Origin: Magnetococcales bacterium
GTDB taxonomy: Bacteria; Pseudomonadota; Magnetococcia; Magnetococcales; DC0425bin3
Length of the DNA: 64,000 nt
Assembly (NCBI GenBank): GCA_015231175.1
Contig: JADGBZ010000007.1
Span: forward strand, 1,846-65,845
Reading direction: 5' to 3'
In this document: positions 1 through 64,000 of the stretch, piece by piece
Layout of the letters: the number at the start of each line of letters is the position of its first letter
Numbering within the stretch: position 1 is the stretch's first letter
Translations under genes and position numbers: made by a program
The notes under the pieces: generated by a model
What the model saw: the letters and a program-made list of their open reading frames with translations, nothing else
The model's database searches: none
What the model was told of the DNA's origin: nothing

Positions 1-1
1 A

Positions 2-1993
2 CCGGGGCGTTTGTTGACAGGGTGCAATTATGAACCGGGAACAAGCGGGGGATATCGGCGCATCGAAGGGTTTGAACGGTTCGATGGTCGAACAAGTCCC
101 AGTGCCGCGACTTATTGGACTTTGCGTTTTGAACTGGGCAGTGCCGAGGTGATTCAGGGGGAAACGGTCATCGGAGCCACATCGGGCGCAACCGGCAAGG
201 CGCTGGTCGATGGGATCCTGGAACAGGGCCTTTATGCGAACGCCGACGCCAGAGGATTTCTTGTCCTGCTTGATACAAGTGGGACTTTCGCCCCCGGGGA
301 GGCGGTCAAAGTGGGAAATGTAACCCGATGTTTTGCATCCAGTCACCAACTGGAGAGAGGCACAGTCGATGAAGAGGCGGACGCACTCTGGCTCCAACAA
401 GTCAGAAATATTCTCCGGGGGCGAATCCAGGCTCTTCCCGGCTCGGGATGTGTGCGCGGCGTCTGGCTCTACAAAGGAATAGCCTACGCTTTTCGGGATG
501 ATGCAGCAGGCGAGCAGTGTGTGATGCATCGCAGCAGCAGCACGGGCTGGCAACCCTGTGACCTGGGCGAGAGACTCGGTTTTCAGGCTGGGGTGTTGCC
601 TTTTGCCGAAAATGAGGCGCTGTTGGGTATGACTTCAGGGGCCAGTGCGACCATCAAACGGATTGTGGTGACAACCGGCCATTGGGAGACCGAAGATGCT
701 GCCGGTCGCTTGATTTTATACAACGTTGTCGGTGATTTTGTGGATGGCGAGGCCATCCATTCCACGCAGGGCGCCGCTACGGCAAGCGGCGTCAATGCGG
801 TGCAAACCCTGTCGGCAGGCGGGCGGTTTGAGTTTGTGAACCACAACTTTTTCGGTCATGTCTCCTCGGTACGCATGTACGGCGTCAACGGGATCGATCC
901 GGGGTTTGAATGGGACGGAGAGGTATTTGTTCCCATCTTGACAGGCATGGCAGAAGATCGCCCAACCCACCTTGCTGCACATACAAAACATCTCTTTTTT
1001 TCGTTTTCCGGTGGTTCATTGCAACACTCGGGAACAGGTGAACCCCTGGAGTGGCAAGTAAGCATCGGGGCAGGAGAGATGGCCCTGGGTGACGAAATGA
1101 CCGGCATGTTACCGGTCGTGGGTGGTGTTTTGACCCTCTTTTGTCGCAATGCGACCTATGCCCTCTATGGGACAAGCTCTGCGGATTGGCGTCTGGATTT
1201 GTTGTCTGGAGAGTCCGGCGCCATTCCCTGGACGCTACAGGATATGGGCCGCCCGGTCTACCTCGATGATCGTGGCGTTCGCCAATTGTCGGCAGTTCAA
1301 GAGTTTGGCGATTTTCACGCGGGCACGCTCAGTCATGTCATCCAGCCTTGGCTTGCCGCCAAAATGGGACAGGCCCTCTCCTCACTTCGGGTGCGCAGCA
1401 AGGATCAATATCGTATTTATTTTTCTGACAACAGCGGGTTGATCTGCACTTTGGTGTCGGGACTCTCACCGACCTTCATGCTTGTCGACTATGGTTTACC
1501 CGTGTCATGCACCTGTTCCCAGGAGGAGGTGAGTGGCTCTGAAAAATTGTTATTTGGGTCGGATAACGGCTTCGTCTACCAGTTGGATTCTGGAAAATCC
1601 TTTGATGGCCAGGAGGTGGTGGCCTTTTTGCGCTTGCCATTCAACCATCTTGGCCTGCCAGCCCATCGCAAACGCTTTCGCAAAGCTTTCCTGGAAATTG
1701 ATGCCGGCCCGGAAACAACGATACAAGTTTTGCCTAACTACTCCTATGGCAATCCAGAGATTCCATCGCCCCTGGTGCAGGTGTTTGATGTGCGCGGTGG
1801 CGGCGGTGTCTGGGATGAAGCGGAGTGGTCAGAGTTTATCTGGGACAGTCAACAGGTTGGAACAGCCGAAGCCAGAATTGACGGAGTGGGAACCAATATC
1901 GGTCTGAGCATTCTTTCGCATGCAACGGAAGAGAGTCCACACCTGATCCATGGCATTACGTACCATTTCAGCCCCAGGGGGATGATTCGATGA
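2..1993 (+). CDS. phage-type virion structural protein (tail/baseplate-associated?), 5' end probably outside window
   Basis: ORF track 11..1993 (660 aa). The frame stays open back to nt 2. ATGA stop/start overlap (1990-1993) with a recognisable tail-fibre gene. Internally duplicated motif (GETVIGATSGATGKALV / EALLGMTSGASATIKRIV). No cellular homologue recognised. Confidence 0.5.
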   Translation, partial: PGRLLTGCNYEPGTSGGYRRIEGFERFDGRTSPSAATYWTLRFELGSAEVIQGETVIGATSGATGKALVDGILEQGLYANADARGFLVLLDTSGTFAPGEAVKVGNVTRCFASSHQLERGTVDEEADALWLQQVRNILRGRIQALPGSGCVRGVWLYKGIAYAFRDDAAGEQCVMHRSSSTGWQPCDLGERLGFQAGVLPFAENEALLGMTSGASATIKRIVVTTGHWETEDAAGRLILYNVVGDFVDGEAIHSTQGAATASGVNAVQTLSAGGRFEFVNHNFFGHVSSVRMYGVNGIDPGFEWDGEVFVPILTGMAEDRPTHLAAHTKHLFFSFSGGSLQHSGTGEPLEWQVSIGAGEMALGDEMTGMLPVVGGVLTLFCRNATYALYGTSSADWRLDLLSGESGAIPWTLQDMGRPVYLDDRGVRQLSAVQEFGDFHAGTLSHVIQPWLAAKMGQALSSLRVRSKDQYRIYFSDNSGLICTLVSGLSPTFMLVDYGLPVSCTCSQEEVSGSEKLLFGSDNGFVYQLDSGKSFDGQEVVAFLRLPFNHLGLPAHRKRFRKAFLEIDAGPETTIQVLPNYSYGNPEIPSPLVQVFDVRGGGGVWDEAEWSEFIWDSQQVGTAEARIDGVGTNIGLSILSHATEESPHLIHGITYHFSPRGMIR

Positions 1994-3585
1994 GTAATGA
2001 CTATTTTAATTTCACCAACCGCATGGTGGAACATACGACAGCACGCTGCACGGCATTGAACGAATTGTTCGACCAGATCGAAACTGGACTGGCCAAGTTG
2101 CCCGATGTCGATCTCTTGAAAAAAGGTGGTGTCTGTTTTGGCCAGGATACCGGCGAGGCCAACGCCTATGTCGTGACCATTCCGTCGGCGCCTGCCAGCT
2201 ACGAGGCGGGACAGGAAGTGCAGTTTCAGGCGACCCATGCCAATACCGGAGCCTGCACCATCGATGTCAATGGGTTGGGTGTCAAATCCATTCGGCGCAT
2301 TGACGGATCGCACCCCCTGGCCCAAGACATTGTGGCCAACAGTCTCATCACCCTGCGCTATGATGCCCTCCAGGGGTGGTTCCAGATCATGAACAATCTG
2401 ATGGGTGATGTCGTCTCGGCCAACATCTTGATGAATGCGTGCAGCAATTCCGCTGCCGAGGCTGCGGTTTCGGCGAGCCAGGCAGTAAACTCGGCGGTGA
2501 ACGCTGCCGCATCCGCCTCCGACTCCGCCGATTCAGCCGCCCTGGCCGCCGGTTATGCTTCCCAACTGCATCTACCGCCCTTTCAGGCTGGAGATGCCGG
2601 CAAGGCGTTGGTGGTCAATGCTGCCGAAAATGCCTATGTTCACACCTTTCCGGAGTATGGCACCTGGAAAAACAATATCATCAACGGCGGGTTTCGTATC
2701 TGGCAAAGAGGAACGTCGTGGAGCGGGTTGATCGCCAGCGGATTTACCGCTGATCGCCACAAGCTCTACATCAGTGGAACATTCAATGCCTCTGCGTCGC
2801 AGCAGTCATTTGCCGTTGGCCAAAGTGAAGTGCCGGGGTACCCGATCTACTATCTTCGTATCACCGGCAACTCTGGTTCAGGCACATGTGGCTGGGAGTA
2901 TAAAATTGAAGATGTACGAACGCTGGCCGAAAAAAGCGTGACGTTTTCCATGTATGTCAAGGGAACGGCAGGTGGAACCTTTACCCTGAGCATGTACCAG
3001 GATTTTGGATCGGGGGGTTCCGCCGCTGTCACGGTTGCAACGACGACATCCACGATTTCTTCCAACTGGGTGCGATTGGTTTTGACTGCGGTCTTGCCAT
3101 CCCTGAGTGGCAAGAGCATCGGAGACGACTCATGTGTTCAATTTCGCTTCGAACAAGCTGGGTGGACGGGAAACCTGGATATCGCCCATACCCAACTTGA
3201 GGTCGGCGATGTAGCGACCGAGTTTGCCGCAGGCCCGGTCGATATGGAGCTTGCGCGGTGCAGAAGATATTTCTTCAAATATTTTGGCAACCTGTGGGGT
3301 TATGTCAGGGCGACTGGTCCGGGCAATCCGGATTGGGTTCTCAGAAGTTGCTTGAGCATCACCATGCGCGTTCGCAGCCCGGCTGTTTACCTCCCGTCGT
3401 CCATCTCATCCTGGGTTCTGGAAAGCGCCGGGGAGGCGTCGGGATATACCATCCGATGGATCGCCCATGATTACACGGATTTGACCATCACCCTCGATGG
3501 CGGTCTGGAAGGGCGCACCAGGGGCATGGGAGCATGGCTTGGGGTGACGGAAGATCAACCACTTCTTATCGATGCGGAACTGTGA
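1990..3585 (+). CDS. phage tail fibre protein
   Basis: 531 aa. N-terminal region looks like tail-fibre attachment domains (GEANAYVVTIPSAPASYEAGQEVQFQATHANTGACTIDVNGLGVKSI). Ala/Ser-rich coiled stretch (SNSAAEAAVSASQAVNSAVNAAASASDSADSAALAAGYA). The C-terminal part is unrecognisable and may bind the receptor. Confidence 0.7.
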   Translation: MSNDYFNFTNRMVEHTTARCTALNELFDQIETGLAKLPDVDLLKKGGVCFGQDTGEANAYVVTIPSAPASYEAGQEVQFQATHANTGACTIDVNGLGVKSIRRIDGSHPLAQDIVANSLITLRYDALQGWFQIMNNLMGDVVSANILMNACSNSAAEAAVSASQAVNSAVNAAASASDSADSAALAAGYASQLHLPPFQAGDAGKALVVNAAENAYVHTFPEYGTWKNNIINGGFRIWQRGTSWSGLIASGFTADRHKLYISGTFNASASQQSFAVGQSEVPGYPIYYLRITGNSGSGTCGWEYKIEDVRTLAEKSVTFSMYVKGTAGGTFTLSMYQDFGSGGSAAVTVATTTSTISSNWVRLVLTAVLPSLSGKSIGDDSCVQFRFEQAGWTGNLDIAHTQLEVGDVATEFAAGPVDMELARCRRYFFKYFGNLWGYVRATGPGNPDWVLRSCLSITMRVRSPAVYLPSSISSWVLESAGEASGYTIRWIAHDYTDLTITLDGGLEGRTRGMGAWLGVTEDQPLLIDAEL

Positions 3586-3593
3586 GGCCATCC

Positions 3594-3791
3594 ATGGACA
3601 TTGTCTCGATCAAATATGCCGATGCATCGAATGATCGCATCATGATCTCGTGCGCATCCGGCCAGGACTTCTTCACGGCCTGGCCATGCCAGACCTGGCA
3701 TCGTGCGGCCATCGAGGCTTGGCTTGCCGTGCTGGATGAGCAGGGGCAACCGGTCAACCACATTGCGGCTTATATGCCCGGCAACCCGTGA
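3594..3791 (+). CDS. small hypothetical protein downstream of tail fibre (possible fibre assembly factor)
   Basis: ORF track 3534..3791 trimmed to ATG 3594 (MDIVSIKYADASN..., 65 aa), which has GAGG 6 nt upstream. Starts 8 nt after the fibre stop. Confidence 0.4.
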   Translation: MDIVSIKYADASNDRIMISCASGQDFFTAWPCQTWHRAAIEAWLAVLDEQGQPVNHIAAYMPGNP

Positions 3792-3875
3792 CAGGGTCAT
3801 TCCCATACCAGATCAAGCGTTTGCTTCGTTGACTGCCTCACTCGCTCCGCAACCATTCACCATCCGGCCACGCAT

Positions 3876-3965
3876 CGGGGTCCAGGGGGCTGTCTCCCTG
3901 GCTTTGTCCAGGGCAGCGTCCTGGTGGGGCTCGGGGCGAAGCCCTGACAAAGGCCTCCATATCCG
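3876..3965 (+). repeat. REP-like ~90-bp GC-rich dispersed element, copy 1
   Basis: Near-identical to 28032-28120 and related, in inverted orientation, to 16517-16604. Conserved ends CGGGRTCCAGGGGG ... TCGGGGCRAAGCCCTGA. Internal hairpin CCCTGG-CTTTGT-CCAGGG. Lies in the spacer between convergent genes. Confidence 0.75.
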
Positions 3966-4017
3966 GGCTTTTCTTGCAAGGGTGATGAATCGTTGCCAGC
4001 GAGGAAATCCCGTGGCA

Positions 4018-4413
4018 TCACTTGATGGGTTTGATGGCAAACACGCTGGGTTTGCGGCGTTTGTTGGCGCTTTTTAAATCATCCAGATAGGTTTGCCACA
4101 GGGCTTCCTTGTTGACTCCGGAATCCCAGAGCATTTCCCAGGAGTAGACGCCAGTATCGTGGTTGTCACTGAAGGCTATTTTGACGGCATAGCGCCCAAC
4201 AGGGGTGATGGAGGTTATGGTGACATCCTGTTTGCCATCGATGAGCTTCGCCTGGTCCGGGGTATGACCCCGGCAATCCGCGCAAGGACAGACGACGCGC
4301 AGATACTCCATGCTCAATTCCATCTGTTCGCCGGTATTCCAGGTGATGCGGACCACGCGATCCTTGGTGATCTGGCGGAGTTCCGTGGGGGTGTGGCGGC
4401 TGCCGTAGGTCAT
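4018..4413 (-). CDS. DUF971 (gamma-butyrobetaine hydroxylase-like N-terminal) domain protein
   Basis: ORF track 4018..4638 trimmed to ATG at 4413 (MTYGSRHTPTELRQ..., 131 aa). Typical DUF971 features: ITWNTGEQMELSMEYLRVVCPCADCRGH and RYAVKIAFSDNHDTGVYSW. Confidence 0.75.
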   Translation of the reverse strand: MTYGSRHTPTELRQITKDRVVRITWNTGEQMELSMEYLRVVCPCADCRGHTPDQAKLIDGKQDVTITSITPVGRYAVKIAFSDNHDTGVYSWEMLWDSGVNKEALWQTYLDDLKSANKRRKPSVFAIKPIK

Positions 4414-4438
4414 GAGAAGGCTCCTGAAGAAAATAAGG

Positions 4439-5563
4439 TCAGGTCGTTGGCGCGGTGGGGTCGGGTGCGGAGGGGGTCGAGGCCAGATATTCCAGAGTTT
4501 GACGCCATTGCCGATACTCTCCGTGAGCCAACAGGGCCGCCATGTCACCCGGCTCGACGCGGCCCGGGGCGAGGATGCGATCGATCCTTTGACTGATCTC
4601 CTCCCAGCCGGAAACCGCTTCCCTTTCCTGCAAAACACGTTCGATCCCGGCTGTCACCAGGGTGGCATCTTCCAGACGACCCGTGCAGCACAACACGAGG
4701 TCACACCCGGCTCGCAGGGACAACTCCGCACGCCTGTCCAACGATCCCGTCAAAGCGCCCATCTCCAGGGCGTCGGTGACCACCAGACCATGATAGCGCC
4801 ACTGCCGGCGCAATAAATCCCGCAACAAGGGTGCAGACCAGGTGGCGGGTTGCTCCGGGTCGACTCCCGTGGCCACCAGATGGGCGGTCATGATCAGGGG
4901 CAGTTGCGCCAGCAGCGCTTGAAAGGGGCGGAGTTCCCATCGTTCCAGGAGATCTCGCTCCTTGACAACGCAGGGCAGCGACTTGTGAGAATCGGCTCGG
5001 GCGGCGCCATGCCCGGGGAAATGTTTGCCCACGGCCAGACCGCCGGCTGCCGTAAAGCCCTTGAGCCAGGCCCCGGCGAGACGTACAACTTGCTGGGGAT
5101 CCCAGCCAAAGGCGCGTTCGGCAATCACCGGGTTGGCTTGTGCTTCGCGAATATCCAAGACTGGAGCGCAATTGATGCCGATACCCAGGGTGATCATTTC
5201 CCGACCGCTCAACCAGCCAGCCTGGCGGGACAACAGCTCCGCCTGAACTGGATCCGATTGTTCCAATTCGGCAAAACGACCAGGGCTCGGATAGGGCGTC
5301 AACGGGCGCCTTATCCTCTGGACTCGTCCTCCCTCCTGATCCAACCAAAGGGTTGGTGGTGGTGTAGCCGTTTTGCGGATGGCGCGAATAAGGTTTTGGA
5401 TCTGGAGAATGTCAACCAGGTTGCGGGCAAATAAAATCACCCCGGACGGGCGGACTGTACGAAGGAACTTTTCCTCTTCCGCATTCAGCTCTGGACCGGA
5501 AAGGCTGGTGATGAGAAATTTTCCAGGATGGAGGATGCCGCCTGATGGAAATGTCATGGTCAT
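4439..5563 (-). CDS. nagZ: beta-N-acetylhexosaminidase (GH3, peptidoglycan recycling)
   Basis: 374 aa. GH3 motifs WLDQEGGRVQR, GINCAPVLD, KHFPGHG, VVTDALEMGAL. Start overlaps the stop of the upstream oxidoreductase gene (5560-5563). Confidence 0.85.
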   Translation of the reverse strand: MTMTFPSGGILHPGKFLITSLSGPELNAEEEKFLRTVRPSGVILFARNLVDILQIQNLIRAIRKTATPPPTLWLDQEGGRVQRIRRPLTPYPSPGRFAELEQSDPVQAELLSRQAGWLSGREMITLGIGINCAPVLDIREAQANPVIAERAFGWDPQQVVRLAGAWLKGFTAAGGLAVGKHFPGHGAARADSHKSLPCVVKERDLLERWELRPFQALLAQLPLIMTAHLVATGVDPEQPATWSAPLLRDLLRRQWRYHGLVVTDALEMGALTGSLDRRAELSLRAGCDLVLCCTGRLEDATLVTAGIERVLQEREAVSGWEEISQRIDRILAPGRVEPGDMAALLAHGEYRQWRQTLEYLASTPSAPDPTAPTT

Positions 5564-7641
5564 TGCGTCAAGATGTCAGAGAGTGAGTGCTTTTTGCCTC
5601 CCCGATCCAGGGCGCGCACCTCCACACGGTTGTCATGAAAAGCCGCACCGCCATCCGGGGCGACGCGATCACCATGGGTGAGCACATTCAGAGAGATGCC
5701 TTCCGGGAATTCCGTTCCATGATAGTTCGATTCGCACAGGCAGAGACCGGGACGGACATCGGTGGTGACTTTGGCGGTCATCGTCAATCCGCCAAGGTCA
5801 TTGAAGACGGAGATCGGGGCGCCATCCTTGATGGAACGTGGTGTGGCGTCGTCAGGATGAATCCAAAGGAGCGGATGACCGCGCCGCCGTCGCGCTCCTT
5901 CGGCTACGGTGAAAGTGGTGTTGAGGACATCGTGTGCCGGTGGTGTCATAAAGTCCAGCGGATAACGTTCGGCCTGATGGGTGCGATCCCGGCTGTTGAC
6001 GGGCCAGTGGTCCGGGAAGAGGGGCATGGCAGGATCCCGCCACCCTGGGCGAAAATGAAAGCGTTGGTCGGGTTGGGCAAAGCCGTTTCGGAAATGGGCA
6101 GCGTCGGGATCCGGGGTAAAATCCAGCCAGGTTTTCACTCCCCAGGTAGCGACGGGCGGAAGTTTCGACTCTTTCAGGAGGGTATCCACGGTTTCGGCAA
6201 CGGATTGGGTAAAAGGTTGCTCCTGATAGCCGAGACGGATGGCCAGGGCATTGACCAGATCATGGTTGCACCAGGCCTCCTTGAAGGGGGGAAGTATGGG
6301 TTTGGCGTGTTGCAGGGTACATTGCCCATAGGATTTATAGAGATCCGCGTGTTCGAGAAAGGTGGTGGCGGGGAGCACGACATCGGCCCAGAGAGCGGTA
6401 TCGCTCATGACCTGTTCATGGACGACCGTGAAGAGATTTTCCCGGGCCAATCCGGCACGGACACGACGCAAATCCGGGCAGGAGGATGCCGGGTTGGCAT
6501 TGGCGACGATCAGCACCGCAACGGGCGGGGCCAAAGTGGCGTCGGTGAGAACGGCGCCCAGGCGGCTCATGTCCAGGAGGCGGGCAGGCGTATCACCCAT
6601 CCAGGCGGTTTGGCGGACGGGTTCGTCATGGATGCGCAGGGATTCGCCGGTGCTGAGCAGAATGCCTCCGCCAGGATGTGCCCAGGCGCCGGTGATGGCG
6701 GGCAGACAGGTGATGGCATGGACGTTGACGGCTCCATTGTTGTGGCGGGTCATGCCGTATCCCAGGCGTATGAAGGGGGCTTTGGCGCGACCAAAACGGC
6801 GGGCAAAAGAGCGGATCTCTTCGGGAGAGAGGCCGGTTATGGGGGCAGCCCACTTCGGTGTGCGGCTGAGAAAGTGGGCGCGCAGTTCATCATCGAAGTC
6901 CGTGAATGTGGCGAGATAGTCCGGGTTGCCGTACCCCTCGTTGAGAAGAACATGGATCATGGCCAGGGCCAGGGCGGCGTCGGTTCCCGGACGTGGGGCG
7001 ATGTGGAGATCGGCAAGACGTGCGGTGCGGTTGCGGTAGGGGTCGACGACGGCAAGAGTCGCCCCTTTTTGGCGGGCCTCCTTGATGAAGGGCATCAGGT
7101 TGATATGGGTAGATACGGCATTGATGCCCCAAAGAATGATGAGATCACTCGCTGCCATTTCATGGGGGTCCGGGCCGATACTTTTGCCGATGCCGGCCAT
7201 CCATCCTGCCTGTCCAATGGAGGAGCAAATATTTTTTTCCAGCCGGGACCAACCGGCCCGATGGGTCAGCCGATCCCAGGCTGGTCTTTGCACCAGGCCC
7301 ATGGTGCCGCCATAATAATAGGGAAAGACGCTTTCCGGTCCATATTGGGTCGTTGCCTGCCGCAGTTTTTGCACCACGAGATCCAGGGCCTCATCCCATG
7401 TGGCTTTGCGGAACTGGCCAGCTCCTTTGACACCGGTGCGGATCATGGGGTGGCCAATACGGGGGCCCTCCTGGATTTCCCGGTAGCGGCTGACCTTGCC
7501 GCAGATCACGCCTCGGGTGAATGGGTGGTCCGGGTTGCCACGAATCGACAGCAGGCGCCCTTTGGCGTCGATTTGGACGCGCAGGGCGCAGGCGCCAGGG
7601 CAATCGAGGGGACACGTGCTGGAATGTTTGGTCGAGGGCAT
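5560..7641 (-). CDS. molybdopterin (bis-MGD) oxidoreductase family protein
   Basis: ORF track 5560..7881 trimmed to ATG 7641 (MPSTKHSSTCPLDCPGACAL..., 693 aa). N-terminal Cys cluster C-x3-C-x3-C. MopB-like core (ATWDEALD, ILWGINA, ATLAVVDPY) and a C-terminal molybdopterin dinucleotide-binding-type region. Confidence 0.8.
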   Translation of the reverse strand: MPSTKHSSTCPLDCPGACALRVQIDAKGRLLSIRGNPDHPFTRGVICGKVSRYREIQEGPRIGHPMIRTGVKGAGQFRKATWDEALDLVVQKLRQATTQYGPESVFPYYYGGTMGLVQRPAWDRLTHRAGWSRLEKNICSSIGQAGWMAGIGKSIGPDPHEMAASDLIILWGINAVSTHINLMPFIKEARQKGATLAVVDPYRNRTARLADLHIAPRPGTDAALALAMIHVLLNEGYGNPDYLATFTDFDDELRAHFLSRTPKWAAPITGLSPEEIRSFARRFGRAKAPFIRLGYGMTRHNNGAVNVHAITCLPAITGAWAHPGGGILLSTGESLRIHDEPVRQTAWMGDTPARLLDMSRLGAVLTDATLAPPVAVLIVANANPASSCPDLRRVRAGLARENLFTVVHEQVMSDTALWADVVLPATTFLEHADLYKSYGQCTLQHAKPILPPFKEAWCNHDLVNALAIRLGYQEQPFTQSVAETVDTLLKESKLPPVATWGVKTWLDFTPDPDAAHFRNGFAQPDQRFHFRPGWRDPAMPLFPDHWPVNSRDRTHQAERYPLDFMTPPAHDVLNTTFTVAEGARRRRGHPLLWIHPDDATPRSIKDGAPISVFNDLGGLTMTAKVTTDVRPGLCLCESNYHGTEFPEGISLNVLTHGDRVAPDGGAAFHDNRVEVRALDRGGKKHSLSDILTQ

Positions 7642-7690
7642 GACATTTTCTCTCTCAGGGTCGATGCTTTCCGGGGCAGGCTGACAGCAT

Positions 7691-8317
7691 ATGAAAAAAT
7701 CCGACGTGATGGCAGTTTTTTCCGCATTTCGGGATGCCAATCCTGAACCGCGTGGGGATTTGCTCTTTCGCAACCCCTTTGAACTCCTGGTTGCCGTGGT
7801 GCTGTCCGCCCAGGCGACCGATCGGGTGGTAAACCAGGTGACGCCGGCCCTTTTTGCGGCGGCGCCCGATCCGCACGCCATGGTGGTTTTGGGGGAGGAG
7901 GGGATTCGGTCTTACATTCACACGGTCGGTTTGTACAACACCAAGGCGAGACATATCCACCTCCTGAGTGGAGAGTTGTTGCGCAGGCATGGGGGAGAGG
8001 TTCCGGACCGGCGTGAAGCCTTGGAGGCCTTGCCGGGGGTGGGACGCAAATCGGCCAATGTCGTGCTCAACGTCGTTTTTGGACAGCCGACCCTGGCGGT
8101 GGATACGCACGTTTTTCGGGTGGCCAACCGGACAGGTCTGGCGGCAGGCAAGACGCCGTTGCAGGTGGAAGAGTTGTTGCTCGCCAGGGTTCCGCCGCCA
8201 TTTTTGTTGCATGCGCACCATTGGTTGATTTTGCATGGCCGGCATGTTTGTCAGGCGCGGCGGCCACGTTGTGAGGGGTGTCTGATTCGGCGTTGGTGCG
8301 CGCTGGGGAAGGAGTGA
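7691..8317 (+). CDS. nth: endonuclease III
   Basis: 208 aa. FELLVAVVLSAQATD, HhH-GPD motif LPGVGRKSANVVL, and C-terminal Fe-S cluster C-x6-C-x2-C-x5-C (CQARRPRCEGCLIRRWC). Confidence 0.95.
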   Translation: MKKSDVMAVFSAFRDANPEPRGDLLFRNPFELLVAVVLSAQATDRVVNQVTPALFAAAPDPHAMVVLGEEGIRSYIHTVGLYNTKARHIHLLSGELLRRHGGEVPDRREALEALPGVGRKSANVVLNVVFGQPTLAVDTHVFRVANRTGLAAGKTPLQVEELLLARVPPPFLLHAHHWLILHGRHVCQARRPRCEGCLIRRWCALGKE

Positions 8318-8445
8318 TCATGGCGGAGCGGGTAGACGATCCATTTCAATAAAAACATCCTTGGATATTTTTTGAAGGGGTGATCGTTGCGGAGCAGGTA
8401 GGAGATCTATTTTTATAAAAACATCCTTAGACATTTTTTTGGTTG
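8314..8445. repeat. 66-bp tandem duplication (2 units, about 80% identical) starting at the nth stop codon
   Basis: 8314-8379 and 8380-8445 align without gaps (15 mismatches by eye). Each unit carries an AT-rich hairpin plus T-run (AAAAACATCC-TT-GGATATTTTTT). Confidence 0.85.
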
Positions 8446-8539
8446 TTGAAAGCAGCAACCGGAACGGGATCACTCCGTTCCTCATCTGGTACCGGGTCAT
8501 GTCGACCCGGTCCGAACCATTCAAATGGGAGAAAAAAAC

Positions 8540-9310
8540 ATGAAAAGTCGTTATCCTGGTTATGGCGCATCCGGTATGGAGCCGGAACAAACTGTGGACG
8601 ATCAGACCAAAACCATGGTAGAAGGTGCGTTGGGAAGGATTGCCAATGAGACAACGGATTATCATCGCTACCTCGCGGCGGAGGTGGCGTCCAGGAGATT
8701 GCGCCAACAGACCGGGTGGAGGGTCAGCCCGGAATTGCTGGTGGCCCACGCTTTTGGTGAACAACAGCATATTGACCAGCTCCAGGAAGATTTGTACGCT
8801 GCCGAACAAAATGGGGAGTGGCGAAGATATGACCGGTTGCAGGACAGAAGGCGGGATGATTCTGTCATCAATCAGAATCTTGGGGGAACCACCCGCGAGG
8901 TGTTCGGGGCAGATCCGGATTTTGTTCGGTCTGACCAGCAGTCAGGTGGGGATGCAGCCGAGGGCAACGGTGAGAAGCCCATGGTTATGGCATGGGGTTG
9001 GTTGCCAAGAGTTATCGGTGCCGCTGCTGCCGGGGCGGCCTGGTACCTGAGAAAGACCCCGAATCATGCCATTGAAGGGGAAGCGTTGAAAGCCGGGAAA
9101 GGTCTTTACGAGGAACTGGAAGATGTCAAGAAAAATCAAGATGATGACGATAGTCTTTTTCTTGGCATGCTGAAAGGACGCCATCCTGGGGATAAGGATG
9201 TTCAGAAGGGGGCTGCCGCCCAACAGGAGCTCGTCGACTGTCATAAAAAAAATCATGGTTCTGATGTCGAGGAATGTCTGAGAACAAGTAAGATATGGAA
9301 CGGAAATTGA
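8540..9310 (+). CDS. hypothetical protein (acidic, one predicted TM helix)
   Basis: ORF track 8525..9310. ATG 8540 has GGGAGA 6 nt upstream. One hydrophobic segment (MVMAWGWLPRVIGAAAAGAAWYL). No recognisable domain. Confidence 0.5.
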   Translation: MKSRYPGYGASGMEPEQTVDDQTKTMVEGALGRIANETTDYHRYLAAEVASRRLRQQTGWRVSPELLVAHAFGEQQHIDQLQEDLYAAEQNGEWRRYDRLQDRRRDDSVINQNLGGTTREVFGADPDFVRSDQQSGGDAAEGNGEKPMVMAWGWLPRVIGAAAAGAAWYLRKTPNHAIEGEALKAGKGLYEELEDVKKNQDDDDSLFLGMLKGRHPGDKDVQKGAAAQQELVDCHKKNHGSDVEECLRTSKIWNGN

Positions 9311-9379
9311 GTGTGTGTTTCAGGTTAACAGAGATGTTTCCTGGATACTTGTGATAATCAGAGGTTTATCCTAAAATTA

Positions 9380-9406
9380 CCCAGGAAGGGCGCAACCCTT
9401 CCTGGG
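9380..9406 (+). terminator. stem-loop (11-bp stem, 5-nt loop) downstream of the hypothetical gene
   Basis: CCCAGGAAGGG-CGCAA-CCCTTCCTGGG, 70 nt after the stop at 9310. No U-tract follows. Confidence 0.4.
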
Positions 9407-9456
9407 CATTCCATCCTTGACTTGCGCTTCTTTTGTCCGAGAGGTGGCTGTTGTTC

Positions 9457-11103
9457 ATGTGTCGAACATTGATGAAAATAATCACAGGATTCATGGTTTT
9501 ATTCATGATGGTGGCGCCTGCCCTGGTTCAGGGACAAGAGCCTGATTCGGTTTATCTGAGAGGAAAGCATGTTCCTTTTGATCAGGCTTTGTTACAGGCG
9601 CATAGAGGAGATGCGGAAGCAAAATACAGTGTAGGTTGGTTTTATATAGATAAAAACGATAAAAAAAATGGTATATATTGGATCAGAAGTGCCGCCATGG
9701 CTGGTTATGTACCTGCCATGGAGGATCTGCCATTTCAGTTGTTGCATTCGATTTATCCCCGCCACGATACTCTTGTGGAGGTTGAATCTGTTGGATGGGC
9801 TCTGAAATCACTTAAGATTAACCCGGATTGCTGGGGTGCCATGGTGGTTATGGCTGGCTATTACCGTTTGGGGTGGGGATTTTCCAGCAACATCAAATTG
9901 GCGAAAGAGTGGGAAGATAAAGCGATACGACTGGGGGGTGCGAAAGCTGCCATTCATTTGGCGTTTTTTAATTGGCCAAAAAATGAGGTGGTATATGATC
10001 CCCATAGGACATTATATTTTCTGAAAAAAGCGTCGGAAGATAACGATTCGTTAGCTCAGGCGCTTCTTGGCCAGTATTATGCGGGCTCTGATTTATTTAA
10101 ATTTAATCCCATTCCACTCAATCCTGACCAATCCCGTTATTGGTTGGAAAAGGCGTTTCAAGCGGGTGAAGGAGGGGGAGCGTTTTGGTTGGGTAAGCTC
10201 TATTATCATGGGAGCGGGGGGTATCCCCGGGATCTGGTCGAGGCCAAGTCCTGGTTTGAGCGTATACCCCGTCTTTATGCAAGAGCAAAATTTCTCTTGG
10301 CAACGCTCTACTGGTCTGGCGTTCCCGGCGCCCCTCCCGATCAGGCAAAAGCCATGGCTTTGTTCCAGCAGGCGGCGGAAGAGAAGAGTGCGCGCGCTCA
10401 GTTTGCCATGGGGCAACTGCATCGTGGGGGATATCTGGGCGGCAAGCCTGATATGACCCAGGCTTATCTCTGGTATCGCAAGGCTGCCAGGAACGCATAT
10501 CCACCAGCAATGACCATGCAGGGTCTCATGAGCCTGAAGGGTGATGGTATTCTGGCCGATCCAAAAGGGGCTGTGTCGCTTTTGCAGGCAGCCGCTGCCG
10601 AAGGAGAGGAAAATGCCCTGTATTGGCTTGGCGTCATGTCCCAGGTTGGCTTGGGTGTTGACAAGAGTTTGTCCCGGGCGCGCACCTGGTTTTTGCGTGG
10701 CGCCGAGGCTGGGGAGGCGCGATCCATGGTCAAACTATCCCTCGACCTGTTTGCGGGCAAAGGGGGGGCGCAGGAGCTTCCTCTTGCCTACCATTGGGCC
10801 AAAAAGGCGGCGCAGAGTGGTTTGCCTCAGGGGCTCTGCTGGGCGGGAACCTTGTTGTATTTTGGTGTTGGCACGCCGCCCGATCCGGAGCAGGCCAGGG
10901 TTTGGTTGCGGCAAGGTTCGGCTGCCGGCATGGAGCCGTGTACGCGCGTTTTGACGGCAGCCTCCCCCAAAACGCCAGGAGACACCGGTATTCGGCCACC
11001 CCTGGTGGAGGCCGTGGCTGCGGATTTATCTAAGGCCATGGATGGGGAGATGGATCACCCCTATCTCCCCATATCGTCCCATTTGGAGGTGTTGCCAAAA
11101 TGA
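9457..11103 (+). CDS. secreted Sel1-like repeat (SLR/TPR-like) protein, paralogue 1
   Basis: ORF track 9433..11103 trimmed to ATG 9457 (GAGGTGG upstream), 548 aa. Signal peptide MKIITGFMVLFMMVAPALVQG. Multiple Sel1 units (A-x-W-x-x-KAA-x-x-G pattern, e.g. AYLWYRKAARNAYPPAM, ARTWFLRGAEAGEARSM). Confidence 0.85.
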   Translation: MCRTLMKIITGFMVLFMMVAPALVQGQEPDSVYLRGKHVPFDQALLQAHRGDAEAKYSVGWFYIDKNDKKNGIYWIRSAAMAGYVPAMEDLPFQLLHSIYPRHDTLVEVESVGWALKSLKINPDCWGAMVVMAGYYRLGWGFSSNIKLAKEWEDKAIRLGGAKAAIHLAFFNWPKNEVVYDPHRTLYFLKKASEDNDSLAQALLGQYYAGSDLFKFNPIPLNPDQSRYWLEKAFQAGEGGGAFWLGKLYYHGSGGYPRDLVEAKSWFERIPRLYARAKFLLATLYWSGVPGAPPDQAKAMALFQQAAEEKSARAQFAMGQLHRGGYLGGKPDMTQAYLWYRKAARNAYPPAMTMQGLMSLKGDGILADPKGAVSLLQAAAAEGEENALYWLGVMSQVGLGVDKSLSRARTWFLRGAEAGEARSMVKLSLDLFAGKGGAQELPLAYHWAKKAAQSGLPQGLCWAGTLLYFGVGTPPDPEQARVWLRQGSAAGMEPCTRVLTAASPKTPGDTGIRPPLVEAVAADLSKAMDGEMDHPYLPISSHLEVLPK

Positions 11104-11124
11104 CCCGAAAGGATGCAAACTTCG
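10107..11124 (+). repeat. 1018-bp segmental duplication, copy 1 (3' two-thirds of SLR gene 1 plus 21 nt past the stop)
   Basis: Aligns without gaps to 11791-12808 (offset 1684 nt). I count 3 mismatches by eye (10266, 11031, 11072). Confidence 0.9.
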
Positions 11125-11140
11125 AGGTGGGCTGTTGTTT

Positions 11141-12787
11141 ATGTATCGAACATTGATGAAAGTAATCACAGGATTTATGGTTTTGTTTATGATGGTGGCG
11201 CCCGCCTTGGTCCAGGGGAGAGAACCTGATTTTGTCATTCTTGGCGAGAAACATGTTCCTTTTGATCAGGCTTTATTGTTGGCGCACGGGGGAGATGTGG
11301 AGGCCCAATATCGTATTAGTCTTCTATATTCTACAAATAAAAACAATAACAAAATAAGTTTATATTGGATGAGAAGGGCTGCTATGGCTGGATATGTGCC
11401 TGCTATGGAATATCTTGTGTTTTATTTGTTCAGCACGATCTATCCCAATCATGATTTTCTCTTGGAGGTGGAGGTTATAGGTTGGGCACAGAAAACCCTG
11501 GCCGTGAAAGCGGATAGTTGGGAGATCATGATGGACATGGCAGTCTTTCATCATCATGGATGGGGTGTGTCAAGAAACGAAAGGTTGGCCAAAATGTGGG
11601 AAGAGTCGGCGTTACGGGTTGGCGGTGCTCAAGCTGCGTTCTTTCTGTCAACCTCCCATGCCCGGGATGGTGTCCTGGATCACGATCCTGATAAACTTCT
11701 GCATTTACTGACCTATGCGGCAGAAGGTAATTACCTTGTTGCACAGGTGTTTCTCGGAAAATATTTTGCAGGGAAGTTATTCAAGAAGGATCCCATTCCA
11801 CTCAATCCTGACCAATCCCGTTATTGGTTGGAAAAGGCGTTTCAAGCGGGTGAAGGAGGGGGAGCGTTTTGGTTGGGTAAGCTCTATTATCATGGGAGCG
11901 GGGGGTATCCCCGGGATCTGGTCGAGGCCAAGTCCTGGTTTGAGCGTATGCCCCGTCTTTATGCAAGAGCAAAATTTCTCTTGGCAACGCTCTACTGGTC
12001 TGGCGTTCCCGGCGCCCCTCCCGATCAGGCAAAAGCCATGGCTTTGTTCCAGCAGGCGGCGGAAGAGAAGAGTGCGCGCGCTCAGTTTGCCATGGGGCAA
12101 CTGCATCGTGGGGGATATCTGGGCGGCAAGCCTGATATGACCCAGGCTTATCTCTGGTATCGCAAGGCTGCCAGGAACGCATATCCACCAGCAATGACCA
12201 TGCAGGGTCTCATGAGCCTGAAGGGTGATGGTATTCTGGCCGATCCAAAAGGGGCTGTGTCGCTTTTGCAGGCAGCCGCTGCCGAAGGAGAGGAAAATGC
12301 CCTGTATTGGCTTGGCGTCATGTCCCAGGTTGGCTTGGGTGTTGACAAGAGTTTGTCCCGGGCGCGCACCTGGTTTTTGCGTGGCGCCGAGGCTGGGGAG
12401 GCGCGATCCATGGTCAAACTATCCCTCGACCTGTTTGCGGGCAAAGGGGGGGCGCAGGAGCTTCCTCTTGCCTACCATTGGGCCAAAAAGGCGGCGCAGA
12501 GTGGTTTGCCTCAGGGGCTCTGCTGGGCGGGAACCTTGTTGTATTTTGGTGTTGGCACGCCGCCCGATCCGGAGCAGGCCAGGGTTTGGTTGCGGCAAGG
12601 TTCGGCTGCCGGCATGGAGCCGTGTACGCGCGTTTTGACGGCAGCCTCCCCCAAAACGCCAGGAGACACCGGTATTCGGCCACCCCTGGTGGAGGCCGTG
12701 GCTGCGGATTTATCCAAGGCCATGGATGGGGAGATGGATCACCCCTATCTCCCCACATCGTCCCATTTGGAGGTGTTGCCAAAATGA
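11141..12787 (+). CDS. secreted Sel1-like repeat (SLR/TPR-like) protein, paralogue 2
   Basis: ORF track 11042..12787 trimmed to ATG 11141 (GAGGTGG upstream), also 548 aa. Signal peptide MKVITGFMVLFMMVAPALVQG. C-terminal 331 aa differ from paralogue 1 at 2 residues. Confidence 0.85.
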   Translation: MYRTLMKVITGFMVLFMMVAPALVQGREPDFVILGEKHVPFDQALLLAHGGDVEAQYRISLLYSTNKNNNKISLYWMRRAAMAGYVPAMEYLVFYLFSTIYPNHDFLLEVEVIGWAQKTLAVKADSWEIMMDMAVFHHHGWGVSRNERLAKMWEESALRVGGAQAAFFLSTSHARDGVLDHDPDKLLHLLTYAAEGNYLVAQVFLGKYFAGKLFKKDPIPLNPDQSRYWLEKAFQAGEGGGAFWLGKLYYHGSGGYPRDLVEAKSWFERMPRLYARAKFLLATLYWSGVPGAPPDQAKAMALFQQAAEEKSARAQFAMGQLHRGGYLGGKPDMTQAYLWYRKAARNAYPPAMTMQGLMSLKGDGILADPKGAVSLLQAAAAEGEENALYWLGVMSQVGLGVDKSLSRARTWFLRGAEAGEARSMVKLSLDLFAGKGGAQELPLAYHWAKKAAQSGLPQGLCWAGTLLYFGVGTPPDPEQARVWLRQGSAAGMEPCTRVLTAASPKTPGDTGIRPPLVEAVAADLSKAMDGEMDHPYLPTSSHLEVLPK

Positions 12788-12808
12788 CCCGAAAGGATGC
12801 AAACTTCG
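11791..12808 (+). repeat. 1018-bp segmental duplication, copy 2
   Basis: See copy 1 (10107-11124). Confidence 0.9.
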
Positions 12809-12887
12809 GTGATGAATGGTTACATCAAAATGGCCATGCAGGTCAAAGGCGGGCACCACCAGACAACCTGCCTGGCCCGGGAAAACG

Positions 12888-13871
12888 TCACTTTACCATG
12901 CGCAACCGCTCCAACAGGCGTTGCAGGCCCGCATCCAGGGGGGCTTCCACTGTGATGGGTTGGCCGGTGCGAGGATGGGTCAGGGAGATGCGGGAAGAGT
13001 GCAAAAACATGCGCTTCAACCCTGTCGAGCGCATGTGCCGGTTGAACTCCCGCTCGCCATACTTGGGATCTCCGGCGATGGGATGGCCCAGCAACTGGAA
13101 ATGGACACGCAACTGATGAGTCCGTCCGGTATTGGGCTTGGCTTCTACCAGGGAGGCCACACCATAATTGGCCAATGTACGGTACCAGGTATGAGCCGGT
13201 TTGCCGTCGGCGCCTCCGGCCACCATCCGCTCTCCCGAACGCACCATGCCCCGTACCAGGGGAATGGCAATTTCTCCCTCGCGGGGTGAGGGGGTTCCCC
13301 GTACCAGCAGCAGATAGCGTTTATCCACCTCGCCATCGCGAAAAACCCGGGCCATCTCCCGCACTGTGCAGGCATCCAGGCCAAAGACCAGGCACCCTGA
13401 TGTGTCCTTGTCGAGACGATGGCAAAGCTCTGGCATGACATCGTGGCGCATCTCCATCATGCGCCGCACCCCATCCACCAGACCATATGGTTGTCCACTT
13501 CCCCCATGGACGGGAATTCCCTCCGGCTTGTCCAGCACCAGCAAATGGTCGTCCCGATAACAAATGCGTTCCGCCAGGGTGGCCGACCAGCCATCGCCAG
13601 GTTTGCTGCGTTCGCCAACCCCTTCTGGATCATCGACCGCAGCTCGCACCGGCGGAATACGAATTTTTTGCCCCAGGAGCAACCGTTCACCCCCCTTGGC
13701 CCGTTTCCCGTCGACACGCACCTGGCCTGTTCGCAACAGGCGCTGCCAGGCCGACATGGGTAACGCCGGAACTTCCCTTTGCAGGAGTCGATCCAACCGC
13801 ATGCCCACATCGTCCGCCCCCACCACCCGGTGGCGAACCGGGAAACGTATCAGGCCATCGAGATCAGTCAA
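12888..13871 (-). CDS. rluC: 23S rRNA pseudouridine synthase, RluA family (RluC-like)
   Basis: 327 aa. N-terminal S4-like region, catalytic motif HRLDKDTSGCLVF. Divergent from rne, as in E. coli. Confidence 0.8.
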   Translation of the reverse strand: MTDLDGLIRFPVRHRVVGADDVGMRLDRLLQREVPALPMSAWQRLLRTGQVRVDGKRAKGGERLLLGQKIRIPPVRAAVDDPEGVGERSKPGDGWSATLAERICYRDDHLLVLDKPEGIPVHGGSGQPYGLVDGVRRMMEMRHDVMPELCHRLDKDTSGCLVFGLDACTVREMARVFRDGEVDKRYLLLVRGTPSPREGEIAIPLVRGMVRSGERMVAGGADGKPAHTWYRTLANYGVASLVEAKPNTGRTHQLRVHFQLLGHPIAGDPKYGEREFNRHMRSTGLKRMFLHSSRISLTHPRTGQPITVEAPLDAGLQRLLERLRMVK

Positions 13872-14102
13872 ATTTGCTTCCTTGGCAAAAAGGTCGTAAG
13901 ATGGGCGCCGTCGTGAGAAGTGACCGGGGGACCGGTGGTCTCTGGGACCGAAGGCGCCGGGCGTTTGAAATTTTGTCGGACATTTTTTTAGTCATGGGAA
14001 TCAATAACATGCATTTTTGTCTCACCGTCCTGGAGAACCCATGGTATCTCAAGTGGGCGGCGGAGACGCCAAGCAGATTGCACTCGGGAGCAGAATACTT
14101 CA
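13872..14102 (+). promoter_or_regulatory. divergent rluC/rne promoter region and probable rne 5' leader
   Basis: 231-nt non-coding spacer upstream of rne. In enterobacteria rne carries a long autoregulatory 5' UTR. No specific motif verified here. Confidence 0.3.
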
Positions 14103-16475
14103 ATGAACAAGCGCATGCTGGTGGATGCAACCCACCCGGAAGAGATCCGTGTGGGCATCGTCCAGGATCAGCGACTCATCGACCTGGATATCGAAACCTC
14201 AACCAAGGAACAAATCAAGGGGAACATCTACCTGGGGCGGGTGACCCGTGTGGAACCCGCCCTCCAGGCCGCCTTTGTCGATTTCAACGGCGGACGTCAG
14301 GGATTTCTCTCCGTCAACGACATTCATCCGAAATATTATCCGCCTCCGGAAGGCAAGGAAAAATCGAACAAGGAAAAGGAAATCGATCCGGCGGAGTCCG
14401 CCGAAGAGGGTGACGAGCCCGAAAATGGTGAAGAGACCGACGAAGATGTGCCCGTTCGTGTACGACGGGCTGCCAATCGTCGCCGTATCCTGCCTATCCA
14501 AAAAATTCTCACCCGAGGTCAATCCCTGTTGCTTCAGGTGGTCAAGGAGGCGCGTGGCAACAAAGGTGCCTCCCTCACGACCAATCTCTCTCTTGCCGGT
14601 CGTTACACGGTCCTGTTGCCGGACAACTCCGGGGGAGGTGGGGGCATCTCCCGCAAGATTGTCGACCCGCAGGAGAGGAAACACCTCAAGGAGTTGATGG
14701 GCAGCCTGGAAATTCCCTCCGATGTCAGCCTGATCATCCGTACAGCGGGATTGGGTCGCACCAAACGGGAAATCACCCGGGACATGAATTATCTGCTCCG
14801 GCTCTGGAAACGCATCCAGGAGAAATCCGCCCAAACCAAACCCCCCTGCGTCATCCACGAGGAGGGGGATCTGATTCTACGCACCATCCGTGATCTCTAT
14901 ACCACCGACATGACCGAAATTTTGATCCACGGTCAGGAGGCCTATCGTCGCGGCAAAGACTTCATGCGTCTGCTCATGCCCCGCTATGTCAAGGTGGTGC
15001 AACCCTATCGGGAAAATAAGCCCATTTTTGCCCAATTCCAGGTGGAAAATCAGATCGAGATGATGCACGAGCGCGTCATCCCCCTGAAGGCCGGAGGCTA
15101 CCTGGTCATCGAATCGACCGAAGCCCTGGTCTCCATCGACATCAACTCTGGGCGGGCCACCCGCGAAAAGGATGTTGAGTCGACCGCCTTCAAAACCAAT
15201 CTTCAAGCCGCCGATGAAATTGCCCGCCAGCTTCGTCTGCGCGACCTGGGTGGATTGATCGTCATCGATTTCATTGATATGGAGGATAAAAAGCACAACA
15301 CGGAGGTCGAGAAGCGCATCAAGGATGCCTTCAAACTGGATCGGGCCAAAAGCCAGATCGGGCGGATTTCCCAGTTCGGTTTGCTGGAACTCTCCCGCCA
15401 GCGCTTGAAACCGGCCTTCAGTGAATCAAACCGGACTCCGTGTCCACGTTGCCAGGGTTTGGGCACCATCCGTTCCGTCGAATCCATGGCCATCCATGTG
15501 ATGCGCATGATCGTGGAAGAGGCTGCCACCAACCGCTACGCCAAGCTGACCTATAACGTCCCTCCGGATGTTGCCAACTATCTGTTCAACCACAAACGGG
15601 CCCAGATCACCTCCCTGGAAGAGGCCCACCATCTCGCCATTGTCATCCTTTCAGATCAGAATCTGCAAACCCCCAATTTTCGCCGGGAAGTGGTCGAACG
15701 CCAAGGGGGAGAACTTGATAACCTGCCACCGTCTGTAAAGGAAAAGGATGTCAAACCGGATGACGAGGACGACATCCTCCAGGATGACGATGACGATGAC
15801 GATGACGATTTCGACGATGACGACGATGATGATGAAAGGCCTGAAGGTCGCCATACCCAACGTGGTGGTGCCAGCGCCGCTGAAACCGATCCGGGCGAAT
15901 CACGACCAGAGGAAGCCACACTCTCCGGGTCCAGGCAGGGGGAAAAGAATGGTGACAGAAAAAAACGTCGCCGTCGCAGGCGCCGCAAGACCTCCCCTGT
16001 AATGCACGATCCCTCTTCCTCCGCTTCGACCTCCGATGTGGTGGAGGGTTCCTCGCTGGCAAACGCGCCCCCCCCCGAGGGCGCGGAAGAGATGGGTGTT
16101 CCAGGTCTCTACCGTTTGACCCAGGAGGGTGCTGCAACAAAGCCCAATGACATCTCCCAGGATTCTCCGACCGACGATGGTGTCTCCTCCGCACCACAGA
16201 AACCACGGCGCCGCCGGCGCCGGCGTCGTTCCCCTCCACGCAGTCTCGGAGAGAAACTGTTTCCGCCACGCCACGGGGCGGATGAGACCCCAGACGATGA
16301 TGTTATCGATGACCGTGACGGCGATCATGATCATCAGAGCCGGATGTCCGAACCGCCTGAGCTGCGCCCGAACAGTATGGATGCAGAGCCAAACCCAGCC
16401 TCTGACTCGGCATCTGCGCGTATGAACCAGGAAGATGCGCCCCCCTCGTCCTCTCCCAGTCAGGAGAATAAGTGA
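14103..16475 (+). CDS. rne: ribonuclease E
   Basis: 790 aa. N-terminal catalytic half typical of RNase E/G (MLVDATHPEEIRVGIV, GNIYLGRVTRVEPALQAAFVDFNGGRQGFLS, IVIDFIDM). C-terminal low-complexity scaffold with Asp-rich and Arg-rich tracts. Confidence 0.95.
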   Translation: MNKRMLVDATHPEEIRVGIVQDQRLIDLDIETSTKEQIKGNIYLGRVTRVEPALQAAFVDFNGGRQGFLSVNDIHPKYYPPPEGKEKSNKEKEIDPAESAEEGDEPENGEETDEDVPVRVRRAANRRRILPIQKILTRGQSLLLQVVKEARGNKGASLTTNLSLAGRYTVLLPDNSGGGGGISRKIVDPQERKHLKELMGSLEIPSDVSLIIRTAGLGRTKREITRDMNYLLRLWKRIQEKSAQTKPPCVIHEEGDLILRTIRDLYTTDMTEILIHGQEAYRRGKDFMRLLMPRYVKVVQPYRENKPIFAQFQVENQIEMMHERVIPLKAGGYLVIESTEALVSIDINSGRATREKDVESTAFKTNLQAADEIARQLRLRDLGGLIVIDFIDMEDKKHNTEVEKRIKDAFKLDRAKSQIGRISQFGLLELSRQRLKPAFSESNRTPCPRCQGLGTIRSVESMAIHVMRMIVEEAATNRYAKLTYNVPPDVANYLFNHKRAQITSLEEAHHLAIVILSDQNLQTPNFRREVVERQGGELDNLPPSVKEKDVKPDDEDDILQDDDDDDDDDFDDDDDDDERPEGRHTQRGGASAAETDPGESRPEEATLSGSRQGEKNGDRKKRRRRRRRKTSPVMHDPSSSASTSDVVEGSSLANAPPPEGAEEMGVPGLYRLTQEGAATKPNDISQDSPTDDGVSSAPQKPRRRRRRRRSPPRSLGEKLFPPRHGADETPDDDVIDDRDGDHDHQSRMSEPPELRPNSMDAEPNPASDSASARMNQEDAPPSSSPSQENK

Positions 16476-16516
16476 ACCCAATTCGTCACTATTCAGTACC
16501 CTTTTAAGAAAAGCCT

Positions 16517-16604
16517 GGATATGAAAGTTTTTGTCAGGGCTTTGCCCCGAACCGTGCCAGGACTCCGTCCTGGATCTGTCCGGTCGCCAACCCCCTGGAT
16601 CCCG
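16517..16604 (-). repeat. REP-like ~90-bp element, copy 2 (inverted, diverged core)
   Basis: The reverse complement shares both termini with copies 1 and 3. The core differs but still forms a hairpin (CCAGGA-CGGAG-TCCTGG). Lies between the rne stop and the cheC-like start. Confidence 0.65.
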
Positions 16605-16732
16605 ATTCGTTACCGGGTGGTGAATGGTGACCCAAATTCTGACAACGGACGGCCATGGTTCGTGGGCAGGGTGTGTCTGTTGTGGCCCGGCCCCATGGGT
16701 CGTGCTGGGCCGTCTGCACAGTACGGGGTGTT

Positions 16733-17392
16733 ATGACCATGGAATTGACCGAGTTGGAACAAGATGCCCTGAAAGAGTTTTTGAACATCGGGCTCGGTAT
16801 GGCAGCCGACTCCCTGAGCCAAATGGTTCATAACGAGATCCTCCTCTCCCTGCCGCAGCTGTCCGTGGTCTCCAAGGAGAGTGCCATCCAGCTGATTGAA
16901 CATCGCAGGGGGGATCGCCTGGTCGCTATTCGACAAAGTTTTTACGGGGAGTTGTCCGGTACGGCACTGCTGGTCTTTCCGGGAGCAAGAAGTCTGGAGT
17001 TGGTTCGTACCCTCCTGGGTGAAAATACTCCGTTGGAGTCCTTGACCGTTTTGGAACAGGAAACGCTCCTCGATATTGGCAATGTGATTCTTAACTCATT
17101 TTTGTCCAGCTTTACCCAAATGATCAATCTGGATTTTGAATTTGATCCTGCTGAACTGATCCATGCCGAGTGTGATGCTCTTCTCGATCTTTCGACGCAC
17201 AAAACGGTTTCTGGTGAGGTGAGAGGGAAGGATATCCAGGATGAACAGGTCTTTTTCTTGATGATGGATTTTAAAACTCATGAGGAGGAGGCAGTTAAAA
17301 ATTCCCTGCATGGCTATATTGCCATGCTTTTTACACAAAAAGATATGGAGAGATTAAAAAAAGAGTTGGAGAGGATCCTTTCTCAATATTGA
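16733..17392 (+). CDS. CheC-like CheY-P phosphatase family protein
   Basis: ORF track 16655..17392 trimmed to ATG 16733 (219 aa). First CheC active-site motif is intact (DALKEFLN followed by 22 residues then P). The second is degenerate (ETLLDIGN, x21, P). Confidence 0.75.
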   Translation: MTMELTELEQDALKEFLNIGLGMAADSLSQMVHNEILLSLPQLSVVSKESAIQLIEHRRGDRLVAIRQSFYGELSGTALLVFPGARSLELVRTLLGENTPLESLTVLEQETLLDIGNVILNSFLSSFTQMINLDFEFDPAELIHAECDALLDLSTHKTVSGEVRGKDIQDEQVFFLMMDFKTHEEEAVKNSLHGYIAMLFTQKDMERLKKELERILSQY

Positions 17393-17440
17393 TCTTCCGT
17401 GAATTTTGAACGCATGTGCTGACAACACAAGAACTGTGCC

Positions 17441-20302
17441 ATGGATACTGACCTGGATCTTGATATTTTTCGGCAAATTCTTGAAAAGAGCTCCTATGGT
17501 ATCATTGTTCTTGATCAGGTCTCCAAAGTTGTATTCTGGAATCGCTGGATGGAAAAAGCGTCACGCATTCCCGCCGCTGGTGTTGTCGGGCAGGTATTTA
17601 CAGACGTTTTTCCAGATTTGCTCGGTACCCGTATTGCGCGTGGCATTGAAAACGCCCTCTCCCAGGGATTGCCCACCACCCTCTCCCACAAGTTGACCCA
17701 TCGGCCCTTTCCTCTCTTTCCTCCTGCTGCCGGGCGGGAAGCGGACGAACGCATGAGCCAACACGTTCTGATCAGTGGCATACGCGCCCGGGACCGGACT
17801 TTTTATTGTACCATCCAGATCCAGGACATTACCGACACCGTCTCCCGTGAACACATATTGCGTGAACAGACCGGGGAGTTGCGTTTGGCCAAGGAGATGG
17901 CACAGAGTGCCAGCCAAGCAAAGGGGGACTTTCTGGCCAATATGAGTCATGAGATTCGCACCCCGATGAACGCCATCATTGGCATGACGCACCTGGCCAT
18001 GCAAACCGATCTGAATCCCAGGCAACTCGATTACCTGACCAAGATTCAATACTCCTCCCAGTCCCTGCTTGGCATCATCAACGATATTCTCGATTTTTCC
18101 AAAATCGAGGCGGGCAAACTGAAGATGGAGTCCGTCGCTTTCCACCTGGATGAGGTTTTGCACAACGTCTCCAACCTGATGACGATCAAAACCGATGAAC
18201 AGGGGCTGGAATTTTGTTTCCACGTTGCCAAGGATCTTCCTCTGGGTCTGGTGGGCGATCCGCTGCGCCTGGGGCAGGTTTTGGTCAATTTGACCAGCAA
18301 TGCCGTCAAGTTTACCCGTGCGGGAGAGATCATTCTGTCCGTCGAATTGGAGGCGTTGACCGAGGAGACGGTGACGATTCATTTCAGTGTCAAGGACAGC
18401 GGCATTGGCATGACTCCAGAACAGATCGCCGGGTTGTTCCGACCCTTTACCCAGGCTGACAGCTCAACGACCCGAAAATTTGGCGGTACGGGTCTTGGTC
18501 TTTCCATCTGCCGGCGCTTGGTTCAGATGATGGGAGGAAACATCTGGGTCGAGAGTCAATCTGGGCTTGGCAGCACCTTCCATTTCAACGCAACGTTTGG
18601 ACGCGCCAACAAGGATCGCCGCCGGTTTCGTTTGCCCGACGATCGATATGTGGGTTTGCGCGTTTTATTGGCGGATGACAATGCTGCGTCGCGCGAAATT
18701 CTGCAACATGCCTTGGAGTCTTTTTCCTTCAAGGTTACCCCTGTGGCTTCTGGTGCCGAGGCCATTGCCGAGTTGGAAAAAGCCCGACATGCCCGGCCCT
18801 TTGACATGGTGTTCGTGGATTGGAAAATGCCGGAGATGGATGGCATTCGCACCACGGAGGAGATCTCCAGACTTTTTCCCACCCAACGCATGCCCAAGGT
18901 GATCATGGTGACCGCCTACGGTCGGGAGGAGGTGCTGCATGCTGCCAAAAGTGTCCATCTCAATTCAATTTTGATCAAACCCGTCAGCCTCTCCCTGTTG
19001 TTCGACACCATTCTGGCCGCTTTGGGGGAAAATGAGCGTGCCATCACCAACCCGCTCCAGACGAGCAGAAATGAGTTGGTACCCCTCCAGTTGTCACCCC
19101 TCCAGCAGAAGATGCACCCCTTGCAGGGCGCCAAAATATTGCTGGTTGAGGATAACGAGATCAATCAGCAGGTGGCGGGGGAACTTCTCGACATGGTGGG
19201 GTTGCAGGTGCGTATCGCCTCCAACGGGCGGCAAAGCCTCATCGCCCTGGCAGAGGAGTCGTTTGATGCCGTGCTGATGGATATTCAAATGCCGGAGATG
19301 GATGGTTATGAAGCCACCCGCAAAATTCGGGAAAATCCAGCCTGGACAACTCTGCCCATCATCGCCATGACGGCCAATGCCCTGGCCGGGGATCGGGAAA
19401 AATGCCTGGCCGTGGGTATGAATGAACATATCGCCAAACCCATTGATCCCCGTGTTCTTTACAGTACCCTTACCCGTTGGATCAAGCCTCCGTTGCCAAC
19501 CGTTGAGCAACCGGTGGTGGCGCAGGCGCCGCGACCTGAACGAACCCAACCGGAACCTGTTGATCACCTGGTATCGCAAGCGACTGAATATAAAGGCATG
19601 GAACCGGATGTCACCCTTCAAGCAACTGAATATAAAAATATGGAGCCGGATGTCACTCTTTTGCCGGAATCCATTCCCGGTTTTGATCTTTCTGTTGGGC
19701 TGAAATATGTGGGTGGCAACAAGAAACTTTACCGGAAACTATTGCTGGATTTTCGGCGCACCCAATGGGATGCAGCCGAGAAGGTTCATCAGGGCATGAC
19801 ATCGGGAGAGATCCATGAGACGCAGCGCCGGGTCCACACCATCAAAGGTATTGCCGGCACACTGGGGGCTTTGGAGTTGCAGGATGTGGCAAAACATTTG
19901 GAAGTTTCCCTGAAGAACCATGACCGCGAACAATCCGCATCCTTGCTCAAGCCTTTCCAAAGTTCCTTGCAAGGTGTCATGCACGCTCTTGCCGTTTTGG
20001 ACTCTCAGGAAACTCCCGTCGATCCGCCCCATGTTGTGAAAGGATCCAAGGAAGGCCATCATGATGGGCCTCTTGATCGAAATGCTTTGGAGTCTGTCAC
20101 AACCCTTTGTCAACAATTGGCCGCATGGCTCGATGAGGGTGACGTTCGCGCCAAAAGCACTCTGGAACAACTCAACAAATGCCTTCCCCCGGCCCATAGG
20201 CAGGTGGTCGGCCTGGTGGCTGAAAAAATGGGCGATTATGATTTTGACGGTGCCAGGGACGCCTTGGTGCAATGGGCCTCATTCATGAAAATATCCCTCT
20301 GA
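17441..20302 (+). CDS. hybrid sensor histidine kinase (PAS-HisKA-HATPase-REC-REC-HPt)
   Basis: 953 aa. H-box [15 protein letters not shown]. ATPase boxes DSGIGM and GGTGLGLSI. Two receivers ([21 protein letters not shown]). C-terminal HPt [11 protein letters not shown]. Confidence 0.9.
19577..19660 (+). repeat. in-frame 42-bp tandem duplication (2 x 14 aa) in the REC2-HPt linker of the hybrid kinase
   Basis: [14 protein letters not shown] / [14 protein letters not shown]. 6 nt differences, three of them synonymous. Confidence 0.85.
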
Positions 20303-20351
20303 ATTGGATGGAATTCATGCATGTTTCTTTTCAGAAGCAGGGGAACTGTCT

Positions 20352-21275
20352 ATGAGTGAAAAACCCGTCATTCTGGTCGTTGACGATGAGAGCTTCAATA
20401 TTGATGTGTTGTTGAACCTCCTGGGGCAGGAATATACGATAACAATTGCCAAGAATGGCGAACAGGCACTCAAGAGGCTGACAGGCAAAACCATGCCGGA
20501 CCTGGTTCTTCTTGATATCATGATGCCGGGCATGGATGGTTACGAGGTGTGCCGGTGCATCAAGGAGGGGTTTCGCACCCGGCATGTGCCGGTCATTTTC
20601 ATCACCGCCTTGAGTGATGTCAGCGAAGAGACCGCAGGGTTCCAGGCCGGGGCTGTGGACTATATTACCAAGCCGTTTTGTCCAGCCGTGGTGACGGCCC
20701 GGGTGCGTACACACATCGAGTTGAAACGAAGCCGCGATCTCCTGGAAATCCTGGCCAAGGAAGATGGTTTGACCGGTATTGCCAATCGCAGGCGGTTCAA
20801 TGAGTTTCTTGAATTTGAATGGAGCCGGGCACAACGTAAACAGACATCCATCTCCCTGACCCTGATGGATGTCGATTTTTTTAAATTGTTCAACGATCAT
20901 TATGGCCATGCTGTTGGGGATGCCTGCCTGCGGCAGGTGGGGCATGCCCTGCGGCGCTCCATGCATCGGACGGTGGACTTGGTGGCGCGTTATGGCGGAG
21001 AAGAGTTTTGCTGTGTTTTGCCCGATACGGAAAGTCCGGGCGCCATGGGCGTGGCCAATCGACTGTTATGTGCCGTTCACGAACTGGCCATCCCGCACCA
21101 TCACTCCAAGGTCGCTGACCACGTCACCATGAGTCTGGGCGTTGCTTCGCTCGTTCCAGCGGCAGGCCAAGGTTCGGAAATACTCATTCATATGGCCGAT
21201 CAGGCGCTTTACAAGGCGAAAAATGGGGGAAGAAACCGGGTTGAGCTGGCGCGAACGGAAGATGCAGCTGACTAG
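20352..21275 (+). CDS. response regulator-diguanylate cyclase (REC-GGDEF)
   Basis: ORF track 20304..21275 trimmed to ATG 20352 (MSEKPVILVVDDE, 307 aa). Receiver LLDIMMPGMDG. GGDEF domain with GGEEF and an RTVD I-site 5 residues upstream. Confidence 0.9.
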   Translation: MSEKPVILVVDDESFNIDVLLNLLGQEYTITIAKNGEQALKRLTGKTMPDLVLLDIMMPGMDGYEVCRCIKEGFRTRHVPVIFITALSDVSEETAGFQAGAVDYITKPFCPAVVTARVRTHIELKRSRDLLEILAKEDGLTGIANRRRFNEFLEFEWSRAQRKQTSISLTLMDVDFFKLFNDHYGHAVGDACLRQVGHALRRSMHRTVDLVARYGGEEFCCVLPDTESPGAMGVANRLLCAVHELAIPHHHSKVADHVTMSLGVASLVPAAGQGSEILIHMADQALYKAKNGGRNRVELARTEDAAD

Positions 21276-21302
21276 AATGGCAAGAAGAGGTGTGTTCTGT
21301 CC

Positions 21303-23042
21303 ATGTTTGACGAAGAGACATTAAAAGTCCTGTTGGCGGAATTTCTTGCCGAAAATCGGGAATCCCTGGACCAGATCGAACGCGGCATCCTGGCCCTGGA
21401 AATGGATCCGGAAAACATGGAACTCCTGAACACCGTGTTTCGCCATATGCATACAGTCAAAGGCAATTGCCGGATGATGGAGTTTTCCCGGCTGGAAGAG
21501 TTGACCCATGCTGCGGAAAATCTTCTTGATCTGTTGCGCGAAAGGAAAATCACTGCGCATCAGGGGAATTGCGGTGTTCTCCTTGGTATCCTCGACACTG
21601 TTCGCCATACGTTGGATGGTATTGAAAGGAGCGGCAGTGAGGGCAATCCGGATTTTTCCCGCCCCATTCAAGCCCTGGAACGACTGACCCGGGGAGGTGA
21701 TTCCGGAAGTACCTCTCTCCTGGTTCCGGATTGTGGGCCGGGCGATTCGAGCGAACCCGCCGACTCTGCCTTGCCTTGTCGGGATGCCGAGCCCGAGCGG
21801 GAAAGATCGGGTGGGTCTGGCCTCCAAACCGTTCGGCTCCCCATTGAGAAACTGGATGCCCTGATGAACATGGTGGGGGAGTTGGGGTCTGCATTCAATC
21901 AGTTGCGATATGCCCTGCACCACGGGACAACAGCAGGTGACACGGTATTGGAAGGAATGGAAACCAGGATTCACCAGCTTCAGGACGAAGTTCTCAAATA
22001 CCGTTTGCAACCGATCGATACCATATGGGAACCCTTGCACCGCCTGGTTCGCGACTTGGCCATGGAGACAGGCAAGAAGGCCATCCTCGATATCCAGGGG
22101 GGAGAGACGGAAATGGACAGAAATGTCCTTTTGACTCTCAAGGAGTGCATGGGGCATTTGCTGCGCAACGCGATAGACCATGGCATCGAACCTCCCCATG
22201 AACGGGAAGTGGCGGGCAAGTCGATTTTGGGACATGTCAGGCTGCATGCGGAACAGAGGCATGGCCAAATTTTTATTGAGGTCTCTGACGATGGCCGGGG
22301 TCTTGATGTGGAGAAAATTCGGACCAAAGCCATCGAGTTGGGATTGCTCGATGCAGAGCAGGCCCGACACCACGCCGAGGAAGAGGTGTTCCGCGTCATT
22401 TTTGAACCAGGTTTTTCCACGGTCGGGCAGGTGAGCAAAATATCTGGACGTGGCACAGGCATGGATGTCGTCAAAAATGCCATGACCAGGCTGAACGGGA
22501 CCATTGCCATTTCCAGTCAACTGGGTCGGGGCACGCAGTTTCGTTTCCGGATACCGCAGACCATGGCCATCGTTCCCTCCCTGCTGCTTGGGAGTGGGGA
22601 TGGACAATATGCTGTTCCTCAAGCCAACATTGTCGAGTTGATCTCCTATTTTGGCGCGGACGTACAACGACACGTCGAGAAGAGATTGCACGGTTTCATG
22701 GTCCGGATACGTGATCGTTTGTTTCCCTTGCTTCCTCTTGACCAGATTCTGCATGCTCCTCTCCACGGTAACCACAGCCCACAAACTCCCGCTTTGCAAA
22801 CCCGGAGCGCATGTCATGTCGTTCTTTTGCGTGCCGAGGGAGGGGAGTTTGCCCTGGCTGTCGAGAAGATTGCCGATCCGATTGCCCTGGTGGTCAAGCC
22901 CATGCTGCGCCTGTTTTCCCACCTGACCATTTTATCTGGAACGGCTCTTCTGCCGGATGGTTCGGTGGCGTTTCTGTTGAATGTTGGAGAGTTGTGTCAG
23001 CTTCAGTCACACGTCCCACCCCCTGTCACCAGCCGGGGTTGA
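21303..23042 (+). CDS. cheA: chemotaxis-type histidine kinase CheA (short form)
   Basis: 579 aa. HPt HTVKGNCRMMEF. ATPase motifs HLLRNAIDHG, DDGRGLD, GRGTGMDVV. C-terminal CheW-like domain. Confidence 0.85.
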   Translation: MFDEETLKVLLAEFLAENRESLDQIERGILALEMDPENMELLNTVFRHMHTVKGNCRMMEFSRLEELTHAAENLLDLLRERKITAHQGNCGVLLGILDTVRHTLDGIERSGSEGNPDFSRPIQALERLTRGGDSGSTSLLVPDCGPGDSSEPADSALPCRDAEPERERSGGSGLQTVRLPIEKLDALMNMVGELGSAFNQLRYALHHGTTAGDTVLEGMETRIHQLQDEVLKYRLQPIDTIWEPLHRLVRDLAMETGKKAILDIQGGETEMDRNVLLTLKECMGHLLRNAIDHGIEPPHEREVAGKSILGHVRLHAEQRHGQIFIEVSDDGRGLDVEKIRTKAIELGLLDAEQARHHAEEEVFRVIFEPGFSTVGQVSKISGRGTGMDVVKNAMTRLNGTIAISSQLGRGTQFRFRIPQTMAIVPSLLLGSGDGQYAVPQANIVELISYFGADVQRHVEKRLHGFMVRIRDRLFPLLPLDQILHAPLHGNHSPQTPALQTRSACHVVLLRAEGGEFALAVEKIADPIALVVKPMLRLFSHLTILSGTALLPDGSVAFLLNVGELCQLQSHVPPPVTSRG

Positions 23043-23112
23043 CCCCTTTGCCTGGGTGAAGATCCGGTGGCGTTGAATATCCGAAATATTGTAAGCGGTT
23101 TGATGAGCGACG

Positions 23113-24696
23113 ATGCAAAACCAGCCCAACCTCTTGCTGGCAGAGTGTGACCCATCGTTGACACAGTGGTTTGATGAAACCCTGCGCACCGACGGGTATG
23201 CGGTGACCCATGCTTGTCATGGTGAGCAGGCTTGGTCACTGTTTTGTACCTCTTCTCCGGATTTACTCCTCCTGGGTGCCGGTATTTCCTTTAAGGAGGG
23301 TATGACACTCTGTTCCCGGATCAAGGCGACCGCGCCAAGTCGTTCCATGCCAATCCTTATGATTGTGGATCCCTCTCCGGAGGAGGGGTGGATTGAGCAG
23401 GCGATTCAGGCCGGGGTGACGGATTTTATCGCCAAGCCGGTCCATGGGGCCATTTTGCGCCACCGTTTACGCCAGTTGCTTGGCAGATCCCTGGCCATCG
23501 AGGAGGCGGTACGGCAGGCCAGGGATATGGCAGACGCAACCATGCGTGCCAAAACCGAATTTTTGGCCACCATGAGCCACGAGATCCGTATCCCCATGAA
23601 TGGCATTTTGGGTATGACGGAACTCCTCCAGGGGGGAACATTGCACCAGGAGGAGCGGCAACGGGTCGATTTTATAAGACAATCAGCACTGAATCTTCTG
23701 ACGATCGTCAATGACATGCTGGATTTTACCAGCATGGATGCCGGTAAGTTAACCTTGCAAAACAATCGGTTCGACTTACACAGACTGTTGGGGGATTTGC
23801 AGGCGACTTTCCAGGATTCTGCTCGTCAAAAAGGGTTGGAGTTGGGTGCCCGCCTCGGTCCGAACCTTCCTGCCACGCTGGTCCAGGATGCTGACCGGTT
23901 GCGACAGATTTTAACCAACCTCCTTTCCAATGCGATCAAATTTACACCGCCGGGAGGAAAAGTTGTTTTGGGAGCAGAACCGACGCGCCGGGAGAAGGAG
24001 TCCTTCTGGATCCGGTTCTTGGTGCAGGATACCGGCATTGGTATTCATCCTGACCAATTTTCGAGACTTTTCAAATTGTTCTCTCCGGGAGACGGCCCCA
24101 CGACAAGCAAATTAGGCGGTGCCGGGCTTGGCTTGATGATTACCAAGCGTCTGATCAAACTGATGGGAGGGTATATTCACGTTGACAGTTCCGTCAACAA
24201 GGGCACGCTTTTTACAGTTGATCTGCCCTTCCTGCACCCCGTGTTTTTGGAAGAGCCCGTCGCATGTGCTGCTCAGGGTGAAGGGCACTCCTTTCCACCG
24301 CATGTGCGGCTGTTGCTGGTCGACGATGACTCCGTCAATCGTGTCGTTGTGCGTGGCATTTTGAGACGGCACGGTTTTGCGATCGAAGAAGCCGTGAACG
24401 GCATGGAGGCCCTGGAAAAGCTGGTTTCCCACACCTATGACCTGGTGCTCATGGATTGTCAAATGCCCCACATGGATGGTTATACGGCCTGTCAGATGTT
24501 CAGAGAAAAAGAAAGCGGGCAACAACACAAGCGCCGCACGCCCATCATTGCTCTGACCGCCAACGCCATGCAGGGAGATCGGGAAAAATGCCTGGAAGCC
24601 GGCATGGATGACTATCTGGCAAAACCCATCCGGGGTGAGGATTTGAAAAGGCTGCTCAGTCATTGGCTTTTCGGCAATTCTTGCCGAAATTGTTGA
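23113..24696 (+). CDS. hybrid histidine kinase with N-terminal pseudo-receiver (REC*-HisKA-HATPase-REC)
   Basis: 527 aa. The N-terminal receiver-like fold lacks the acceptor Asp (DLLLLGAGIS) and the acidic pocket (LLLAECDPS) but keeps the conserved Lys (FIAKPV). H-box MSHEIRIPMNGILGM. DTGIGI and GGAGLGLMI. Canonical C-terminal receiver LMDCQMPHMDG. Confidence 0.85.
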   Translation: MQNQPNLLLAECDPSLTQWFDETLRTDGYAVTHACHGEQAWSLFCTSSPDLLLLGAGISFKEGMTLCSRIKATAPSRSMPILMIVDPSPEEGWIEQAIQAGVTDFIAKPVHGAILRHRLRQLLGRSLAIEEAVRQARDMADATMRAKTEFLATMSHEIRIPMNGILGMTELLQGGTLHQEERQRVDFIRQSALNLLTIVNDMLDFTSMDAGKLTLQNNRFDLHRLLGDLQATFQDSARQKGLELGARLGPNLPATLVQDADRLRQILTNLLSNAIKFTPPGGKVVLGAEPTRREKESFWIRFLVQDTGIGIHPDQFSRLFKLFSPGDGPTTSKLGGAGLGLMITKRLIKLMGGYIHVDSSVNKGTLFTVDLPFLHPVFLEEPVACAAQGEGHSFPPHVRLLLVDDDSVNRVVVRGILRRHGFAIEEAVNGMEALEKLVSHTYDLVLMDCQMPHMDGYTACQMFREKESGQQHKRRTPIIALTANAMQGDREKCLEAGMDDYLAKPIRGEDLKRLLSHWLFGNSCRNC

Positions 24697-26509
24697 TTAA
24701 AAGCAACGTGTCGGGGTCTGGGGGGCCGGCTCCGTCAAAAACCAATTCAAGCATGGTCAGGTCATCCGTCTGTGGGCCGTTTCTGTGCCGTTTTATTTTT
24801 TCCATGACTCCCTGAAAGGGTTGGTCTTCCAGAAGGAGTTCGCCCAGGGCCTGTTGCAGGTTGGCGCTGCCGAACATCTCGCCCTGGGCGTCTTGTGCCT
24901 CGCAGAACCCATCAGAAAAAGCATAGACCCTATCCATCGTATTTGTTGTGGTGCTCTGCTCAATCTTGGCCAGTTCATGTTCGGCGAGAATACCCAGAGG
25001 AAGATGGTTGGAAGGGTAGGAACGGTAGAACTCTTTCTGGTGGAAATGCAATATCTCGGGAATGCCACAGTTCCAGATCAGGAGGCGCCCTTGATTTGGA
25101 TCATGGGCCAGGAAAGCGGCAGCCAGGTACAACTGCCTGGGTAGTTTAAGGTGCAACTTGGCGTTGATCTCATTCAGAATGGCAGGTGGAGCGAAATTTT
25201 TTCGGGTCATGGTGTAAAAAATATCCGCGACCATGGGCCCTCCCAGGGCTGAGGGGAGGCCATGGCCTGTAAAGTCCCCCAGAAGGTAGTGTCGTGTTCC
25301 ATCTGGACGGGCGGCATACAGCAAAAAATCCCCGGCAATCCTCTCCAGGGGGACGGACAAAAGCGTTGCACCCGCATGGCTCATTTTGACGGACCGGTTG
25401 ATTTTTTCCAGCGTATGTTCGACGATTTCCCGTTCATAGGCCAGCTTGTCGCGCTGGTCGCGAACGACTTCCAGAATTTGGACCACTTTTTCCCGACTTT
25501 CCGTCAATGCGAGCATGGCCCGGCGGTTGCGCCGATAAAAATCAGTCATGAATCCAAGCATGAACAGGATTGCCACGCCAGAGACGCTCATGGTCAAAAG
25601 ACGCTGGGAACGGGCCTCTCCTTCTCGGGTCTTGAGGATTGTATGCAGTTTGTCGTGCAGTTGTCTATGACATACAATATTGTTTTCAATTACATAGGTA
25701 ACTGCCAGAAAAAAATACAGGGGATCTGTCTTGACGGTCTTCTCGGACATCAATGTATTGCTGAAGTCAAGAACAGCCAGTAAGTTGGGCTCCAACTCCC
25801 GGTCAAAGCATCCCGACACCGATTGCAGAAAAGGAACCTCTTCCCGGATAAAGCGATGAATCCCTCTTGTTCTTTCCAGATCGCGGTTGACATGCCCCAT
25901 GACTTCGCCAAACCGAATCTGGTCAGTCGGACCGAACTCCCCGGAAGCAAGTATGATACTCACCACAGCGCGCAGACGGCCCATGGATTCACCCAAATTT
26001 GGGTAGTACCTCAGAAAGATTTCCTTTAAATTATAGACCGTCACGTCCACGTCGGTTGACAGCCGAGAACGAAAAGCCAAATTTCTGATGATATCATTGA
26101 CACGGTTGATCATCTGGGTATGGATATCGAAAAGAAGTTTCGGATCGGATGTGCCATGGTCCGGGCTAAAATCGCGCCGAATGGTCTGTTTCGTATCTTG
26201 AAATTCATCTGGAAGAAGAGGGGTGTTGCTGTCCAGTTTATCTTCGAGTTCTTTCCAGTAATGTTTTAAATTATCGCTTGATTCTTTTGTAGATTCCTGT
26301 AAATTGATTTGAGAAAGACCACGCACTCTCTGCATAACGACGACAATGTTGTATAACTCATTGATGCTCATGAGCCCGGAAATTTCTTCTGTCGCTAAGA
26401 TTATTTTCCGACTCTCTTCAGAGATGATGTGGTGAAGCGTGACGATAACCAAAAGTGTTGGTATAAACAAAGCGGTCAAATACCGAACAAGAGATATTTT
26501 CTGATTCAT
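24656..26509 (-). CDS. membrane sensor PP2C-type (SpoIIE/RsbU-like) serine phosphatase
   Basis: ORF track 24656..26635. ATG 26509 (MNQKISLVRYL...) gives 617 aa. An upstream ATG at 26569 is possible. Two hydrophobic segments flank a ~300-aa region. C-terminal SpoIIE-type motifs GDFTGHGLPSAL, VYAFSDGF, TDDLTMLELVF. The 3' end overlaps the convergent kinase gene by 41 nt. Confidence 0.8.
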   Translation of the reverse strand: MNQKISLVRYLTALFIPTLLVIVTLHHIISEESRKIILATEEISGLMSINELYNIVVVMQRVRGLSQINLQESTKESSDNLKHYWKELEDKLDSNTPLLPDEFQDTKQTIRRDFSPDHGTSDPKLLFDIHTQMINRVNDIIRNLAFRSRLSTDVDVTVYNLKEIFLRYYPNLGESMGRLRAVVSIILASGEFGPTDQIRFGEVMGHVNRDLERTRGIHRFIREEVPFLQSVSGCFDRELEPNLLAVLDFSNTLMSEKTVKTDPLYFFLAVTYVIENNIVCHRQLHDKLHTILKTREGEARSQRLLTMSVSGVAILFMLGFMTDFYRRNRRAMLALTESREKVVQILEVVRDQRDKLAYEREIVEHTLEKINRSVKMSHAGATLLSVPLERIAGDFLLYAARPDGTRHYLLGDFTGHGLPSALGGPMVADIFYTMTRKNFAPPAILNEINAKLHLKLPRQLYLAAAFLAHDPNQGRLLIWNCGIPEILHFHQKEFYRSYPSNHLPLGILAEHELAKIEQSTTTNTMDRVYAFSDGFCEAQDAQGEMFGSANLQQALGELLLEDQPFQGVMEKIKRHRNGPQTDDLTMLELVFDGAGPPDPDTLLLINNFGKNCRKAND

Positions 26510-26591
26510 TTCTATCTTTATTTTCTGTGCCCGACGTGCTCGAAAAGGTATCCCTGCACCGCCCCCCATTACAGAACCCTGTACACCCACT

Positions 26592-26604
26592 CCCCCCCCC
26601 CCCC
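26592..26604. repeat. C13 (G13 on minus strand) homopolymer in a divergent intergenic region
   Basis: Direct count: 13 consecutive C at 26592-26604, between the phosphatase gene (minus) and the HAMP-REC-HPt gene (plus). Confidence 0.95.
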
Positions 26605-26686
26605 GGACTATATTTTTTCCTGAATTCACTGTCAACGAACTGAGTGTCCAGTCAACTCCTGACCCGTAAGATGGATCGGAATCATC

Positions 26687-27922
26687 ATGTTTTTACGATC
26701 GAAAGTGATCTTTGGCATGACTGCTTTGCAAGGGGTCGTTCTGGTGGCCTTGTTGTTTGGCCGTGAGGGGTTTCATACATCGGGTGGAGTTTTGAGCATT
26801 CTTGTTTTTGCAGGTTTGTTCCCCTTATTCAGTGTGTTCGAGGCATGGCATCTGAGTCAACGCCTGCACCAAAGCCTCCAGAGCATCCATGCGGGATTCC
26901 AGGCTTTGGGAGAGGGGCGTCTGGGCTACGAAATATCTTTGCACCAGCATACCCTTTGCAGGGAAACCGTGCAGGCTTTCAATCGGATGAGTCGGCAGTT
27001 GCAGGAAAACATCGCCAAGCGGGATGTGGCGGAAGGAGATGCCCTGGCAGGAGAAACCTCTGTCGCCGTCACAACCGTTGATCAGGCCACACCAAAAGGT
27101 TCTTCCCTGCCAGCCTCCCTGGAACTGGCGCCCGATCTTTCGTCGGACATGCGGATCCTGTTGGTGGAAGACTCCCCGGAAATGCAGATCTTCACGAGGG
27201 AAATATTGACCTCGGCGGGTTTTGTGGTGGGTGTGGCCAACAATGGTCGTGAGGCCTTGGAAGCCTTGGCATGTGCTCCATTTGACCTCGTTCTCATGGA
27301 TTTGGGCATGCCCGAAATGGATGGCTGGACCGCCGTGCGGCAAATTCGTCAACTCACTTCACGGATGCGGGATGTGCCCATCATCATTTTGACGGGTAAC
27401 ACCTTTCCGGGTGTACGTGAAGCGTGCATGGCCATTGGCGCCCAGGGATATCTCACCAAACCTGTGCAACATGATCTCCTTTTGGGCAGCATCCGGGCCT
27501 TATTGGCCAACCCGGGCCGGGTTGTTGGGTCTTACGGCCCGGTTGCTCTTCCTGAGGCAGATTCGGTGATCACCGCTCTGCCTTTGTTGGACGCTGCCGT
27601 TCTGCAACAAATGGCACGGGATACGGCGCCAGAGTTGGTGCCGCGCATGGTCAGGATTTTCATCCAGGAGGCGGAAAAACGTCGGGAACGTATCTTGCTC
27701 GATGCAACAGGCGGTGACGTGCAGGCTATGCGTTTGGAGATACACGCCTTGAAAAGCAGTGCGGGTACCTTTGGCGCCAAAGCCCTCTACCACGCTTCAA
27801 CGGAGGCCGACCTCGCCGGCAAGAGTGGCGACATGCCGACACTTTTGCGCTGGGGCCAGGCGTTGCCGAATCTCATCCAACGCACCATCCGTGCCTACCA
27901 GATCCATTTTTCGGAGTCGTGA
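26687..27922 (+). CDS. membrane-anchored HAMP-REC-HPt phosphorelay protein
   Basis: 411 aa. Two N-terminal TM helices joined by a loop of only ~8 residues. HAMP-like segment, receiver (ILLVEDSPE, LVLMDLGMPEMDG, YLTKPV), C-terminal HPt (HALKSSAGTFGA). Confidence 0.8.
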   Translation: MFLRSKVIFGMTALQGVVLVALLFGREGFHTSGGVLSILVFAGLFPLFSVFEAWHLSQRLHQSLQSIHAGFQALGEGRLGYEISLHQHTLCRETVQAFNRMSRQLQENIAKRDVAEGDALAGETSVAVTTVDQATPKGSSLPASLELAPDLSSDMRILLVEDSPEMQIFTREILTSAGFVVGVANNGREALEALACAPFDLVLMDLGMPEMDGWTAVRQIRQLTSRMRDVPIIILTGNTFPGVREACMAIGAQGYLTKPVQHDLLLGSIRALLANPGRVVGSYGPVALPEADSVITALPLLDAAVLQQMARDTAPELVPRMVRIFIQEAEKRRERILLDATGGDVQAMRLEIHALKSSAGTFGAKALYHASTEADLAGKSGDMPTLLRWGQALPNLIQRTIRAYQIHFSES

Positions 27923-28031
27923 TGCCAACGCTGCGTTGCAGATAAAGTCAAGGGTGCTGAATAGTGGCTCAACCGTGTCGATTTGATGTGCAGAAATGTT
28001 CCAATGCTCCGGGGACAGCTCAACCATGAAA

Positions 28032-28120
28032 CGGGGTCCAGGGGGCTGGCTCCCTGGCTTTGTCCAGGGCAGCGCCCTGGTGGGGTTCGGGGCGAAGCCC
28101 TGATGAAGGCCTTCATCTCC
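28032..28120 (+). repeat. REP-like ~90-bp element, copy 3
   Basis: About 90% identical to 3876-3965. Lies in the spacer between convergent genes (stops at 27922 and 28162). Confidence 0.75.
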
Positions 28121-28161
28121 CAGCCTTTCTCAAAAGGGTGCCGAATAGATACGGTCAGCCA

Positions 28162-30753
28162 TCAAACTGAAGAGTCGCTCTGCTCGAAGCGAACGGTGTT
28201 GAGCAATTTGGGCTTTGCTGCCACCCTGCTTTCGGAGACCGGATGAAATTTGGGGAAACTGGTGGAATCGTCAACGGAATCCTCTTTTTTGACGCCCATA
28301 CCCAAATCAGCGGATATGATACGCAGATCCAGGGCATCGTCATCCTCCTTCTCAAGCGAATCTTCATCCGCATTTTGAGGAGAATCCCCTTCCGGGCCGG
28401 GTTTATCCATCTGGTAGTGCCCCAGGCCAGCCTCTTCAGACAAGGAACTCAGATCCAGGTCACCATCGTCATCAGACTCTTCGTTCCCTTCACCGTTGGA
28501 TGCAGGGGTGACTTTGGGTGAGTCAATATCCTCCTTTTCCTGGCCCACCCGAGATTTATTGGATGGTGTGGACCTCAGAGAGCTGAACACGAAAGGGATG
28601 CTCTCCAGCGCATTGCCAGAGCCTTCTCCCAATCCCGATTTGAGCACAACCGATTCATCCAGGGATTCGGAGGTCGAAAAGGCGATCGAACCATAGGATG
28701 CTGTAACAGAGACGCCAGTTTTATGAGTCCCTAATTCTGTCGTCTCTTGATCAGGGGTCTCTATATCGGAGATCTCTGATTTACCTTTATGTTGAAATTC
28801 CGCTGTGGAGACCGTGTCGGCTCCGTCCAGCCTGGGCATGATTGCAAGTATCGTGGCATCTTCACTGTGTCCCGCGACCGACTCATCAATTTGTATGTTC
28901 GGCTGATCATCTCCCATGTCCGCTGGTGACACCTCTTGCTGATCCTCTGGCTTGTCGGCCTCTTCCAGATTTCCCATGCGGCGCAGGGCTTCCAGGGCCT
29001 GCCGGCCTTCCAGGGTCAAACGGGCAGAGAGAGGGTCAGTCGGCACATCGGGTCCAGAGAGAGATTCCTCGTGCGCTGCGTGGGGAGCAGAGTCCGCGCC
29101 ATCCGGCTCCATGCGAGGGACGCCCGTGTCCGGGCGGATAGGAGAATCAACATGTTGCGAGGCTGATGTGGCCAAACTCCCGGCAGCCACCGTAGCCACA
29201 ATCGCTGCGACCGGGGCAGCCGGAACCTCTGAGCCGTCCACGACCGGCTCCTGGCGTTCCTTGTTGCCCCTGGACTCTGCTGACTTACCCTTGGTGTCGT
29301 TCTTCCTTTCTGCGGGAACAACAATCTCAAGTATGCTGTCAGGCTCTTCCTGGCTTTTGCGACGTTGGCGAATCCGCCAACCGAGATAGGCCACCATGGC
29401 GATGGCCACACCACCCAGACCAGCATCCTTGACCCAATCAGCCAACTCTTCCACGGAGGAGGCTTGTTCCAGAAACCGCTTGGAAAGGGACTGGGACTGA
29501 TTTTTCAGCACGGCAAGTTGGGTTTCCAAAACTTTGCGTTGCTTTTCGCTCTCCTTGACGCGCTGGTTTGCCTTGGCAAGCTCTGCCTGGATGTTCTCCA
29601 GGGCGACGCTCTTTGGCGCACCGCCTGCTGGAGGTGAGCCACCGGTTGACGGCTCCGCAGCAACATCTCCCCGGTTGGCTGATGCGTTGCTGTCCTGTGA
29701 AGATCCAGCGGTTTGCAGCTGTTCCATACTTTTCGGTTGGGTGGATGAAACCTTCTTGGGAAGCGAAGCCTTCCTCTGGCTCTCGCGCAACCCGGTCCTC
29801 TCTCCGACTGAATGGGGTTGGCCACCTGCCAGATCAGCCTGCTGACTGCTGTGGGATCTGCCCCTGTCACCCCAGGAACCCTTCGTGGCATCCTTTCCTG
29901 AAACTAAGTCGGAAGGTCCATCCCGGCCCATCGCTCCAGAGTTGGTGACACCCTCAGGGGTGGATTTCCAGCTGTTCCGGTGGGACTGGACGATCCGCCA
30001 GGCCTCGGATGGAGAGACGCGGCTCATGTCGCCCACGGAGGGGAGAGAGAGGGTGACGCCAGTGACCAGGCCGAGGATGTTGTCCTTGTAAAATTTGTCG
30101 CGATTGGAGTGCCACAACCCGACCATCACCTGACTTGGGGTCAGGCCACTCCCCTCCCCAACGATCTTGGCGACATCGGCCAAACTTTTTCCTTTGGGTA
30201 CGGGCCCAAAGGTGGTTTCGCGCGGCAGGGTATGATGCTGGAAAGCGGCCTGGGTCGTGGATGCCGGACCATGCGCAGCCGGGGGCAACTTGACAAAGCG
30301 ATGGCTGTCGAACTCCCGGGCGCCCTGCTGGAAATCTTTCTGGGTGGGAGATTCGTGTGAAGAGGAGAGCAAAATCGGGTAGTTGCGAACCAAGGCTCCC
30401 GTGCCTCGCGAGGCCTTGATCAGGACATTGAAAAAAGGCTCCTGAACGGGGCCATCGCTCTCCAGTAACACAGCGGAATCCGTTGCATCTTTTTGCACCT
30501 TGATCCGCAAATTTCCCACCATGCTGGAGCGGAAGAGGTGGACGCGACGATAATCGTTGATCCCCCCCAGGGTGATGTCGCCATCGTCAAAGGTTTCCAG
30601 TGGATGCAAAGTCAGTGGGATGCGAGCCAGGAAGGGTTCCCCGATATGGCTCTTGACTTGGATCTCACCCAGGGAGAAAGCGTTGGCTGTCTGTGGCATC
30701 CCGAGCAGCAAAGCCAACCCAAGCCACGACTTTCCGAGTAACCGGTACTTCAT
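28162..30753 (-). CDS. FimV/HubP-like polar hub protein (FimV N-terminal domain, LysM-like, TM, acidic C-terminal half)
   Basis: ORF track 28162..30855 trimmed to ATG 30753 (signal peptide MKYRLLGKSWLGLALLLGMPQTANA, 863 aa). FimV-type N-terminal motif SLGEIQVKSHIGEPFLARIPL. LysM-like stretch (SLADVAKIVGEGSGLTPSQVMVGLWHSNRDKF). TM VAIAMVAYLGWRIRQRR. Long Asp/Glu/Ser-rich tail. Confidence 0.7.
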   Translation of the reverse strand: MKYRLLGKSWLGLALLLGMPQTANAFSLGEIQVKSHIGEPFLARIPLTLHPLETFDDGDITLGGINDYRRVHLFRSSMVGNLRIKVQKDATDSAVLLESDGPVQEPFFNVLIKASRGTGALVRNYPILLSSSHESPTQKDFQQGAREFDSHRFVKLPPAAHGPASTTQAAFQHHTLPRETTFGPVPKGKSLADVAKIVGEGSGLTPSQVMVGLWHSNRDKFYKDNILGLVTGVTLSLPSVGDMSRVSPSEAWRIVQSHRNSWKSTPEGVTNSGAMGRDGPSDLVSGKDATKGSWGDRGRSHSSQQADLAGGQPHSVGERTGLRESQRKASLPKKVSSTQPKSMEQLQTAGSSQDSNASANRGDVAAEPSTGGSPPAGGAPKSVALENIQAELAKANQRVKESEKQRKVLETQLAVLKNQSQSLSKRFLEQASSVEELADWVKDAGLGGVAIAMVAYLGWRIRQRRKSQEEPDSILEIVVPAERKNDTKGKSAESRGNKERQEPVVDGSEVPAAPVAAIVATVAAGSLATSASQHVDSPIRPDTGVPRMEPDGADSAPHAAHEESLSGPDVPTDPLSARLTLEGRQALEALRRMGNLEEADKPEDQQEVSPADMGDDQPNIQIDESVAGHSEDATILAIMPRLDGADTVSTAEFQHKGKSEISDIETPDQETTELGTHKTGVSVTASYGSIAFSTSESLDESVVLKSGLGEGSGNALESIPFVFSSLRSTPSNKSRVGQEKEDIDSPKVTPASNGEGNEESDDDGDLDLSSLSEEAGLGHYQMDKPGPEGDSPQNADEDSLEKEDDDALDLRIISADLGMGVKKEDSVDDSTSFPKFHPVSESRVAAKPKLLNTVRFEQSDSSV

Positions 30754-30851
30754 GATCACCATCCCGCATGCGATTCCCCCGCTCTCACAACGAGAGACAA
30801 GGCAGAAATCAGGATAAGCAATTTTTGTACCAATAAAATTTCGTGACTCCG

Positions 30852-31790
30852 TCAACCATCCTGAGTGATCCGCTCGACCAACTCCCGGAGGGCCTTTTCA
30901 GCGTGACTGTTCTCCACCTGGCAGGTACCGGCGTTGCGATGGCCGCCGCCGCCATATTGGAGAGCCAACTCACCGACGTTGGTGTTGGACGTCCGGTTCA
31001 GAATGGACTTGCCTATGGCAAAAACCGTATTTTGCTTCTTGACACCCCACAGCACATGGATGGAGATGTTGGTTTCGGGGTACAGGGCATAAATCATGAA
31101 CCGGTTGCCGGCATAAATGGGATCCTGGTCACGCAGATCCAGGACCACCAGATTTTTATGGACGGTCGAACAGGCCCTCAACTGGGCCTTGAATGTCTCT
31201 TCCTGTTGAAAATAGAGATCCACCCGTTCCTTGATGTCGGGCAACTCCATGATCTCGGAGATATCCATGGTACGGCAGTTGTCGATCAACTGCATCATGA
31301 GCTGGTAGTTGGAGATGCGGAATTCCCGAAACCGGCCCAGACCCGTCCGGGCGTCCATGAGAAAGTTCATCAAAACCCACCCGGTGGGGTGAAGTATCTC
31401 TTCTTTGCTGAACAGGGCAGCGTCGCCTTTGTCCACAGCGGCCATCATTTCTGGAGAGACATTGGGCAGAGCATCCGGGCCTCCATAATACTTGTAGACC
31501 ACCCGGGCGGCTGAAGGGGCGTGTGGATCGATGACATGATTCTCCGGTTTTTTGTCACCTCGGCGAATGGTCTCGCTGGCGTGGTGATCGAAGGCGATAT
31601 GCACCCCCTCCACGTAGGGAAGGTTGGTGGTGATATCGTTGCCTGTGATTTCGATCTTGCCGTCTTGCATGTCTTTTGGATGGACAAATTTGATCTCTTC
31701 GATCATGTCCAACTCTTTAAGGATGACGGCACACACCAGGCCATCGAAATCGCTACGGGTTACCAGTCGAAATTTTCTTTTCTCGGCCAC
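30852..31790 (-). CDS. DHH/DHHA1 family phosphoesterase (NrnA/exopolyphosphatase-like)
   Basis: ORF track 30852..31838 (TTG). GTG 31790 has GGGAGA upstream. Motifs DFDGLV, AFDHH, C-terminal GGGGH. Confidence 0.75.
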   Translation of the reverse strand: MAEKRKFRLVTRSDFDGLVCAVILKELDMIEEIKFVHPKDMQDGKIEITGNDITTNLPYVEGVHIAFDHHASETIRRGDKKPENHVIDPHAPSAARVVYKYYGGPDALPNVSPEMMAAVDKGDAALFSKEEILHPTGWVLMNFLMDARTGLGRFREFRISNYQLMMQLIDNCRTMDISEIMELPDIKERVDLYFQQEETFKAQLRACSTVHKNLVVLDLRDQDPIYAGNRFMIYALYPETNISIHVLWGVKKQNTVFAIGKSILNRTSNTNVGELALQYGGGGHRNAGTCQVENSHAEKALRELVERITQDG

Positions 31791-31920
31791 AGCGGAATCT
31801 CCCAGTCGAAAAAACAGGCGCGTTTTCGGTCTTGCCAAGCGATGCCATTCGGGTCAAGAACCCCCAAACACCCCATCCGCCACGCAGGATATCTGGAAAG
31901 TCTCCGTGGGAAAAGGGAAT

Positions 31921-33111
31921 TCATTGAACGCCCCCTCCCAGAAAGGGCAGGAGTTTGTCATAGGCCTCGGCCACGGACCACTCCTGGAGGCGGGCAATGT
32001 TGGCCAGATCGTCGTACTCAACCCGGCGCACTCCTCCTGCCTCGACCAGACCCAAGGGCCCCCAAGGGGTGGAGACCAGGCGTTTGTTGCGACGCCAAAC
32101 CCACCTTTGCATGGTTTGTATCCGAACACCAAGGGTGGTGGATTGCTGCAACATCAAGTGCGCCAACGCATCGGCAGCCGCAGGCTGCACCACAACTTCA
32201 ATGCGTACCGCTGGCCGCCCCTTCTTCATGGTCATGGGAATGAGTCCCACATCCAAGGCGCCGGCTTCAAACAATTTTTCCCACAACATGCCGTACCACT
32301 CCGGATTCATGTCATCCACATGGGCCGACAAAACCGCCACCTGTTCCTGAAAGGGATCCATATCCGTTTTGCCGGGTATGGCAGCCGCTGCCGGTACTTC
32401 GGCCAAAATGCGCAGGGCATTGGCCCGTTCGGGGAGTTCGCGTTGTCCCAACCCGGTGCCTGTTCGGTCGATTCGGGTCAATCCACCCGCTGCTGCAAGG
32501 CTGTGAACCAGGTGGGCCAGAATGGCTGTTCCCGTTGGCGTGGCCGTTTCACCGGTGACATGCTCCGGCTGGAGGGGGATCCGATATTTTTGCACGATCG
32601 CCACCACCGCCGGGGCAGGCACCGGCATTACGCCGTGTTGGCAGCGGACACTGCCCGAACCACACTGCAATGGACCGGTGCTCACCCCGGTCACGCCCAG
32701 ATGTTCAATGGCCCAGGCTGCGCCGCAGATATCCAGAAGGGCATCCATGCCTCCGACTTCGTGAAAATGCACCTCTTCCGGGGGGAGACCGTGAACCGCT
32801 CCCTCCGCTTCGGCCAGGATGGTAAAGATGGCCTCGGCCCGTTGCGCTACGGCTGTCGTGAAACCTGCCCCCCGGATCAATGTCAGAATTTCCGCCAAGT
32901 GGCGGTGATGATGTTCATCCGGCACCTGAACATCGACCCGTATCCCACGCATTCCCCCGCGTCGCGCCACTTCCGCCGCGAGGGTCCAGGCCGGCAACGC
33001 AAGCCCCCGGAGCGCGTGGATCATCGCTTCCCGGTCCACCCCCAGATCCAAACAGGCGCCCAAAAACATGTCGCCGGAGATTCCGGCATCCAATTGCACA
33101 TGCCATTTCAT
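31921..33111 (-). CDS. larC: LarC family nickel insertion protein (DUF111)
   Basis: ORF track 31921..33273 trimmed to ATG 33111 (MKWHVQLDAGISGDMFLGACLDLG, 396 aa). Conserved HFHEVGGMDALLDI and the MKKGRP motif. Confidence 0.8.
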   Translation of the reverse strand: MKWHVQLDAGISGDMFLGACLDLGVDREAMIHALRGLALPAWTLAAEVARRGGMRGIRVDVQVPDEHHHRHLAEILTLIRGAGFTTAVAQRAEAIFTILAEAEGAVHGLPPEEVHFHEVGGMDALLDICGAAWAIEHLGVTGVSTGPLQCGSGSVRCQHGVMPVPAPAVVAIVQKYRIPLQPEHVTGETATPTGTAILAHLVHSLAAAGGLTRIDRTGTGLGQRELPERANALRILAEVPAAAAIPGKTDMDPFQEQVAVLSAHVDDMNPEWYGMLWEKLFEAGALDVGLIPMTMKKGRPAVRIEVVVQPAAADALAHLMLQQSTTLGVRIQTMQRWVWRRNKRLVSTPWGPLGLVEAGGVRRVEYDDLANIARLQEWSVAEAYDKLLPFLGGGVQ

Positions 33112-33119
33112 GGTTTGAC

Positions 33120-33518
33120 TCACTCTTTTTGTTCTTCCCCGATGTGGCGAATGGTCACATCCGGCCAGACCGGGTGGATGGCGGCCAGAATCTCTCGCAC
33201 GGCGCGGGAAATGTCGTTGTGTTCGGAGAACTCGGCCAAGGCGAGTTCGGCGCGTATGCCGAAGAGGGGCCATTCACCTACATCGTCGAGATAAGCTTTG
33301 GCCAGGGCGTAAGCCCAATGGGGGAGATCCTGGGGGTCGTTCAGGTAGGCCGCATAGGGGCGCCGGTCGTTATCTGGACCATCTTCCAGGCTGACCACCC
33401 AGCGTGCAGCAGGAGATTCAACGTAGGCGGCGAGCCATTCGGGAGGGTGATCGCGCCCGATGGCCAGCCAGCGCTGATGGCGTTCCTCCCAGGGGGGGAA
33501 TGTGTGTTCGGTCTCCAT
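33120..33518 (-). CDS. hypothetical protein
   Basis: 132 aa, AAGAGG upstream. Stop lies 8 nt before the larC start (same operon). No recognisable domain. Confidence 0.5.
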   Translation of the reverse strand: METEHTFPPWEERHQRWLAIGRDHPPEWLAAYVESPAARWVVSLEDGPDNDRRPYAAYLNDPQDLPHWAYALAKAYLDDVGEWPLFGIRAELALAEFSEHNDISRAVREILAAIHPVWPDVTIRHIGEEQKE

Positions 33519-33967
33519 GGGGATGGACCTCTTGTCTGTACCGTTCGGTGAGGTGTTTCATCATCATTGTTTTTTGCCGCCCGATGCAGCCCATGTTAAC
33601 AAAGATCAATTTGTGCTCAAAAGGTATTTCTGACAGCGCTTCCGTCATTGTTGTCCAGCCAAAAATGGCAACATAGGCCATATATGTCCAGATATCCGTA
33701 GGGAAGGGTTGGGATCCGTCGGGTTGTATTTTTACTTAAGATATTGAAATTTTTAATTTTTATGTTGCATGTTAACTTTGGCACAATTTGTGGGATAGGG
33801 GTGGTACCGGGATGCGCCATGACTGAGGAGACGGGAACAGGCCATGGCGCGACATTCGGGCGGATCAAATGAGTCGAAAAGGGTGACAGAGGAGACTGCC
33901 TTGCCAGAGTGGTTGGCCGTCTTGGGGATGCCTGTTTGTGACTGTGCGGTACATTGGAGCATTTGAC

Positions 33968-34177
33968 ATGAACTTTCCAGCGATCAATTCGGCTGCGTCA
34001 TCCGGCGCCGCCAAAGCGGCGACAGGATCCTCCAGTCTGTTGAAGTTTGCCGTACAATCCCATTTGATCAAGGGATTGGGCATGGGAGCCGGGATGAGCC
34101 TTGGCGTGGGTGTGTGGGTACTCGGGATTGCCGGGATGGGATACTGGCTCTACCGGAAATATGTACGTCTTTACTGA
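33968..34177 (+). CDS. small membrane protein with Gly-Leu/Gly-Met repeat helix (Mms6/MamG/MamD-like LG motif), paralogue 1
   Basis: ORF track 33938..34177 trimmed to ATG 33968 (GGAG 8 nt upstream), 69 aa. Ala/Ser-rich N-terminus, then KGLGMGAGMSLGVGVWVLGIAGMGYWLYRKYVRLY. GC3 about 64% by hand count. Confidence 0.65.
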   Translation: MNFPAINSAASSGAAKAATGSSSLLKFAVQSHLIKGLGMGAGMSLGVGVWVLGIAGMGYWLYRKYVRLY

Positions 34178-34188
34178 GGGTGACATTC

Positions 34189-34389
34189 ATGATCGCGCAA
34201 AATTCAATGATGGCGGCGAGCAAAGGGGCTGCCGCAAATTCGTCGCTCTCCTTGTCAACCGTTGCGACGGCCCAGTTTATCAAGGAGGCAGGCCTTGGCC
34301 TGGGCATGGGGTTGGGGATCGGAGCTTTTCTGGCGGTTGGTTCCGCCATCGTGGGATGGATGATTTGGCGAAAATACTTGCGGGAGTGA
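34189..34389 (+). CDS. small membrane protein with LG-repeat helix, paralogue 2
   Basis: ORF track 34114..34389 trimmed to ATG 34189 (GAGGG upstream), 66 aa. EAGLGLGMGLGIGAFLAVGSAIVGWMIWRKYLRE. Aligns along its length with paralogue 1. Confidence 0.65.
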   Translation: MIAQNSMMAASKGAAANSSLSLSTVATAQFIKEAGLGLGMGLGIGAFLAVGSAIVGWMIWRKYLRE

Positions 34390-34470
34390 AACTTGACAGG
34401 TGGGGGCCATCGACTGTCGAGCATCATCGATCATTGCGGAAATGGCCATACGCCGTTTTGGAGAGGTCCA

Positions 34471-34761
34471 ATGAATTCTAGAACTTTAGTTATCGCATAT
34501 GATGAAGCAGGCTTGTTTGGCGCACTCGGGCGGGGTGTAACATCTCGGCAAGGAGCGGTTGCAGTCGATGCCGCACGAAGAGCCGAAAAAGGAAGAATGA
34601 CCTTGGCCGGGTTCCATCAGGGGAGAGCTGTCATCATGGTCATGGCCCTCCTCCTGGCGCCATTGGTTATCCTCGGGATCGCAGGTATCCTGGTCTGCGG
34701 CGGATGCAGAGCGATTGGCAAGATGGGTGCGTGTCGTCATGAAAACGTCCGTAAACGGTGA
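34471..34761 (+). CDS. small hypothetical membrane protein with Cys-rich C-terminal tail
   Basis: ORF track 34393..34761 trimmed to ATG 34471 (GGAGAGG 5 nt upstream), 96 aa. C-terminal TM AVIMVMALLLAPLVILGIAGILV followed by CGGCRAIGKMGACRH. Confidence 0.45.
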   Translation: MNSRTLVIAYDEAGLFGALGRGVTSRQGAVAVDAARRAEKGRMTLAGFHQGRAVIMVMALLLAPLVILGIAGILVCGGCRAIGKMGACRHENVRKR

Positions 34762-35299
34762 TGTTAAAAGTTCTTTGGGTACATGCCGATCGGTCACGGT
34801 CACATCCATTTCGGAGATCGGTTGGCACGATACGGATATCATTCTGCCGGACATCGAGGCCGCAGGCGGACCGGGGGCCGATCAGTGGGAGGCGTCGTGG
34901 CATGCCGACAATGCCGCCGGAAGTGCCAGTCTGATCGAGGTCGGGTCGTTGGATGGTCGGAAGCATAGATTCCTCCTCGATTGTGGCTGGCATGAGGGAT
35001 ACATGCGTTCCCGCTTTGCGGCAGCCGGCGTCGATGGCATGCTGGAACTCTCTATCTATGGCCTGTACGGCGGTCTGCATATCGCCCCCTTTGGCCCGTT
35101 GACCCCGCAGCAGGAGGAGGCGATCGTGGATCTGCAACGCTTTGGTTTCCTCAGGATTGTCCCCAACCACTGCACCGGCCTGCCGGCAGTCCGCAAAATG
35201 ATCGAACTGGGGTATCCTGTCCTGAGGGGCTCGGGCCAGGTCGGTTCTGTTCCCCCTTTGATGGCAGGCCATGGAGACCGGGTAGTTTTTGGGTCATGA
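34739..35299 (+). CDS. degenerate MBL-fold-like protein (C-terminal region resembles COG1237 hydrolases, HxHxDH motif absent)
   Basis: ORF track 34715..35299. 186 aa from ATG 34739, overlapping the previous ORF by 23 nt. GGLHI...IVPNHCTG resembles the C-terminal GGFHL...P-x-HCTG region of that family. No metal-binding His cluster seen. Confidence 0.4.
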   Translation: MKTSVNGDVKSSLGTCRSVTVTSISEIGWHDTDIILPDIEAAGGPGADQWEASWHADNAAGSASLIEVGSLDGRKHRFLLDCGWHEGYMRSRFAAAGVDGMLELSIYGLYGGLHIAPFGPLTPQQEEAIVDLQRFGFLRIVPNHCTGLPAVRKMIELGYPVLRGSGQVGSVPPLMAGHGDRVVFGS

Positions 35300-35383
35300 T
35301 CCTGCCAGGAAAAAGTCCAGTACCCTTATGTTTCAATATCTTCTTTACACATGTCATTCATTGCATACAGCAGAGGTGTGTTC

Positions 35384-35815
35384 ATGCGTATCGCCGTTAC
35401 CAGTCAAAACAAATACTCCATCACCGAACATGCTGGGCAGTGTCGCCGCTTTTGGCTGTTTGATGTGGAAAACAACGTTGTGTCCGGAGAACGCCTGGTG
35501 GAGCTGGCCCCCGAGGAGAGTTTTCATAACAATGGAATCATGGGGCCGGACCATCCGCTCTTTGGCATGCACGTCCTGATCACCAGAAGCATGGGGCAAG
35601 GTTTGAAGAATCGGTTGGCAGGAATGGGTGTGCAAGGTGTCGTCACGTCCCTGGAAGATCCAAAGTGCGCTGCCATCCTGTTTCTGGAGGGAAAGTTGCC
35701 TTCAATATCCGCACCGGACACCCGGTGCAACGGCCATGGTCACGGCCATGGTAACGGGTGTGGACCCGGACCCGGTCTCATGAACAAGCATATTGTTATC
35801 GAGCCAAAATCCTGA
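35384..35815 (+). CDS. NifX/NifB-type (dinitrogenase FeMo-cofactor-binding fold) domain protein with His-Gly tail
   Basis: ORF track 35351..35815 trimmed to ATG 35384 (GAGGTG upstream), 143 aa. MRIAVTSQN...ITEHAGQCRRFWLFDV...VLITRSMGQGLKNRLAGMGVQGV fits the fold pattern. Tail is CNGHGHGHGNGCGPGPG. Confidence 0.65.
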   Translation: MRIAVTSQNKYSITEHAGQCRRFWLFDVENNVVSGERLVELAPEESFHNNGIMGPDHPLFGMHVLITRSMGQGLKNRLAGMGVQGVVTSLEDPKCAAILFLEGKLPSISAPDTRCNGHGHGHGNGCGPGPGLMNKHIVIEPKS

Positions 35816-35949
35816 TATGTCCGTTTTTCGGTACCCCCACCGCGCAAGAGCGTGCATGGCCTTCGGTGTGGTGGGGGTCCGGAAAATCGCCCATGGTCCA
35901 GATTTTGATGGGTTCGTTGTCGGAAGAGGGTTGGTTGGAGAGAGGCCGC

Positions 35950-37542
35950 ATGATTGATCTCCGGTTAAAGGCTACCTGGGGCCATTGGATGGGTTCGTCA
36001 CGAGGAGATGGTATTGTTCAAACATTAAAAGTCATCGTCATTGTTGCGTGTATTATCTCTCTCTTTTTTTCATGGCAATATGATCAGGGACTCAACCTGG
36101 CGGATGAAGGATTTCTTTGGTACGGCGCCCAACGTGTCCTGCTGGGGGAGGTGCCGCTGCGTGATTTCATGGCCTATGATCCCGGACGCTACTACGGATT
36201 GTCCATCCTGATGGGATGGTGGGGGGACAATGGCATCGTGGCCATGCGGGGTGGCGTGGAAATGTTTCGTGCCATGGGGTTGCTGATAGGTTTGCAGGTG
36301 CTGGTTGGCACCATCAGGGTACGGAGCACCCGTTTCCTCATCCTCTCCGCCATGACGTTGCTGACGTGGATGTCCATCCACAACTTCAAGGCATTTGATA
36401 CGACGACATCCCTGGCGCTGGTCGCTGCGTTGACGTTTTTGGTGCGGAAACCGGTGGCGCAACGTTACTTTGTGACCGGCTTGTGTGTGGGCGTGGCGGC
36501 TATTTTTGGCCGCAATCACGGTGTGTACGGCGTGGTTGGCGCCATGGTCGCCATGGTCTGGTTGCACCACGGGAAGGAAAATATAGGTTGTTTTGGCAAA
36601 GGGGTTATGTATTTTATAACGGGTGTGGTTGTTGGGTGCCTGCCCATGCTGTTCATGGTGTTCTGGGTTCCCGGCTTTGCCAAGGCGCTTTGGGACAGTA
36701 TATTGTTCATGTTGTCATTCGGGGCCACCAACATTCCTCTTCCCGTTCCATGGCCATGGCTGGTCGATTTTGCCTCGATCTCCACGCTGCAATCCATTCA
36801 TGGGGTCTTGGTGGGGTTGTTCTTTGTTGGCATGATTCTTTTTAGCATGTTCTCCATCATGTGGGTGTTTTGGCAGAAGAGGAGGGGAGAACGTGTCTCT
36901 CCTCTGGTGGCTGCTGCGGCATTTTTGTCACTGCCCTATGCCCACTATGCGTTTTCTCGTGCCGATGTGGTTCATCTCTCCATGGGCATCTTTCCCATGT
37001 TGATCGGGTGTCTCGCTTTTTTGGCCCGGAGGCCGGGCCGGGCCAGGTGGCCTCTGATGCTGGTGTTGTGTGTCACCAGCATCGGGACGACCCTTCCCTA
37101 CTACCAGGGTTGGGGGTGCCTTCTCAACAGCAAGTGCGTGGTTGTGGAGGTTTCCGGCTCCAGACTCAAGGTCTCTGCCCATACGGCATCCACGATTCAG
37201 CGGCTTCGCCATCTCGTGGTGCAACAGGCCACGGGGAATCGTTCCTTCGTTGTCGCCCCCTATTGGCCCGGCGCCTACGCCTTGTTCGATCGCCAATCTC
37301 CCATGTGGGAGATCTACGCCCTGTTCAAGCGTGATCGGGCGTTCGAGGAGGCCGAAATCAAGCGAATCATGGCAGCCCAACCGGCCTTTATCCTGCTGTC
37401 CGAGATGGCCATCGATGGCCAGGAGGCGCTGCGCTTCATGTATACCCACCCTCTGACCTACCAATACATTCAGGAGAATTATGTCTTGGGCGCTTCGTAT
37501 GGGCAGCTCAGGGTGTATGACCCGAAGGTTGATGGGGGGTAA
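35950..37542 (+). CDS. polytopic membrane protein, GT-C-type glycosyltransferase-like (ArnT/PMT-like)
   Basis: ORF track 35758..37542. ATG 35950 has GGAGAGAGG upstream (530 aa). First-loop motif DEGFLWYGAQRVLLGEVPLRDF is typical of GT39/83-like enzymes. More than 10 hydrophobic segments. Confidence 0.5.
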   Translation: MIDLRLKATWGHWMGSSRGDGIVQTLKVIVIVACIISLFFSWQYDQGLNLADEGFLWYGAQRVLLGEVPLRDFMAYDPGRYYGLSILMGWWGDNGIVAMRGGVEMFRAMGLLIGLQVLVGTIRVRSTRFLILSAMTLLTWMSIHNFKAFDTTTSLALVAALTFLVRKPVAQRYFVTGLCVGVAAIFGRNHGVYGVVGAMVAMVWLHHGKENIGCFGKGVMYFITGVVVGCLPMLFMVFWVPGFAKALWDSILFMLSFGATNIPLPVPWPWLVDFASISTLQSIHGVLVGLFFVGMILFSMFSIMWVFWQKRRGERVSPLVAAAAFLSLPYAHYAFSRADVVHLSMGIFPMLIGCLAFLARRPGRARWPLMLVLCVTSIGTTLPYYQGWGCLLNSKCVVVEVSGSRLKVSAHTASTIQRLRHLVVQQATGNRSFVVAPYWPGAYALFDRQSPMWEIYALFKRDRAFEEAEIKRIMAAQPAFILLSEMAIDGQEALRFMYTHPLTYQYIQENYVLGASYGQLRVYDPKVDGG

Positions 37543-38403
37543 TCAGGATTTATCCACAATCAAAACCCGTCGCTTGTTGTCAATATGCCAGGTTCCCAAC
37601 TTTTCCAGCACAGCCATACCCAGAAGGGCAGGGGAGTTGGGAGCGGAGATGATGGCGTTGATCTCCCTGACCACCACCAGGCCGATTTGCACCGAATCAA
37701 GTTTAAGGGACTTCTCCTGTACCTTGTTGCCATTGGCATGCATGACGGTTACAGTTGGAAGTTTGGCGATGGCTTCGGCATCCATCAGGGTGAGGGCAAC
37801 CCCTTCAGGGATGGAGAGAGAGGTGGCGCCCGTATCCAGCAAAAATTCGACGGTCTGTTTCCCATTCAGGGTGGCGGAGATGTAATAGGCTTGTCCCCGC
37901 TTGGAAAGGGCGATCTCACGCGCCTCGGCGCTGTCAGGCGAACACTTGCTGGAGAGAATGAGGCTGCGCCGTCCATCGGTGGTTTGGTTCCCAAAGCAGG
38001 TGTGACGTTTGAGGGTTCGTATTTCGCCCTGCAACGCCACGATCACCGAGTCATCCGTGATTTTTTCGACGCGGGGACCGGAATCCAAAATATCCCCCTC
38101 CTGAAAACGGCGACCATTGATCACCGCCACCTTGCGCCCATCCGAAGTCAAAAGAAGCTCCAGGTTCAGACGTTTCCAATCAACGGCGCGTACCGGTGCC
38201 ACTTGTTCTTCGGTGTTTTCGGTCGCAGGAGGTGCCTCCAGGGGGGGGGGAGAAACGGCAAACGTATCAGGGCGCGTCGGATCAATCAGGCCGACATCGT
38301 CAGCCATGCCACTTGGGATGACAAGAAAACCGGACAACAAAAGGGCCATCCAGATTGCGGGAAAAGTCCGGTCGCTCACAGAATCACCAGATTGCCTCAA
38401 CAA
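37543..38403 (-). CDS. membrane-anchored retropepsin-like (clan AA, TIGR02281-type) aspartic protease
   Basis: 286 aa. N-terminal TM. C-terminal domain with LLDTGATSLSI active-site motif. Its stop codon directly abuts the stop of the convergent gene (37540-37545). Confidence 0.7.
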   Translation of the reverse strand: MLRQSGDSVSDRTFPAIWMALLLSGFLVIPSGMADDVGLIDPTRPDTFAVSPPPLEAPPATENTEEQVAPVRAVDWKRLNLELLLTSDGRKVAVINGRRFQEGDILDSGPRVEKITDDSVIVALQGEIRTLKRHTCFGNQTTDGRRSLILSSKCSPDSAEAREIALSKRGQAYYISATLNGKQTVEFLLDTGATSLSIPEGVALTLMDAEAIAKLPTVTVMHANGNKVQEKSLKLDSVQIGLVVVREINAIISAPNSPALLGMAVLEKLGTWHIDNKRRVLIVDKS

Positions 38404-38421
38404 AGGGTACAGGTCAAAAGT

Positions 38422-40680
38422 TCAGGCACTGAAGTCAAACTCAAGTTTGTTGTCCCCTGCCGTGATTTGTACAGTTCCCCCTTGCCGCAAATGGCCAAAA
38501 AGCAGTTCATCGGAGAGGGGCTTGCGGATATGATTTTTGATCAGACGCTCCATGGGACGGGCGCCATGGCTGCGATCAAAACCGTTCTTGGCAAGCCATT
38601 GGCGGGCAGCATCGTCCACATGCAAAGTGACGGTACGCTCGGCCAACTGTGCCTCCAATACCAGGAGAAATTTGTCCACCACGCGGAGAATGGCAACCGG
38701 TTCCAAATGGGAAAACGGGATGATGGCGTCCAGGCGATTGCGAAACTCCGGTGAAAACATCCTTTTGATCTCCTTGAGATCGTCTCCCTGAGGGCTCTGG
38801 GACACAAAGCCCAGGGAAGGCCGGTCGAAGGCCTGGGCGCCGGCATTGGTGGTCATGATCAGGATCACGTTGCGAAAATCGGTCCGACGGCCATTGTTGT
38901 CGGTCAGTTTGCCATGATCCATCACCTGCAACAGCAGGTTGAACACGTCGGGATGGGCCTTTTCAATCTCGTCCAGAAGCAGAATGGCGTGCGGATTCTT
39001 GTGAACGGCATCGGTCAACAATCCCCCTTGATCGAATCCTACATAGCCGGGAGGAGCGCCGATCAGACGCGAAACGGTGTGCCGCTCCATGTATTCGCTC
39101 ATGTCGAAGCGGATCAGTTCAACGCCCAACTCCCGTCCCAGGAGACGGGCCAGCTCGGTCTTGCCCACCCCGGTGGGACCGGAAAAGAGGTAGGAGCCGA
39201 CCGGTTTTTCCGGGTTGCCAAGCCCGGAACGCGCCAGTTTGATGGCTGAACTGACCTGCTCGATCGCCTTCTCCTGGCCAAACAGGGCCAGACCCAGACT
39301 CTTCTCCAGGTTGCGCAACACTTCCCGATCATCCCGGCTGACCGAACGTGGCGGAATACGCGCCATGCGCGCAACCACCCCCTCGACCTCCCTGACTCCG
39401 ACGCTGCGTTTGCGGCGTGCCGCAGGCAGCAATCGGCAGGCTGCACCAGCCTCATCCAGAACATCGATGGCCGAGTCGGGGTGCTTGCGGTCCGTGATGT
39501 GTCTTGCCGCAAGTTCGGCAGCCATCTGCAACGCCGGGGTTGTGTAACGAATATTGTGGTGCTCCTCGTAACGAGCCTTCAAACCTTGCAGGATCTGGAC
39601 TGTTTCGTCCAGGGAGGGCTCGGGTATATCGACCTTTTGAAACCGGCGCGCCAATGCCCGATCCTTTTCAAAGATGGCGCGAAACTCCTCATGGGTGGTC
39701 GACCCGATGCAACGCAACTCCCCCGCAGCCAACAGGGGCTTCAACAGGCTGGAGGCATCGACATGGCTGCCGCTTGTGGACCCGGCCCCAATGACGGTAT
39801 GGATTTCGTCTATGAACAAAATGGAACCGGGGCGCTTTTTCAGACTGTTGATCACCCCTTTCATGCGGCCTTCAAAGTCACCACGAAATTTGGTTCCGGC
39901 CAGAAGGGCGCCCATGTCCAGGGAGTAAATGACGCTCTCTTTCAGCATATCCGGTACGCAGCCCTCGACAAGGCGGCTGGCCAACCCTTCGGCCAGATGG
40001 GTCTTGCCTACCCCGGCATCGCCGACAAAAAGGGGGTTGTTCTTGCGGCGGCGGCAGAGAATCTGCAACGTGCGGGTGATTTCGGCATCACGACCTATGA
40101 GAGGATCCGTCTCACCCCGGCGGGATTTTTCATTGAGGTCGACCGTATAAAGCTCCAGAGGATCGGGCCGGCTGAAGCCACCACGCTGGGGCTCTTGAGG
40201 AGAAGGCTCCTCGCCGGCTTCGCCATCACCTGATTGGGGATGGGACTCTTCCGGGGGGATACTCGACATGGCCGTCTGGATATCAAGGCGTGAAATGTTC
40301 TGTTTTTTGAGAAAATAAACGGCGTGAGACTCTTTTTCCGCATACATCGCCACCAGGACGTAGGATCCCGTGACCATACTCTTGCCCGCCGATTGCACCT
40401 GGTGCAGGGCGCGTTGCAAAACCCGCTGCAAACCGAGGGTAGGCTGGATATCGCCGACGCTCTTTTCATCGGAAAACACAGGGACATGTTTGGACAGATG
40501 CTCCTCGGTCTCCTGGGTCAGCCGGTGCAGATCGCAGCCGCAGGCGTTCAGGATGGGAAGGACTTCCGGATTCTCCAGCAACGCCAGCAACAGGTGCTCC
40601 AGGGTGGCATAGGCGTGCCGGCGCTTGTGAGCCATGACCAGCGCCATGTTCAGGGAATTTTCGAGATGTTTGCTGATCAT
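38422..40680 (-). CDS. clpA: ATP-dependent Clp protease ATP-binding subunit ClpA
   Basis: 752 aa. Clp N-domain and two AAA modules (GDAGVGKT, GPTGVGKT). Downstream of clpS. Confidence 0.95.
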   Translation of the reverse strand: MISKHLENSLNMALVMAHKRRHAYATLEHLLLALLENPEVLPILNACGCDLHRLTQETEEHLSKHVPVFSDEKSVGDIQPTLGLQRVLQRALHQVQSAGKSMVTGSYVLVAMYAEKESHAVYFLKKQNISRLDIQTAMSSIPPEESHPQSGDGEAGEEPSPQEPQRGGFSRPDPLELYTVDLNEKSRRGETDPLIGRDAEITRTLQILCRRRKNNPLFVGDAGVGKTHLAEGLASRLVEGCVPDMLKESVIYSLDMGALLAGTKFRGDFEGRMKGVINSLKKRPGSILFIDEIHTVIGAGSTSGSHVDASSLLKPLLAAGELRCIGSTTHEEFRAIFEKDRALARRFQKVDIPEPSLDETVQILQGLKARYEEHHNIRYTTPALQMAAELAARHITDRKHPDSAIDVLDEAGAACRLLPAARRKRSVGVREVEGVVARMARIPPRSVSRDDREVLRNLEKSLGLALFGQEKAIEQVSSAIKLARSGLGNPEKPVGSYLFSGPTGVGKTELARLLGRELGVELIRFDMSEYMERHTVSRLIGAPPGYVGFDQGGLLTDAVHKNPHAILLLDEIEKAHPDVFNLLLQVMDHGKLTDNNGRRTDFRNVILIMTTNAGAQAFDRPSLGFVSQSPQGDDLKEIKRMFSPEFRNRLDAIIPFSHLEPVAILRVVDKFLLVLEAQLAERTVTLHVDDAARQWLAKNGFDRSHGARPMERLIKNHIRKPLSDELLFGHLRQGGTVQITAGDNKLEFDFSA

Positions 40681-40717
40681 CGCAACTCTCTGGCGAAATG
40701 TGGAAGAGGGGTCAGGT

Positions 40718-41032
40718 TCACTCTTTCTCCAGGGTACACTTCAGGGGGTGGCCCTGCTCGCGGGCATATTGGTTGACGATGGCCACCTTCGTTTCCGCGA
40801 TTTCGTAGGGAAAGAGACCACAAACACCCCGTCCATGTTCATGGACGTTGAGCATGATGCGTGTCGCCTCCGACATGGATTTCTGGAAAAAGACCATGAG
40901 GAGTTTTACCACGAAATCCATCGGGGTAAAATCGTCGTTCAACAGGATCACTTTGTAGAGGTGGGGCTCACGGACATCGACATCGCTGTCCGTGAGCAGG
41001 TCAGATTCCGGTATTTGTGCATGACCACTCAT
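40718..41032 (-). CDS. clpS: ClpS adaptor protein
   Basis: ORF track 40718..41197 trimmed to ATG 41032 (104 aa). YKVILLNDDFTPMDFVVKLLMVFF, GVCGLFPYEIAETK. Confidence 0.9.
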   Translation of the reverse strand: MSGHAQIPESDLLTDSDVDVREPHLYKVILLNDDFTPMDFVVKLLMVFFQKSMSEATRIMLNVHEHGRGVCGLFPYEIAETKVAIVNQYAREQGHPLKCTLEKE

Positions 41033-41054
41033 GATGCGGATATCCTGTGCTGCT

Positions 41055-42767
41055 TCAGATGTTTTCTGCGTTTGGTTCGGGATGTGGCGATGGTCGCCGG
41101 GCCGTCTCCAGCAACTCCCGGGCGTTATGGCGGGCCGGGGCGGTGACCAGGTCGCCGGCAAGCATGCGGGCGAGTTCCTCCACCCGGCCAGCTTCATCCA
41201 GGGTGTGGATATGGACCTGGGTACGCTCGTCGAGCGTGGATTTCTCCACTTTCAGGTGATTGTCTCCCCAAGCCGCCACCTGAGGCAAGTGGGTGATGGC
41301 AAGAAGCTGGCGGCTACTTTTTGAGACTTCGGCCAATTTGCTCCCGATACGGGCAGCAACCCGTCCACCGACGCCGACATCCACCTCATCGAAGATCAGG
41401 GTTTGTACAGTGACGGCATCGGCAAGAACTGTCTTCAGGGCCAACATGATGCGGGAGAGTTCGCCACCTGAGGCGACCTGCCTGAGAGGCTTGAGGGGCT
41501 CCCCTGCATTCGCGCTCACTTCGAATTCCGCCTCCTCATGGCCCTTGGGTCGTGGATCCCCGTTGGACGGGCGCAACGATATGGCCACACGGGTGCGGCC
41601 CATGTACAAATCCTTGAGTTGGCGTTCCACCTCCCGGGTCAGGCGCCCCGCAGCCTGTTGCCGACGTTGAGTCAAGATGGATGCCTTCTCCCGGTAGGCC
41701 TGGAGCGCCTGTTGGAGTTGTCGGGTCAGAGTCTCCTCCGAGCTCTCCACGTTGTCCAGGGTGGATAACTCTTCGCGCCAGGCGCGGGCCAGTTCGGGAA
41801 GATGATCGGCCTCCCGGCGATGCTTGCGGCATATGTCCTGGATCAGGTTGATGCGTTCGTCCAACATGGCCAACTGCTCCGGATCCGCTGCCAAACCATT
41901 TTGATAATGGCGGATGGTGTCGACGGCGGCGTCGATTTCATACTGGATGGAGCGCACGGATGCGGCCATGGTGTTCAGGGCTGCGTCCAGCTCCTGCACA
42001 TGCTCCAGCTCCGTCGCGGCCATGGAGGTGAGATCGCTGGCGGCATTGCTGCCTTCGGAGAGGAGTTCAAGGGCCTTGCGGGCGGCTTGTTGGAGGCGGG
42101 CGGCATGCGCCATGCGGGTCCGTTGATTCTTCAACTCCTCCATTTCTCCCACCACAACCCCGGCGCGTTCCAACTCCTCAAGCTGAAACGCCAAAAAATG
42201 GCGCCGGTCCCCCGATTCCCTGGCCTTGCGGCGGAGAGTCTCCAACTGTTCACGGGTGTCTTGCCAGACCTTGTGTTGGGCGCTGGTGGCTGCCACCAAC
42301 TCTCCGTGCCCCCCGAAAGCGTCCAGGAGTTCAAGGTGGGTTTCGGTACGCAGGAGCGACTGATGATCATGCTGGCCGTGCAGATCCACCAGGAGAGAAG
42401 CCAGTGAAGCCAGAGCGGTTACGGAGACAGGGTGATCGTTGATGTAGGCGCGGCTGCGACCTCCGGTTCCCAGGGTGCGGCGCAGAAAAAGATCCTCGCC
42501 GGGGAGGTCGAGTTCCTGATCGGCCAGCCATTGACGGGCAGGGTGGGGTGGAGGAGGAAGCAAAAAATGGGCGGTCACCCGCCCCTGATCCGAGCCGGTA
42601 CGCAGCAGAGAGGCATCGGCGCGCTCTCCCAGCGTCAGGCCAAGCGCATCGATCAGGATGGATTTTCCGGCTCCGGTCTCACCTGTGATGATGGTCAGAC
42701 CGGGCTCCAGGGTGATCTCCAGATGGTCGATCAGGGCAATGTTGTCGATGCGCAACTGGCGCAGCAT
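41055..42767 (-). CDS. recN: DNA repair protein RecN
   Basis: 570 aa. MLRQLRIDNIALI, Walker A GETGAGKS, long coiled coil, C-terminal SGGELSRIMLAL signature. Confidence 0.95.
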   Translation of the reverse strand: MLRQLRIDNIALIDHLEITLEPGLTIITGETGAGKSILIDALGLTLGERADASLLRTGSDQGRVTAHFLLPPPPHPARQWLADQELDLPGEDLFLRRTLGTGGRSRAYINDHPVSVTALASLASLLVDLHGQHDHQSLLRTETHLELLDAFGGHGELVAATSAQHKVWQDTREQLETLRRKARESGDRRHFLAFQLEELERAGVVVGEMEELKNQRTRMAHAARLQQAARKALELLSEGSNAASDLTSMAATELEHVQELDAALNTMAASVRSIQYEIDAAVDTIRHYQNGLAADPEQLAMLDERINLIQDICRKHRREADHLPELARAWREELSTLDNVESSEETLTRQLQQALQAYREKASILTQRRQQAAGRLTREVERQLKDLYMGRTRVAISLRPSNGDPRPKGHEEAEFEVSANAGEPLKPLRQVASGGELSRIMLALKTVLADAVTVQTLIFDEVDVGVGGRVAARIGSKLAEVSKSSRQLLAITHLPQVAAWGDNHLKVEKSTLDERTQVHIHTLDEAGRVEELARMLAGDLVTAPARHNARELLETARRPSPHPEPNAENI

Positions 42768-42771
42768 GGGT

Positions 42772-43680
42772 TTAACTCCCCAGTTTCCCCCCCCAAAGCA
42801 GCTTGGAACGCAAAATTTCGTAATAGCTGCGATTAGGAGTGTGCATCAACTTGAGACGGTGTCGGGCGCGACGAATCAGCACCCGGTCCCCGTTTTCCAG
42901 GGGGCAGACTGTTTGTCCATCCAGGGTGGCCATGCGGTCGGAGTCGTTGGGAGCCAGAGTCACGGCCACGACGCCCTCCGCCGGCAGAACGATAGGGCGA
43001 TTGGTCAATGTGTGCGGGGAGATGGGCACCAGAAGAATCGCTTCCAGGGCCGGGTGGATGATCGGTCCTCCGGCAGCCAGGGCATAACCCGTGGAACCCG
43101 TGGGGGTGGAGACGATCAAGCCATCGGCGCGGCTCGTACAGACGAACTGGTCATCCACCTCCACCGCAAATTCGATCATGCGGGCAATCTCCCCCTTGTG
43201 AATCACCACATCATTCAGGGTGAAGGCGGAAAAAACCTGCTCGCCGGCCCGCACGACCGTGGTTTCAAGGAGCATGCGCTCTTCAATGCTGTGGTGACCT
43301 GCCAGGACGTTCTCCAGGGTTTCGGCCATCTCGGCGTGGGGAATTTCGGTGAGAAAGCCCAACCGCCCCATGTTGATGCCCAACAGGGGCACATCGGCAC
43401 CACCCATATGCCGCGATGCTGCGATAAAAGTTCCGTCCCCGCCCAGAACCACCATAAGATCCTGATTTTCGTGCAGGTGACTTTGTTTCTGGCGCTTTGC
43501 CCAGGTTTTGGGAATATCGATGGCCACGGCGGCATCTTCCGTGACAGTCACCTGGTATCCTCGGTCGAACAACCAACCGGCAAGCCATTTGGTCGATTCC
43601 AGGGCGCGCTGATCGGAACGTTTGGTGACAAGGGCAATATGAACGATCGGGGCGGAGGCTGAATGGGGCAGGGAGGTCAT
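42772..43680 (-). CDS. nadK: NAD kinase
   Basis: 302 aa. GGDGT motif (VVLGGDGTFI). Conserved nadK-recN pairing. Confidence 0.9.
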   Translation of the reverse strand: MTSLPHSASAPIVHIALVTKRSDQRALESTKWLAGWLFDRGYQVTVTEDAAVAIDIPKTWAKRQKQSHLHENQDLMVVLGGDGTFIAASRHMGGADVPLLGINMGRLGFLTEIPHAEMAETLENVLAGHHSIEERMLLETTVVRAGEQVFSAFTLNDVVIHKGEIARMIEFAVEVDDQFVCTSRADGLIVSTPTGSTGYALAAGGPIIHPALEAILLVPISPHTLTNRPIVLPAEGVVAVTLAPNDSDRMATLDGQTVCPLENGDRVLIRRARHRLKLMHTPNRSYYEILRSKLLWGGKLGS

Positions 43681-44567
43681 GGGGCGGCGAGCCTTCCAGT
43701 AAGGTCAATGATGAATTGATGAGCCACGCGGCCACTGCGCGCACCACGGGTTTGCGCCCATGCCAGGGCCTCGGCGCATAACTGCTCCTGTGGTATGGCC
43801 AGGGCCAGATGGCGGGCGCTGTTTTCCACAATTCGCAGATAGGTCTCCTGGTCAAAGGGGTGAAACCCAAGCCAGAGCCCAAACCGATCAGAGAGGCTGA
43901 TCTGTTCTTCGGCGCTCTCCATGGGGTGATACTCTTCGCTTTCCGCAGCTGCGTCGCGTGCCATGAGGTGCCGCCGGTTGGAGGTGGCGTACAATAAAAT
44001 ATTGCCGGGCCGCCCGGCCACACCCCCCTCCAGAATCGATTTCAGGGCCTTGTAGGAACCATCCCGACGATCAAAAGAGAGGTCGTCGCAAAAAAGCAGA
44101 AAGGGCATGGTCAATATTTGCAAATGCTGGACAATCTCCGGCAGGGCAGACAGATCATCCTTGTGAACTTCCACAAGCTTGAGACGGGGAAAAAAGGGGG
44201 CGGCTACCGCTTTGACCAGCGAGGATTTGCCCGTGCCACGGCTACCCCACAACAGGGCATTGTTGGCGGGCAGGCCAGCGGCAAATTGGCGGGTATTGCG
44301 GAGAAGAATCTCCTTGGCCCGGTCGATGCCCAGCAAGGCGTCCAAAGGGAGGGGGTGAAAGGTCTCGACCGGAACCAACCCGCCACCACCCCAGGAGTTG
44401 GGGCGCCAACGAAAGACATGCCATCGCTGTAACATGGCGGGAGACGGTGGTGTGATGCTTCTTTCCCAATGCTCCAAAAGACGTTGCAGGCGTCCCAAAA
44501 GCGTTCGCGCACGACGCGGCGTCAACAGGGATTGGAGAAGGGAGGAACCTCCCCCTTCCATGAACAT
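43677..44567 (-). CDS. DUF815 family AAA-type ATPase
   Basis: ORF track 43677..44666. ATG 44567 overlaps the upstream stop (TGATG), and the 3' end overlaps nadK (ATGA). Walker A WGSRGTGKSS, then LFCDDLSF. Confidence 0.75.
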   Translation of the reverse strand: MFMEGGGSSLLQSLLTPRRARTLLGRLQRLLEHWERSITPPSPAMLQRWHVFRWRPNSWGGGGLVPVETFHPLPLDALLGIDRAKEILLRNTRQFAAGLPANNALLWGSRGTGKSSLVKAVAAPFFPRLKLVEVHKDDLSALPEIVQHLQILTMPFLLFCDDLSFDRRDGSYKALKSILEGGVAGRPGNILLYATSNRRHLMARDAAAESEEYHPMESAEEQISLSDRFGLWLGFHPFDQETYLRIVENSARHLALAIPQEQLCAEALAWAQTRGARSGRVAHQFIIDLTGRLAAP

Positions 44568-46585
44568 CAGGCGGATATCTCCTCTTCGATGGTGCGAATC
44601 AGGCGCACACCCATGGCGTCGCTCAGTGTCGTGACGGACACCCGGTTGCGGTGCGCCACACGGCAAGCTCCAACCTGGCTGCGCCAGCTACCCCCACGGC
44701 GTACCCGGCCATCGCCAAATGGGGCGCCATGGGGATTTTTTTTTGGGCTGCGGGCATAAAAATCTTCGCTGTACCAGTCGGCTGTCCACTCCCAAACGTT
44801 GCCGATCATGTCATACAGGCCCCAGGCATTGGGCAGCTTTTTGCCGACCGGCTGGGTGCCGCCACGGGAGTTTTTGGCAAACCAGCTGTACTGATCCAGC
44901 AGGTTCGGGTCATCGCCGAAGGGAAAAATGGCATCGGATCCAGCGCGGGCAGCGTACTCCCACTCCGCTTCGGTGGGAATGCGGACATGAACCCCGCCCT
45001 GACATAACCTGGAGAAACTTCGCACCAGTTCCTGAATGTCGTCCCATAGGATTCTTTCCACCGGACAATCCTTTTTTTCCGGTACATACAGACTTTTCGG
45101 GTCACCCATGATCTGTTTCCACTCTCCCCAGGTGACCGGATGCTGGCCCATCCAAAATCCATCCAGCTCGACCAGGTGTTGGGGGACTTCATCGGAGCGG
45201 CGACCGGGCGCACCCTTGGCGCTTCCCATCAGGAAAGATCCGCCCGGAATCCAGACAAACTTCATGCCTGTTACCTGCTCTTTCCAGAGATCACCTGGTT
45301 TGCGCTCTTCGATGGGTTTGGGGGGCAGATTGTTGGCTGGGGAGACGGAAGGGGATGGGGGCGCAGGGGCCAAACCGGCAGAGACCTTGGCAACCGGCGC
45401 CGAATGGGCCGCAGCAGGCTTGGTTGCAGCCCGATTATTGAGCGATGTCGCGGGGGAAAGACGCTTGGTGTCCGTTCTCTTGGTGTTGGTGCCAAAATCG
45501 TTCATGGAAGCGATAAAGCTGCGCCATGAGTTTTTCTTGATGTTGGATCCGAAGATGGTCCTGGGTGAGTCCCCTGTTGGGGGCGGCGATTTTCCGGCAG
45601 GTGCGGAAACGGTCGAGGGAGAGGAAACGCCGGCCTTGGCAACCGGTGCTGGAGTGGCCCGAACGGAATCTTTGGTGGCGCTGAAACAACCCAACAAAAG
45701 CGGACGCCAATCCGCGATGGATTGTGGACGTTCGGTCTCAATGACCATGAGCGCTTTGTCAATGGCGGCAAGGAATGCAGGGTGGTATTGGCCCTCTCCT
45801 GCTTCCGAGGCGGATTTCATGGGGTCGGGTTCGTTGCGCAGCCGTGCGTTGATGCGAATGGCAGCATCGGGCGGTTTGGCGCCGGTGATGGCCCGGTACA
45901 ACACACCACCCATGGCGTAGATGTCAGACCATGGCCCTTGGCGATTGCCGGTGGAGTCGTATTGCTCAAAGGGTGAGTAGCCCATGCTCAACAGGCTGGT
46001 CATCTGTTCGCCGCCATGGCCGGCAATGGCTTGTCGGGCGGAGCCGAAATCCAGAATGACCGGAGAGCCATTGGCGCGAACCAGAATGTTGGCTGGTTTG
46101 ATATCGCGATGGATGAAATCCTTGTTATGGAGCACTTCCAGACCATCCAGGAGCGGGGAAATCAGACGGACGATCTCACCTTCGGACAGAACCTTTTTGG
46201 CCTTCAGGACAGCGTCCAGACTCTCCCCCTCCTCGTACTCCATCACCATGTAGGCGGTGTTGCTGTCGCGGAAGAAACTCATCACCCGGACAATGTTCGG
46301 GTGTTTGAAGCGGGCCAGAATCTGGGCTTCCTTCAGAAAGCGATCCAAACCCCACTCGAAGGTTTTGGTGTCCGTAGGGGAGTTCGGCAGGACATTGCGC
46401 CCCTTTTCGCGAACGGCGAAACCTTTGGGGAGATACTCTTTGATGGCCACCTTCTGATCCAGGTTGGTATCCTTGGCCAGGTAGGTGATGCCGAAGCCAC
46501 CTTTCCCGAGAACCTTGACGATCTCGTACCACAACAGCGTGGAACCGGGGGGGAGGGAATCGACGAATTTTGTTGAACTCATCAT
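44567..46585 (-). CDS. Ser/Thr protein kinase fused to a formylglycine-generating-enzyme (FGE-sulfatase/SUMF1) domain
   Basis: 672 aa. Kinase motifs GKGGFG, AIKEY, HRDIKPANIL, DFG. Pro/Ala/Ser-rich linker. C-terminal FGE-type domain (FWMGQHPVTWGEW, EAEWEYAARAG, WGLYDMIGNVWEW, RGGSW). Confidence 0.85.
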   Translation of the reverse strand: MMSSTKFVDSLPPGSTLLWYEIVKVLGKGGFGITYLAKDTNLDQKVAIKEYLPKGFAVREKGRNVLPNSPTDTKTFEWGLDRFLKEAQILARFKHPNIVRVMSFFRDSNTAYMVMEYEEGESLDAVLKAKKVLSEGEIVRLISPLLDGLEVLHNKDFIHRDIKPANILVRANGSPVILDFGSARQAIAGHGGEQMTSLLSMGYSPFEQYDSTGNRQGPWSDIYAMGGVLYRAITGAKPPDAAIRINARLRNEPDPMKSASEAGEGQYHPAFLAAIDKALMVIETERPQSIADWRPLLLGCFSATKDSVRATPAPVAKAGVSSPSTVSAPAGKSPPPTGDSPRTIFGSNIKKNSWRSFIASMNDFGTNTKRTDTKRLSPATSLNNRAATKPAAAHSAPVAKVSAGLAPAPPSPSVSPANNLPPKPIEERKPGDLWKEQVTGMKFVWIPGGSFLMGSAKGAPGRRSDEVPQHLVELDGFWMGQHPVTWGEWKQIMGDPKSLYVPEKKDCPVERILWDDIQELVRSFSRLCQGGVHVRIPTEAEWEYAARAGSDAIFPFGDDPNLLDQYSWFAKNSRGGTQPVGKKLPNAWGLYDMIGNVWEWTADWYSEDFYARSPKKNPHGAPFGDGRVRRGGSWRSQVGACRVAHRNRVSVTTLSDAMGVRLIRTIEEEISA

Positions 46586-46705
46586 GTAGACCGACAGCTG
46601 CCTCCGTGATCAACCGTCTCGGGGACATCCCTTTCCCTGAATCGGCCAAAACCGCCTTGCCTCCCCACCCGCTTCCGTACCATTGTGGAGAATGATCGAA
46701 AAAGA

Positions 46706-47713
46706 TCAAGGGTGATACGGATCCGTCGAAAGCCGCATCCGCAAAGCGCCGGCCTGATCTTCGAGCGCCTCTTGGGGAATGGCGCGCTCTTCGCTGTCCA
46801 ACGAGTCCATCTTGGCGAACTCGAAATGGGCGCCCTCCCACTCTTTTTTTCCCTTGACGAGGAGGGGCTGATCCAGATCCAGCTCGGGCTCAACCCGGAC
46901 TTCGCCCAGGAGACCCTGAGGGTTTGCGTCTGTATCTTCGACGTACTCGACCCCTTCTTCCTGGTCAGGTTCGGATGTCGAAAAGGTGACGGCGCCGCGT
47001 ATCCAGTCGGAGAGGGTCCAGACGATTTGTTGTACAATGTCCGCCAGAAAAAAGAAACCCTGTTGGATCACATCCGTTACAAACCAGGCGATCTGTTTGG
47101 TGGCCTCCATCAGATGCCAGACCCCCTTTTTCAGCAGGGTCATCAGCTCGGAGAGGAGATACAGCCCCCATTCCGTGAGAAAATGCAGCCACTCCAGAAA
47201 AATGCCGACACCCTGTCGCAGCAGCAACGCTGCGCTGACCAGGGCAAAAGTGGTCCATTGCCAGGAAAAACGCAGGAAGTGAAAGGTCCACTCCAACGTG
47301 CGCCGTGTGGCAAAAAAACTCCATTGCAGAGTGCATCCGGTAGCGAAAATCAACCACTGGATAGTGCGAAAGAGGGTGATGAAACTCCACTGGATGGAGC
47401 GGGCGACCATGAAAAACAGGGTCGCCAGGATGCCGCCCGACGCCGACATGACAGTTGTGGCGCCACGCAGTGAAGTGCCCCCGACGCGGCGGATGGTCGC
47501 GGAAACCGGTGCGGACATGGACCTGGACGGGCCTCGCTCCGGAGCCCGGCGCAAACTGGGAAGCTTGGGCAGTCGAATGAAAATCCTCTCCGAGGTGGAT
47601 TTCATGACAGGCCGTGAGCGGTTGCGTTTTTCCACACGTTGATTGGACAACAAAGAAGGTTTGGCGGGCACCCGGCTCCTTTTGTTACCCAATGTTCTCT
47701 TCGCGGTGATCAT
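46706..47713 (-). CDS. hypothetical protein with ~13 tandem 11-residue Trp/Phe-rich repeats and an acidic C-terminus
   Basis: 335 aa. Strong SD (GAGAGGGA) 5 nt upstream of ATG 47713. GC3 in a 29-codon sample is about 62% in this frame against about 34% for the antisense ORF. Repeats such as RSIQWSFITLF / RTIQWLIFATG / CTLQWSFFATR / RTLEWTFHFLR. Confidence 0.6.
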   Translation of the reverse strand: MITAKRTLGNKRSRVPAKPSLLSNQRVEKRNRSRPVMKSTSERIFIRLPKLPSLRRAPERGPSRSMSAPVSATIRRVGGTSLRGATTVMSASGGILATLFFMVARSIQWSFITLFRTIQWLIFATGCTLQWSFFATRRTLEWTFHFLRFSWQWTTFALVSAALLLRQGVGIFLEWLHFLTEWGLYLLSELMTLLKKGVWHLMEATKQIAWFVTDVIQQGFFFLADIVQQIVWTLSDWIRGAVTFSTSEPDQEEGVEYVEDTDANPQGLLGEVRVEPELDLDQPLLVKGKKEWEGAHFEFAKMDSLDSEERAIPQEALEDQAGALRMRLSTDPYHP

Positions 47714-47996
47714 TTGGTTCCCTCTCTCGTGGCAGTGATCCCGACACCCTGACAGGATGCCCAGACCGACTGGGGCGTATCCTTATCCCCCGCAGCGACC
47801 AACGCAATTTCCAAGCCAAATAGACAAAAATCGTACCCGACACACCAGATTCCCCTCGCGACCATGGCCGGGGATGATACAAGATCCCTCGTTGTCGCGC
47901 CATCCCAATTGGTGAAATATTCCCCCTTGATTTTCTGCTCCAGGGGAATGAAGAAACGGTTGACCTGGACCCGGGTGAAGCACCAGAATCCCCGCG

Positions 47997-48449
47997 ATGG
48001 AGGCTTTTTTGTCGACTCATCCCCTTGACCTGGTTGCAGGGATCTCTTTCCGTCAGGCGCCAGGAGAGGAGGGGTTCAGGGGGGCGTGGGGTCCGCAACA
48101 GCGGCCTGCGGCGCACTCCTTTTCCGGAAACTGGGTTCTTTGTTCCCGGTGTGCGCACCGGATCACCCGGTTTGACATGGGGTCGCGGGAGCAAGGGCGC
48201 CATGAACACGTTTTTTTCAACCCCCAGGGGATGCTCTTCCTGATCCGCTGTTATGTGGCGGCCCCGGGGTGTTTGGTCATGGGTCATCCGACCAGGGAGT
48301 TTTCCTGGTTCAAGGCCTGCGCGTGGCAGTACGCCTTGTGTGGTGGTTGCCATCACCATCTGGGGTGGCATTACATGAATGGCTCCGATGTTGCATTTTT
48401 TGGCCTGATCGTCAACAGGTTGACGTATCCACCCTCCAATCCACCCTGA
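47997..48449 (+). CDS. CULT-domain protein (bacterial cereblon thalidomide-binding-domain homologue)
   Basis: 150 aa (start uncertain). Two CxxC pairs (CSRC, CGGC) and the aromatic-cage context HEHVFFNPQGMLF...EFSWFKACAWQYALCGGCHHHLGWHY, closely resembling the Magnetospirillum single-domain cereblon homologue. Confidence 0.8.
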   Translation: MEAFLSTHPLDLVAGISFRQAPGEEGFRGAWGPQQRPAAHSFSGNWVLCSRCAHRITRFDMGSREQGRHEHVFFNPQGMLFLIRCYVAAPGCLVMGHPTREFSWFKACAWQYALCGGCHHHLGWHYMNGSDVAFFGLIVNRLTYPPSNPP

Positions 48450-48479
48450 AATTTGCCCCGGTCAAGGATCATACACGCC

Positions 48480-48902
48480 ATGATGCCATCAGCCCCCCAC
48501 AGCCCCAGTCATCCACGTTTGGGACACCTGACCCCCCACGAAGCCCATGCCATGGTGCAAAATAAAGATGTTGTCTTCGTGGATATTCGTTCGGAGATCG
48601 AACACTTTTTCGTTGGTAATCCCCCTGGAATCATCAACATTCCCTGGCAAGACGCCCCGGATTTTGAACTCAATCCCAACTTTGTCGCCGAGGTTGGCCA
48701 GGTGGCCCGCAAAGATCAGACCCTGGTTCTCATCTGCCGCTCGGGGCATCGCTCCATCGATGCGGGCAACACCCTGCTCGAAAATGGTTTCACCTCGGTC
48801 TACAACGTTCTGGAGGGGTTTGAAGGGGACCGGGACGAACATCACCATCGCTCCAGCGTCAACGGTTGGCGGTTTCGGGGCCTGCCCTGGGTGCAGTGCT
48901 GA
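48480..48902 (+). CDS. rhodanese-domain sulfurtransferase
   Basis: ORF track 48453..48902. ATG 48480 has AAGGA upstream (140 aa). Active-site loop CRSGHRS. Confidence 0.8.
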   Translation: MMPSAPHSPSHPRLGHLTPHEAHAMVQNKDVVFVDIRSEIEHFFVGNPPGIINIPWQDAPDFELNPNFVAEVGQVARKDQTLVLICRSGHRSIDAGNTLLENGFTSVYNVLEGFEGDRDEHHHRSSVNGWRFRGLPWVQC

Positions 48903-49642
48903 TGCGCGATCATCCTGTCACAGGTTTCCTCTACGCCCAACGGGGTATCAGGATTTTGACCAAACCGGGTTTGCGACGTTTTGTGGCGGTGCCGCTGCTG
49001 GTCAATTGTGTGGTTTTTGGCCTGGGAACATGGTACATCTATCAGACGTATCGCAGCACCATCGGCTGGCTGCTGGACTGGATCCCTTCCTGGCTCCATT
49101 GGCTGGAGTGGGTCATCGCCCCCATGTTTGTGGTGTCGCTGGTGCTGGTTCTCTTTTTTGCCTTCACTCTGGTGGCCAATCTCCTGGGGGCTCCCTTCAA
49201 CGGTCTCTTGGCGGATCGTGTGGAACAACTGCTCTCCGAACAGGCAACAACAGTTCCGCAACATGGGGATGTGAAACGGATTTTGAAGGAGATGCTGCCG
49301 GCCATCCTGGATGAGTTGGGCAAGGTGCTGCATGTGGTCAAATGGATGATCCCCATCTTTTTCATCACCGCCATTCCCGGGATCAACCTGTTGGCACCCC
49401 TCATCTGGACCCTGTTTACCGCCTGGTTTTTGGCTGTGGGTTACCTTGACTTTCCCATGTCGAACAATCGGCTGAAGGGAAGGGAAATCCGGGAGAGGAT
49501 CCGGGAAAAACGTTTGACAGTCATGGGTTTTGGCGTGGGGGTTCTGTTCATGAGCAGCATTCCCGTGTTGAACCTCCTCGCCATGCCGGCTGCGGTGGCC
49601 GGGGCGACGGCGCTGTGGGTGGAGCATTTCAAGGAGGCCTGA
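48902..49642 (+). CDS. cysZ: CysZ-like (EI24/DUF540 family) sulfate transporter
   Basis: ORF track 48866..49642 trimmed to ATG 48902, which overlaps the rhodanese stop (TGATG). 246 aa. GFLYAQRGIRILTKPGLRRFVAVPLLVN and APFNGLLADRVE are typical of CysZ. Confidence 0.75.
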   Translation: MRDHPVTGFLYAQRGIRILTKPGLRRFVAVPLLVNCVVFGLGTWYIYQTYRSTIGWLLDWIPSWLHWLEWVIAPMFVVSLVLVLFFAFTLVANLLGAPFNGLLADRVEQLLSEQATTVPQHGDVKRILKEMLPAILDELGKVLHVVKWMIPIFFITAIPGINLLAPLIWTLFTAWFLAVGYLDFPMSNNRLKGREIRERIREKRLTVMGFGVGVLFMSSIPVLNLLAMPAAVAGATALWVEHFKEA

Positions 49643-49734
49643 GTGGAGTCGCCCCTGGGAGATTGCCCCAGGAGCTTGCTCGCCCGGGTCGGTTTGTCTG
49701 GACGTGTTTCGAGCCTGAATAACTGGAAAACGAT

Positions 49735-51261
49735 ATGGTGACTCTGATCAATCCACCCGGAATCAAATCCCTTTCCAGTATTCAAATGCAGACCCCAAAT
49801 CTCCCCGTGGGGCTGGCCTATATTGCCGGAATTCTCAGGGAGAACAATGTTCCTTGCACGGTCATCGATGCGGTGGGGCTGGCGCTGGACAGCATCTCTC
49901 CATATCCGGATCGCAGCGATTTTCTTATCCAGGGATTGACCGAGGAGGAGATTGTCCGGCGGATCCCTATCGCGACGGACATTGTCGGTTTTGGATGCAT
50001 GTTCAGTACCTTATGGCCTGTCACACGCAGGCTTGTCGCCCGTGTCAGGCGGGCGTTTCCCCATGCCCTTCTGGTGTTGGGTGGAGAGCACGGCACCGCA
50101 GTGCCGGAGCACTCTCTGACGCACTCCGCGCTGGATGTCGTCGTTCTCGGCGAAGGCGAAAGAACGTTTCTGGCGTTGCTCAGGGCGCGTCGTCTGGGAA
50201 CTCCCTTTCACGATACCAAGGGTATTGCCTTCAAAGAGGGTGACCGGATCGTGTACACCGGTTTGTCTGAACGTCTGATCGAAATCGATGCCATCCCCTG
50301 GCCGGATTGGGAGTCCTTCCCGGTTGAGGCGTATATCGGGAAGAGTCAAAGCAGCGGCATGAACCTGGGGCGATTCATGCCGATCTTGGCCACCAGAGGT
50401 TGTCCTTATCGCTGTACATTCTGTTCCAGTCCAACCATGTGGACCACGCGCTACCTCACCCGGGATCCCGTGCGGGTCGTGGACGAAATGGTTCATTACC
50501 AGAAAAGATATGGCGCGGCCAATTTTGACTTCCAGGATTTGACAGCGATCGTCAAGCGTAGCTGGGTGATTGCCTTCTGCCAGGAGATCATCCGTCGCAG
50601 ACTTGAGATCACCTGGCAGCTTCCCATAGGCACACGCTCCGAGATCTTTGATGCGGAGGTCGTTGAGCTGATCTACCGCTCCGGGTGCCGATCCCTGAGT
50701 TTTGCACCGGAGAGCGGGGCGGAAGAGATTCGGCGATCTGTTGGCAAAAAGCTTGATCTGGATCGATTTCTCAAGGCGGTCGACATTGTCGTGGCGCGGG
50801 GAATCGCCTTGTCCTGCTTTATTGTCATCGGGTTTCCCAACGACAACAAGGAAACCCTGCGGGCCTCCCTGCGTCTGATACGCAAGCTTGCCATCATGGG
50901 GGTCCACGACGTTGCCGTTACCAAATTCGTTCCCTACCCCGGTTCGGCATTGTTTCTTGAACTCCAGCAATCAGGCGTTCTCAAACTTGACGACGAATTT
51001 TTTGTATCCCCCATGGATTTTTATACCAAAAAGGGGGCATCCTTCTGTCGGGAAGTCCCGCAAAGAGATTTGTATGCATGGATGATTTGGATGTTCCTTA
51101 ATTTCTACATCATCTCCTTCACACGCCGTCCATGGCGGGTCATATCCATTTTGTGGGAGGCGGTCACCACTGGCCGGGAAAGAGCCCGTTTTGCCAAATG
51201 GTTTGTCGACATGTTTTTGCGCAGGCGCGGATGGCGGCGGCAATTGCGCAAGGCTTCCTGA
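49735..51261 (+). CDS. B12-binding-domain radical SAM protein (class B)
   Basis: 508 aa. N-terminal cobalamin-binding-type domain (VGFGCMFS...LVLGGEH). Radical SAM cluster motif CPYRCTFC. Confidence 0.8.
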   Translation: MVTLINPPGIKSLSSIQMQTPNLPVGLAYIAGILRENNVPCTVIDAVGLALDSISPYPDRSDFLIQGLTEEEIVRRIPIATDIVGFGCMFSTLWPVTRRLVARVRRAFPHALLVLGGEHGTAVPEHSLTHSALDVVVLGEGERTFLALLRARRLGTPFHDTKGIAFKEGDRIVYTGLSERLIEIDAIPWPDWESFPVEAYIGKSQSSGMNLGRFMPILATRGCPYRCTFCSSPTMWTTRYLTRDPVRVVDEMVHYQKRYGAANFDFQDLTAIVKRSWVIAFCQEIIRRRLEITWQLPIGTRSEIFDAEVVELIYRSGCRSLSFAPESGAEEIRRSVGKKLDLDRFLKAVDIVVARGIALSCFIVIGFPNDNKETLRASLRLIRKLAIMGVHDVAVTKFVPYPGSALFLELQQSGVLKLDDEFFVSPMDFYTKKGASFCREVPQRDLYAWMIWMFLNFYIISFTRRPWRVISILWEAVTTGRERARFAKWFVDMFLRRRGWRRQLRKAS

Positions 51262-51296
51262 ATTGTACCCATTCACCATCCGCTAACGCATCGGGA

Positions 51297-51318
51297 GCCA
51301 GGAAGCCGGCTTCCTGGC
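51297..51318. terminator. perfect 22-bp palindrome between convergent genes (possible bidirectional terminator)
   Basis: GCCAGGAAGCC|GGCTTCCTGGC, between the stops at 51261 (+) and 51367 (-). No flanking U-tract. Confidence 0.45.
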
Positions 51319-51366
51319 AGGGCCTAAGACAACGTCCCGGAAGCAAACCCTCCCCAGACCCCTGAC

Positions 51367-53094
51367 TTAAAAGAGTTCGATATCATCCCCACCGTCGTCA
51401 GTCGTGGTGGCCTGACCGTCGAGTTCCGATTCGTGAATTTTTCTCTCTGAATTCATGGTGTAAAGCTTGGAGAGATCTGCAAATTCACCGGAGAGGTCGT
51501 GCAGATCTCCGTCCAGGTATTTTGTCTGATCGCCTGCCACATCCCGCATCAGCTTGCGCAGGCCGGCCAGGACGTTTGTTATGATGTCATTGATTTCACG
51601 ATGGAAATCCATCTCGGCCATCAGCAGTGTGACCTGGGTGGAGGTGGCGCGTGCATCGACCAGGGATTCGTGAAACAGGCGGATCAGGTCGTTGTTGGAG
51701 GTGTCCATCTGTTGTGTGGTCAGAGGGATCCGCCGCAACAGGGTGTTGGTGCGCATGAGCCTGGGCGTGGTGTTTTCGGAGTAACTGAGGCTGATCTTTT
51801 GGATCCGGTCCACGGCCTTGTTCAACTCTTCGCTGAGGAGAGGGTTCTCCTCGATGATGGATTTGACCAGGGAGCGGATGCTGGCGACCAGGGAGTCCAG
51901 CCGGTTGTTGCCGCCTGTTTTCATGGAAGCAGAAATGCTTTCGAGGCGCTGTGAAGTCATGATCAGCATGTCCATGGCTCGTCTGGCCTGGAAGACGCCA
52001 CTGTCAGCCTTGGAAAGGGTTTTGAGAACCTCATTGGAGAGGGTGTCGTCAAAGATTCCCAAGCGCTGCGAACCGGCCATCAGATAGGTGATATCGGTGG
52101 CGTGCTGGTGAAATCGCCGCGTGATGGAGCGGGCCTGGGCAAGTTGAGTCACCTGCTCTTCGGCGATGGTGCCGATGCTGGCCAGGTGCTCCTGCATGGT
52201 CTTGATGGCCCCGACCAGATCGTTGCAGGTGTCCTCCAATTGCCGGATGGTGATGCGGATGGCGATCAGGGACCACTGCACGGCTTTCTCGTTGGTTGCG
52301 GGGTCGTCTGCCGTGGCGGCAAGTTGCAGCTTTTCCTTGGCCTGACGCAACCCCTCCAAGGCGTGATGAACCCTCTGCGAAGCGATGTCGTCGAACTGCA
52401 TGGCCTGAACCATTTCAAAGACCACGCTGCCGACCTGGTCAGACCGTTTTTCCATGCCGGTACAAATGCCCTGGACCTTGGCAACCTCCTTGAACATGCT
52501 CTGAATGGTCTCTTCGGCGCTTTTCTGGAGACCATCCAGGGAACTTTTGGAGATTTCCATATCGGTTCCCAAACGTTTCATCAGGTGTTCGAGAACGTCA
52601 CGGGTTTCCTGGCTGGATGAGACAATTTCATTGATCAAAGGGCTGGTCTGTTCCATCAGGTTGTCGATCATGGAGCCCAGGGTATGGCGTTCCATGCGTT
52701 CGCTGTTCTGGGATTTGATCTGGTCGACCACACGGGGGAGAAAGGCCCTCTGCTCGATCTGCAAACCCCAGTCGGTGATCTTTTCCAGACGCTTGACCAG
52801 GGGGGATTTTTGGACGATCAGTTTGTCGAGGACAACGAAGAGTTTCTCCACCTCATCGTGGATCTGCTCCATGTCCTTGCGCAGCGGGTGCAACCCCATG
52901 TCGCCGCTGGAGTCGATGCGCTCTTTGATCAAGACGGCACGGCTGGCGCTGGCGGCAAAACTGCCGGAAAAATGACCCATATGATCAGCGATATTGGAAA
53001 AGCCGCCCTTGCTGGTCTCCGGGACTTTCTCCAGTATGGACATCAAACGATCCATCTTGGTGGCTATGCTCGTTCCCCCTGCTGAATCTTCCAC
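51367..53094 (-). CDS. long alpha-helical hypothetical protein with a CheZ-like F-D-D-x3-Q motif
   Basis: 575 aa. GTG start with GGGGGA 6 nt upstream. Heptad-like Leu/Ile/Glu/Lys-rich sequence throughout. MQFDDIASQRVHH at residues 232-244. No MCP signalling hairpin. Confidence 0.55.
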   Translation of the reverse strand: MEDSAGGTSIATKMDRLMSILEKVPETSKGGFSNIADHMGHFSGSFAASASRAVLIKERIDSSGDMGLHPLRKDMEQIHDEVEKLFVVLDKLIVQKSPLVKRLEKITDWGLQIEQRAFLPRVVDQIKSQNSERMERHTLGSMIDNLMEQTSPLINEIVSSSQETRDVLEHLMKRLGTDMEISKSSLDGLQKSAEETIQSMFKEVAKVQGICTGMEKRSDQVGSVVFEMVQAMQFDDIASQRVHHALEGLRQAKEKLQLAATADDPATNEKAVQWSLIAIRITIRQLEDTCNDLVGAIKTMQEHLASIGTIAEEQVTQLAQARSITRRFHQHATDITYLMAGSQRLGIFDDTLSNEVLKTLSKADSGVFQARRAMDMLIMTSQRLESISASMKTGGNNRLDSLVASIRSLVKSIIEENPLLSEELNKAVDRIQKISLSYSENTTPRLMRTNTLLRRIPLTTQQMDTSNNDLIRLFHESLVDARATSTQVTLLMAEMDFHREINDIITNVLAGLRKLMRDVAGDQTKYLDGDLHDLSGEFADLSKLYTMNSERKIHESELDGQATTTDDGGDDIELF

Positions 53095-53328
53095 TTGGAT
53101 CCCCCTTCATCGATTGTTTTTTTCCAAGCCGTTGCTGCTGCAATCCGGCCTTCCCAGAACGACAAACCGCATGTTAGAGTACCATGTATGTCGGGCTGGT
53201 GGGTAGTTCGGAATGTCCGGCAGGCGATTTTCCGGTGGGACAAGGGTTTTTGGATGGATTCCGCCGGTGTCCCGGGCAAGGGAAAGCCTACGGGATTGGA
53301 GAAACGATCAGGGAGGAGGTTGGGGACC

Positions 53329-53577
53329 ATGACAGGGGATATCGGCGGCGTATCCAGCGAGCATCTTCAGCAGACTGTCGAAAAGTTGGAGCGCCTGGAA
53401 GAAGAGAAGGGGGCTATCGCCGAACAGATTCGCGAGGCCTATGCTGAAGCCAAGGGTGTCGGTTTTGATACCAAGGTGCTGCGGATGATCATCCGCATGC
53501 GCAAAATGGATCAGCGCGAGATTGACGAGCAGGAGGCCTTGCTCGACCTCTACAAGCAAGCCCTGGGCATGCGCTGA
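53329..53577 (+). CDS. gapR: GapR-like DNA-binding protein (DUF2312/UPF0335)
   Basis: ORF track 53095..53577 trimmed to ATG 53329 (GGAGGAGG upstream), 82 aa. LERLEEEKGAIAEQIREAYAEAKGVGFDTKVLRMIIRMRKMDQREIDEQEALLDLY aligns with Caulobacter GapR. Confidence 0.85.
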   Translation: MTGDIGGVSSEHLQQTVEKLERLEEEKGAIAEQIREAYAEAKGVGFDTKVLRMIIRMRKMDQREIDEQEALLDLYKQALGMR

Positions 53578-53609
53578 TTTTCGCTTGCGGGTTAAACTGA
53601 CTATGATGA

Positions 53610-55790
53610 TTGGATGCGGATCTGCCTGACACCTCTTCACCGTCACACCTGGTTTTTTTTGTCAGCGTTCCCTCGGGTTTGGAATCCCTGTTGGCGGGGG
53701 AGCTGCGCCAATTAGGACTCGCCCGTCTGCGACCGGGCCAAAGCGGCGTCTCCTTTTCAGGAACCCTGGAGGATGCGCTGCGGGTCGTTCTCTGGTCGCG
53801 GGTGGGCAGCCGGGTTACCCTTCCCCTGCAAAAGGTGCCGGCTGCCACTCCAGAAGCCTTGTACGCCGGTGTGCATGCCATCCCCTGGGAAGAGCACATC
53901 CCGCCACAAGGAACGTTGGATATTGAGTTCAAAGGGGTCAACGACACCATCCGACACACCCGTTTCGGTGCGCAAAAGGTCAAGGATGCGGTGGTGGACC
54001 GGTTGCGGGAGAAGCGGGGAAGCCGTCCAACGGTCACCCATGCCCACCCGGATGTCCACATCCATGTTCGGTTGCGGGAGGAGAGCGCCCAGGTCGCCCT
54101 GGATCTTGCCGGGGGTTCACTGCACCGGCGCGGCTATCGCGTGGACTCGACGGTGGCCCCGTTGCGGGAGAATCTTGCCGCAGCCATCCTGATGCTCTGC
54201 AATTGGCCCGAGCTGGCCCAACAGGGGGCGGGCTTGTTCGACCCCTTGTGTGGCTCCGGGACGTTTCTCATCGAGGGGGCCTGGATGGCCGGGGATGTGG
54301 CTCCCGGTCTTCTGCGGCCCGCTTCTGGTGGGCGAGGGTGGCTCGGCTGGGATGCACCACTCTGGCGCCGTCTGCTCTCGGAGGCCGAGGCGCGGCGGGA
54401 AGTGGGCATGCAGCGGTTGCCCCCCTTGTTGGGTGGCGACCTCTCCGCCACGGCCCTGCAGGCTACGCGGCGCAATGCCATGCAGGCTGGCGTGGTCGAG
54501 TCGATCCTTTTGCAGCAAAAGTCCGTTGCGCAACTGCGCCCTGGCTTCGGCTCCGGTTTGTTGGTGACCAACCCGCCCTACGGGCAACGACTGGGGCACG
54601 GCGGGGAGTGGACCACCCTCTACCGGGATCTGGGACATCTGTTGCAATCCGGTTGCCGCAACTGGCCAGCCGGAGTGTTGGCCATGGATAACCTTCTGCC
54701 CCAAGCGCTTGGCCTGAAACCAGAACGGTCGCATCCGCTGCGCAATGGCCCGCTCCATTGCAACCTCCTGATTTTTTCCCCATCCCGGTCGGCGCCCAAG
54801 GAGGCTCCCACCCCTGATCCGGCAGCGACACCAGACAGCCCCATCTCTCCCGGGCAGGAGATGTTTGCCAACCGGTTGCGCAAAAACATGCGCGAAATGG
54901 GAAAATGGGCGCGCCGGGAGGGGGTCCACTGCTACCGGGTCTATGATGCGGATATGCCCGAATACGCCTTGGCCATCGACCTCTATGATGGCTATGTCCA
55001 CGCCCAGGAGTATCATGCCCCGGTTTCCGTCGAACCGGAGAAAGCCCGAATGCGGTTGCAGGAAGCGTTGGCAGCCTTGCCCGGCGTTTTTGGTCTCCAG
55101 CCGGAAAAAATTTTTTTCAAGGTTCGGCGGCGGCAAAAAGGGGACGAACAGTACCAAAAATTGGAGAGCAAGGGGATCCGTTTTCCGGTGCGGGAGGGTC
55201 CATTCCGCTTTCTGGTCAATTTGAGCGATTACCTGGATGTTGGTCTCTTCCTGGACCACCGGCGTATCCGGGCCATGCTGGGGGAGATGGCTTCGGGACG
55301 CAGGTTTCTGAATCTGTTCGGCTATACAGGAACGGCAACGGTGTACGCAGCAGCCGGAGGCGCTGTTTCCACCACGACTGTAGACATGTCGGCCACCTAT
55401 CTCCATTGGGCCCGGGCCAACCTGGATCTGAACGGCCTGATGTCGGCCCGACACCAGTTTGTCGAAGGGGATTGCCTGGCGTGGATCGATCAACACCCGA
55501 GACGTTACGACCTGATCTTTCTGGATCCCCCAACCTTTTCCAACTCGAAACGGATGTCTGGCGTGTTTGATGTCCAGCGGGATCACGTGGATCTGGTGAT
55601 CCGGACCGCCCGTTTGCTCGCTGCGGGGGGTGTGATGATTTTCTCAAACAATTTCAAGAAATTTCGTCCACAATGGACCGATCTTCCCCCTTATCTTGAG
55701 GTGGTGGATCTGACGACTAAAACCATTCCGGAAGATTTTCGCCGGCATGCAAACGTTCACCATTGTTGGCGCATGCAGATGCGGGCTTGA
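53610..55790 (+). CDS. rlmL: bifunctional 23S rRNA (guanine-N2/N7) methyltransferase RlmKL
   Basis: 726 aa, TTG start. THUMP-type N-terminus (GLESLLAGELRQLG, VLWSRVGSRV). First methyltransferase NPPYG motif, second C-terminal SAM methyltransferase domain. Confidence 0.85.
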   Translation: MDADLPDTSSPSHLVFFVSVPSGLESLLAGELRQLGLARLRPGQSGVSFSGTLEDALRVVLWSRVGSRVTLPLQKVPAATPEALYAGVHAIPWEEHIPPQGTLDIEFKGVNDTIRHTRFGAQKVKDAVVDRLREKRGSRPTVTHAHPDVHIHVRLREESAQVALDLAGGSLHRRGYRVDSTVAPLRENLAAAILMLCNWPELAQQGAGLFDPLCGSGTFLIEGAWMAGDVAPGLLRPASGGRGWLGWDAPLWRRLLSEAEARREVGMQRLPPLLGGDLSATALQATRRNAMQAGVVESILLQQKSVAQLRPGFGSGLLVTNPPYGQRLGHGGEWTTLYRDLGHLLQSGCRNWPAGVLAMDNLLPQALGLKPERSHPLRNGPLHCNLLIFSPSRSAPKEAPTPDPAATPDSPISPGQEMFANRLRKNMREMGKWARREGVHCYRVYDADMPEYALAIDLYDGYVHAQEYHAPVSVEPEKARMRLQEALAALPGVFGLQPEKIFFKVRRRQKGDEQYQKLESKGIRFPVREGPFRFLVNLSDYLDVGLFLDHRRIRAMLGEMASGRRFLNLFGYTGTATVYAAAGGAVSTTTVDMSATYLHWARANLDLNGLMSARHQFVEGDCLAWIDQHPRRYDLIFLDPPTFSNSKRMSGVFDVQRDHVDLVIRTARLLAAGGVMIFSNNFKKFRPQWTDLPPYLEVVDLTTKTIPEDFRRHANVHHCWRMQMRA

Positions 55791-55908
55791 CGGCGCGGGT
55801 GTTTTGCCGATCCCATGGAAATGATTGCGCTTTTCCCGGAAGAAGCGGGCCTGACGGCGCGGGTGTTTTGCCGCTTCCCTAGAAATGATTGCGCTTTTCC
55901 CGGAGGTG
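55781..55908. repeat. 64-bp tandem duplication (2 units, about 87% identical) spanning the rlmL and gloB stop codons
   Basis: 55781-55844 and 55845-55908 align without gaps (8 mismatches). Unit 1 contains the rlmL stop (55788-55790). Unit 2 contains the gloB stop (55879-55881). Confidence 0.85.
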
Positions 55909-56646
55909 GGCAAAGAGAGCGACCGGAGTCAGGTGGCCCTTGTCGACTTTGGCGGCAAATCGGGGATCGTCACAGCGCAGGAAGGGATTGAACTGTTTCT
56001 CCCAGTGCAGGTCAACCGGCAGGGTTGGGGCGCCATCGTCCGTCTGACGGCAGACGGTCTCGAATTGCTGTTGCAGATCCGGATTGTCCGGTTCCAGGGC
56101 CTGGGCAAAACGCAGGTTGCCGAGGGTATACTCGTGGGCGGGAAAGAGACGGGTGTGGTCCGGGAGTGAACGGATTTTCAGCAGGCTGTGCCACATGTGC
56201 GCAGGCGTTCCCTCGAAGAGACGGCCACAACCGTAACGGAACAGGGTGTCACCGACGAAGAGGGCATCGGCAACGTGATAGACGACGTGACCCGTTGTGT
56301 GACCAGGGGTGGTCATGACCCGAAGTTGCAGATGGCCAAGGGGAAGAGAGGGTTCATCGCCGACGGGAAGACTCAATGCTGGCAGCCGGGGTGCATCGGC
56401 GCGGGCCCCGATCACCACCGGGGCGTGCCGGGCGCAAAGCCCTTTGACGCCGCCGATATGATCGAGATGATGGTGCGTCAAGAGAATGTGGGAGAGACGC
56501 AGAGATCGCTCGGTCAAAAAACGGTTGACTGGTTCATCCTCGCCAGGATCAACGACGGCGACGCTGTCTGGTCCTGTGGGAAAAATCCAGATATGGTTAT
56601 CCTTCAGAGCGGGCACAGCGTGAACCGGCAGGCTTATTGCGTTCAT
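55879..56646 (-). CDS. gloB: hydroxyacylglutathione hydrolase (glyoxalase II)
   Basis: ORF track 55879..56670 trimmed to ATG 56646 (255 aa). THHHLDHIGG motif. FVGDTLFRYGCGRLFEG. Confidence 0.9.
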   Translation of the reverse strand: MNAISLPVHAVPALKDNHIWIFPTGPDSVAVVDPGEDEPVNRFLTERSLRLSHILLTHHHLDHIGGVKGLCARHAPVVIGARADAPRLPALSLPVGDEPSLPLGHLQLRVMTTPGHTTGHVVYHVADALFVGDTLFRYGCGRLFEGTPAHMWHSLLKIRSLPDHTRLFPAHEYTLGNLRFAQALEPDNPDLQQQFETVCRQTDDGAPTLPVDLHWEKQFNPFLRCDDPRFAAKVDKGHLTPVALFAHLREKRNHF

Positions 56647-56687
56647 GGCTACTCTCAGGTCAACAAGCAACGGGTCTCCTTCATATC

Positions 56688-57452
56688 ATGAACCTCGAAG
56701 CCATTCGATTGCAAAACTGGTATGCCACGGCCCAGGGTCGTACAGTGGCCCGTGTGATCGGAGGGGGGGTGGAGCGATGGATGCGCCCCCATGCCACGGG
56801 GAACACGTTCGGCTTTGGCTTCGTTCAGCCCTACATGGAGTTCATCATTTCCGGTCGGGGGGGTTCCTTCGGGGCGTCGCCGGCGGAGATGGGCGTTGTT
56901 CCCTGGCCGAACGGGTCGCCCAATCGCATGGCCCTGGTACGCCCCAATGCCTTGCCCTACCCGGATGGTCACTTTGACCGGGTGTTTATGGTACACATCC
57001 TGGAAGGGGCGGATTCGCCGCGTGAGACGCTGCGCGAAGTCTGGCGGGTGATGAAGCCGGGTGGACGCCTCTTCATTGTGGCGCCGAATCGGGGCGGGTT
57101 TTGGGCGCGGCGGGATACCACCCCCTTCGGATGGGGGCGCCCCTTTTCGCCGCGGCAGATCCAGGAGTTGCTGGAAGCCTCTTTTTTTGTGCTGCGCCAA
57201 GCCAGGTTTGCCCTGTTCGTGCCCCCTTTTCCGGGGCGGCGGATTTTGCGCTCGGCAGCAACCTGGGAAAAGGTTGGGGAACGATGGTTTGCCCGGTTTG
57301 GCGGGGTCATTCTGAGCGATGCGGAAAAGGTGGTCCACGCCGTCACCCCTTTGTTGGAAAAACCCTTTTGTCTGCGCCAGCCGAGAAGGGTCGTCCTGCC
57401 TTTGGCTGGCAATCGGGACGCCGTCAATTCAAGGAGAATCGAGCATGACTGA
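56688..57452 (+). CDS. class I SAM-dependent methyltransferase-like protein
   Basis: ORF track 56637..57452 trimmed to ATG 56688 (254 aa). FDRVFMVHILEGADSPRETLREVWRVMKPGGRLFIVAPN is typical of Methyltransf_11-like proteins found divergent from gloB in alphaproteobacteria. Confidence 0.7.
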   Translation: MNLEAIRLQNWYATAQGRTVARVIGGGVERWMRPHATGNTFGFGFVQPYMEFIISGRGGSFGASPAEMGVVPWPNGSPNRMALVRPNALPYPDGHFDRVFMVHILEGADSPRETLREVWRVMKPGGRLFIVAPNRGGFWARRDTTPFGWGRPFSPRQIQELLEASFFVLRQARFALFVPPFPGRRILRSAATWEKVGERWFARFGGVILSDAEKVVHAVTPLLEKPFCLRQPRRVVLPLAGNRDAVNSRRIEHD

Positions 57453-58335
57453 TGCTTTCATGATCAACCGGTTCATGGATGAACTTTTGGTGGAACACGG
57501 GCTCTCGGCCAACACCCTGGAGGCCTATCGCCAGGATTTGGAGGGTTTATCCGCATTTTTAGCCCTCCGTGGCGGTGATCTGTTGCGGGCCGATCGCGAG
57601 ACGCTTCTCTGCTATCTCAGCGCATTGACTGCCCGGGATATGGCGGCCAGTTCCGTGGCCCGCAAGCAGTCGGCGTTTCGGCGCTTTTATCGGCATCTGG
57701 TTTTGCGCGACGAGCGGGAGGATGATCCCACCCATCTGTTGGACTCCCCCCATCTGCAACGCCATTTGCCGCAAATCCTGAATGAAGAGGAGGTCGAATC
57801 CCTGCTGAACGCCCCGGATCGCAGCACCGAGTTGGGTCTGCGGGATGCGGCCATGCTGGAACTGCTCTATGCCACGGGTCTGCGCGTATCCGAGTTGATC
57901 TTTCTGGAAACGGACAGCATCGAACCGGGTTTCGGTTTTGTGCGGGTGGTGGGGAAGGGAGACAAGGAACGCCTGGTGCCGGTCGGAGAGGCGGCCCTGG
58001 ATATTGTGGAAAAGTATCGGCGCTCGGCGCGCCTGCTCCTGTTGGCGGGAAGCCCGACCCGCGCCCTGTTCGTGACAGCCCGGGGCGGTCCCATGACCCG
58101 GCAAAATTTTTGGTATGTCATCCGCCGTCATGCCGTCATGGCAGGCATCACCAAACCTTTGTCACCTCATCTGCTGCGCCACTCGTTTGCCTCACATCTG
58201 CTCAACCATGGCGCCGACCTGCGGGCCGTGCAGATGATGCTTGGCCATGCCGATATCTCGACCACGGAAATCTATACCCACCTGGCCCAGGATCGCCTGA
58301 AACAGATTCATCGGCAACTGCATCCAAGGGCCTGA
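57445..58335 (+). CDS. xerD: site-specific tyrosine recombinase XerD
   Basis: ORF track 57319..58335 trimmed to ATG 57445 (296 aa). Collinear with E. coli XerD, including LYATGLRVSEL, HLLRHSFASHLL, LGHADISTTEIYTH and the LHPRA terminus. Confidence 0.9.
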   Translation: MTDAFMINRFMDELLVEHGLSANTLEAYRQDLEGLSAFLALRGGDLLRADRETLLCYLSALTARDMAASSVARKQSAFRRFYRHLVLRDEREDDPTHLLDSPHLQRHLPQILNEEEVESLLNAPDRSTELGLRDAAMLELLYATGLRVSELIFLETDSIEPGFGFVRVVGKGDKERLVPVGEAALDIVEKYRRSARLLLLAGSPTRALFVTARGGPMTRQNFWYVIRRHAVMAGITKPLSPHLLRHSFASHLLNHGADLRAVQMMLGHADISTTEIYTHLAQDRLKQIHRQLHPRA

Positions 58336-58341
58336 TCGCAC

Positions 58342-59244
58342 GTGAAATTCATCGACCCAAGAATCGACTTTGCCTTCAAGAGGATCTTCGGCAGCGAAGA
58401 TGCGAAGGATATTTTGATCAGTTTTCTTGAGAGCCTCCTGGAACTTGAGGGTGAACGCCGCATTGTTGAACTGACGATCCTGGACCCCTTTTTGGCGCCG
58501 AAGGTCCGTGAACTGAAATACTCGGTACTGGATGTCAAATGCCGGGATCATCGTGGCGTTTCCTATATTGTGGAGATGCAGATTCAGAAGACGGCTGCTT
58601 TCCTGAAACGGATCCAGTACAACGCCGCCAAGGCCTACGTTCACCAGATTGAAAAAGGCGAAGATTATCCCAAGCTCAACCAGGTGATTGCCATCACCAT
58701 CACCGATTTTCCCCTGTTCGATGGTTTCGACCACTGCGTCTCGCGTCATGAGACCCGAGAGGCGGTCACCGGGCAGACTTTTCTTCAGGAAATCCTTCAC
58801 TGTTTTATCGAGTTGCCAAAATTCAACAAATCCATCGGGGAACTGACCGACGTATTGGACCAGTGGATCTGGTTCATCAGGTTTGCCGGTTCCGTGGAGG
58901 CAATTCCGGATCGGATACGAGTTGAGCCAATCCGCCACGCCTTTGCAAGGGCCACCGTGGCCAATATGACAGCAGAGGAGTATGAACTTTACGACAAAGC
59001 CGGCATTGCCATCGCGGATGCCCAGGGAGCGGTTCAGTTGGCACGCCAGGAAGGGCGTCAGGAAGGGCGTCAGGAAGGGCTTCGCGAAGGTGAAAGACGC
59101 ACTCTGTATCGACTGCTTGAGAAGCGGTTTGGCTCGGTTCCGGAGTGGGTGCATGCCAGACTTGCCCAGGCTGATCTTGCAGCCCTGGGGAGGTGGACAG
59201 AGAACGTCCTGGAGGCCAAGGTGATTGACGAAGTTTTTTTGTAG
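58342..59244 (+). CDS. Rpn/YhgA-like PD-(D/E)XK recombination-promoting nuclease (putative transposase family)
   Basis: 300 aa, GTG start. Signature N-terminus MKFIDPRIDFAFKRIFG, nuclease core LDVKC...IVEMQIQK, C-terminal QEGRQEGRQEGLREGE repeat. Confidence 0.8.
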   Translation: MKFIDPRIDFAFKRIFGSEDAKDILISFLESLLELEGERRIVELTILDPFLAPKVRELKYSVLDVKCRDHRGVSYIVEMQIQKTAAFLKRIQYNAAKAYVHQIEKGEDYPKLNQVIAITITDFPLFDGFDHCVSRHETREAVTGQTFLQEILHCFIELPKFNKSIGELTDVLDQWIWFIRFAGSVEAIPDRIRVEPIRHAFARATVANMTAEEYELYDKAGIAIADAQGAVQLARQEGRQEGRQEGLREGERRTLYRLLEKRFGSVPEWVHARLAQADLAALGRWTENVLEAKVIDEVFL

Positions 59245-59366
59245 GTTACATTGGTTTGACAGGGTCAATGGTACCAATTTTTTTTTGCTTTCTGTTTCCT
59301 TTTCAGCCTGGATTCAGCTTGTCTCTCCAGACTCCTCTCCAACGTAAACTTTATTGGAGAAGGAAA

Positions 59367-59996
59367 ATGCGCGAAAAAGAACAAACCGTTTCCGTGTGGG
59401 ATCCTCTTGTACGTATCTGCCATTGGGGTATGGTGTTTGGTGTGAGTTTGGCTTTTCTTGCGGAGGACGATTTCATGTTCCTCCATGTGCTGGCTGGGCA
59501 TTTGATACTTGGACTGGTGGTTTTCCGTCTTGTCTGGGGGGTTGTTGGCCCACGGCATGCCCGATTTTACACATTCGTCCGTGGACCAAGGCGGATCCTG
59601 TCCTGCGTGCGATCCATTCTGAAGGGTAAGCCGGAGCACTATGTTGGCCATAATCCGGCAGGCGGAGGTATGGTGGTTGCGATTCTTCTGGTTCTCCTGT
59701 TGACGGTTTTCCTGGGAATGGCTGCCTACGACACCAAGGAATTTCATGGCATCCTGTGGCCCATGACTGCCGGGTTGGGCATGGGTGTGGTCAAACTTCT
59801 TGGATTCCTGCATGAACTCTTCGCCAATTTGTTGCTGATTCTGGTGGTCCTGCATGTGACGGGGGTGTTGGTGGCGACGTTGCAGCATCGTGAAAACCTG
59901 GTCAAAAGCATGTTCACTGGCCGTAAACGCGCTCCTCTTACCCTGGGCATTGTAATCCTTGGCATGACTCTGATCTCGCGAAGTATGCCACTCTGA
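59367..59996 (+). CDS. cytochrome b561-type (Ni/Fe-hydrogenase b-type cytochrome subunit family) membrane protein
   Basis: ORF track 59256..59996 trimmed to ATG 59367 (GGAGAAGGA upstream), 209 aa. Four TM helices with conserved His (RICHWG, HVLAGH, HNPAGG, LHELF...LHV). Confidence 0.75.
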   Translation: MREKEQTVSVWDPLVRICHWGMVFGVSLAFLAEDDFMFLHVLAGHLILGLVVFRLVWGVVGPRHARFYTFVRGPRRILSCVRSILKGKPEHYVGHNPAGGGMVVAILLVLLLTVFLGMAAYDTKEFHGILWPMTAGLGMGVVKLLGFLHELFANLLLILVVLHVTGVLVATLQHRENLVKSMFTGRKRAPLTLGIVILGMTLISRSMPL

Positions 59997-60043
59997 CGCC
60001 ATCAAGGGTTCCTACAACGAACATGCGGTGAGCATTCCGGGCC

Positions 60044-60385
60044 ATGGCCGCTGGGAAGATTGACCTGCGATCGATGTTTTTCAGGGGATGGAGGCTTCCT
60101 TTCCTTTTGCCGGTGCTCTGCATGTTGCATCCTGTCATCGGTCAGACCGACGACGATCACGAAGATGTCAGACGCCTGGTGCAAGCAGGGATCATCCTTC
60201 CCCTGGAAAAAATTTTAAAAGCCAGTCAAAACTTTCAACGGGGACGTCTGTTGGAGGTCAAGTTGAAGCGTCGTCACGGTGGGTATATCTACGAACTGGA
60301 GTTGGTGACCCAACAAGGTATTGTCTGGGAATTGGAGTTTGATGCAACCAACGGTGTCCTCCTTGAACAGGAAAAGGAGAAGTAA
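60044..60385 (+). CDS. PepSY domain protein (periplasmic)
   Basis: 113 aa. Signal-like N-terminus. GRLLEVKLKRRHGGYIYELELVTQQGIVWELEFDATNG fits the PepSY pattern. Confidence 0.7.
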   Translation: MAAGKIDLRSMFFRGWRLPFLLPVLCMLHPVIGQTDDDHEDVRRLVQAGIILPLEKILKASQNFQRGRLLEVKLKRRHGGYIYELELVTQQGIVWELEFDATNGVLLEQEKEK

Positions 60386-60388
60386 CGT

Positions 60389-61054
60389 TTGCGTTTTTTA
60401 CTGGTAGAAGATGATGGCACCCTCGCTGCCACCATCAAAAAAGATTTAAACCATGCCGGGTATGCCGTGGACATCGTACATGATGGTGTGGAAGCCGAAT
60501 TCATGGGGGAGTCCGAACCCTATGATCTGGTGATTCTGGATCTGGGTTTGCCAGGCAGGCATGGTTTGGAGGTTTTAAAAAATTGGCGTCAGCATGGCCA
60601 TATCATGCCGGTATTGATTCTGACCGCCTGGGACGCCTGGCACGAACGGGTGGATGGCTTCAAGGCCGGGGCAGACGATTATCTCGGTAAGCCATTTCAC
60701 ATTCAGGAGCTTGTTGCCCGTATCAACGCCCTTTTGCGTCGCAGCCATACGACCACCAAGGGAACGTTGACCTTGGCGGGTATCACCTTGAACGAAGAAA
60801 CCCAGGAGGTCCATCTGCCATCGGGAGAAACGAAGTCTCTGACAGGAACCGAGTTTCGTCTGCTCCGTTATTTCATGTTTCATGCCGATGAAGTTCTCTC
60901 AAAAACCAGATTGACCGAACATATCTACGAATACGATGCCGACAAGGACAGTAATGTGATCGAGGTGTACGTCAAACGACTGCGCCGACTTGTTGGACAG
61001 GAACGCATTGAGACCCGCCGTGGTCAGGGCTATGTTTTTCGGGCGGCGCCATGA
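60389..61054 (+). CDS. OmpR-family response regulator
   Basis: 221 aa, TTG start. Receiver (LLVEDD, VILDLGLPG, YLGKPF) plus winged-helix output (LTGTEFRLLRYF, RGQGYVF). Confidence 0.9.
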   Translation: MRFLLVEDDGTLAATIKKDLNHAGYAVDIVHDGVEAEFMGESEPYDLVILDLGLPGRHGLEVLKNWRQHGHIMPVLILTAWDAWHERVDGFKAGADDYLGKPFHIQELVARINALLRRSHTTTKGTLTLAGITLNEETQEVHLPSGETKSLTGTEFRLLRYFMFHADEVLSKTRLTEHIYEYDADKDSNVIEVYVKRLRRLVGQERIETRRGQGYVFRAAP

Positions 61055-62385
61055 ACCCTTCCTTGCAAAAGCGGCTGACTTGGCAGTTGGCCCTGCTGTT
61101 GGTCGTTGCCATGGCCATCCAGTGGGGTGTTGTCGAATGGGTTCTGGACCGGATCATTTACAATCATGTGACCTCCCGGCTTGCGCATGATGCCCATACC
61201 ATTCTGGCCCAGACCCGTGTTCATCCTGGCCATGACACAGTGCTTGTCCAGGCAGACCCCATCTATCAGCAGCCATGGTCTGGACACTATTACGCCCTCA
61301 AGGTGGGAGGGATCCTTTTACGCTCCCGCTCTCTATGGGACAACACCTTGCCTCTCCCTGAAGTAGCTGTTGGCAGCGAGATTTTATCCAATCTGGTTGG
61401 TCCTCGTCAGCAACCGTTGCTGGTTCTGACCCGGAGCTTTGTCAAACTCGGTTCAGTCGTCACGATCAGTGTGGCCGAAGATATGACCAGCATTCACCAA
61501 GGGATTGCTCTTTTGCAATTTTGGCACGCCATGCTCTCTCTTTTGGCCATCGGTGTGCTGTTGATTCTGCAACGTTGGACGCTTCGGCGTGGTTTGCAGC
61601 CATTGAACCGTGCCTGCATGGAGATCCAACGTCTGGAACGCGGTGAGGTGGAGATGCTGCATACGGTTTCCGTTCCTGTGGAAATCCTTCCATTCATTCT
61701 TGAAATCAACCGTTTGGTTGCAACGCTTCTACGGAGGTTGCAACGCGCCCGGCATGCCACGAGCAATCTGGCGCATGCCATCAAGACCCCGTTGACCATC
61801 CTCCTGCAACTTGGAAGCAATCCATGCTTTGCGGTGCAAACCGATTTGCAGGAGACCCTCCGAAGACAGGTTGAAGCCATTCGCCAGTTGACGGATCGGG
61901 AATTGAAGCGGGTTCGCTCAGCTGGTTCTGGCACCCCCACACGCAACGTTGATATTCAGGAAGAGTTGGCAGCACTGGTTGCCGTCCTCAAACTGGCGCA
62001 CCAATCCAAAGAGGTGATTGTCTCCTTGGAGGTTCCCACAGGTCTTGTGCTTCCCATGGACCGGGAGGATTTGCTGGAACTTGCTGGTAACCTGCTGGAC
62101 AATGCCTGCAAATGGGCCAGGAGCAGGGTCGATTGTCGCGTCGCCAGCGATGCCGGAGTGTTCCACCTGACAGTCGAAGATGATGGTCCTGGCTGCCCGG
62201 ATGACCAATTACAACACATTCCGGAACGCGGAGTCCGCACGGACACGACCAAACCAGGTTTTGGCATGGGTCTGGATATCGTTTGCGATATCGTCGAGGA
62301 TTATGACGGGCAGCTGACCCTGGGAAAATCAAAACATCTCAGCGGATTTTCAGCCCAAGTCAAGTTACGATTGGCAACTCCATAG
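61051..62385 (+). CDS. sensor histidine kinase (cognate of the OmpR-family regulator)
   Basis: 444 aa, 4-nt overlap with the regulator gene. Two TM segments. H-box SNLAHAIKTPLT. ATPase motifs NLLDNACKW, DDGPG, GFGMGLDIV. Confidence 0.9.
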   Translation: MNPSLQKRLTWQLALLLVVAMAIQWGVVEWVLDRIIYNHVTSRLAHDAHTILAQTRVHPGHDTVLVQADPIYQQPWSGHYYALKVGGILLRSRSLWDNTLPLPEVAVGSEILSNLVGPRQQPLLVLTRSFVKLGSVVTISVAEDMTSIHQGIALLQFWHAMLSLLAIGVLLILQRWTLRRGLQPLNRACMEIQRLERGEVEMLHTVSVPVEILPFILEINRLVATLLRRLQRARHATSNLAHAIKTPLTILLQLGSNPCFAVQTDLQETLRRQVEAIRQLTDRELKRVRSAGSGTPTRNVDIQEELAALVAVLKLAHQSKEVIVSLEVPTGLVLPMDREDLLELAGNLLDNACKWARSRVDCRVASDAGVFHLTVEDDGPGCPDDQLQHIPERGVRTDTTKPGFGMGLDIVCDIVEDYDGQLTLGKSKHLSGFSAQVKLRLATP

Positions 62386-62427
62386 CGAATTTTCAGCCCA
62401 AGTCAAGTGACGATTGGCAACTCCATT
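62342..62427. repeat. 43-bp tandem duplication (2 units, 3 mismatches) of the 3' end of the kinase gene
   Basis: 62342-62384 and 62385-62427. The junction falls inside the TAG stop codon (62383-62385). Confidence 0.9.
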
Positions 62428-62599
62428 CTGTATTCGTACCCATGGATGCGCCCGCGAATGAAAATGTGGTTGAGACAATCGAACCTGATTGCGGTGGAAA
62501 CAAATGGATGTTATGGATAAACCATCGGGCGAGGGGATCTTGTCGTGCTGCGTCGTGACAAGTGGGTTCCCCCACGGGTGGGTGATCGTTGCGTAAGGG

Positions 62600-63265
62600 A
62601 TGTGCATGGGCGAAAGTTGGCAGTCGGGTCGTCGTGTTTTTGGCGGTATCGTTTTGATTTTATTGTTTCTTTGCCCGACGCTCGCCAGGGCAGAGGAGGA
62701 TCGTGCGCCGCTGGAGCAGTTGCAGGCCTTCCTTGACCGGTTGAAAAGCATCGATGCCGACTTCACCCAGGTGGTTTCCGACCCTGCCAATGGAAAAAAA
62801 ACCGAATACAAGGGCCGGTTTACCGCGCTTCGACCCAACCTGTTCCGCTGGGATTACCAGACCCCCTATGTCCAGCTGATTGTCTCGGATGGCGAATGGA
62901 TCTGGCACTATGAACCGGAGCTTCAACAGGCGACCCGGGTCTCGGTCAAACAGATGGAAAAAACCCCGGCTGGTTTTTTGATTGCCAGCAGGCGGGTCGA
63001 GGAGACCTTCGATTGGAAGGCCGTCACGGATCCGGAATGGAAGACGCCGACTGTCACCCTGCGTCCGCGCCAAGCTGACAGCAACTTCCAGGAGATCGCC
63101 GTCACCCTGGATCCAGACGGGGAGCATATCCGCAACATGGTCGTGGTTGACAACCTGGGCAACCGTTCCCGATTTACTTTTCATGATATGCGCGCCAGCC
63201 GGTCCCTGGATCGGCAAAGTTTTCGTTTCGCACCACCGACAGGCGTGGATGTGGTTACCGAGTAG
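62600..63265 (+). CDS. lolA: outer-membrane lipoprotein carrier protein LolA
   Basis: 221 aa (alternative ATG 62606). Signal peptide. LQAFLDRLKSIDADFTQ, RPNLFRWDY, WIWHYEPELQQ are typical LolA blocks. Confidence 0.85.
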   Translation: MCMGESWQSGRRVFGGIVLILLFLCPTLARAEEDRAPLEQLQAFLDRLKSIDADFTQVVSDPANGKKTEYKGRFTALRPNLFRWDYQTPYVQLIVSDGEWIWHYEPELQQATRVSVKQMEKTPAGFLIASRRVEETFDWKAVTDPEWKTPTVTLRPRQADSNFQEIAVTLDPDGEHIRNMVVVDNLGNRSRFTFHDMRASRSLDRQSFRFAPPTGVDVVTE

Positions 63266-63381
63266 AAGAAGAACGTTTGATGCCATCGGATGGGGTTGCC
63301 GGGTAGAGGAAGATCGTTTGATGCCATCGGATGGGGTCACTGGGTAGAGGGAGATCGTTTTATGCCATCGTTCGATATTGT
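63259..63381 (+). repeat. 41-bp tandem repeat x3 that triplicates the yajQ ribosome-binding site and start codon
   Basis: Units at 63259, 63300 and 63341. Each carries GTAGAGGAAG-like SD plus ATGCCATCG. Units 1 and 2 encode 8-codon mini-ORFs (MPSDGVAG*, MPSDGVTG*). Unit 3 holds the real start. Confidence 0.9.
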
Positions 63382-63847
63382 CTCGAAGGTGGATTTGCAG
63401 GAAGTGGACAACGCCGTCAATCAGGCTGCCAAGGAGATTGGCAACCGGTTTGATTTCAAGGGGTCCAAGAGCAAGCTGGAACGGGAAGAGTCGGTGATCA
63501 AATTAATCTCGGAAGATGAGTATAAACTCGAACAGATCGTCGACATTCTGCGGGGCAAGCTCATTCGCCGCCAGGTAGATCCCCAATCCATGGATTTTGG
63601 CAAAATTGAGCCGGCTTCGGGTGGATTGGTCCGCCAGCATATCACGATTCGCCAGGGTATCGACAAGGATTTGGGCCGGGAGATCGTCAAGAGGGTCAAA
63701 GAGTCCAAAATCAAGGTTCAGGTGGCCATTCAGGGGGAGGAGGTCCGCGTTTCCGGGAAGAAACGAGATGACCTCCAGAGTGCCATTGCCCTCCTGCGCA
63801 AAGAAAATCTTGGCCAGCCACTCCAATTCGAGAATTTCCGGGATTGA
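63362..63847 (+). CDS. yajQ: YajQ family nucleotide (c-di-GMP)-binding protein (UPF0234/DUF520)
   Basis: ORF track 63290..63847 trimmed to ATG 63362. 161 aa, beginning MPSFDIVSKVDLQEV as in E. coli YajQ and ending QFENFRD. Confidence 0.9.
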   Translation: MPSFDIVSKVDLQEVDNAVNQAAKEIGNRFDFKGSKSKLEREESVIKLISEDEYKLEQIVDILRGKLIRRQVDPQSMDFGKIEPASGGLVRQHITIRQGIDKDLGREIVKRVKESKIKVQVAIQGEEVRVSGKKRDDLQSAIALLRKENLGQPLQFENFRD

Positions 63848-63852
63848 AGAAC

Positions 63853-64000
63853 ATGTCGGGCAACAGTGACCGGAAGATCGGCGTGATTTCCTTGGGTTGT
63901 GCCAAGAACCAAGTGGACAGCGAGTTCATGTTGGGGCAGTTTCGCAATCAGGGCTACCAACTGACCAATGACCCCGAGCAGGCTGATATTCTGGTCGTCA
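63853..64000 (+). CDS. rimO: ribosomal protein S12 methylthiotransferase RimO-like (MiaB/RimO family), 3' end outside window
   Basis: Not in the ORF track because there is no stop before the window end. ATG 63853 then MSGNSDRKIGVISLGCAKNQVDSEFMLGQFRNQGYQLTNDPEQADILVV, matching the UPF0004 N-terminal domain (KIGFVSLGCPKNLVDSE in E. coli RimO). Confidence 0.7.
   Translation, partial: MSGNSDRKIGVISLGCAKNQVDSEFMLGQFRNQGYQLTNDPEQADILVV

Follow-up and report, generated by a model that had tools for sequence, protein, structure and literature searches.

The window analysed here is a stretch of 64,000 nucleotides from a Magnetococcales MAG. On its forward strand, a gene for a cereblon-type CULT protein is followed by genes for a rhodanese and for the sulfate permease CysZ. 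On balance we favour the view that these genes form a compact three-gene unit, headed by an intact bacterial CULT gene, which is specific to one Magnetococcales subclade and is probably co-transcribed. All three ORFs lie where a previous sequence-only reading of this DNA had placed them, and its gene assignments and the compact layout that it described were found to be correct.

Crystallographers all over the world use bacterial CULT proteins in place of cereblon but, to our knowledge, no function of their own has been assigned to these proteins since the definition of the family in 2015. We know of no cultured organism with the CULT-rhodanese-CysZ arrangement, and M. marinus MC-1 was found not to have it. 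The founding paper of the family contains no operon or neighbourhood analysis (PMC4287342). In our comparison of 73-75 other CULT loci, no partner recurred directly beside the CULT gene except by lineage-specific synteny, and it will therefore be hard to read the role of these proteins from their gene neighbourhoods. The one concrete handle comes from one Magnetococcales clade, in which a CULT gene has been kept as the first gene of a unit with rhodanese and CysZ. Should this linkage be functional, an imide- and uracil-binding pocket would be tied to sulfur handling and experiments would suggest themselves; if it is not, the locus in the window is just another member of the family.

The CULT protein

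The CULT gene (47997 to 48449, + strand) encodes a single-domain protein of 150 amino acids, which was analyzed by phmmer against the PDB, by an AF2 model compared in Foldseek and by pN/pS. Its CULT domain covers residues ~46-147 (nt ~48132-48437). Translation may start at TTG 48009, giving a protein of 146 amino acids, and not at ATG 47997; TTG 48009 is the start called by NCBI and has a GGAGG 5 nt upstream. In phmmer the protein matches the Magnetospirillum 'cereblon isoform 4' (MsCI4; 4v2y and others) over residues 47-147 with an E value of 1.2e-27, and human CRBN is matched at E 1.6e-7 to 1e-5. The sequence-only reading had described a single CULT domain with both CxxC pairs and three cage tryptophans, and all of these are present and align with MsCI4. 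In the predicted zinc site, C49/C52 and C115/C118 align to C24/C27/C90/C93 of MsCI4, while W104 (SWF), W110 (AWQ), W124 and Y126 (GWHY) of the aromatic cage correspond, column for column, to W79/W85/W99/Y101 of MsCI4 (PMC4287342). Across an alignment of 16 homologues 22 columns are invariant, and C115, C118, W104, W110 and W124 are among the invariant residues.

In the AF2 model, residues 46-147 mostly have a pLDDT of 70 or above and form the eight strands of a beta-tent fold. The best matches of this model in the PDB are MsCI4 structures, with a TM score (normalised to the target) of 0.86-0.88 and E 6e-12, and the top 40+ matches are all MsCI4 (TM 0.82-0.89, target). Profile and structure comparison with the cereblon-type domain, which had been proposed as checks on the CULT assignment, are thus both in its favour.

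One can ask whether such an ORF is a gene in decay, or was wrongly annotated, and has no function. Neither Pfam nor NCBIfam has a model that scores above threshold on the protein (in Pfam there is only a sub-threshold match to Yippee-Mis18), and its N-terminal ~42 residues are of low confidence in the AF2 model and are predicted to be disordered; both observations would fit with decay. Against this stand the strength of the MsCI4 match with all zinc and cage residues intact, the confidently predicted fold, the invariant columns of the alignment and a pN that is much lower than pS in every CULT orthologue pair. Purifying selection is seen on all three genes of the block, with pN/pS of about 0.1-0.3 for CULT, 0.03-0.08 for the rhodanese and 0.13-0.4 for CysZ, and synonymous sites are saturated between the block lineages (dS above 1). 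We regard the idea of a remnant or artefact as effectively refuted and give it hardly any probability.

MsCI4 (MGR_0879 of Magnetospirillum gryphiswaldense; PDB 4V2Y) is the closest known system; like the window protein it has one CULT domain of about 100 amino acids, and over this domain the two are about 45% identical. MsCI4 binds uridine and thalidomide (PMC4287342). The window protein differs from it by a ~45-aa N-terminal extension of low confidence and by an extra cysteine, C92, which is invariant in the window protein's branch of the family and is Leu in MsCI4. It also comes from a different order, the Magnetococcales, and its ligand binding is predicted from the sequence only. With eukaryotic cereblon it shares the CULT domain family and the cage (phmmer, Foldseek), but it has no LON-like domain, DDB1-binding region or ubiquitin system, and a role as an E3 substrate receptor is impossible. 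The family has already been named by NCBI, where CULT relatives are called 'cereblon family protein'.

The rhodanese, CysZ and the junctions between the genes

The second gene (48480 to 48902, + strand) encodes a single-domain rhodanese of 140 amino acids, which was analyzed with Pfam, an alignment of 24 orthologues and the nearest structure, 8W14. The rhodanese assignment and the CRSGHRS loop had been noticed from the sequence; Pfam PF00581 matches the protein at E 5e-13 (49.7 bits against a cut-off of 22.2) and the catalytic loop is present at nt 48735-48755. CRSGHR is invariant across the 24 orthologues. The nearest solved relative (E 2.4e-31) is Ab-RLD of Acinetobacter baumannii (PDB 8W14), a rhodanese associated with an encapsulin, whose CRSGNR is the counterpart of CRSGHR in the alignment; the two proteins have in common the CRSG(N/H)R loop and the C-terminal region EGFEGD...NGWR...LPW. 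It was demonstrated that Ab-RLD, with its CRSGNR loop, is a thiosulfate:cyanide and thiosulfate:GSH sulfurtransferase (PMC10925157). By analogy, the window rhodanese would be of the thiosulfate-sulfurtransferase type and would transfer sulfur from thiosulfate via a persulfide. Unlike the case of Ab-RLD, we saw no genes for encapsulin, cysteine desulfurase or serine acetyltransferase beside the window rhodanese or its listed orthologues, and the partners in the window are CULT and CysZ. A further difference from Ab-RLD is the Gln-Cys with which the window protein ends and which does not vary; all 24 orthologues end in ...LPWVQC, including those of genomes that have no CULT gene.

The third gene (48902 to 49642, + strand) encodes a CysZ sulfate permease of 246 amino acids. 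It matches the NCBIfam equivalog model NF003433 over the full length (232.7 bits; cut-off 140), matches Pfam EI24 at E 1.5e-47 and matches the PDB entries 3tx3 and 6d9z at E ~1e-46, which relates it to E. coli CysZ and to the known CysZ structures 3TX3, 6D79 and 6D9Z (PMC5967866). By inspection only, a PGLRRF is found near its N-terminus, the part of CysZ for which the sulfate-binding GLR motif is described (PMC5967866).

The junctions are short. The rhodanese start at ATG 48480, which was preferred in the sequence-only reading, is supported by the N-terminus MMPSAPHSP in the 24 orthologues and by a conserved Shine-Dalgarno sequence, AAGGA (48464-48468, + strand), which lies in the spacer of 30 nt that separates this ATG from the CULT stop and is identical in the window, L081, L083 and L086. 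Across the block lineages this spacer is 30, 29, 41 or 38 nt long, or is replaced by a 4-nt overlap: in L087 the stop codon of CULT and the start codon of the rhodanese share bases in ATGA. The rhodanese stop and the CysZ ATG share one base (TGATG, 48900-48904). This overlap, which had been read from the window, is real and is kept in three lineages (window, L081 and L083), and it suggests that rhodanese and CysZ may be translationally coupled, a feature that would set this CysZ apart from the known ones. Judged by title and abstract, none of the publications found to mention both proteins deals with a rhodanese-CysZ linkage.

Upstream of the block, a consensus scan gives a promoter-like site, TTGACC-18 nt-CAGAAT (47960 to 47989, + strand), which ends 8 nt before ATG 47997. 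The match is to the consensus alone, and such sites are no more numerous in the region than in shuffled sequences; both hexamers and their spacing are kept in three lineages (window, L081 and L086) despite the saturated synonymous sites of the coding regions. No Rfam match was found over the whole window and therefore no riboswitch in the 283-nt upstream region. The features of gene layout that are expected of an operon are all found for CULT-rhodanese-CysZ, namely the same strand, the 30-nt spacer, the 1-nt overlap, no excess of terminator-like sites over shuffles and an order that is kept in five lineages. We suggest from this arrangement that the three genes are probably co-transcribed as one unit, with transcription that may run from the conserved TTGACC-18-CAGAAT site through all three genes.

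Another option is that the CULT gene is transcribed separately, that rhodanese and CysZ are expressed from a promoter within or after it, and that the adjacency has no regulatory meaning. As in genomes without the block, the rhodanese had a promoter of its own before CULT came to lie beside it, it retains its own conserved Shine-Dalgarno sequence, and L083 tolerates a rearrangement that reaches the CULT start. However, the spacer of 29-41 nt or overlap leaves little sequence between the two genes, no terminator-like hairpin was found there, and the consensus scan gives no promoter-like site on the + strand of the CULT gene. We consider separate transcription unlikely and retain the single unit as the preferred reading. 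The promoter region upstream of CULT was compared with the rhodanese upstream regions of block-less genomes; homology was rejected, as there is no alignable similarity.

The block is bordered by genes that do not belong to it. Downstream lies a gene for a B12-binding radical SAM protein (49735 to 51261, + strand; Pfam B12-binding and Radical_SAM), for which no NCBIfam equivalog reaches its cut-off. It had been noted as the gene that follows CysZ, which holds for the window and L084; it is not found after CysZ in L081, L086 and L087, and we regard it as a lineage-specific neighbour and reject it as a member of the unit. Upstream, on the - strand, are genes for a hypothetical protein of 335 amino acids (46706-47713) and for a Ser/Thr kinase with an FGE-sulfatase domain (44567-46585). 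Together they form a divergent pair (44567 to 47713) that is the ancestral neighbour of the rhodanese: the kinase is found upstream of the rhodanese orthologue both with the block and without it (L088, L089, L091-L093). PADLOC gives no defence-system match for CULT, the rhodanese, CysZ, the radical SAM protein or the 335-aa ORF; its matches to the kinase are generic kinase-domain matches.

Distribution and origin of the block

The CULT-rhodanese-CysZ order was found in five lineages of one Magnetococcales subclade (window/L084, L081/L082, L083, L086 and L001/L087), in which the downstream flanks differ. Another seven Magnetococcales lineages, M. marinus MC-1 among them, have a rhodanese orthologue without an adjoining CULT or CysZ gene; rhodanese sequences from across the order are 60-93% identical. 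The sequence-only reading had named, as refuting its proposal, a failed CULT assignment or a neighbourhood that is kept in no other genome together with separate transcription; the CULT assignment holds and the neighbourhood of the CULT gene is kept in other Magnetococcales genomes. That reading had also suggested a search for recurrent rhodanese or CysZ linkage among bacterial CULT genes. We surveyed the best 80 of >581 CULT loci in GTDB species genomes, with about 12 kb for each, by tblastn, a subfamily HMM and a five-round jackhmmer search; the only block locus among them is L001, of the same clade, and 0/79 of the others show a rhodanese or a CysZ gene up to about 6 kb away. For these best 80 loci, a recurrent CULT-rhodanese or CULT-CysZ linkage in independent bacterial lineages is therefore rejected. 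When metagenomes were scanned with the rhodanese alignment, only two loci were obtained, neither with CULT or CysZ.

Elsewhere the neighbours of CULT genes are diverse (HemD/CobA, Asn synthase, ABC transporters). In a Pfam census of the nearest up- and downstream ORFs of 73-75 CULT loci, which was based on crude greedy calling of the longest ORFs and covers the top 25 families, HemD with TP_methylase appears in 11 and Asn synthase in 4, and only lineage-specific synteny is seen, such as that of HemD/CobA in Desulfobulbales. The top match of the representative search, P0256 with 22 CULT 'repeats', is a eukaryotic cereblon whose repeats are identical; it was set aside as most likely an assembly or gene-model artefact.

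The block CULT genes are monophyletic in an NJ tree of 87 CULT domains, and the block CysZ genes form a subclade of Magnetococcales CysZ, both trees being without support values. Independent acquisitions of CULT beside the rhodanese would have spoken strongly for coupling. Since the CULT genes are monophyletic, such acquisitions are rejected and the five lineages count as one evolutionary event; the tree points to a single origin of the block. As these lineages represent one event in one clade, retention of the block may only reflect the general synteny of the region, and the kinase pair is conserved more widely than the block. In the MAG GCA_015232395.1 the rhodanese stands alone (L092) and CysZ is at a separate locus (L095). 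A possible history is that the rhodanese is an old resident of the locus beside the divergent kinase pair, that in one ancestor a CULT gene came in between the rhodanese and its divergent neighbour, and that the Magnetococcales' own CysZ, found elsewhere in a block-less genome, came to adjoin the rhodanese downstream.

From the narrow linkage, the single origin and the 0/79 other loci it follows that the window locus adds a member to a known family, in a setting that is specific to one clade and probably co-transcribed. With its single origin, inside a small group of magnetotactic bacteria, the block is only a weak clue to the role of the CULT protein.

Proposed co-regulation and direct coupling

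The model that we prefer is one of co-regulation. Like MsCI4, the CULT protein may work on its own and bind a ring of the imide, lactam or uracil type with five or six members, either free or at a protein C-terminus. Rhodanese and CysZ would form a sulfur-assimilation module, in which the sulfurtransferase makes sulfite and sulfite in turn inhibits the flux through CysZ, an inhibition that is known for CysZ (PMC5967866). The CULT gene would then be co-regulated with this module. The wider link between CULT and sulfur handling is weakly supported by the comparison of gene order.

A stronger proposal builds on the sequence-only reading, which had suggested sensing or handling of thiolated uracil or nucleosides or of imide-type metabolites. 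Here the CULT pocket would bind a sulfur-related molecule of the uracil or imide type, or a state of the rhodanese, and would sense, deliver or regulate within the rhodanese/CysZ pathway. Across the 12 Magnetococcales lineages sampled, CULT and CysZ are either both beside the rhodanese (5) or both absent from its side (7); the unit seems to have been assembled by two separate gene movements, and it has persisted although the flanks downstream of it change and dS has reached saturation. The overlap of the CULT stop with the rhodanese start in L087 points in the same direction. Yet, the single origin of the block, the 0/79 result, which held even with iterative searches, and the unrelated immediate neighbours of other CULT genes speak against such coupling. 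Most Magnetococcales rhodanese orthologues work without CULT, and a second Magnetococcales CULT gene (L078) lies in a different gene context. No fusion of CULT to a known domain was found either, as 10 longer family members (194-236 aa) contain no recognisable extra domain. Direct biochemical coupling is thus the less probable option and, in the form just described, an improbable one; co-regulation remains the reading that we prefer.

We are more doubtful still about the boldest version, in which the Magnetococcales block would show a bacterial CULT protein in a physiological context for the first time and the Trp-cage would work with rhodanese and CysZ via a thio-substituted uracil or imide metabolite or via a C-terminal glutarimide of the rhodanese. 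Cyclisation of Gln is the chemistry that generates the C-terminal cyclic-imide degrons of cereblon in eukaryotes. For the glutarimide variant, one could speculate that the rhodanese end ...Val-Gln-Cys cyclises at Gln and releases the terminal cysteine. The Gln-Cys terminus is equally invariant where the CULT gene is absent.

Identity and start of the CULT protein

The first of three consecutive ORFs spanning 47997-49642 encodes a 150 amino acid protein (47997-48449, + strand) that was read from sequence as a CULT protein, an assignment that is secure in view of its matches to PDB sequences, the alignment of its zinc and cage residues and the fold of its predicted model. In the search of all PDB sequences, residues 47-147 match MsCI4, the single-domain CULT protein of Magnetospirillum gryphiswaldense ("cereblon isoform 4"; 4V2Y and >60 entries), with an E-value of 1.2e-27, and human, mouse and chicken cereblon are also matched (~1e-7 to 1e-5). 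In the alignment, C49/C52 and C115/C118 correspond to the four zinc cysteines of MsCI4, and W104, W110, W124 and Y126 correspond to its cage residues W79, W85, W99 and Y101, as named by Lupas et al. (PMC4287342). An AlphaFold2 model built from 16 homologues has high confidence across residues 46-147 and leaves residues 1-42 unstructured; the PDB structures that it matches best are exclusively of MsCI4 (target-normalised TM-score 0.82-0.89), with CRBN next. No Pfam or NCBIfam model matches the protein above threshold; there is only a weak match to Yippee-Mis18, the known sister family.

Two extra cysteines beyond the zinc four, C85 and C92 (nt 48249-48251 and 48270-48272), are invariant in 16 aligned homologues, and MsCI4 has Leu at the C92 position. 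They could form an additional redox or metal site particular to this branch of the family.

A promoter-like site, TTGACC-18-CAGAAT (47960-47989), is conserved in three lineages and ends 8 nt before the CULT ATG at 47997. Owing to this short distance the mRNA would be either leaderless or translated with GGAGG (47999-48003) from TTG 48009, the start in the NCBI annotation.

Conservation of the three-gene block

The second gene (PF00581, E 5e-13; + strand) is shown by sequence comparison to encode a rhodanese of the thiosulfate-sulfurtransferase type. Its closest solved structure is 8W14, Ab-RLD of Acinetobacter baumannii (E 2.4e-31), and the catalytic loop, CRSGHRS, does not vary among 24 orthologues. 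Since these orthologues have a common N-terminus, M-[ML]-P-S-A-P-H-S-P, the start is ATG 48480 and not TTG 48453, as the sequence-only reading had preferred; a conserved AAGGA lies 11 nt 5' of it. The protein ends in ...LPW(V/M)QC (48885-48902; invariant in 24/24 orthologues), where the second cysteine is C-terminal with Gln directly before it. This Cys could serve a persulfide relay and, more speculatively, the Gln-Cys end might be a latent C-terminal glutarimide. The third gene (ATG 48902, + strand) reaches 232.7 bits with the NCBIfam equivalog NF003433, whose cut-off is 140, and matches CysZ structures in the PDB at E ~1e-46, and by these matches it is shown to be a bona fide CysZ.

The order and orientation of these genes are kept in five distinct lineages of one Magnetococcales subclade: the window together with L084 (GCA_015232135.1; identical over 5.4 kb), Magnetococcus sp. 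DMHC-1 (L081/L082), GCA_015232755.1 (L083), GCA_015229045.1 (L086) and DC0425bin3 (L001/L087). The window proteins are 99-100% identical to three search matches from a Magnetococcales MAG (P0001, P0018 and P0136), and whole-protein identity to the window CULT falls from 66-71% to 49% across the block lineages. Between them dS is >1, meaning that synonymous sites are saturated, and pN is far below pS (ratios ~0.1-0.3 for CULT, 0.03-0.08 for rhodanese and 0.13-0.4 for CysZ), which indicates that all three are maintained genes. What lies 3' of the block differs between lineages: the window has a B12-radical SAM gene, DMHC-1 has one with a metallo-beta-lactamase fold, L087 has a histidine kinase and L086 has an ORF of 180 aa. 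Because this flank varies, the radical-SAM gene lies outside the unit. The compact unit noticed from sequence was thus observed correctly and is slightly refined here: CULT, rhodanese and CysZ are tight and conserved, both start codons are addressed, and the radical-SAM gene is removed.

The CysZ ATG and the rhodanese stop have one base in common, in the TGATG overlap already noticed; it is retained in three block lineages and replaced by a 2-nt gap in L087, and L086 (5420-5484) carries a 62-nt insertion between stop and start with GCTGATGCGCGAC duplicated on both flanks. The insertion, with this direct GCTGATGCGCGAC duplication at its flanks, disrupts the overlap of the sister lineages. Between CULT and the rhodanese the spacer measures 29-41 nt and includes a conserved SD, except in L087, where the two genes overlap by 4 nt (ATGA). 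No terminator-like structure above chance level was found between the block genes, and we consider it unlikely that CULT is transcribed separately from rhodanese-CysZ.

On the 3.7-kb contig L083 (335-2821), two genes lie directly 5' of CULT on the same strand, one hypothetical and one for a truncated kinase of 287 aa without the FGE domain, and the CULT gene lacks its N-terminal ~43 codons. The arrangement reflects either a true inversion that broke at the 5' end of CULT or an assembly error.

Origin of the block

The rhodanese is well conserved in Magnetococcales (>100 clusters, 60-93% identity). Among the 12 contexts sampled, five from block lineages, it stands without adjoining CULT or CysZ in the other seven: M. 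marinus MC-1 (L085), Magnetofaba australis (L094), MYC-9 (L093), L088, L089, L091 and L092. In the MAG of L092, CysZ is found at a separate locus (L095). A divergent Ser/Thr-kinase-FGE gene adjoins the rhodanese in five of these seven lineages, so that this gene pair is the ancestral context; the association of kinase and rhodanese predates and outranges the CULT linkage. In the window, the kinase/FGE-sulfatase fusion protein (672 aa) and a 335-aa hypothetical protein occupy 44567-47713 (- strand), divergent from the rhodanese.

The kinase-FGE gene is divergent from the rhodanese in every sampled lineage but MC-1 and Magnetofaba, being present in L088, L089, L091, L092 and L093, which lack CULT and CysZ. 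Between the two there is usually a repeat-rich, membrane-like hypothetical protein of 335 aa without a Pfam match.

In NJ trees built without support values, the block CULT domains group together to the exclusion of all others among the 87 CULT domains compared, and the block CysZs form a subclade inside a near-monophyletic group of CysZs from Magnetococcales. The order has a second CULT (L078), which falls outside the block clade and has another gene context. The simplest history suggested by these sequences is a single ancestor in which CULT was inserted 5' of the rhodanese already resident at the locus, and the native CysZ ended up 3' of it. At L078 (5815-7907; WMHbin3), CULT follows a BatD-like gene and overlaps the start of a 597-aa ORF with a CPKSCRHC motif and no Pfam match.

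CULT neighbourhoods and the possible working of the block

CULT loci numbered >581 in a scan of 185,579 species genomes, and the 80 best of them were retrieved. These come mostly from Desulfobacterota but also from Spirochaetota, Rhodospirillales, Nitrospirota and others. Among these 80, a rhodanese or CysZ within ~6 kb was found only at L001, of the block clade, by tblastn, subfamily HMM and iterative jackhmmer alike. The neighbourhood is therefore conserved in five lineages of one Magnetococcales clade but does not recur elsewhere among the best 80 loci, so that the interpretation first attached to it, a possible sulfur link to imide or uracil binding, is partly supported, the conservation amounting to one clade-level event. 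A direct coupling, in which CULT acts on the rhodanese/CysZ sulfur module, would fit the finding that beside the rhodanese CULT and CysZ come together or are both missing, and that the block outlasts the turnover of its flank. Yet the block has a single origin without recurrence at the other loci among the best 80 of >581, and most Magnetococcales use the same rhodanese without CULT, which makes such coupling improbable. We lean towards co-transcription of the three genes without demonstrated biochemical coupling.

Under this reading, a single transcript would start from the promoter-like site conserved 5' of CULT, and translation of CysZ would be coupled to that of the rhodanese. These two would form a sulfur-assimilation pair, in which the sulfurtransferase reaction may give off sulfite, an inhibitor of CysZ-mediated sulfate flux (PMC5967866). 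By analogy with MsCI4, the CULT protein most probably works alone and binds a small ring of the cyclic imide, lactam or uracil kind. Eukaryotes also have rings of this type at the C-termini of proteins, as cyclic imides (reviewed in PMC13001092). The founding CULT paper contains no operon or neighbourhood analysis and left the physiological ligand open, uracil and uridine being the sole natural binders found (PMC4287342). The locus belongs to a known family, here in an operon-like setting that is lineage-specific, and is a modest, testable lead rather than a discovery.

This is a large family, with 2,877 cluster representatives at an E-value of at most 1e-3 and 532 at 1e-30 or below. Its members are already named "cereblon family protein" by NCBI, and none of ten longer members has an additional recognisable domain. 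The top match of the profile search, a 1,737-aa eukaryotic cereblon-like protein (P0256) with ~22 perfectly identical copies of a CULT C-terminal segment, almost certainly results from an error of assembly or gene modelling. A Pfam census of nearest neighbours, based on crude gene calls, found no common partner at the retrieved CULT loci. The commonest neighbours, HemD and a tetrapyrrole methylase (11 loci), are all from related Desulfobulbales-type genomes and reflect synteny by descent. Asparagine synthase lies beside CULT at four loci of one group, an adjacency that is probably also synteny by descent; cyclic imides arise from Asn and Gln chemistry. At these loci (L034, L035, L044 and L058) the glutamine-hydrolysing enzyme is encoded immediately 5' of CULT on the opposite strand, with flanking genes common to all four.

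The sole two B12-binding radical-SAM genes detected in the 95 fetched loci directly adjoin CULT, in two Desulfobacterales-type genomes (L038:6526-8220, + strand; L073:6317-8107, - strand); one is 100 nt 3' of CULT on the same strand and the other is 23 nt away and convergent. They are just 23-28% identical to the B12-radical SAM of the window (49735-51261), two genes downstream of CULT, and the adjacency may be coincidence (rough chance estimate ~0.04).

Follow-up and report, generated by a model that had tools for sequence, protein, structure and literature searches.

The junction between lolA and yajQ in the window (the whole 64-kb stretch of DNA that was analysed, from an uncultured, magnetotactic member of the Magnetococcales) holds the region in which translation of yajQ begins three times in tandem, and two of the three start codons open reading frames of only eight codons. 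This raises the question of whether the repeats set the amount of YajQ that is made relative to LolA, or whether they are a duplication that the genome has tolerated. The evidence favours the latter. With a probability of about 0.6, the array is a fixed, near-neutral local tandem duplication of the lolA-stop/yajQ-start junction that arose in two steps, and the two decoy frames are most likely a tolerated mutational by-product and not a dedicated regulatory device.

Genes flanking the array

The lolA coding sequence (62600..63265, forward strand) was identified with the Pfam LolA profile (E = 1.4e-38) and is a called gene in a second assembly of the species, GCA_015232135.1 (L081). The open reading frame in the window starts at ATG 62600, and gene callers on L081 pick ATG 62606, which gives a protein of 219 aa. 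LolA ends in ...GVDVVTE* at the TAG stop codon 63263-63265, and relatives also end in GVDVV(T/A)E*. Downstream, yajQ (63362..63847, forward strand) encodes a DUF520/YajQ protein of 161 aa that begins MPSFDIVSK and matches Pfam PF04461 over the full profile length (E = 2e-66). Homologues of YajQ are 161-169 aa long, mostly 161-162 aa, among 120 matches listed, and yajQ starts with ATGCC(A/C/T)TC, that is M-P-S, in every relative whose DNA was read. Both the homologue lengths and the M-P-S starts agree with the first-pass annotation, which had taken the third ATG of the junction (63362) as the true yajQ start.

A gene for a rimO-like radical-SAM methylthiotransferase (Pfam UPF0004) starts at 63853 on the forward strand and runs off the window at 64000. 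The gene order lolA-yajQ-rimO-rarA-crcB is found in relatives, except in L090, where an unrelated gene follows rimO. Directly upstream of lolA lies a response-regulator/histidine-kinase pair that, among the relatives compared, occurs in this species only. Neither a promoter-like nor a terminator-like site was found in the lolA-yajQ spacer, and the two genes presumably share one transcript.

Structure of the tandem array

The lolA-yajQ junction contains a 41-bp unit repeated three times head to tail (63247-63369). TRF reported the array at 63247-63370 with a period of 41, 3.0 copies, 87% matches, no indels and a score of 185. In the unit alignment 32 of 41 columns are invariant and 9 are variable, and any two units differ at 5-8 of 41 positions (80-88% identity). 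A 28-nt unit consensus, searched with up to 3 mismatches, gave three matches in the 64-kb window, all of them in the array, and matched in 0 of 100 dinucleotide-preserving shuffles. No further copies of the unit were found in the window or in about 176 fetched loci.

Each unit consists of approximately the last 5.7 codons of lolA with the TAG, a 14-nt spacer carrying the Shine-Dalgarno (SD) sequence, and the ATGCCATC of yajQ. Since the lolA 3' end forms part of the unit, it is the gene junction itself that has been duplicated. As delimited by TRF and the alignment, all on the forward strand, unit 1 (63247..63287) holds the genuine lolA tail (GAT GTG GTT ACC GAG TAG) and a decoy ATGCCATC; unit 2 (63288..63328) has a copied lolA tail (GAT GGG GTT GCC GGG TAG) and another decoy ATGCCATC; and unit 3 (63329..63369) holds a further copy of the tail and the genuine yajQ start. 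The TAG triplets are at 63263-63265, 63304-63306 and 63345-63347, the ATGs are at 63280, 63321 and 63362, and each of the three hops from stop to start spans +14 nt. The first-pass annotation had described three 41-bp TAG-SD-ATG units, and the TRF result and the unit alignment bear this out; its TAG and ATG positions and both of its mini-ORF sequences also match the letters of the window. Its period and unit number stand, but its register (units at 63259, 63300 and 63341, ending at 63381) has to be moved. The repeat begins within lolA at 63247, 12 nt upstream of the position given and not at the lolA stop, and 63370-63381 lies outside it.

Three units are present in both assemblies of the species (n = 2). 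The units in L081 are identical to those of the window, and the two assemblies differ by 1 SNP in 3.6 kb and by one N gap. The RNA of this region does not appear to be structured: the minimum free energy of 63235-63400 was no better than that of shuffles (z = -0.01), Rfam gave no match at E <= 1, and differences in unpaired probability among the three initiation regions were inconsistent and varied with context.

Mini-ORFs and Shine-Dalgarno sequences

Mini-ORF 1 (63280..63306, forward strand) translates as MPSDGVAG* and starts 14 nt after the lolA stop. Mini-ORF 2 (63321..63347, forward strand) translates as MPSDGVTG*, with 14 nt between it and the mini-ORF 1 stop and another 14 nt between its end and the yajQ ATG, so that each mini-ORF repeats the ancestral stop-14 nt-start geometry. 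In mini-ORF 1, yajQ codons 1-3 are fused in frame to the copied last five lolA codons and TAG. The mini-ORFs are yajQ-head/lolA-tail chimeras because the unit holds both the lolA tail and the yajQ start, and since 41 - 17 leaves 24 nt, the internal junctions close after 8 codons at the copied lolA TAG. An in-frame stop of this kind is a 1-in-3 outcome of unit length.

The three SD sequences differ in predicted strength. The SD of unit 1 (GAAGAAG, 63265-63271) has decayed to a duplex energy of -2.5 kcal/mol, and that of unit 2 (GAGGAAG, 63306-63312) is weakened to -6.0 kcal/mol. Unit 3 (GAGGGAG, 63347-63353) has -8.5 kcal/mol, the same as the single-copy junction of the closest relative, Magnetococcus sp. 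DMHC-1, and is the only unit that has kept the ancestral strong SD. Two of the three changes in the SD part of unit 1 fall in the SD core, which is not significant (P about 0.13). Similarly, neither decoy ATG and neither extra TAG has been lost, and the 11 columns of ATGCCATC plus TAG show no changes; this is not significant either (P about 0.09).

The elements of an upstream ORF (SD, start and in-frame stop) are present before yajQ. Their conservation was not found among relatives: the uORFs are missing in DMHC-1 and 9 further lineages, and the sister species L084 has a different uORF that was created independently.

The junction in related genomes

The first-pass annotation had proposed that the lolA-yajQ spacer be compared in related genomes, and this comparison supplies the ancestral state. 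DMHC-1 (assemblies L082 and L083), whose YajQ is 88% identical, carries the unit once, as GGATGTGGTTGCAGAGTAGAGGGAGATCGGATCATGCCATC, and its spacer is 14 nt long; the window unit is collinear base for base with the lolA end, SD and yajQ start of DMHC-1. The sister MAG GCA_015229045.1 (L084), whose YajQ is 86% identical, contains a 52-bp x 2.1 array over the SD and yajQ codons 1-12. The borders of this duplication differ from those of the 41-bp array, and it is independent. Nine other Magnetococcales lineages are without the 41-bp array; their lolA-yajQ spacers range from 11 to 145 nt, which indicates that the junction is loosely constrained. Across 168 loci in which a yajQ start is present, arrays with a period of at least 20 that overlap this start were found only in the window species (including L081) and in L084; in unrelated loci, two weak arrays of 24 bp lie close by on its upstream side. 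A GTDB genome scan and a metagenome scan returned only relatives with at most 64% and 60% identity respectively, and both were used as background.

The array is fixed and fairly old, as the differences at 5-8 of 41 positions indicate. The Jukes-Cantor (JC) distance between units is 0.13-0.23, compared with 0.81-0.89 at fourfold sites among the three species. Units 2 and 3 have derived bases in common at unit positions 6 and 15, units 1 and 2 have one in common at position 23, and all three units are derived at positions 30-31, a pattern that supports a history of two steps with a shift of register.

Two observations on this clade speak against neutrality. Two of the three close-clade species independently duplicated the yajQ initiation region, which could reflect selection on YajQ dosage. 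Also, the array has long been kept without collapse, though direct repeats are deletion-prone.

Tandem duplications in the window

The window contains five tandem duplications of 40-66 bp in 64 kb, about five times the background; non-Magnetococcales loci totalling 768 kb predict 1.0 array for this length (Poisson P = 0.004). In other Magnetococcales the density is 7 arrays per 151 kb. Each of the window's four non-coding arrays extends across a stop codon (nth, rlmKL/gloB, histidine kinase and lolA). The sole intragenic array sits in a linker, and its period of 42 keeps it in frame. Microhomology of at least 2 nt was absent from the borders of all five arrays.

Recurrence at the lolA-yajQ junction was tallied for 12 Magnetococcales lineages and set beside a rough hand count of other junctions in the same loci. 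Two of the 12 lineages have a local duplication and one has a REP-like array, while about 6 of 168 other junctions (about 3.6%) carry an array by the rough count. With 11 lineages, the probability of one or more further local duplications is about 0.33, and that of two or more arrays of any kind is about 0.06. The excess is therefore marginal for arrays of any kind and for local duplications alone.

Regulatory and other explanations

An array selected as a translational tuner, with the LolA:YajQ ratio set by the number of units, is the explanation that the layout itself invites. The decoy modules could draw ribosomes away or block the real SD, so that less YajQ is made and its synthesis is decoupled, or the mini-ORFs could relay terminating ribosomes to yajQ and so keep the coupling across a longer spacer. 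Delivery of ribosomes by short ORFs is accepted, and MIRU ORFs are thought to act similarly (PMC12548453). In every unit the ATG, a TAG in frame and the 14 nt between stop and start are kept, the array has persisted for long enough that any two units have come to differ at 5-8 positions, and the sister species has independently duplicated the same initiation region with other borders. However, the decoy SDs are decaying and not conserved, the conservation of ATG and TAG is within chance, an in-frame stop is expected for one in three unit lengths, and the recurrence is statistically weak (P about 0.33 and 0.06 as above). The array is also missing in the closest relative and in the 9 other Magnetococcales lineages, and a selected tuner is unlikely. 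A broader form of the idea, in which selection in this clade has repeatedly used duplication of the yajQ initiation region to reset the amount of a c-di-GMP-binding protein against that of LolA, with mini-ORFs serving as relay or decoy at a strength set by unit number and SD decay, is quite unlikely. In this view the region would have been duplicated on two separate occasions, giving the 41 bp x 3 array of the window and the 52 bp x 2 array of the sister species. Between tuning and neutral duplication, which the first-pass annotation had left as alternatives, the empty site in DMHC-1, the decayed decoy SDs and a genome rich in comparable short tandem duplications at gene ends support the neutral side; tuning is not demonstrated, and the independent duplication in L084 keeps it alive.

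The remaining explanations are far less probable. Phased DNA binding sites, for example for the OmpR-type regulator encoded upstream, could place yajQ under new transcriptional control. A period of 41 bp is near an integer number of helical turns (about 4), the response-regulator/histidine-kinase pair just upstream of lolA is confined to this species, and the MIRU-containing senX3-regX3 spacer of M. tuberculosis has promoter activity (PMC4213456). It is nevertheless very unlikely that the repeats are such sites: they are merely copied gene-end and SD DNA, a promoter-like site was found neither in the array nor close to it, no direct or inverted half-sites were seen inside it apart from the CCATCGGATGG junction made by the duplication, and the comparison of relatives lends no support. 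Insertion and amplification of a mobile or dispersed element, MIRU-like or REP-like, has a precedent in this very spacer. In L085 and L086 the lolA-yajQ spacer carries a 42-bp unit in 2.2 or 3.2 copies, and the 32-nt core of that unit is a dispersed hairpin with further copies in the same genome and one in L084. The window unit, in contrast, is collinear with the single-copy junction of DMHC-1, has no other copy in the window or the fetched loci and forms no significant hairpin, and the REP-like core of L085 does not occur in the window; an inserted element is highly improbable. With no significant structure, no dispersed copies in the window or the fetched loci and no L085 core in the window, the array does not fit a REP-like palindromic element. 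The frame that the first-pass annotation had noted as open from ATG 63290 does run through the repeats into yajQ and would encode a YajQ of 185 aa, N-terminally extended by MGLPGRGRSFDAIGWGHWVEGDRF. This product can hardly be real, since ATG 63290 is not preceded by an SD (-1.1 kcal/mol), the 24-residue extension is found in none of the 120 best homologues, the alignment to the Pfam model begins at residue 2 of the 161-aa protein, and the added stretch is out-of-frame repeat DNA; the extended form was rejected for want of an SD and of a homologue with the extension. An assembly or sequencing artefact, with one unit in the real genome, has to be considered for a metagenome-assembled genome. Yet the units have diverged at 5-8 of 41 positions, the three units recur in L081, an assembly that is not identical (1 SNP, one N gap), and the array of 123 bp is shorter than a typical short read, assumed to be 150 nt, which makes an artefact extremely unlikely. 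The 80-88% unit identity and the equal copy number in both assemblies do not fit a phase-variable contingency repeat.

Origin of the array and expected effect on translation

For the near-neutral duplication, relatives show an ancestral junction with the lolA TAG, a 13-14-nt spacer, an SD (GAGGGAG) overlapping the stop and the yajQ ATG. In a first step, a 41-bp segment from lolA codon -6 to yajQ codon 3 would have been duplicated. In a second step, an internal 41-bp segment in a shifted register would have been copied again. The source process probably belongs to a lineage-wide tendency towards 40-66-bp duplications, of which the survivors would be those that left reading frames unbroken, either at gene ends or in frame within linkers. 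The array was probably tolerated through its outer units, as unit 1 retains an intact lolA end and unit 3 retains a yajQ initiation region of ancestral strength.

Coupling drops with stop-start distance, and short ORFs can bring ribosomes to a downstream start (reviewed in PMC12548453). YajQ is probably made from the third start, mostly by de novo initiation on the strong third SD, and the decoy sites, with their weaker SDs, would yield 8-codon chimeric peptides without a function of their own. Ribosomes that terminate at lolA would meet three stop-14 nt-start hops instead of one. Coupling to lolA across the 96-nt spacer may be partly preserved and is probably weakened. The net effect is expected to be a modest change in the LolA:YajQ ratio and no switch, the behaviour of ribosomes being predicted here from sequence.

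Comparison with known systems

Short tandem duplications and minisatellites arise by replication slippage or microhomology-mediated duplication. The lolA-yajQ array has minisatellite-type features, namely head-to-tail copies of constant period, a single copy in a related genome and collinearity with its flanks, and it resembles minisatellites in its stepwise growth followed by divergence and in that such events are enriched where reading frames stay intact. It differs in that its borders lack microhomology, its copies are old and diverged and not transient, and its unit holds a complete stop-SD-start module. The REP-like array of L085 and L086 likewise occupies the lolA-yajQ spacer with tandem copies at a period of 42 bp, and it ends 15 nt upstream of the yajQ start. 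Unlike the 41-bp array, it consists of a stable dispersed hairpin (-21.5 kcal/mol) without an ATG, its copies are nearly identical (98% matches by TRF), and their number varies between the two assemblies.

The closest analogy is with the MIRU-VNTR arrays of mycobacterial operons, such as that in the senX3-regX3 spacer (Supply et al., 1997, through PMC3184786, PMC4213456 and PMC12548453), although the lolA-yajQ array is not a member of this family. In both cases units (40-100 bp in MIRUs, 41 bp here) lie head to tail between co-oriented operon genes, small ORFs in the same direction (here two of 8 codons) could pass translation along the spacer, and related species have empty sites. MIRUs, however, are dispersed in about 40-50 copies per genome and thought to be mobile, whereas the lolA-yajQ unit occurs at one site only in the window and the fetched loci and is built from the ends of the flanking genes themselves. 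The ends of MIRU ORFs overlap the flanking start or stop at -4 nt, compared with +14 nt in the lolA-yajQ array, for which no copy-number variation was seen between the two assemblies.

An SD and ATG with a short ORF ending near the main start can deliver ribosomes, unfold mRNA or occlude the main ribosome-binding site (PMC12548453), and a uRBS study (PMC13285730) is also relevant to bacterial upstream ORFs. The regulatory uORFs known so far are conserved among relatives and usually linked to sensing through stalling or alternative hairpins. In contrast, the mini-ORFs described here are species-specific copies of neighbouring coding DNA and have no associated structure.

Significance

Neither reading of the array opens a long-standing question. 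If it is true that the number of units tunes YajQ, the array would represent a ribosome relay or decoy that is simple, evolvable and made from the genes' own ends, a home-grown counterpart of MIRU arrays. If the duplication is merely tolerated, it is a clean natural case in which a junction-spanning duplication makes uORFs from scratch, and it shows purifying selection filtering duplications to gene ends. It also flags an unexplained tendency of the Magnetococcales towards 40-66-bp tandem duplications without visible microhomology.

Structure of the lolA-yajQ junction

The lolA gene ends at a TAG stop at 63263-63265 (+ strand; Pfam LolA, E = 1.4e-38) and is followed on the same strand by yajQ at 63362-63847 (PF04461/DUF520, E = 2e-66, profile matched from residue 2) and by a rimO-like gene starting at 63853 (+). 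A single tandem array spanning the end of lolA and the start of yajQ was detected by TRF (63247-63370, period 41, 3.0 copies, 87% matches, no indels). Its units align without gaps in the register 63247/63288/63329, with 32 of the 41 columns invariant. A 28-nt unit consensus, allowing up to three mismatches, matched three times in the window, always within the array, and never in 100 shuffles. Each unit consists of the last ~5.7 codons and the stop of lolA (G GAT GTG GTT ACC GAG TAG in unit 1), a 14-nt spacer with an SD overlapping the stop, and the first 8 nt of yajQ (ATGCCATC). Thus, the array is a triplicated lolA-stop/yajQ-start junction.

The same +14-nt geometry is found at all three hops, from the lolA stop to the first ATG (63280), from the first mini-ORF stop to the second ATG (63321) and from the second stop to the yajQ ATG (63362). 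Both mini-ORFs join yajQ codons 1-3 in frame to the copied last five lolA codons and TAG; they close in frame because the 41-nt unit minus the TAG-to-ATG offset of 17 leaves 24 nt. The TAGs, the SD-like GTAGA(G/A)G(A/G)AG, the three ATGCCATCG and the 8-codon ORFs (MPSDGVAG and MPSDGVTG, each followed by a stop) lie in the sequence exactly as the first-pass annotation had described them. Its unit borders were 12 nt too far downstream; the repeat starts inside lolA.

The YajQ protein occurs verbatim in two NCBI contigs of a 'Magnetococcales bacterium' MAG. Over 3.6 kb, the only differences between the window and a second assembly of the species (GCA_015232135.1, L081) are one SNP and one N gap, and the three-unit array is the same in both. 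Mis-assembly is very unlikely given this shared triplet, the 5-8 positions at which any two units differ and the short total length of the array, 123 bp.

Comparison with other Magnetococcales

The junction was sampled in 12 Magnetococcales lineages. Nearly all keep the order lolA-yajQ-rimO-rarA(-crcB), with the exception of L090, in which an unrelated gene follows rimO. In 31 of 168 yajQ loci drawn from all sources, the gene immediately upstream of yajQ is lolA; this linkage is old and widespread, since it is found in Geobacter/Desulfuromonadales-type genomes as well as Magnetococcales. In Magnetococcales bacterium HHB-1, prfC rather than lolA precedes yajQ. An OmpR-type response regulator and histidine-kinase pair just upstream of lolA (60389-62385) is confined to the window species, whereas Magnetococcus sp. 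DMHC-1 (L082) and the sister MAG GCA_015229045.1 (L084) carry in its place an unrelated gene of 166 aa on the other strand.

Both assemblies of the window species (YajQ 100%) have a 96-nt spacer with 41 bp x 3. The two DMHC-1 assemblies (YajQ identity 88%) have a single unit with a 14-nt spacer (...GTGGATGTGGTTGCAGAGTAGAGGGAGATCGGATCATGCCATCATTC...), and L084 (86%) has a 65-nt spacer with an independent 52 bp x 2.1 duplication. The borders of the latter are unlike those of the window array; it covers the SD and yajQ codons 1-12, and a 47-codon out-of-frame ORF starts at its decoy ATG and overlaps the true yajQ start. These three species are about equidistant (fourfold-site JC distance 0.81-0.89); therefore, their ancestor had a single-copy junction with a 13-14-nt spacer. 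Eight further lineages (YajQ identity 63-68%) have repeat-free spacers of 11, 17, 23, 25, 83, 96, 104 and 145 nt.

Across the 168 yajQ loci, arrays of period at least 20 overlap the yajQ start only in the window species and L084; two weak 24-bp arrays lie upstream of yajQ in unrelated loci. The near-identical MAGs L085 and L086 (YajQ identity 66%; spacers 112 and 154 nt) contain a REP-like 42-bp array, polymorphic at 2.2 versus 3.2 copies (9896-9986 and 9854-9986 respectively), which stops 15 nt upstream of the yajQ start. It was rejected as a third independent junction duplication; its 32-nt core, GGAGGGTGGAGGGAGG(C/T)(C/T)TCCCCCATCCA(T/G)C, is a dispersed stable hairpin element (-21.5 kcal/mol), with further copies in its own genome (L085 1564-1594, 13266-13297 and 15157-15188) and one in L084 (2090-2117). 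The element was absent from the window.

Proposed history of the array

Compared with both outgroups, all three units show the derived state at unit positions 30-31; therefore, the first duplication postdates the species split. Units 2 and 3 have in common a derived G at positions 6 and 15 (lolA-tail part), and units 1 and 2 a derived A at position 23 (SD part). A first duplication of the junction segment would have been followed by a few substitutions, by duplication of an internal 41-bp segment in shifted register, copying SD1-ATG1-mini-ORF-TAG2, and by more substitutions. This order would account for the mosaic without parallel mutation. Parallel G-to-A changes in both decoy SDs (those of units 1 and 2) might instead have produced the common A, which would be a hint of selection acting against initiation at the decoys. 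JC distances between units are 0.13-0.23, about 15-25% of the neutral distance between species and far above the divergence that separates the two assemblies; the array is therefore old and fixed.

Tandem arrays in the genomic background

Five tandem arrays with periods of 41-66 were detected in the window by TRF. Besides the junction array (63247-63369, 41 x 3), these are 8308-8439 (66 x 2), straddling the nth stop and a terminator-like hairpin; 19577-19660 (42 x 2), which keeps the reading frame within a hybrid histidine-kinase linker; 55777-55904 (64 x 2), straddling the stops at which rlmKL-like and gloB-like genes converge; and 62341-62426 (43 x 2, 95% matches), straddling the stop of a histidine-kinase gene (61051-62385). 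The TAG stop of this last gene arises at the junction of the two copies, and its ORF would probably be about 11 codons longer without the duplication. The only SNP between the window and L081 falls in copy 2 of the same array (TGA versus TTA).

Under identical TRF settings, array density was 5 per 64 kb in the window and 7 per 151 kb in other Magnetococcales loci. Non-Magnetococcales loci had 12 in 768 kb, or 1.0 expected per 64 kb (P = 0.004 for at least five), about one-fifth of the window density. In DMHC-1, an in-frame 39 x 4.6 array (L082 5541-5721; L083 4247-4427, the second assembly) lengthens the rarA/mgsA-like AAA+ protein to 482-496 aa, versus 438-448 aa in most relatives examined. 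The unit sequences of the arrays are mutually unrelated, and no microhomology was visible at array borders. Duplications of 42-66 bp at this density without border microhomology suggest a lineage-specific duplication process, and the pattern is consistent with a mutational tendency across the lineage that selection filters, with frame-breaking duplications persisting only where each gene end still has one intact copy.

Two adjacent paralogues at 9433-11103 and 11042-12787 (556 and 581 aa, 82% protein identity) are 99.7% identical over their 3' 998 nt, which indicates recent gene conversion or partial tandem duplication.

Possible consequences for yajQ translation

SD strength was estimated as duplex energy with the canonical anti-SD ACCUCCUUA. 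The ancestral SD is kept at the true yajQ start and the decoy SDs are weakened, since unit 3 and the DMHC-1 single-copy site both give -8.5 kcal/mol versus -2.5 for unit 1 and -6.0 for unit 2. Both copies of the younger L084 duplication are strong (-8.5 and -8.8 kcal/mol). Searches of the array and spacer for RNA structure, Rfam families and promoter-like or terminator-like sites found nothing, and accessibility did not differ consistently among the three initiation regions.

According to a review, translational coupling becomes less efficient as stop-start distance grows, increases of <20 nt can matter, and ribosomes can reach a downstream start by way of short ORFs (PMC12548453). De novo initiation at unit 3 would be the main source of YajQ. 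Coupling to lolA would be diluted rather than abolished, because the mini-ORFs may pass terminating ribosomes along over three +14 hops instead of one. A ribosome ending at TAG 63345-47 would cover the yajQ SD, making hand-over or transient occlusion possible.

The array is real and its origin well resolved, and its functional consequence is probably small. The preferred reading, at a probability of roughly 0.6, is that the duplication is near-neutral and tolerated, affecting coupling modestly as a side effect. Long retention, intact ATGs and TAGs, and duplication of the same initiation region in two of three close species would also suit a translational tuner maintained by selection, but this is unlikely given that the nearest relative lacks the array, the spacer varies greatly within the order and the decoy SDs are decaying. 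Conservation tests were also non-significant (P about 0.09 and 0.13), and recurrence was marginal at P about 0.06 to 0.33, a range based on a rough hand tally of arrays at about 3.6% of other junctions. The remaining probability is split among minor rivals.

Relationship to known repeat systems

The closest functional parallel comes from mycobacterial operons, in whose MIRU arrays 40-100-bp units between co-oriented genes each contain a small ORF that passes translation along (PMC3184786, PMC4213456, PMC12548453). Unlike MIRU, the lolA-yajQ unit is not dispersed in the window or fetched loci, is built from the flanking genes' own ends and has a stop-start spacing of +14 rather than an overlap; membership was rejected on these defining features. 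Nor does the array qualify as a conserved regulatory leader, phase-variable repeat or REP-like element. Its most fitting class is that of ordinary local tandem duplications, among which it is unusual in copying a complete stop-SD-start module. A broader and perhaps more useful lead is the accumulation of 40-66-bp tandem duplications at gene ends in these genomes.
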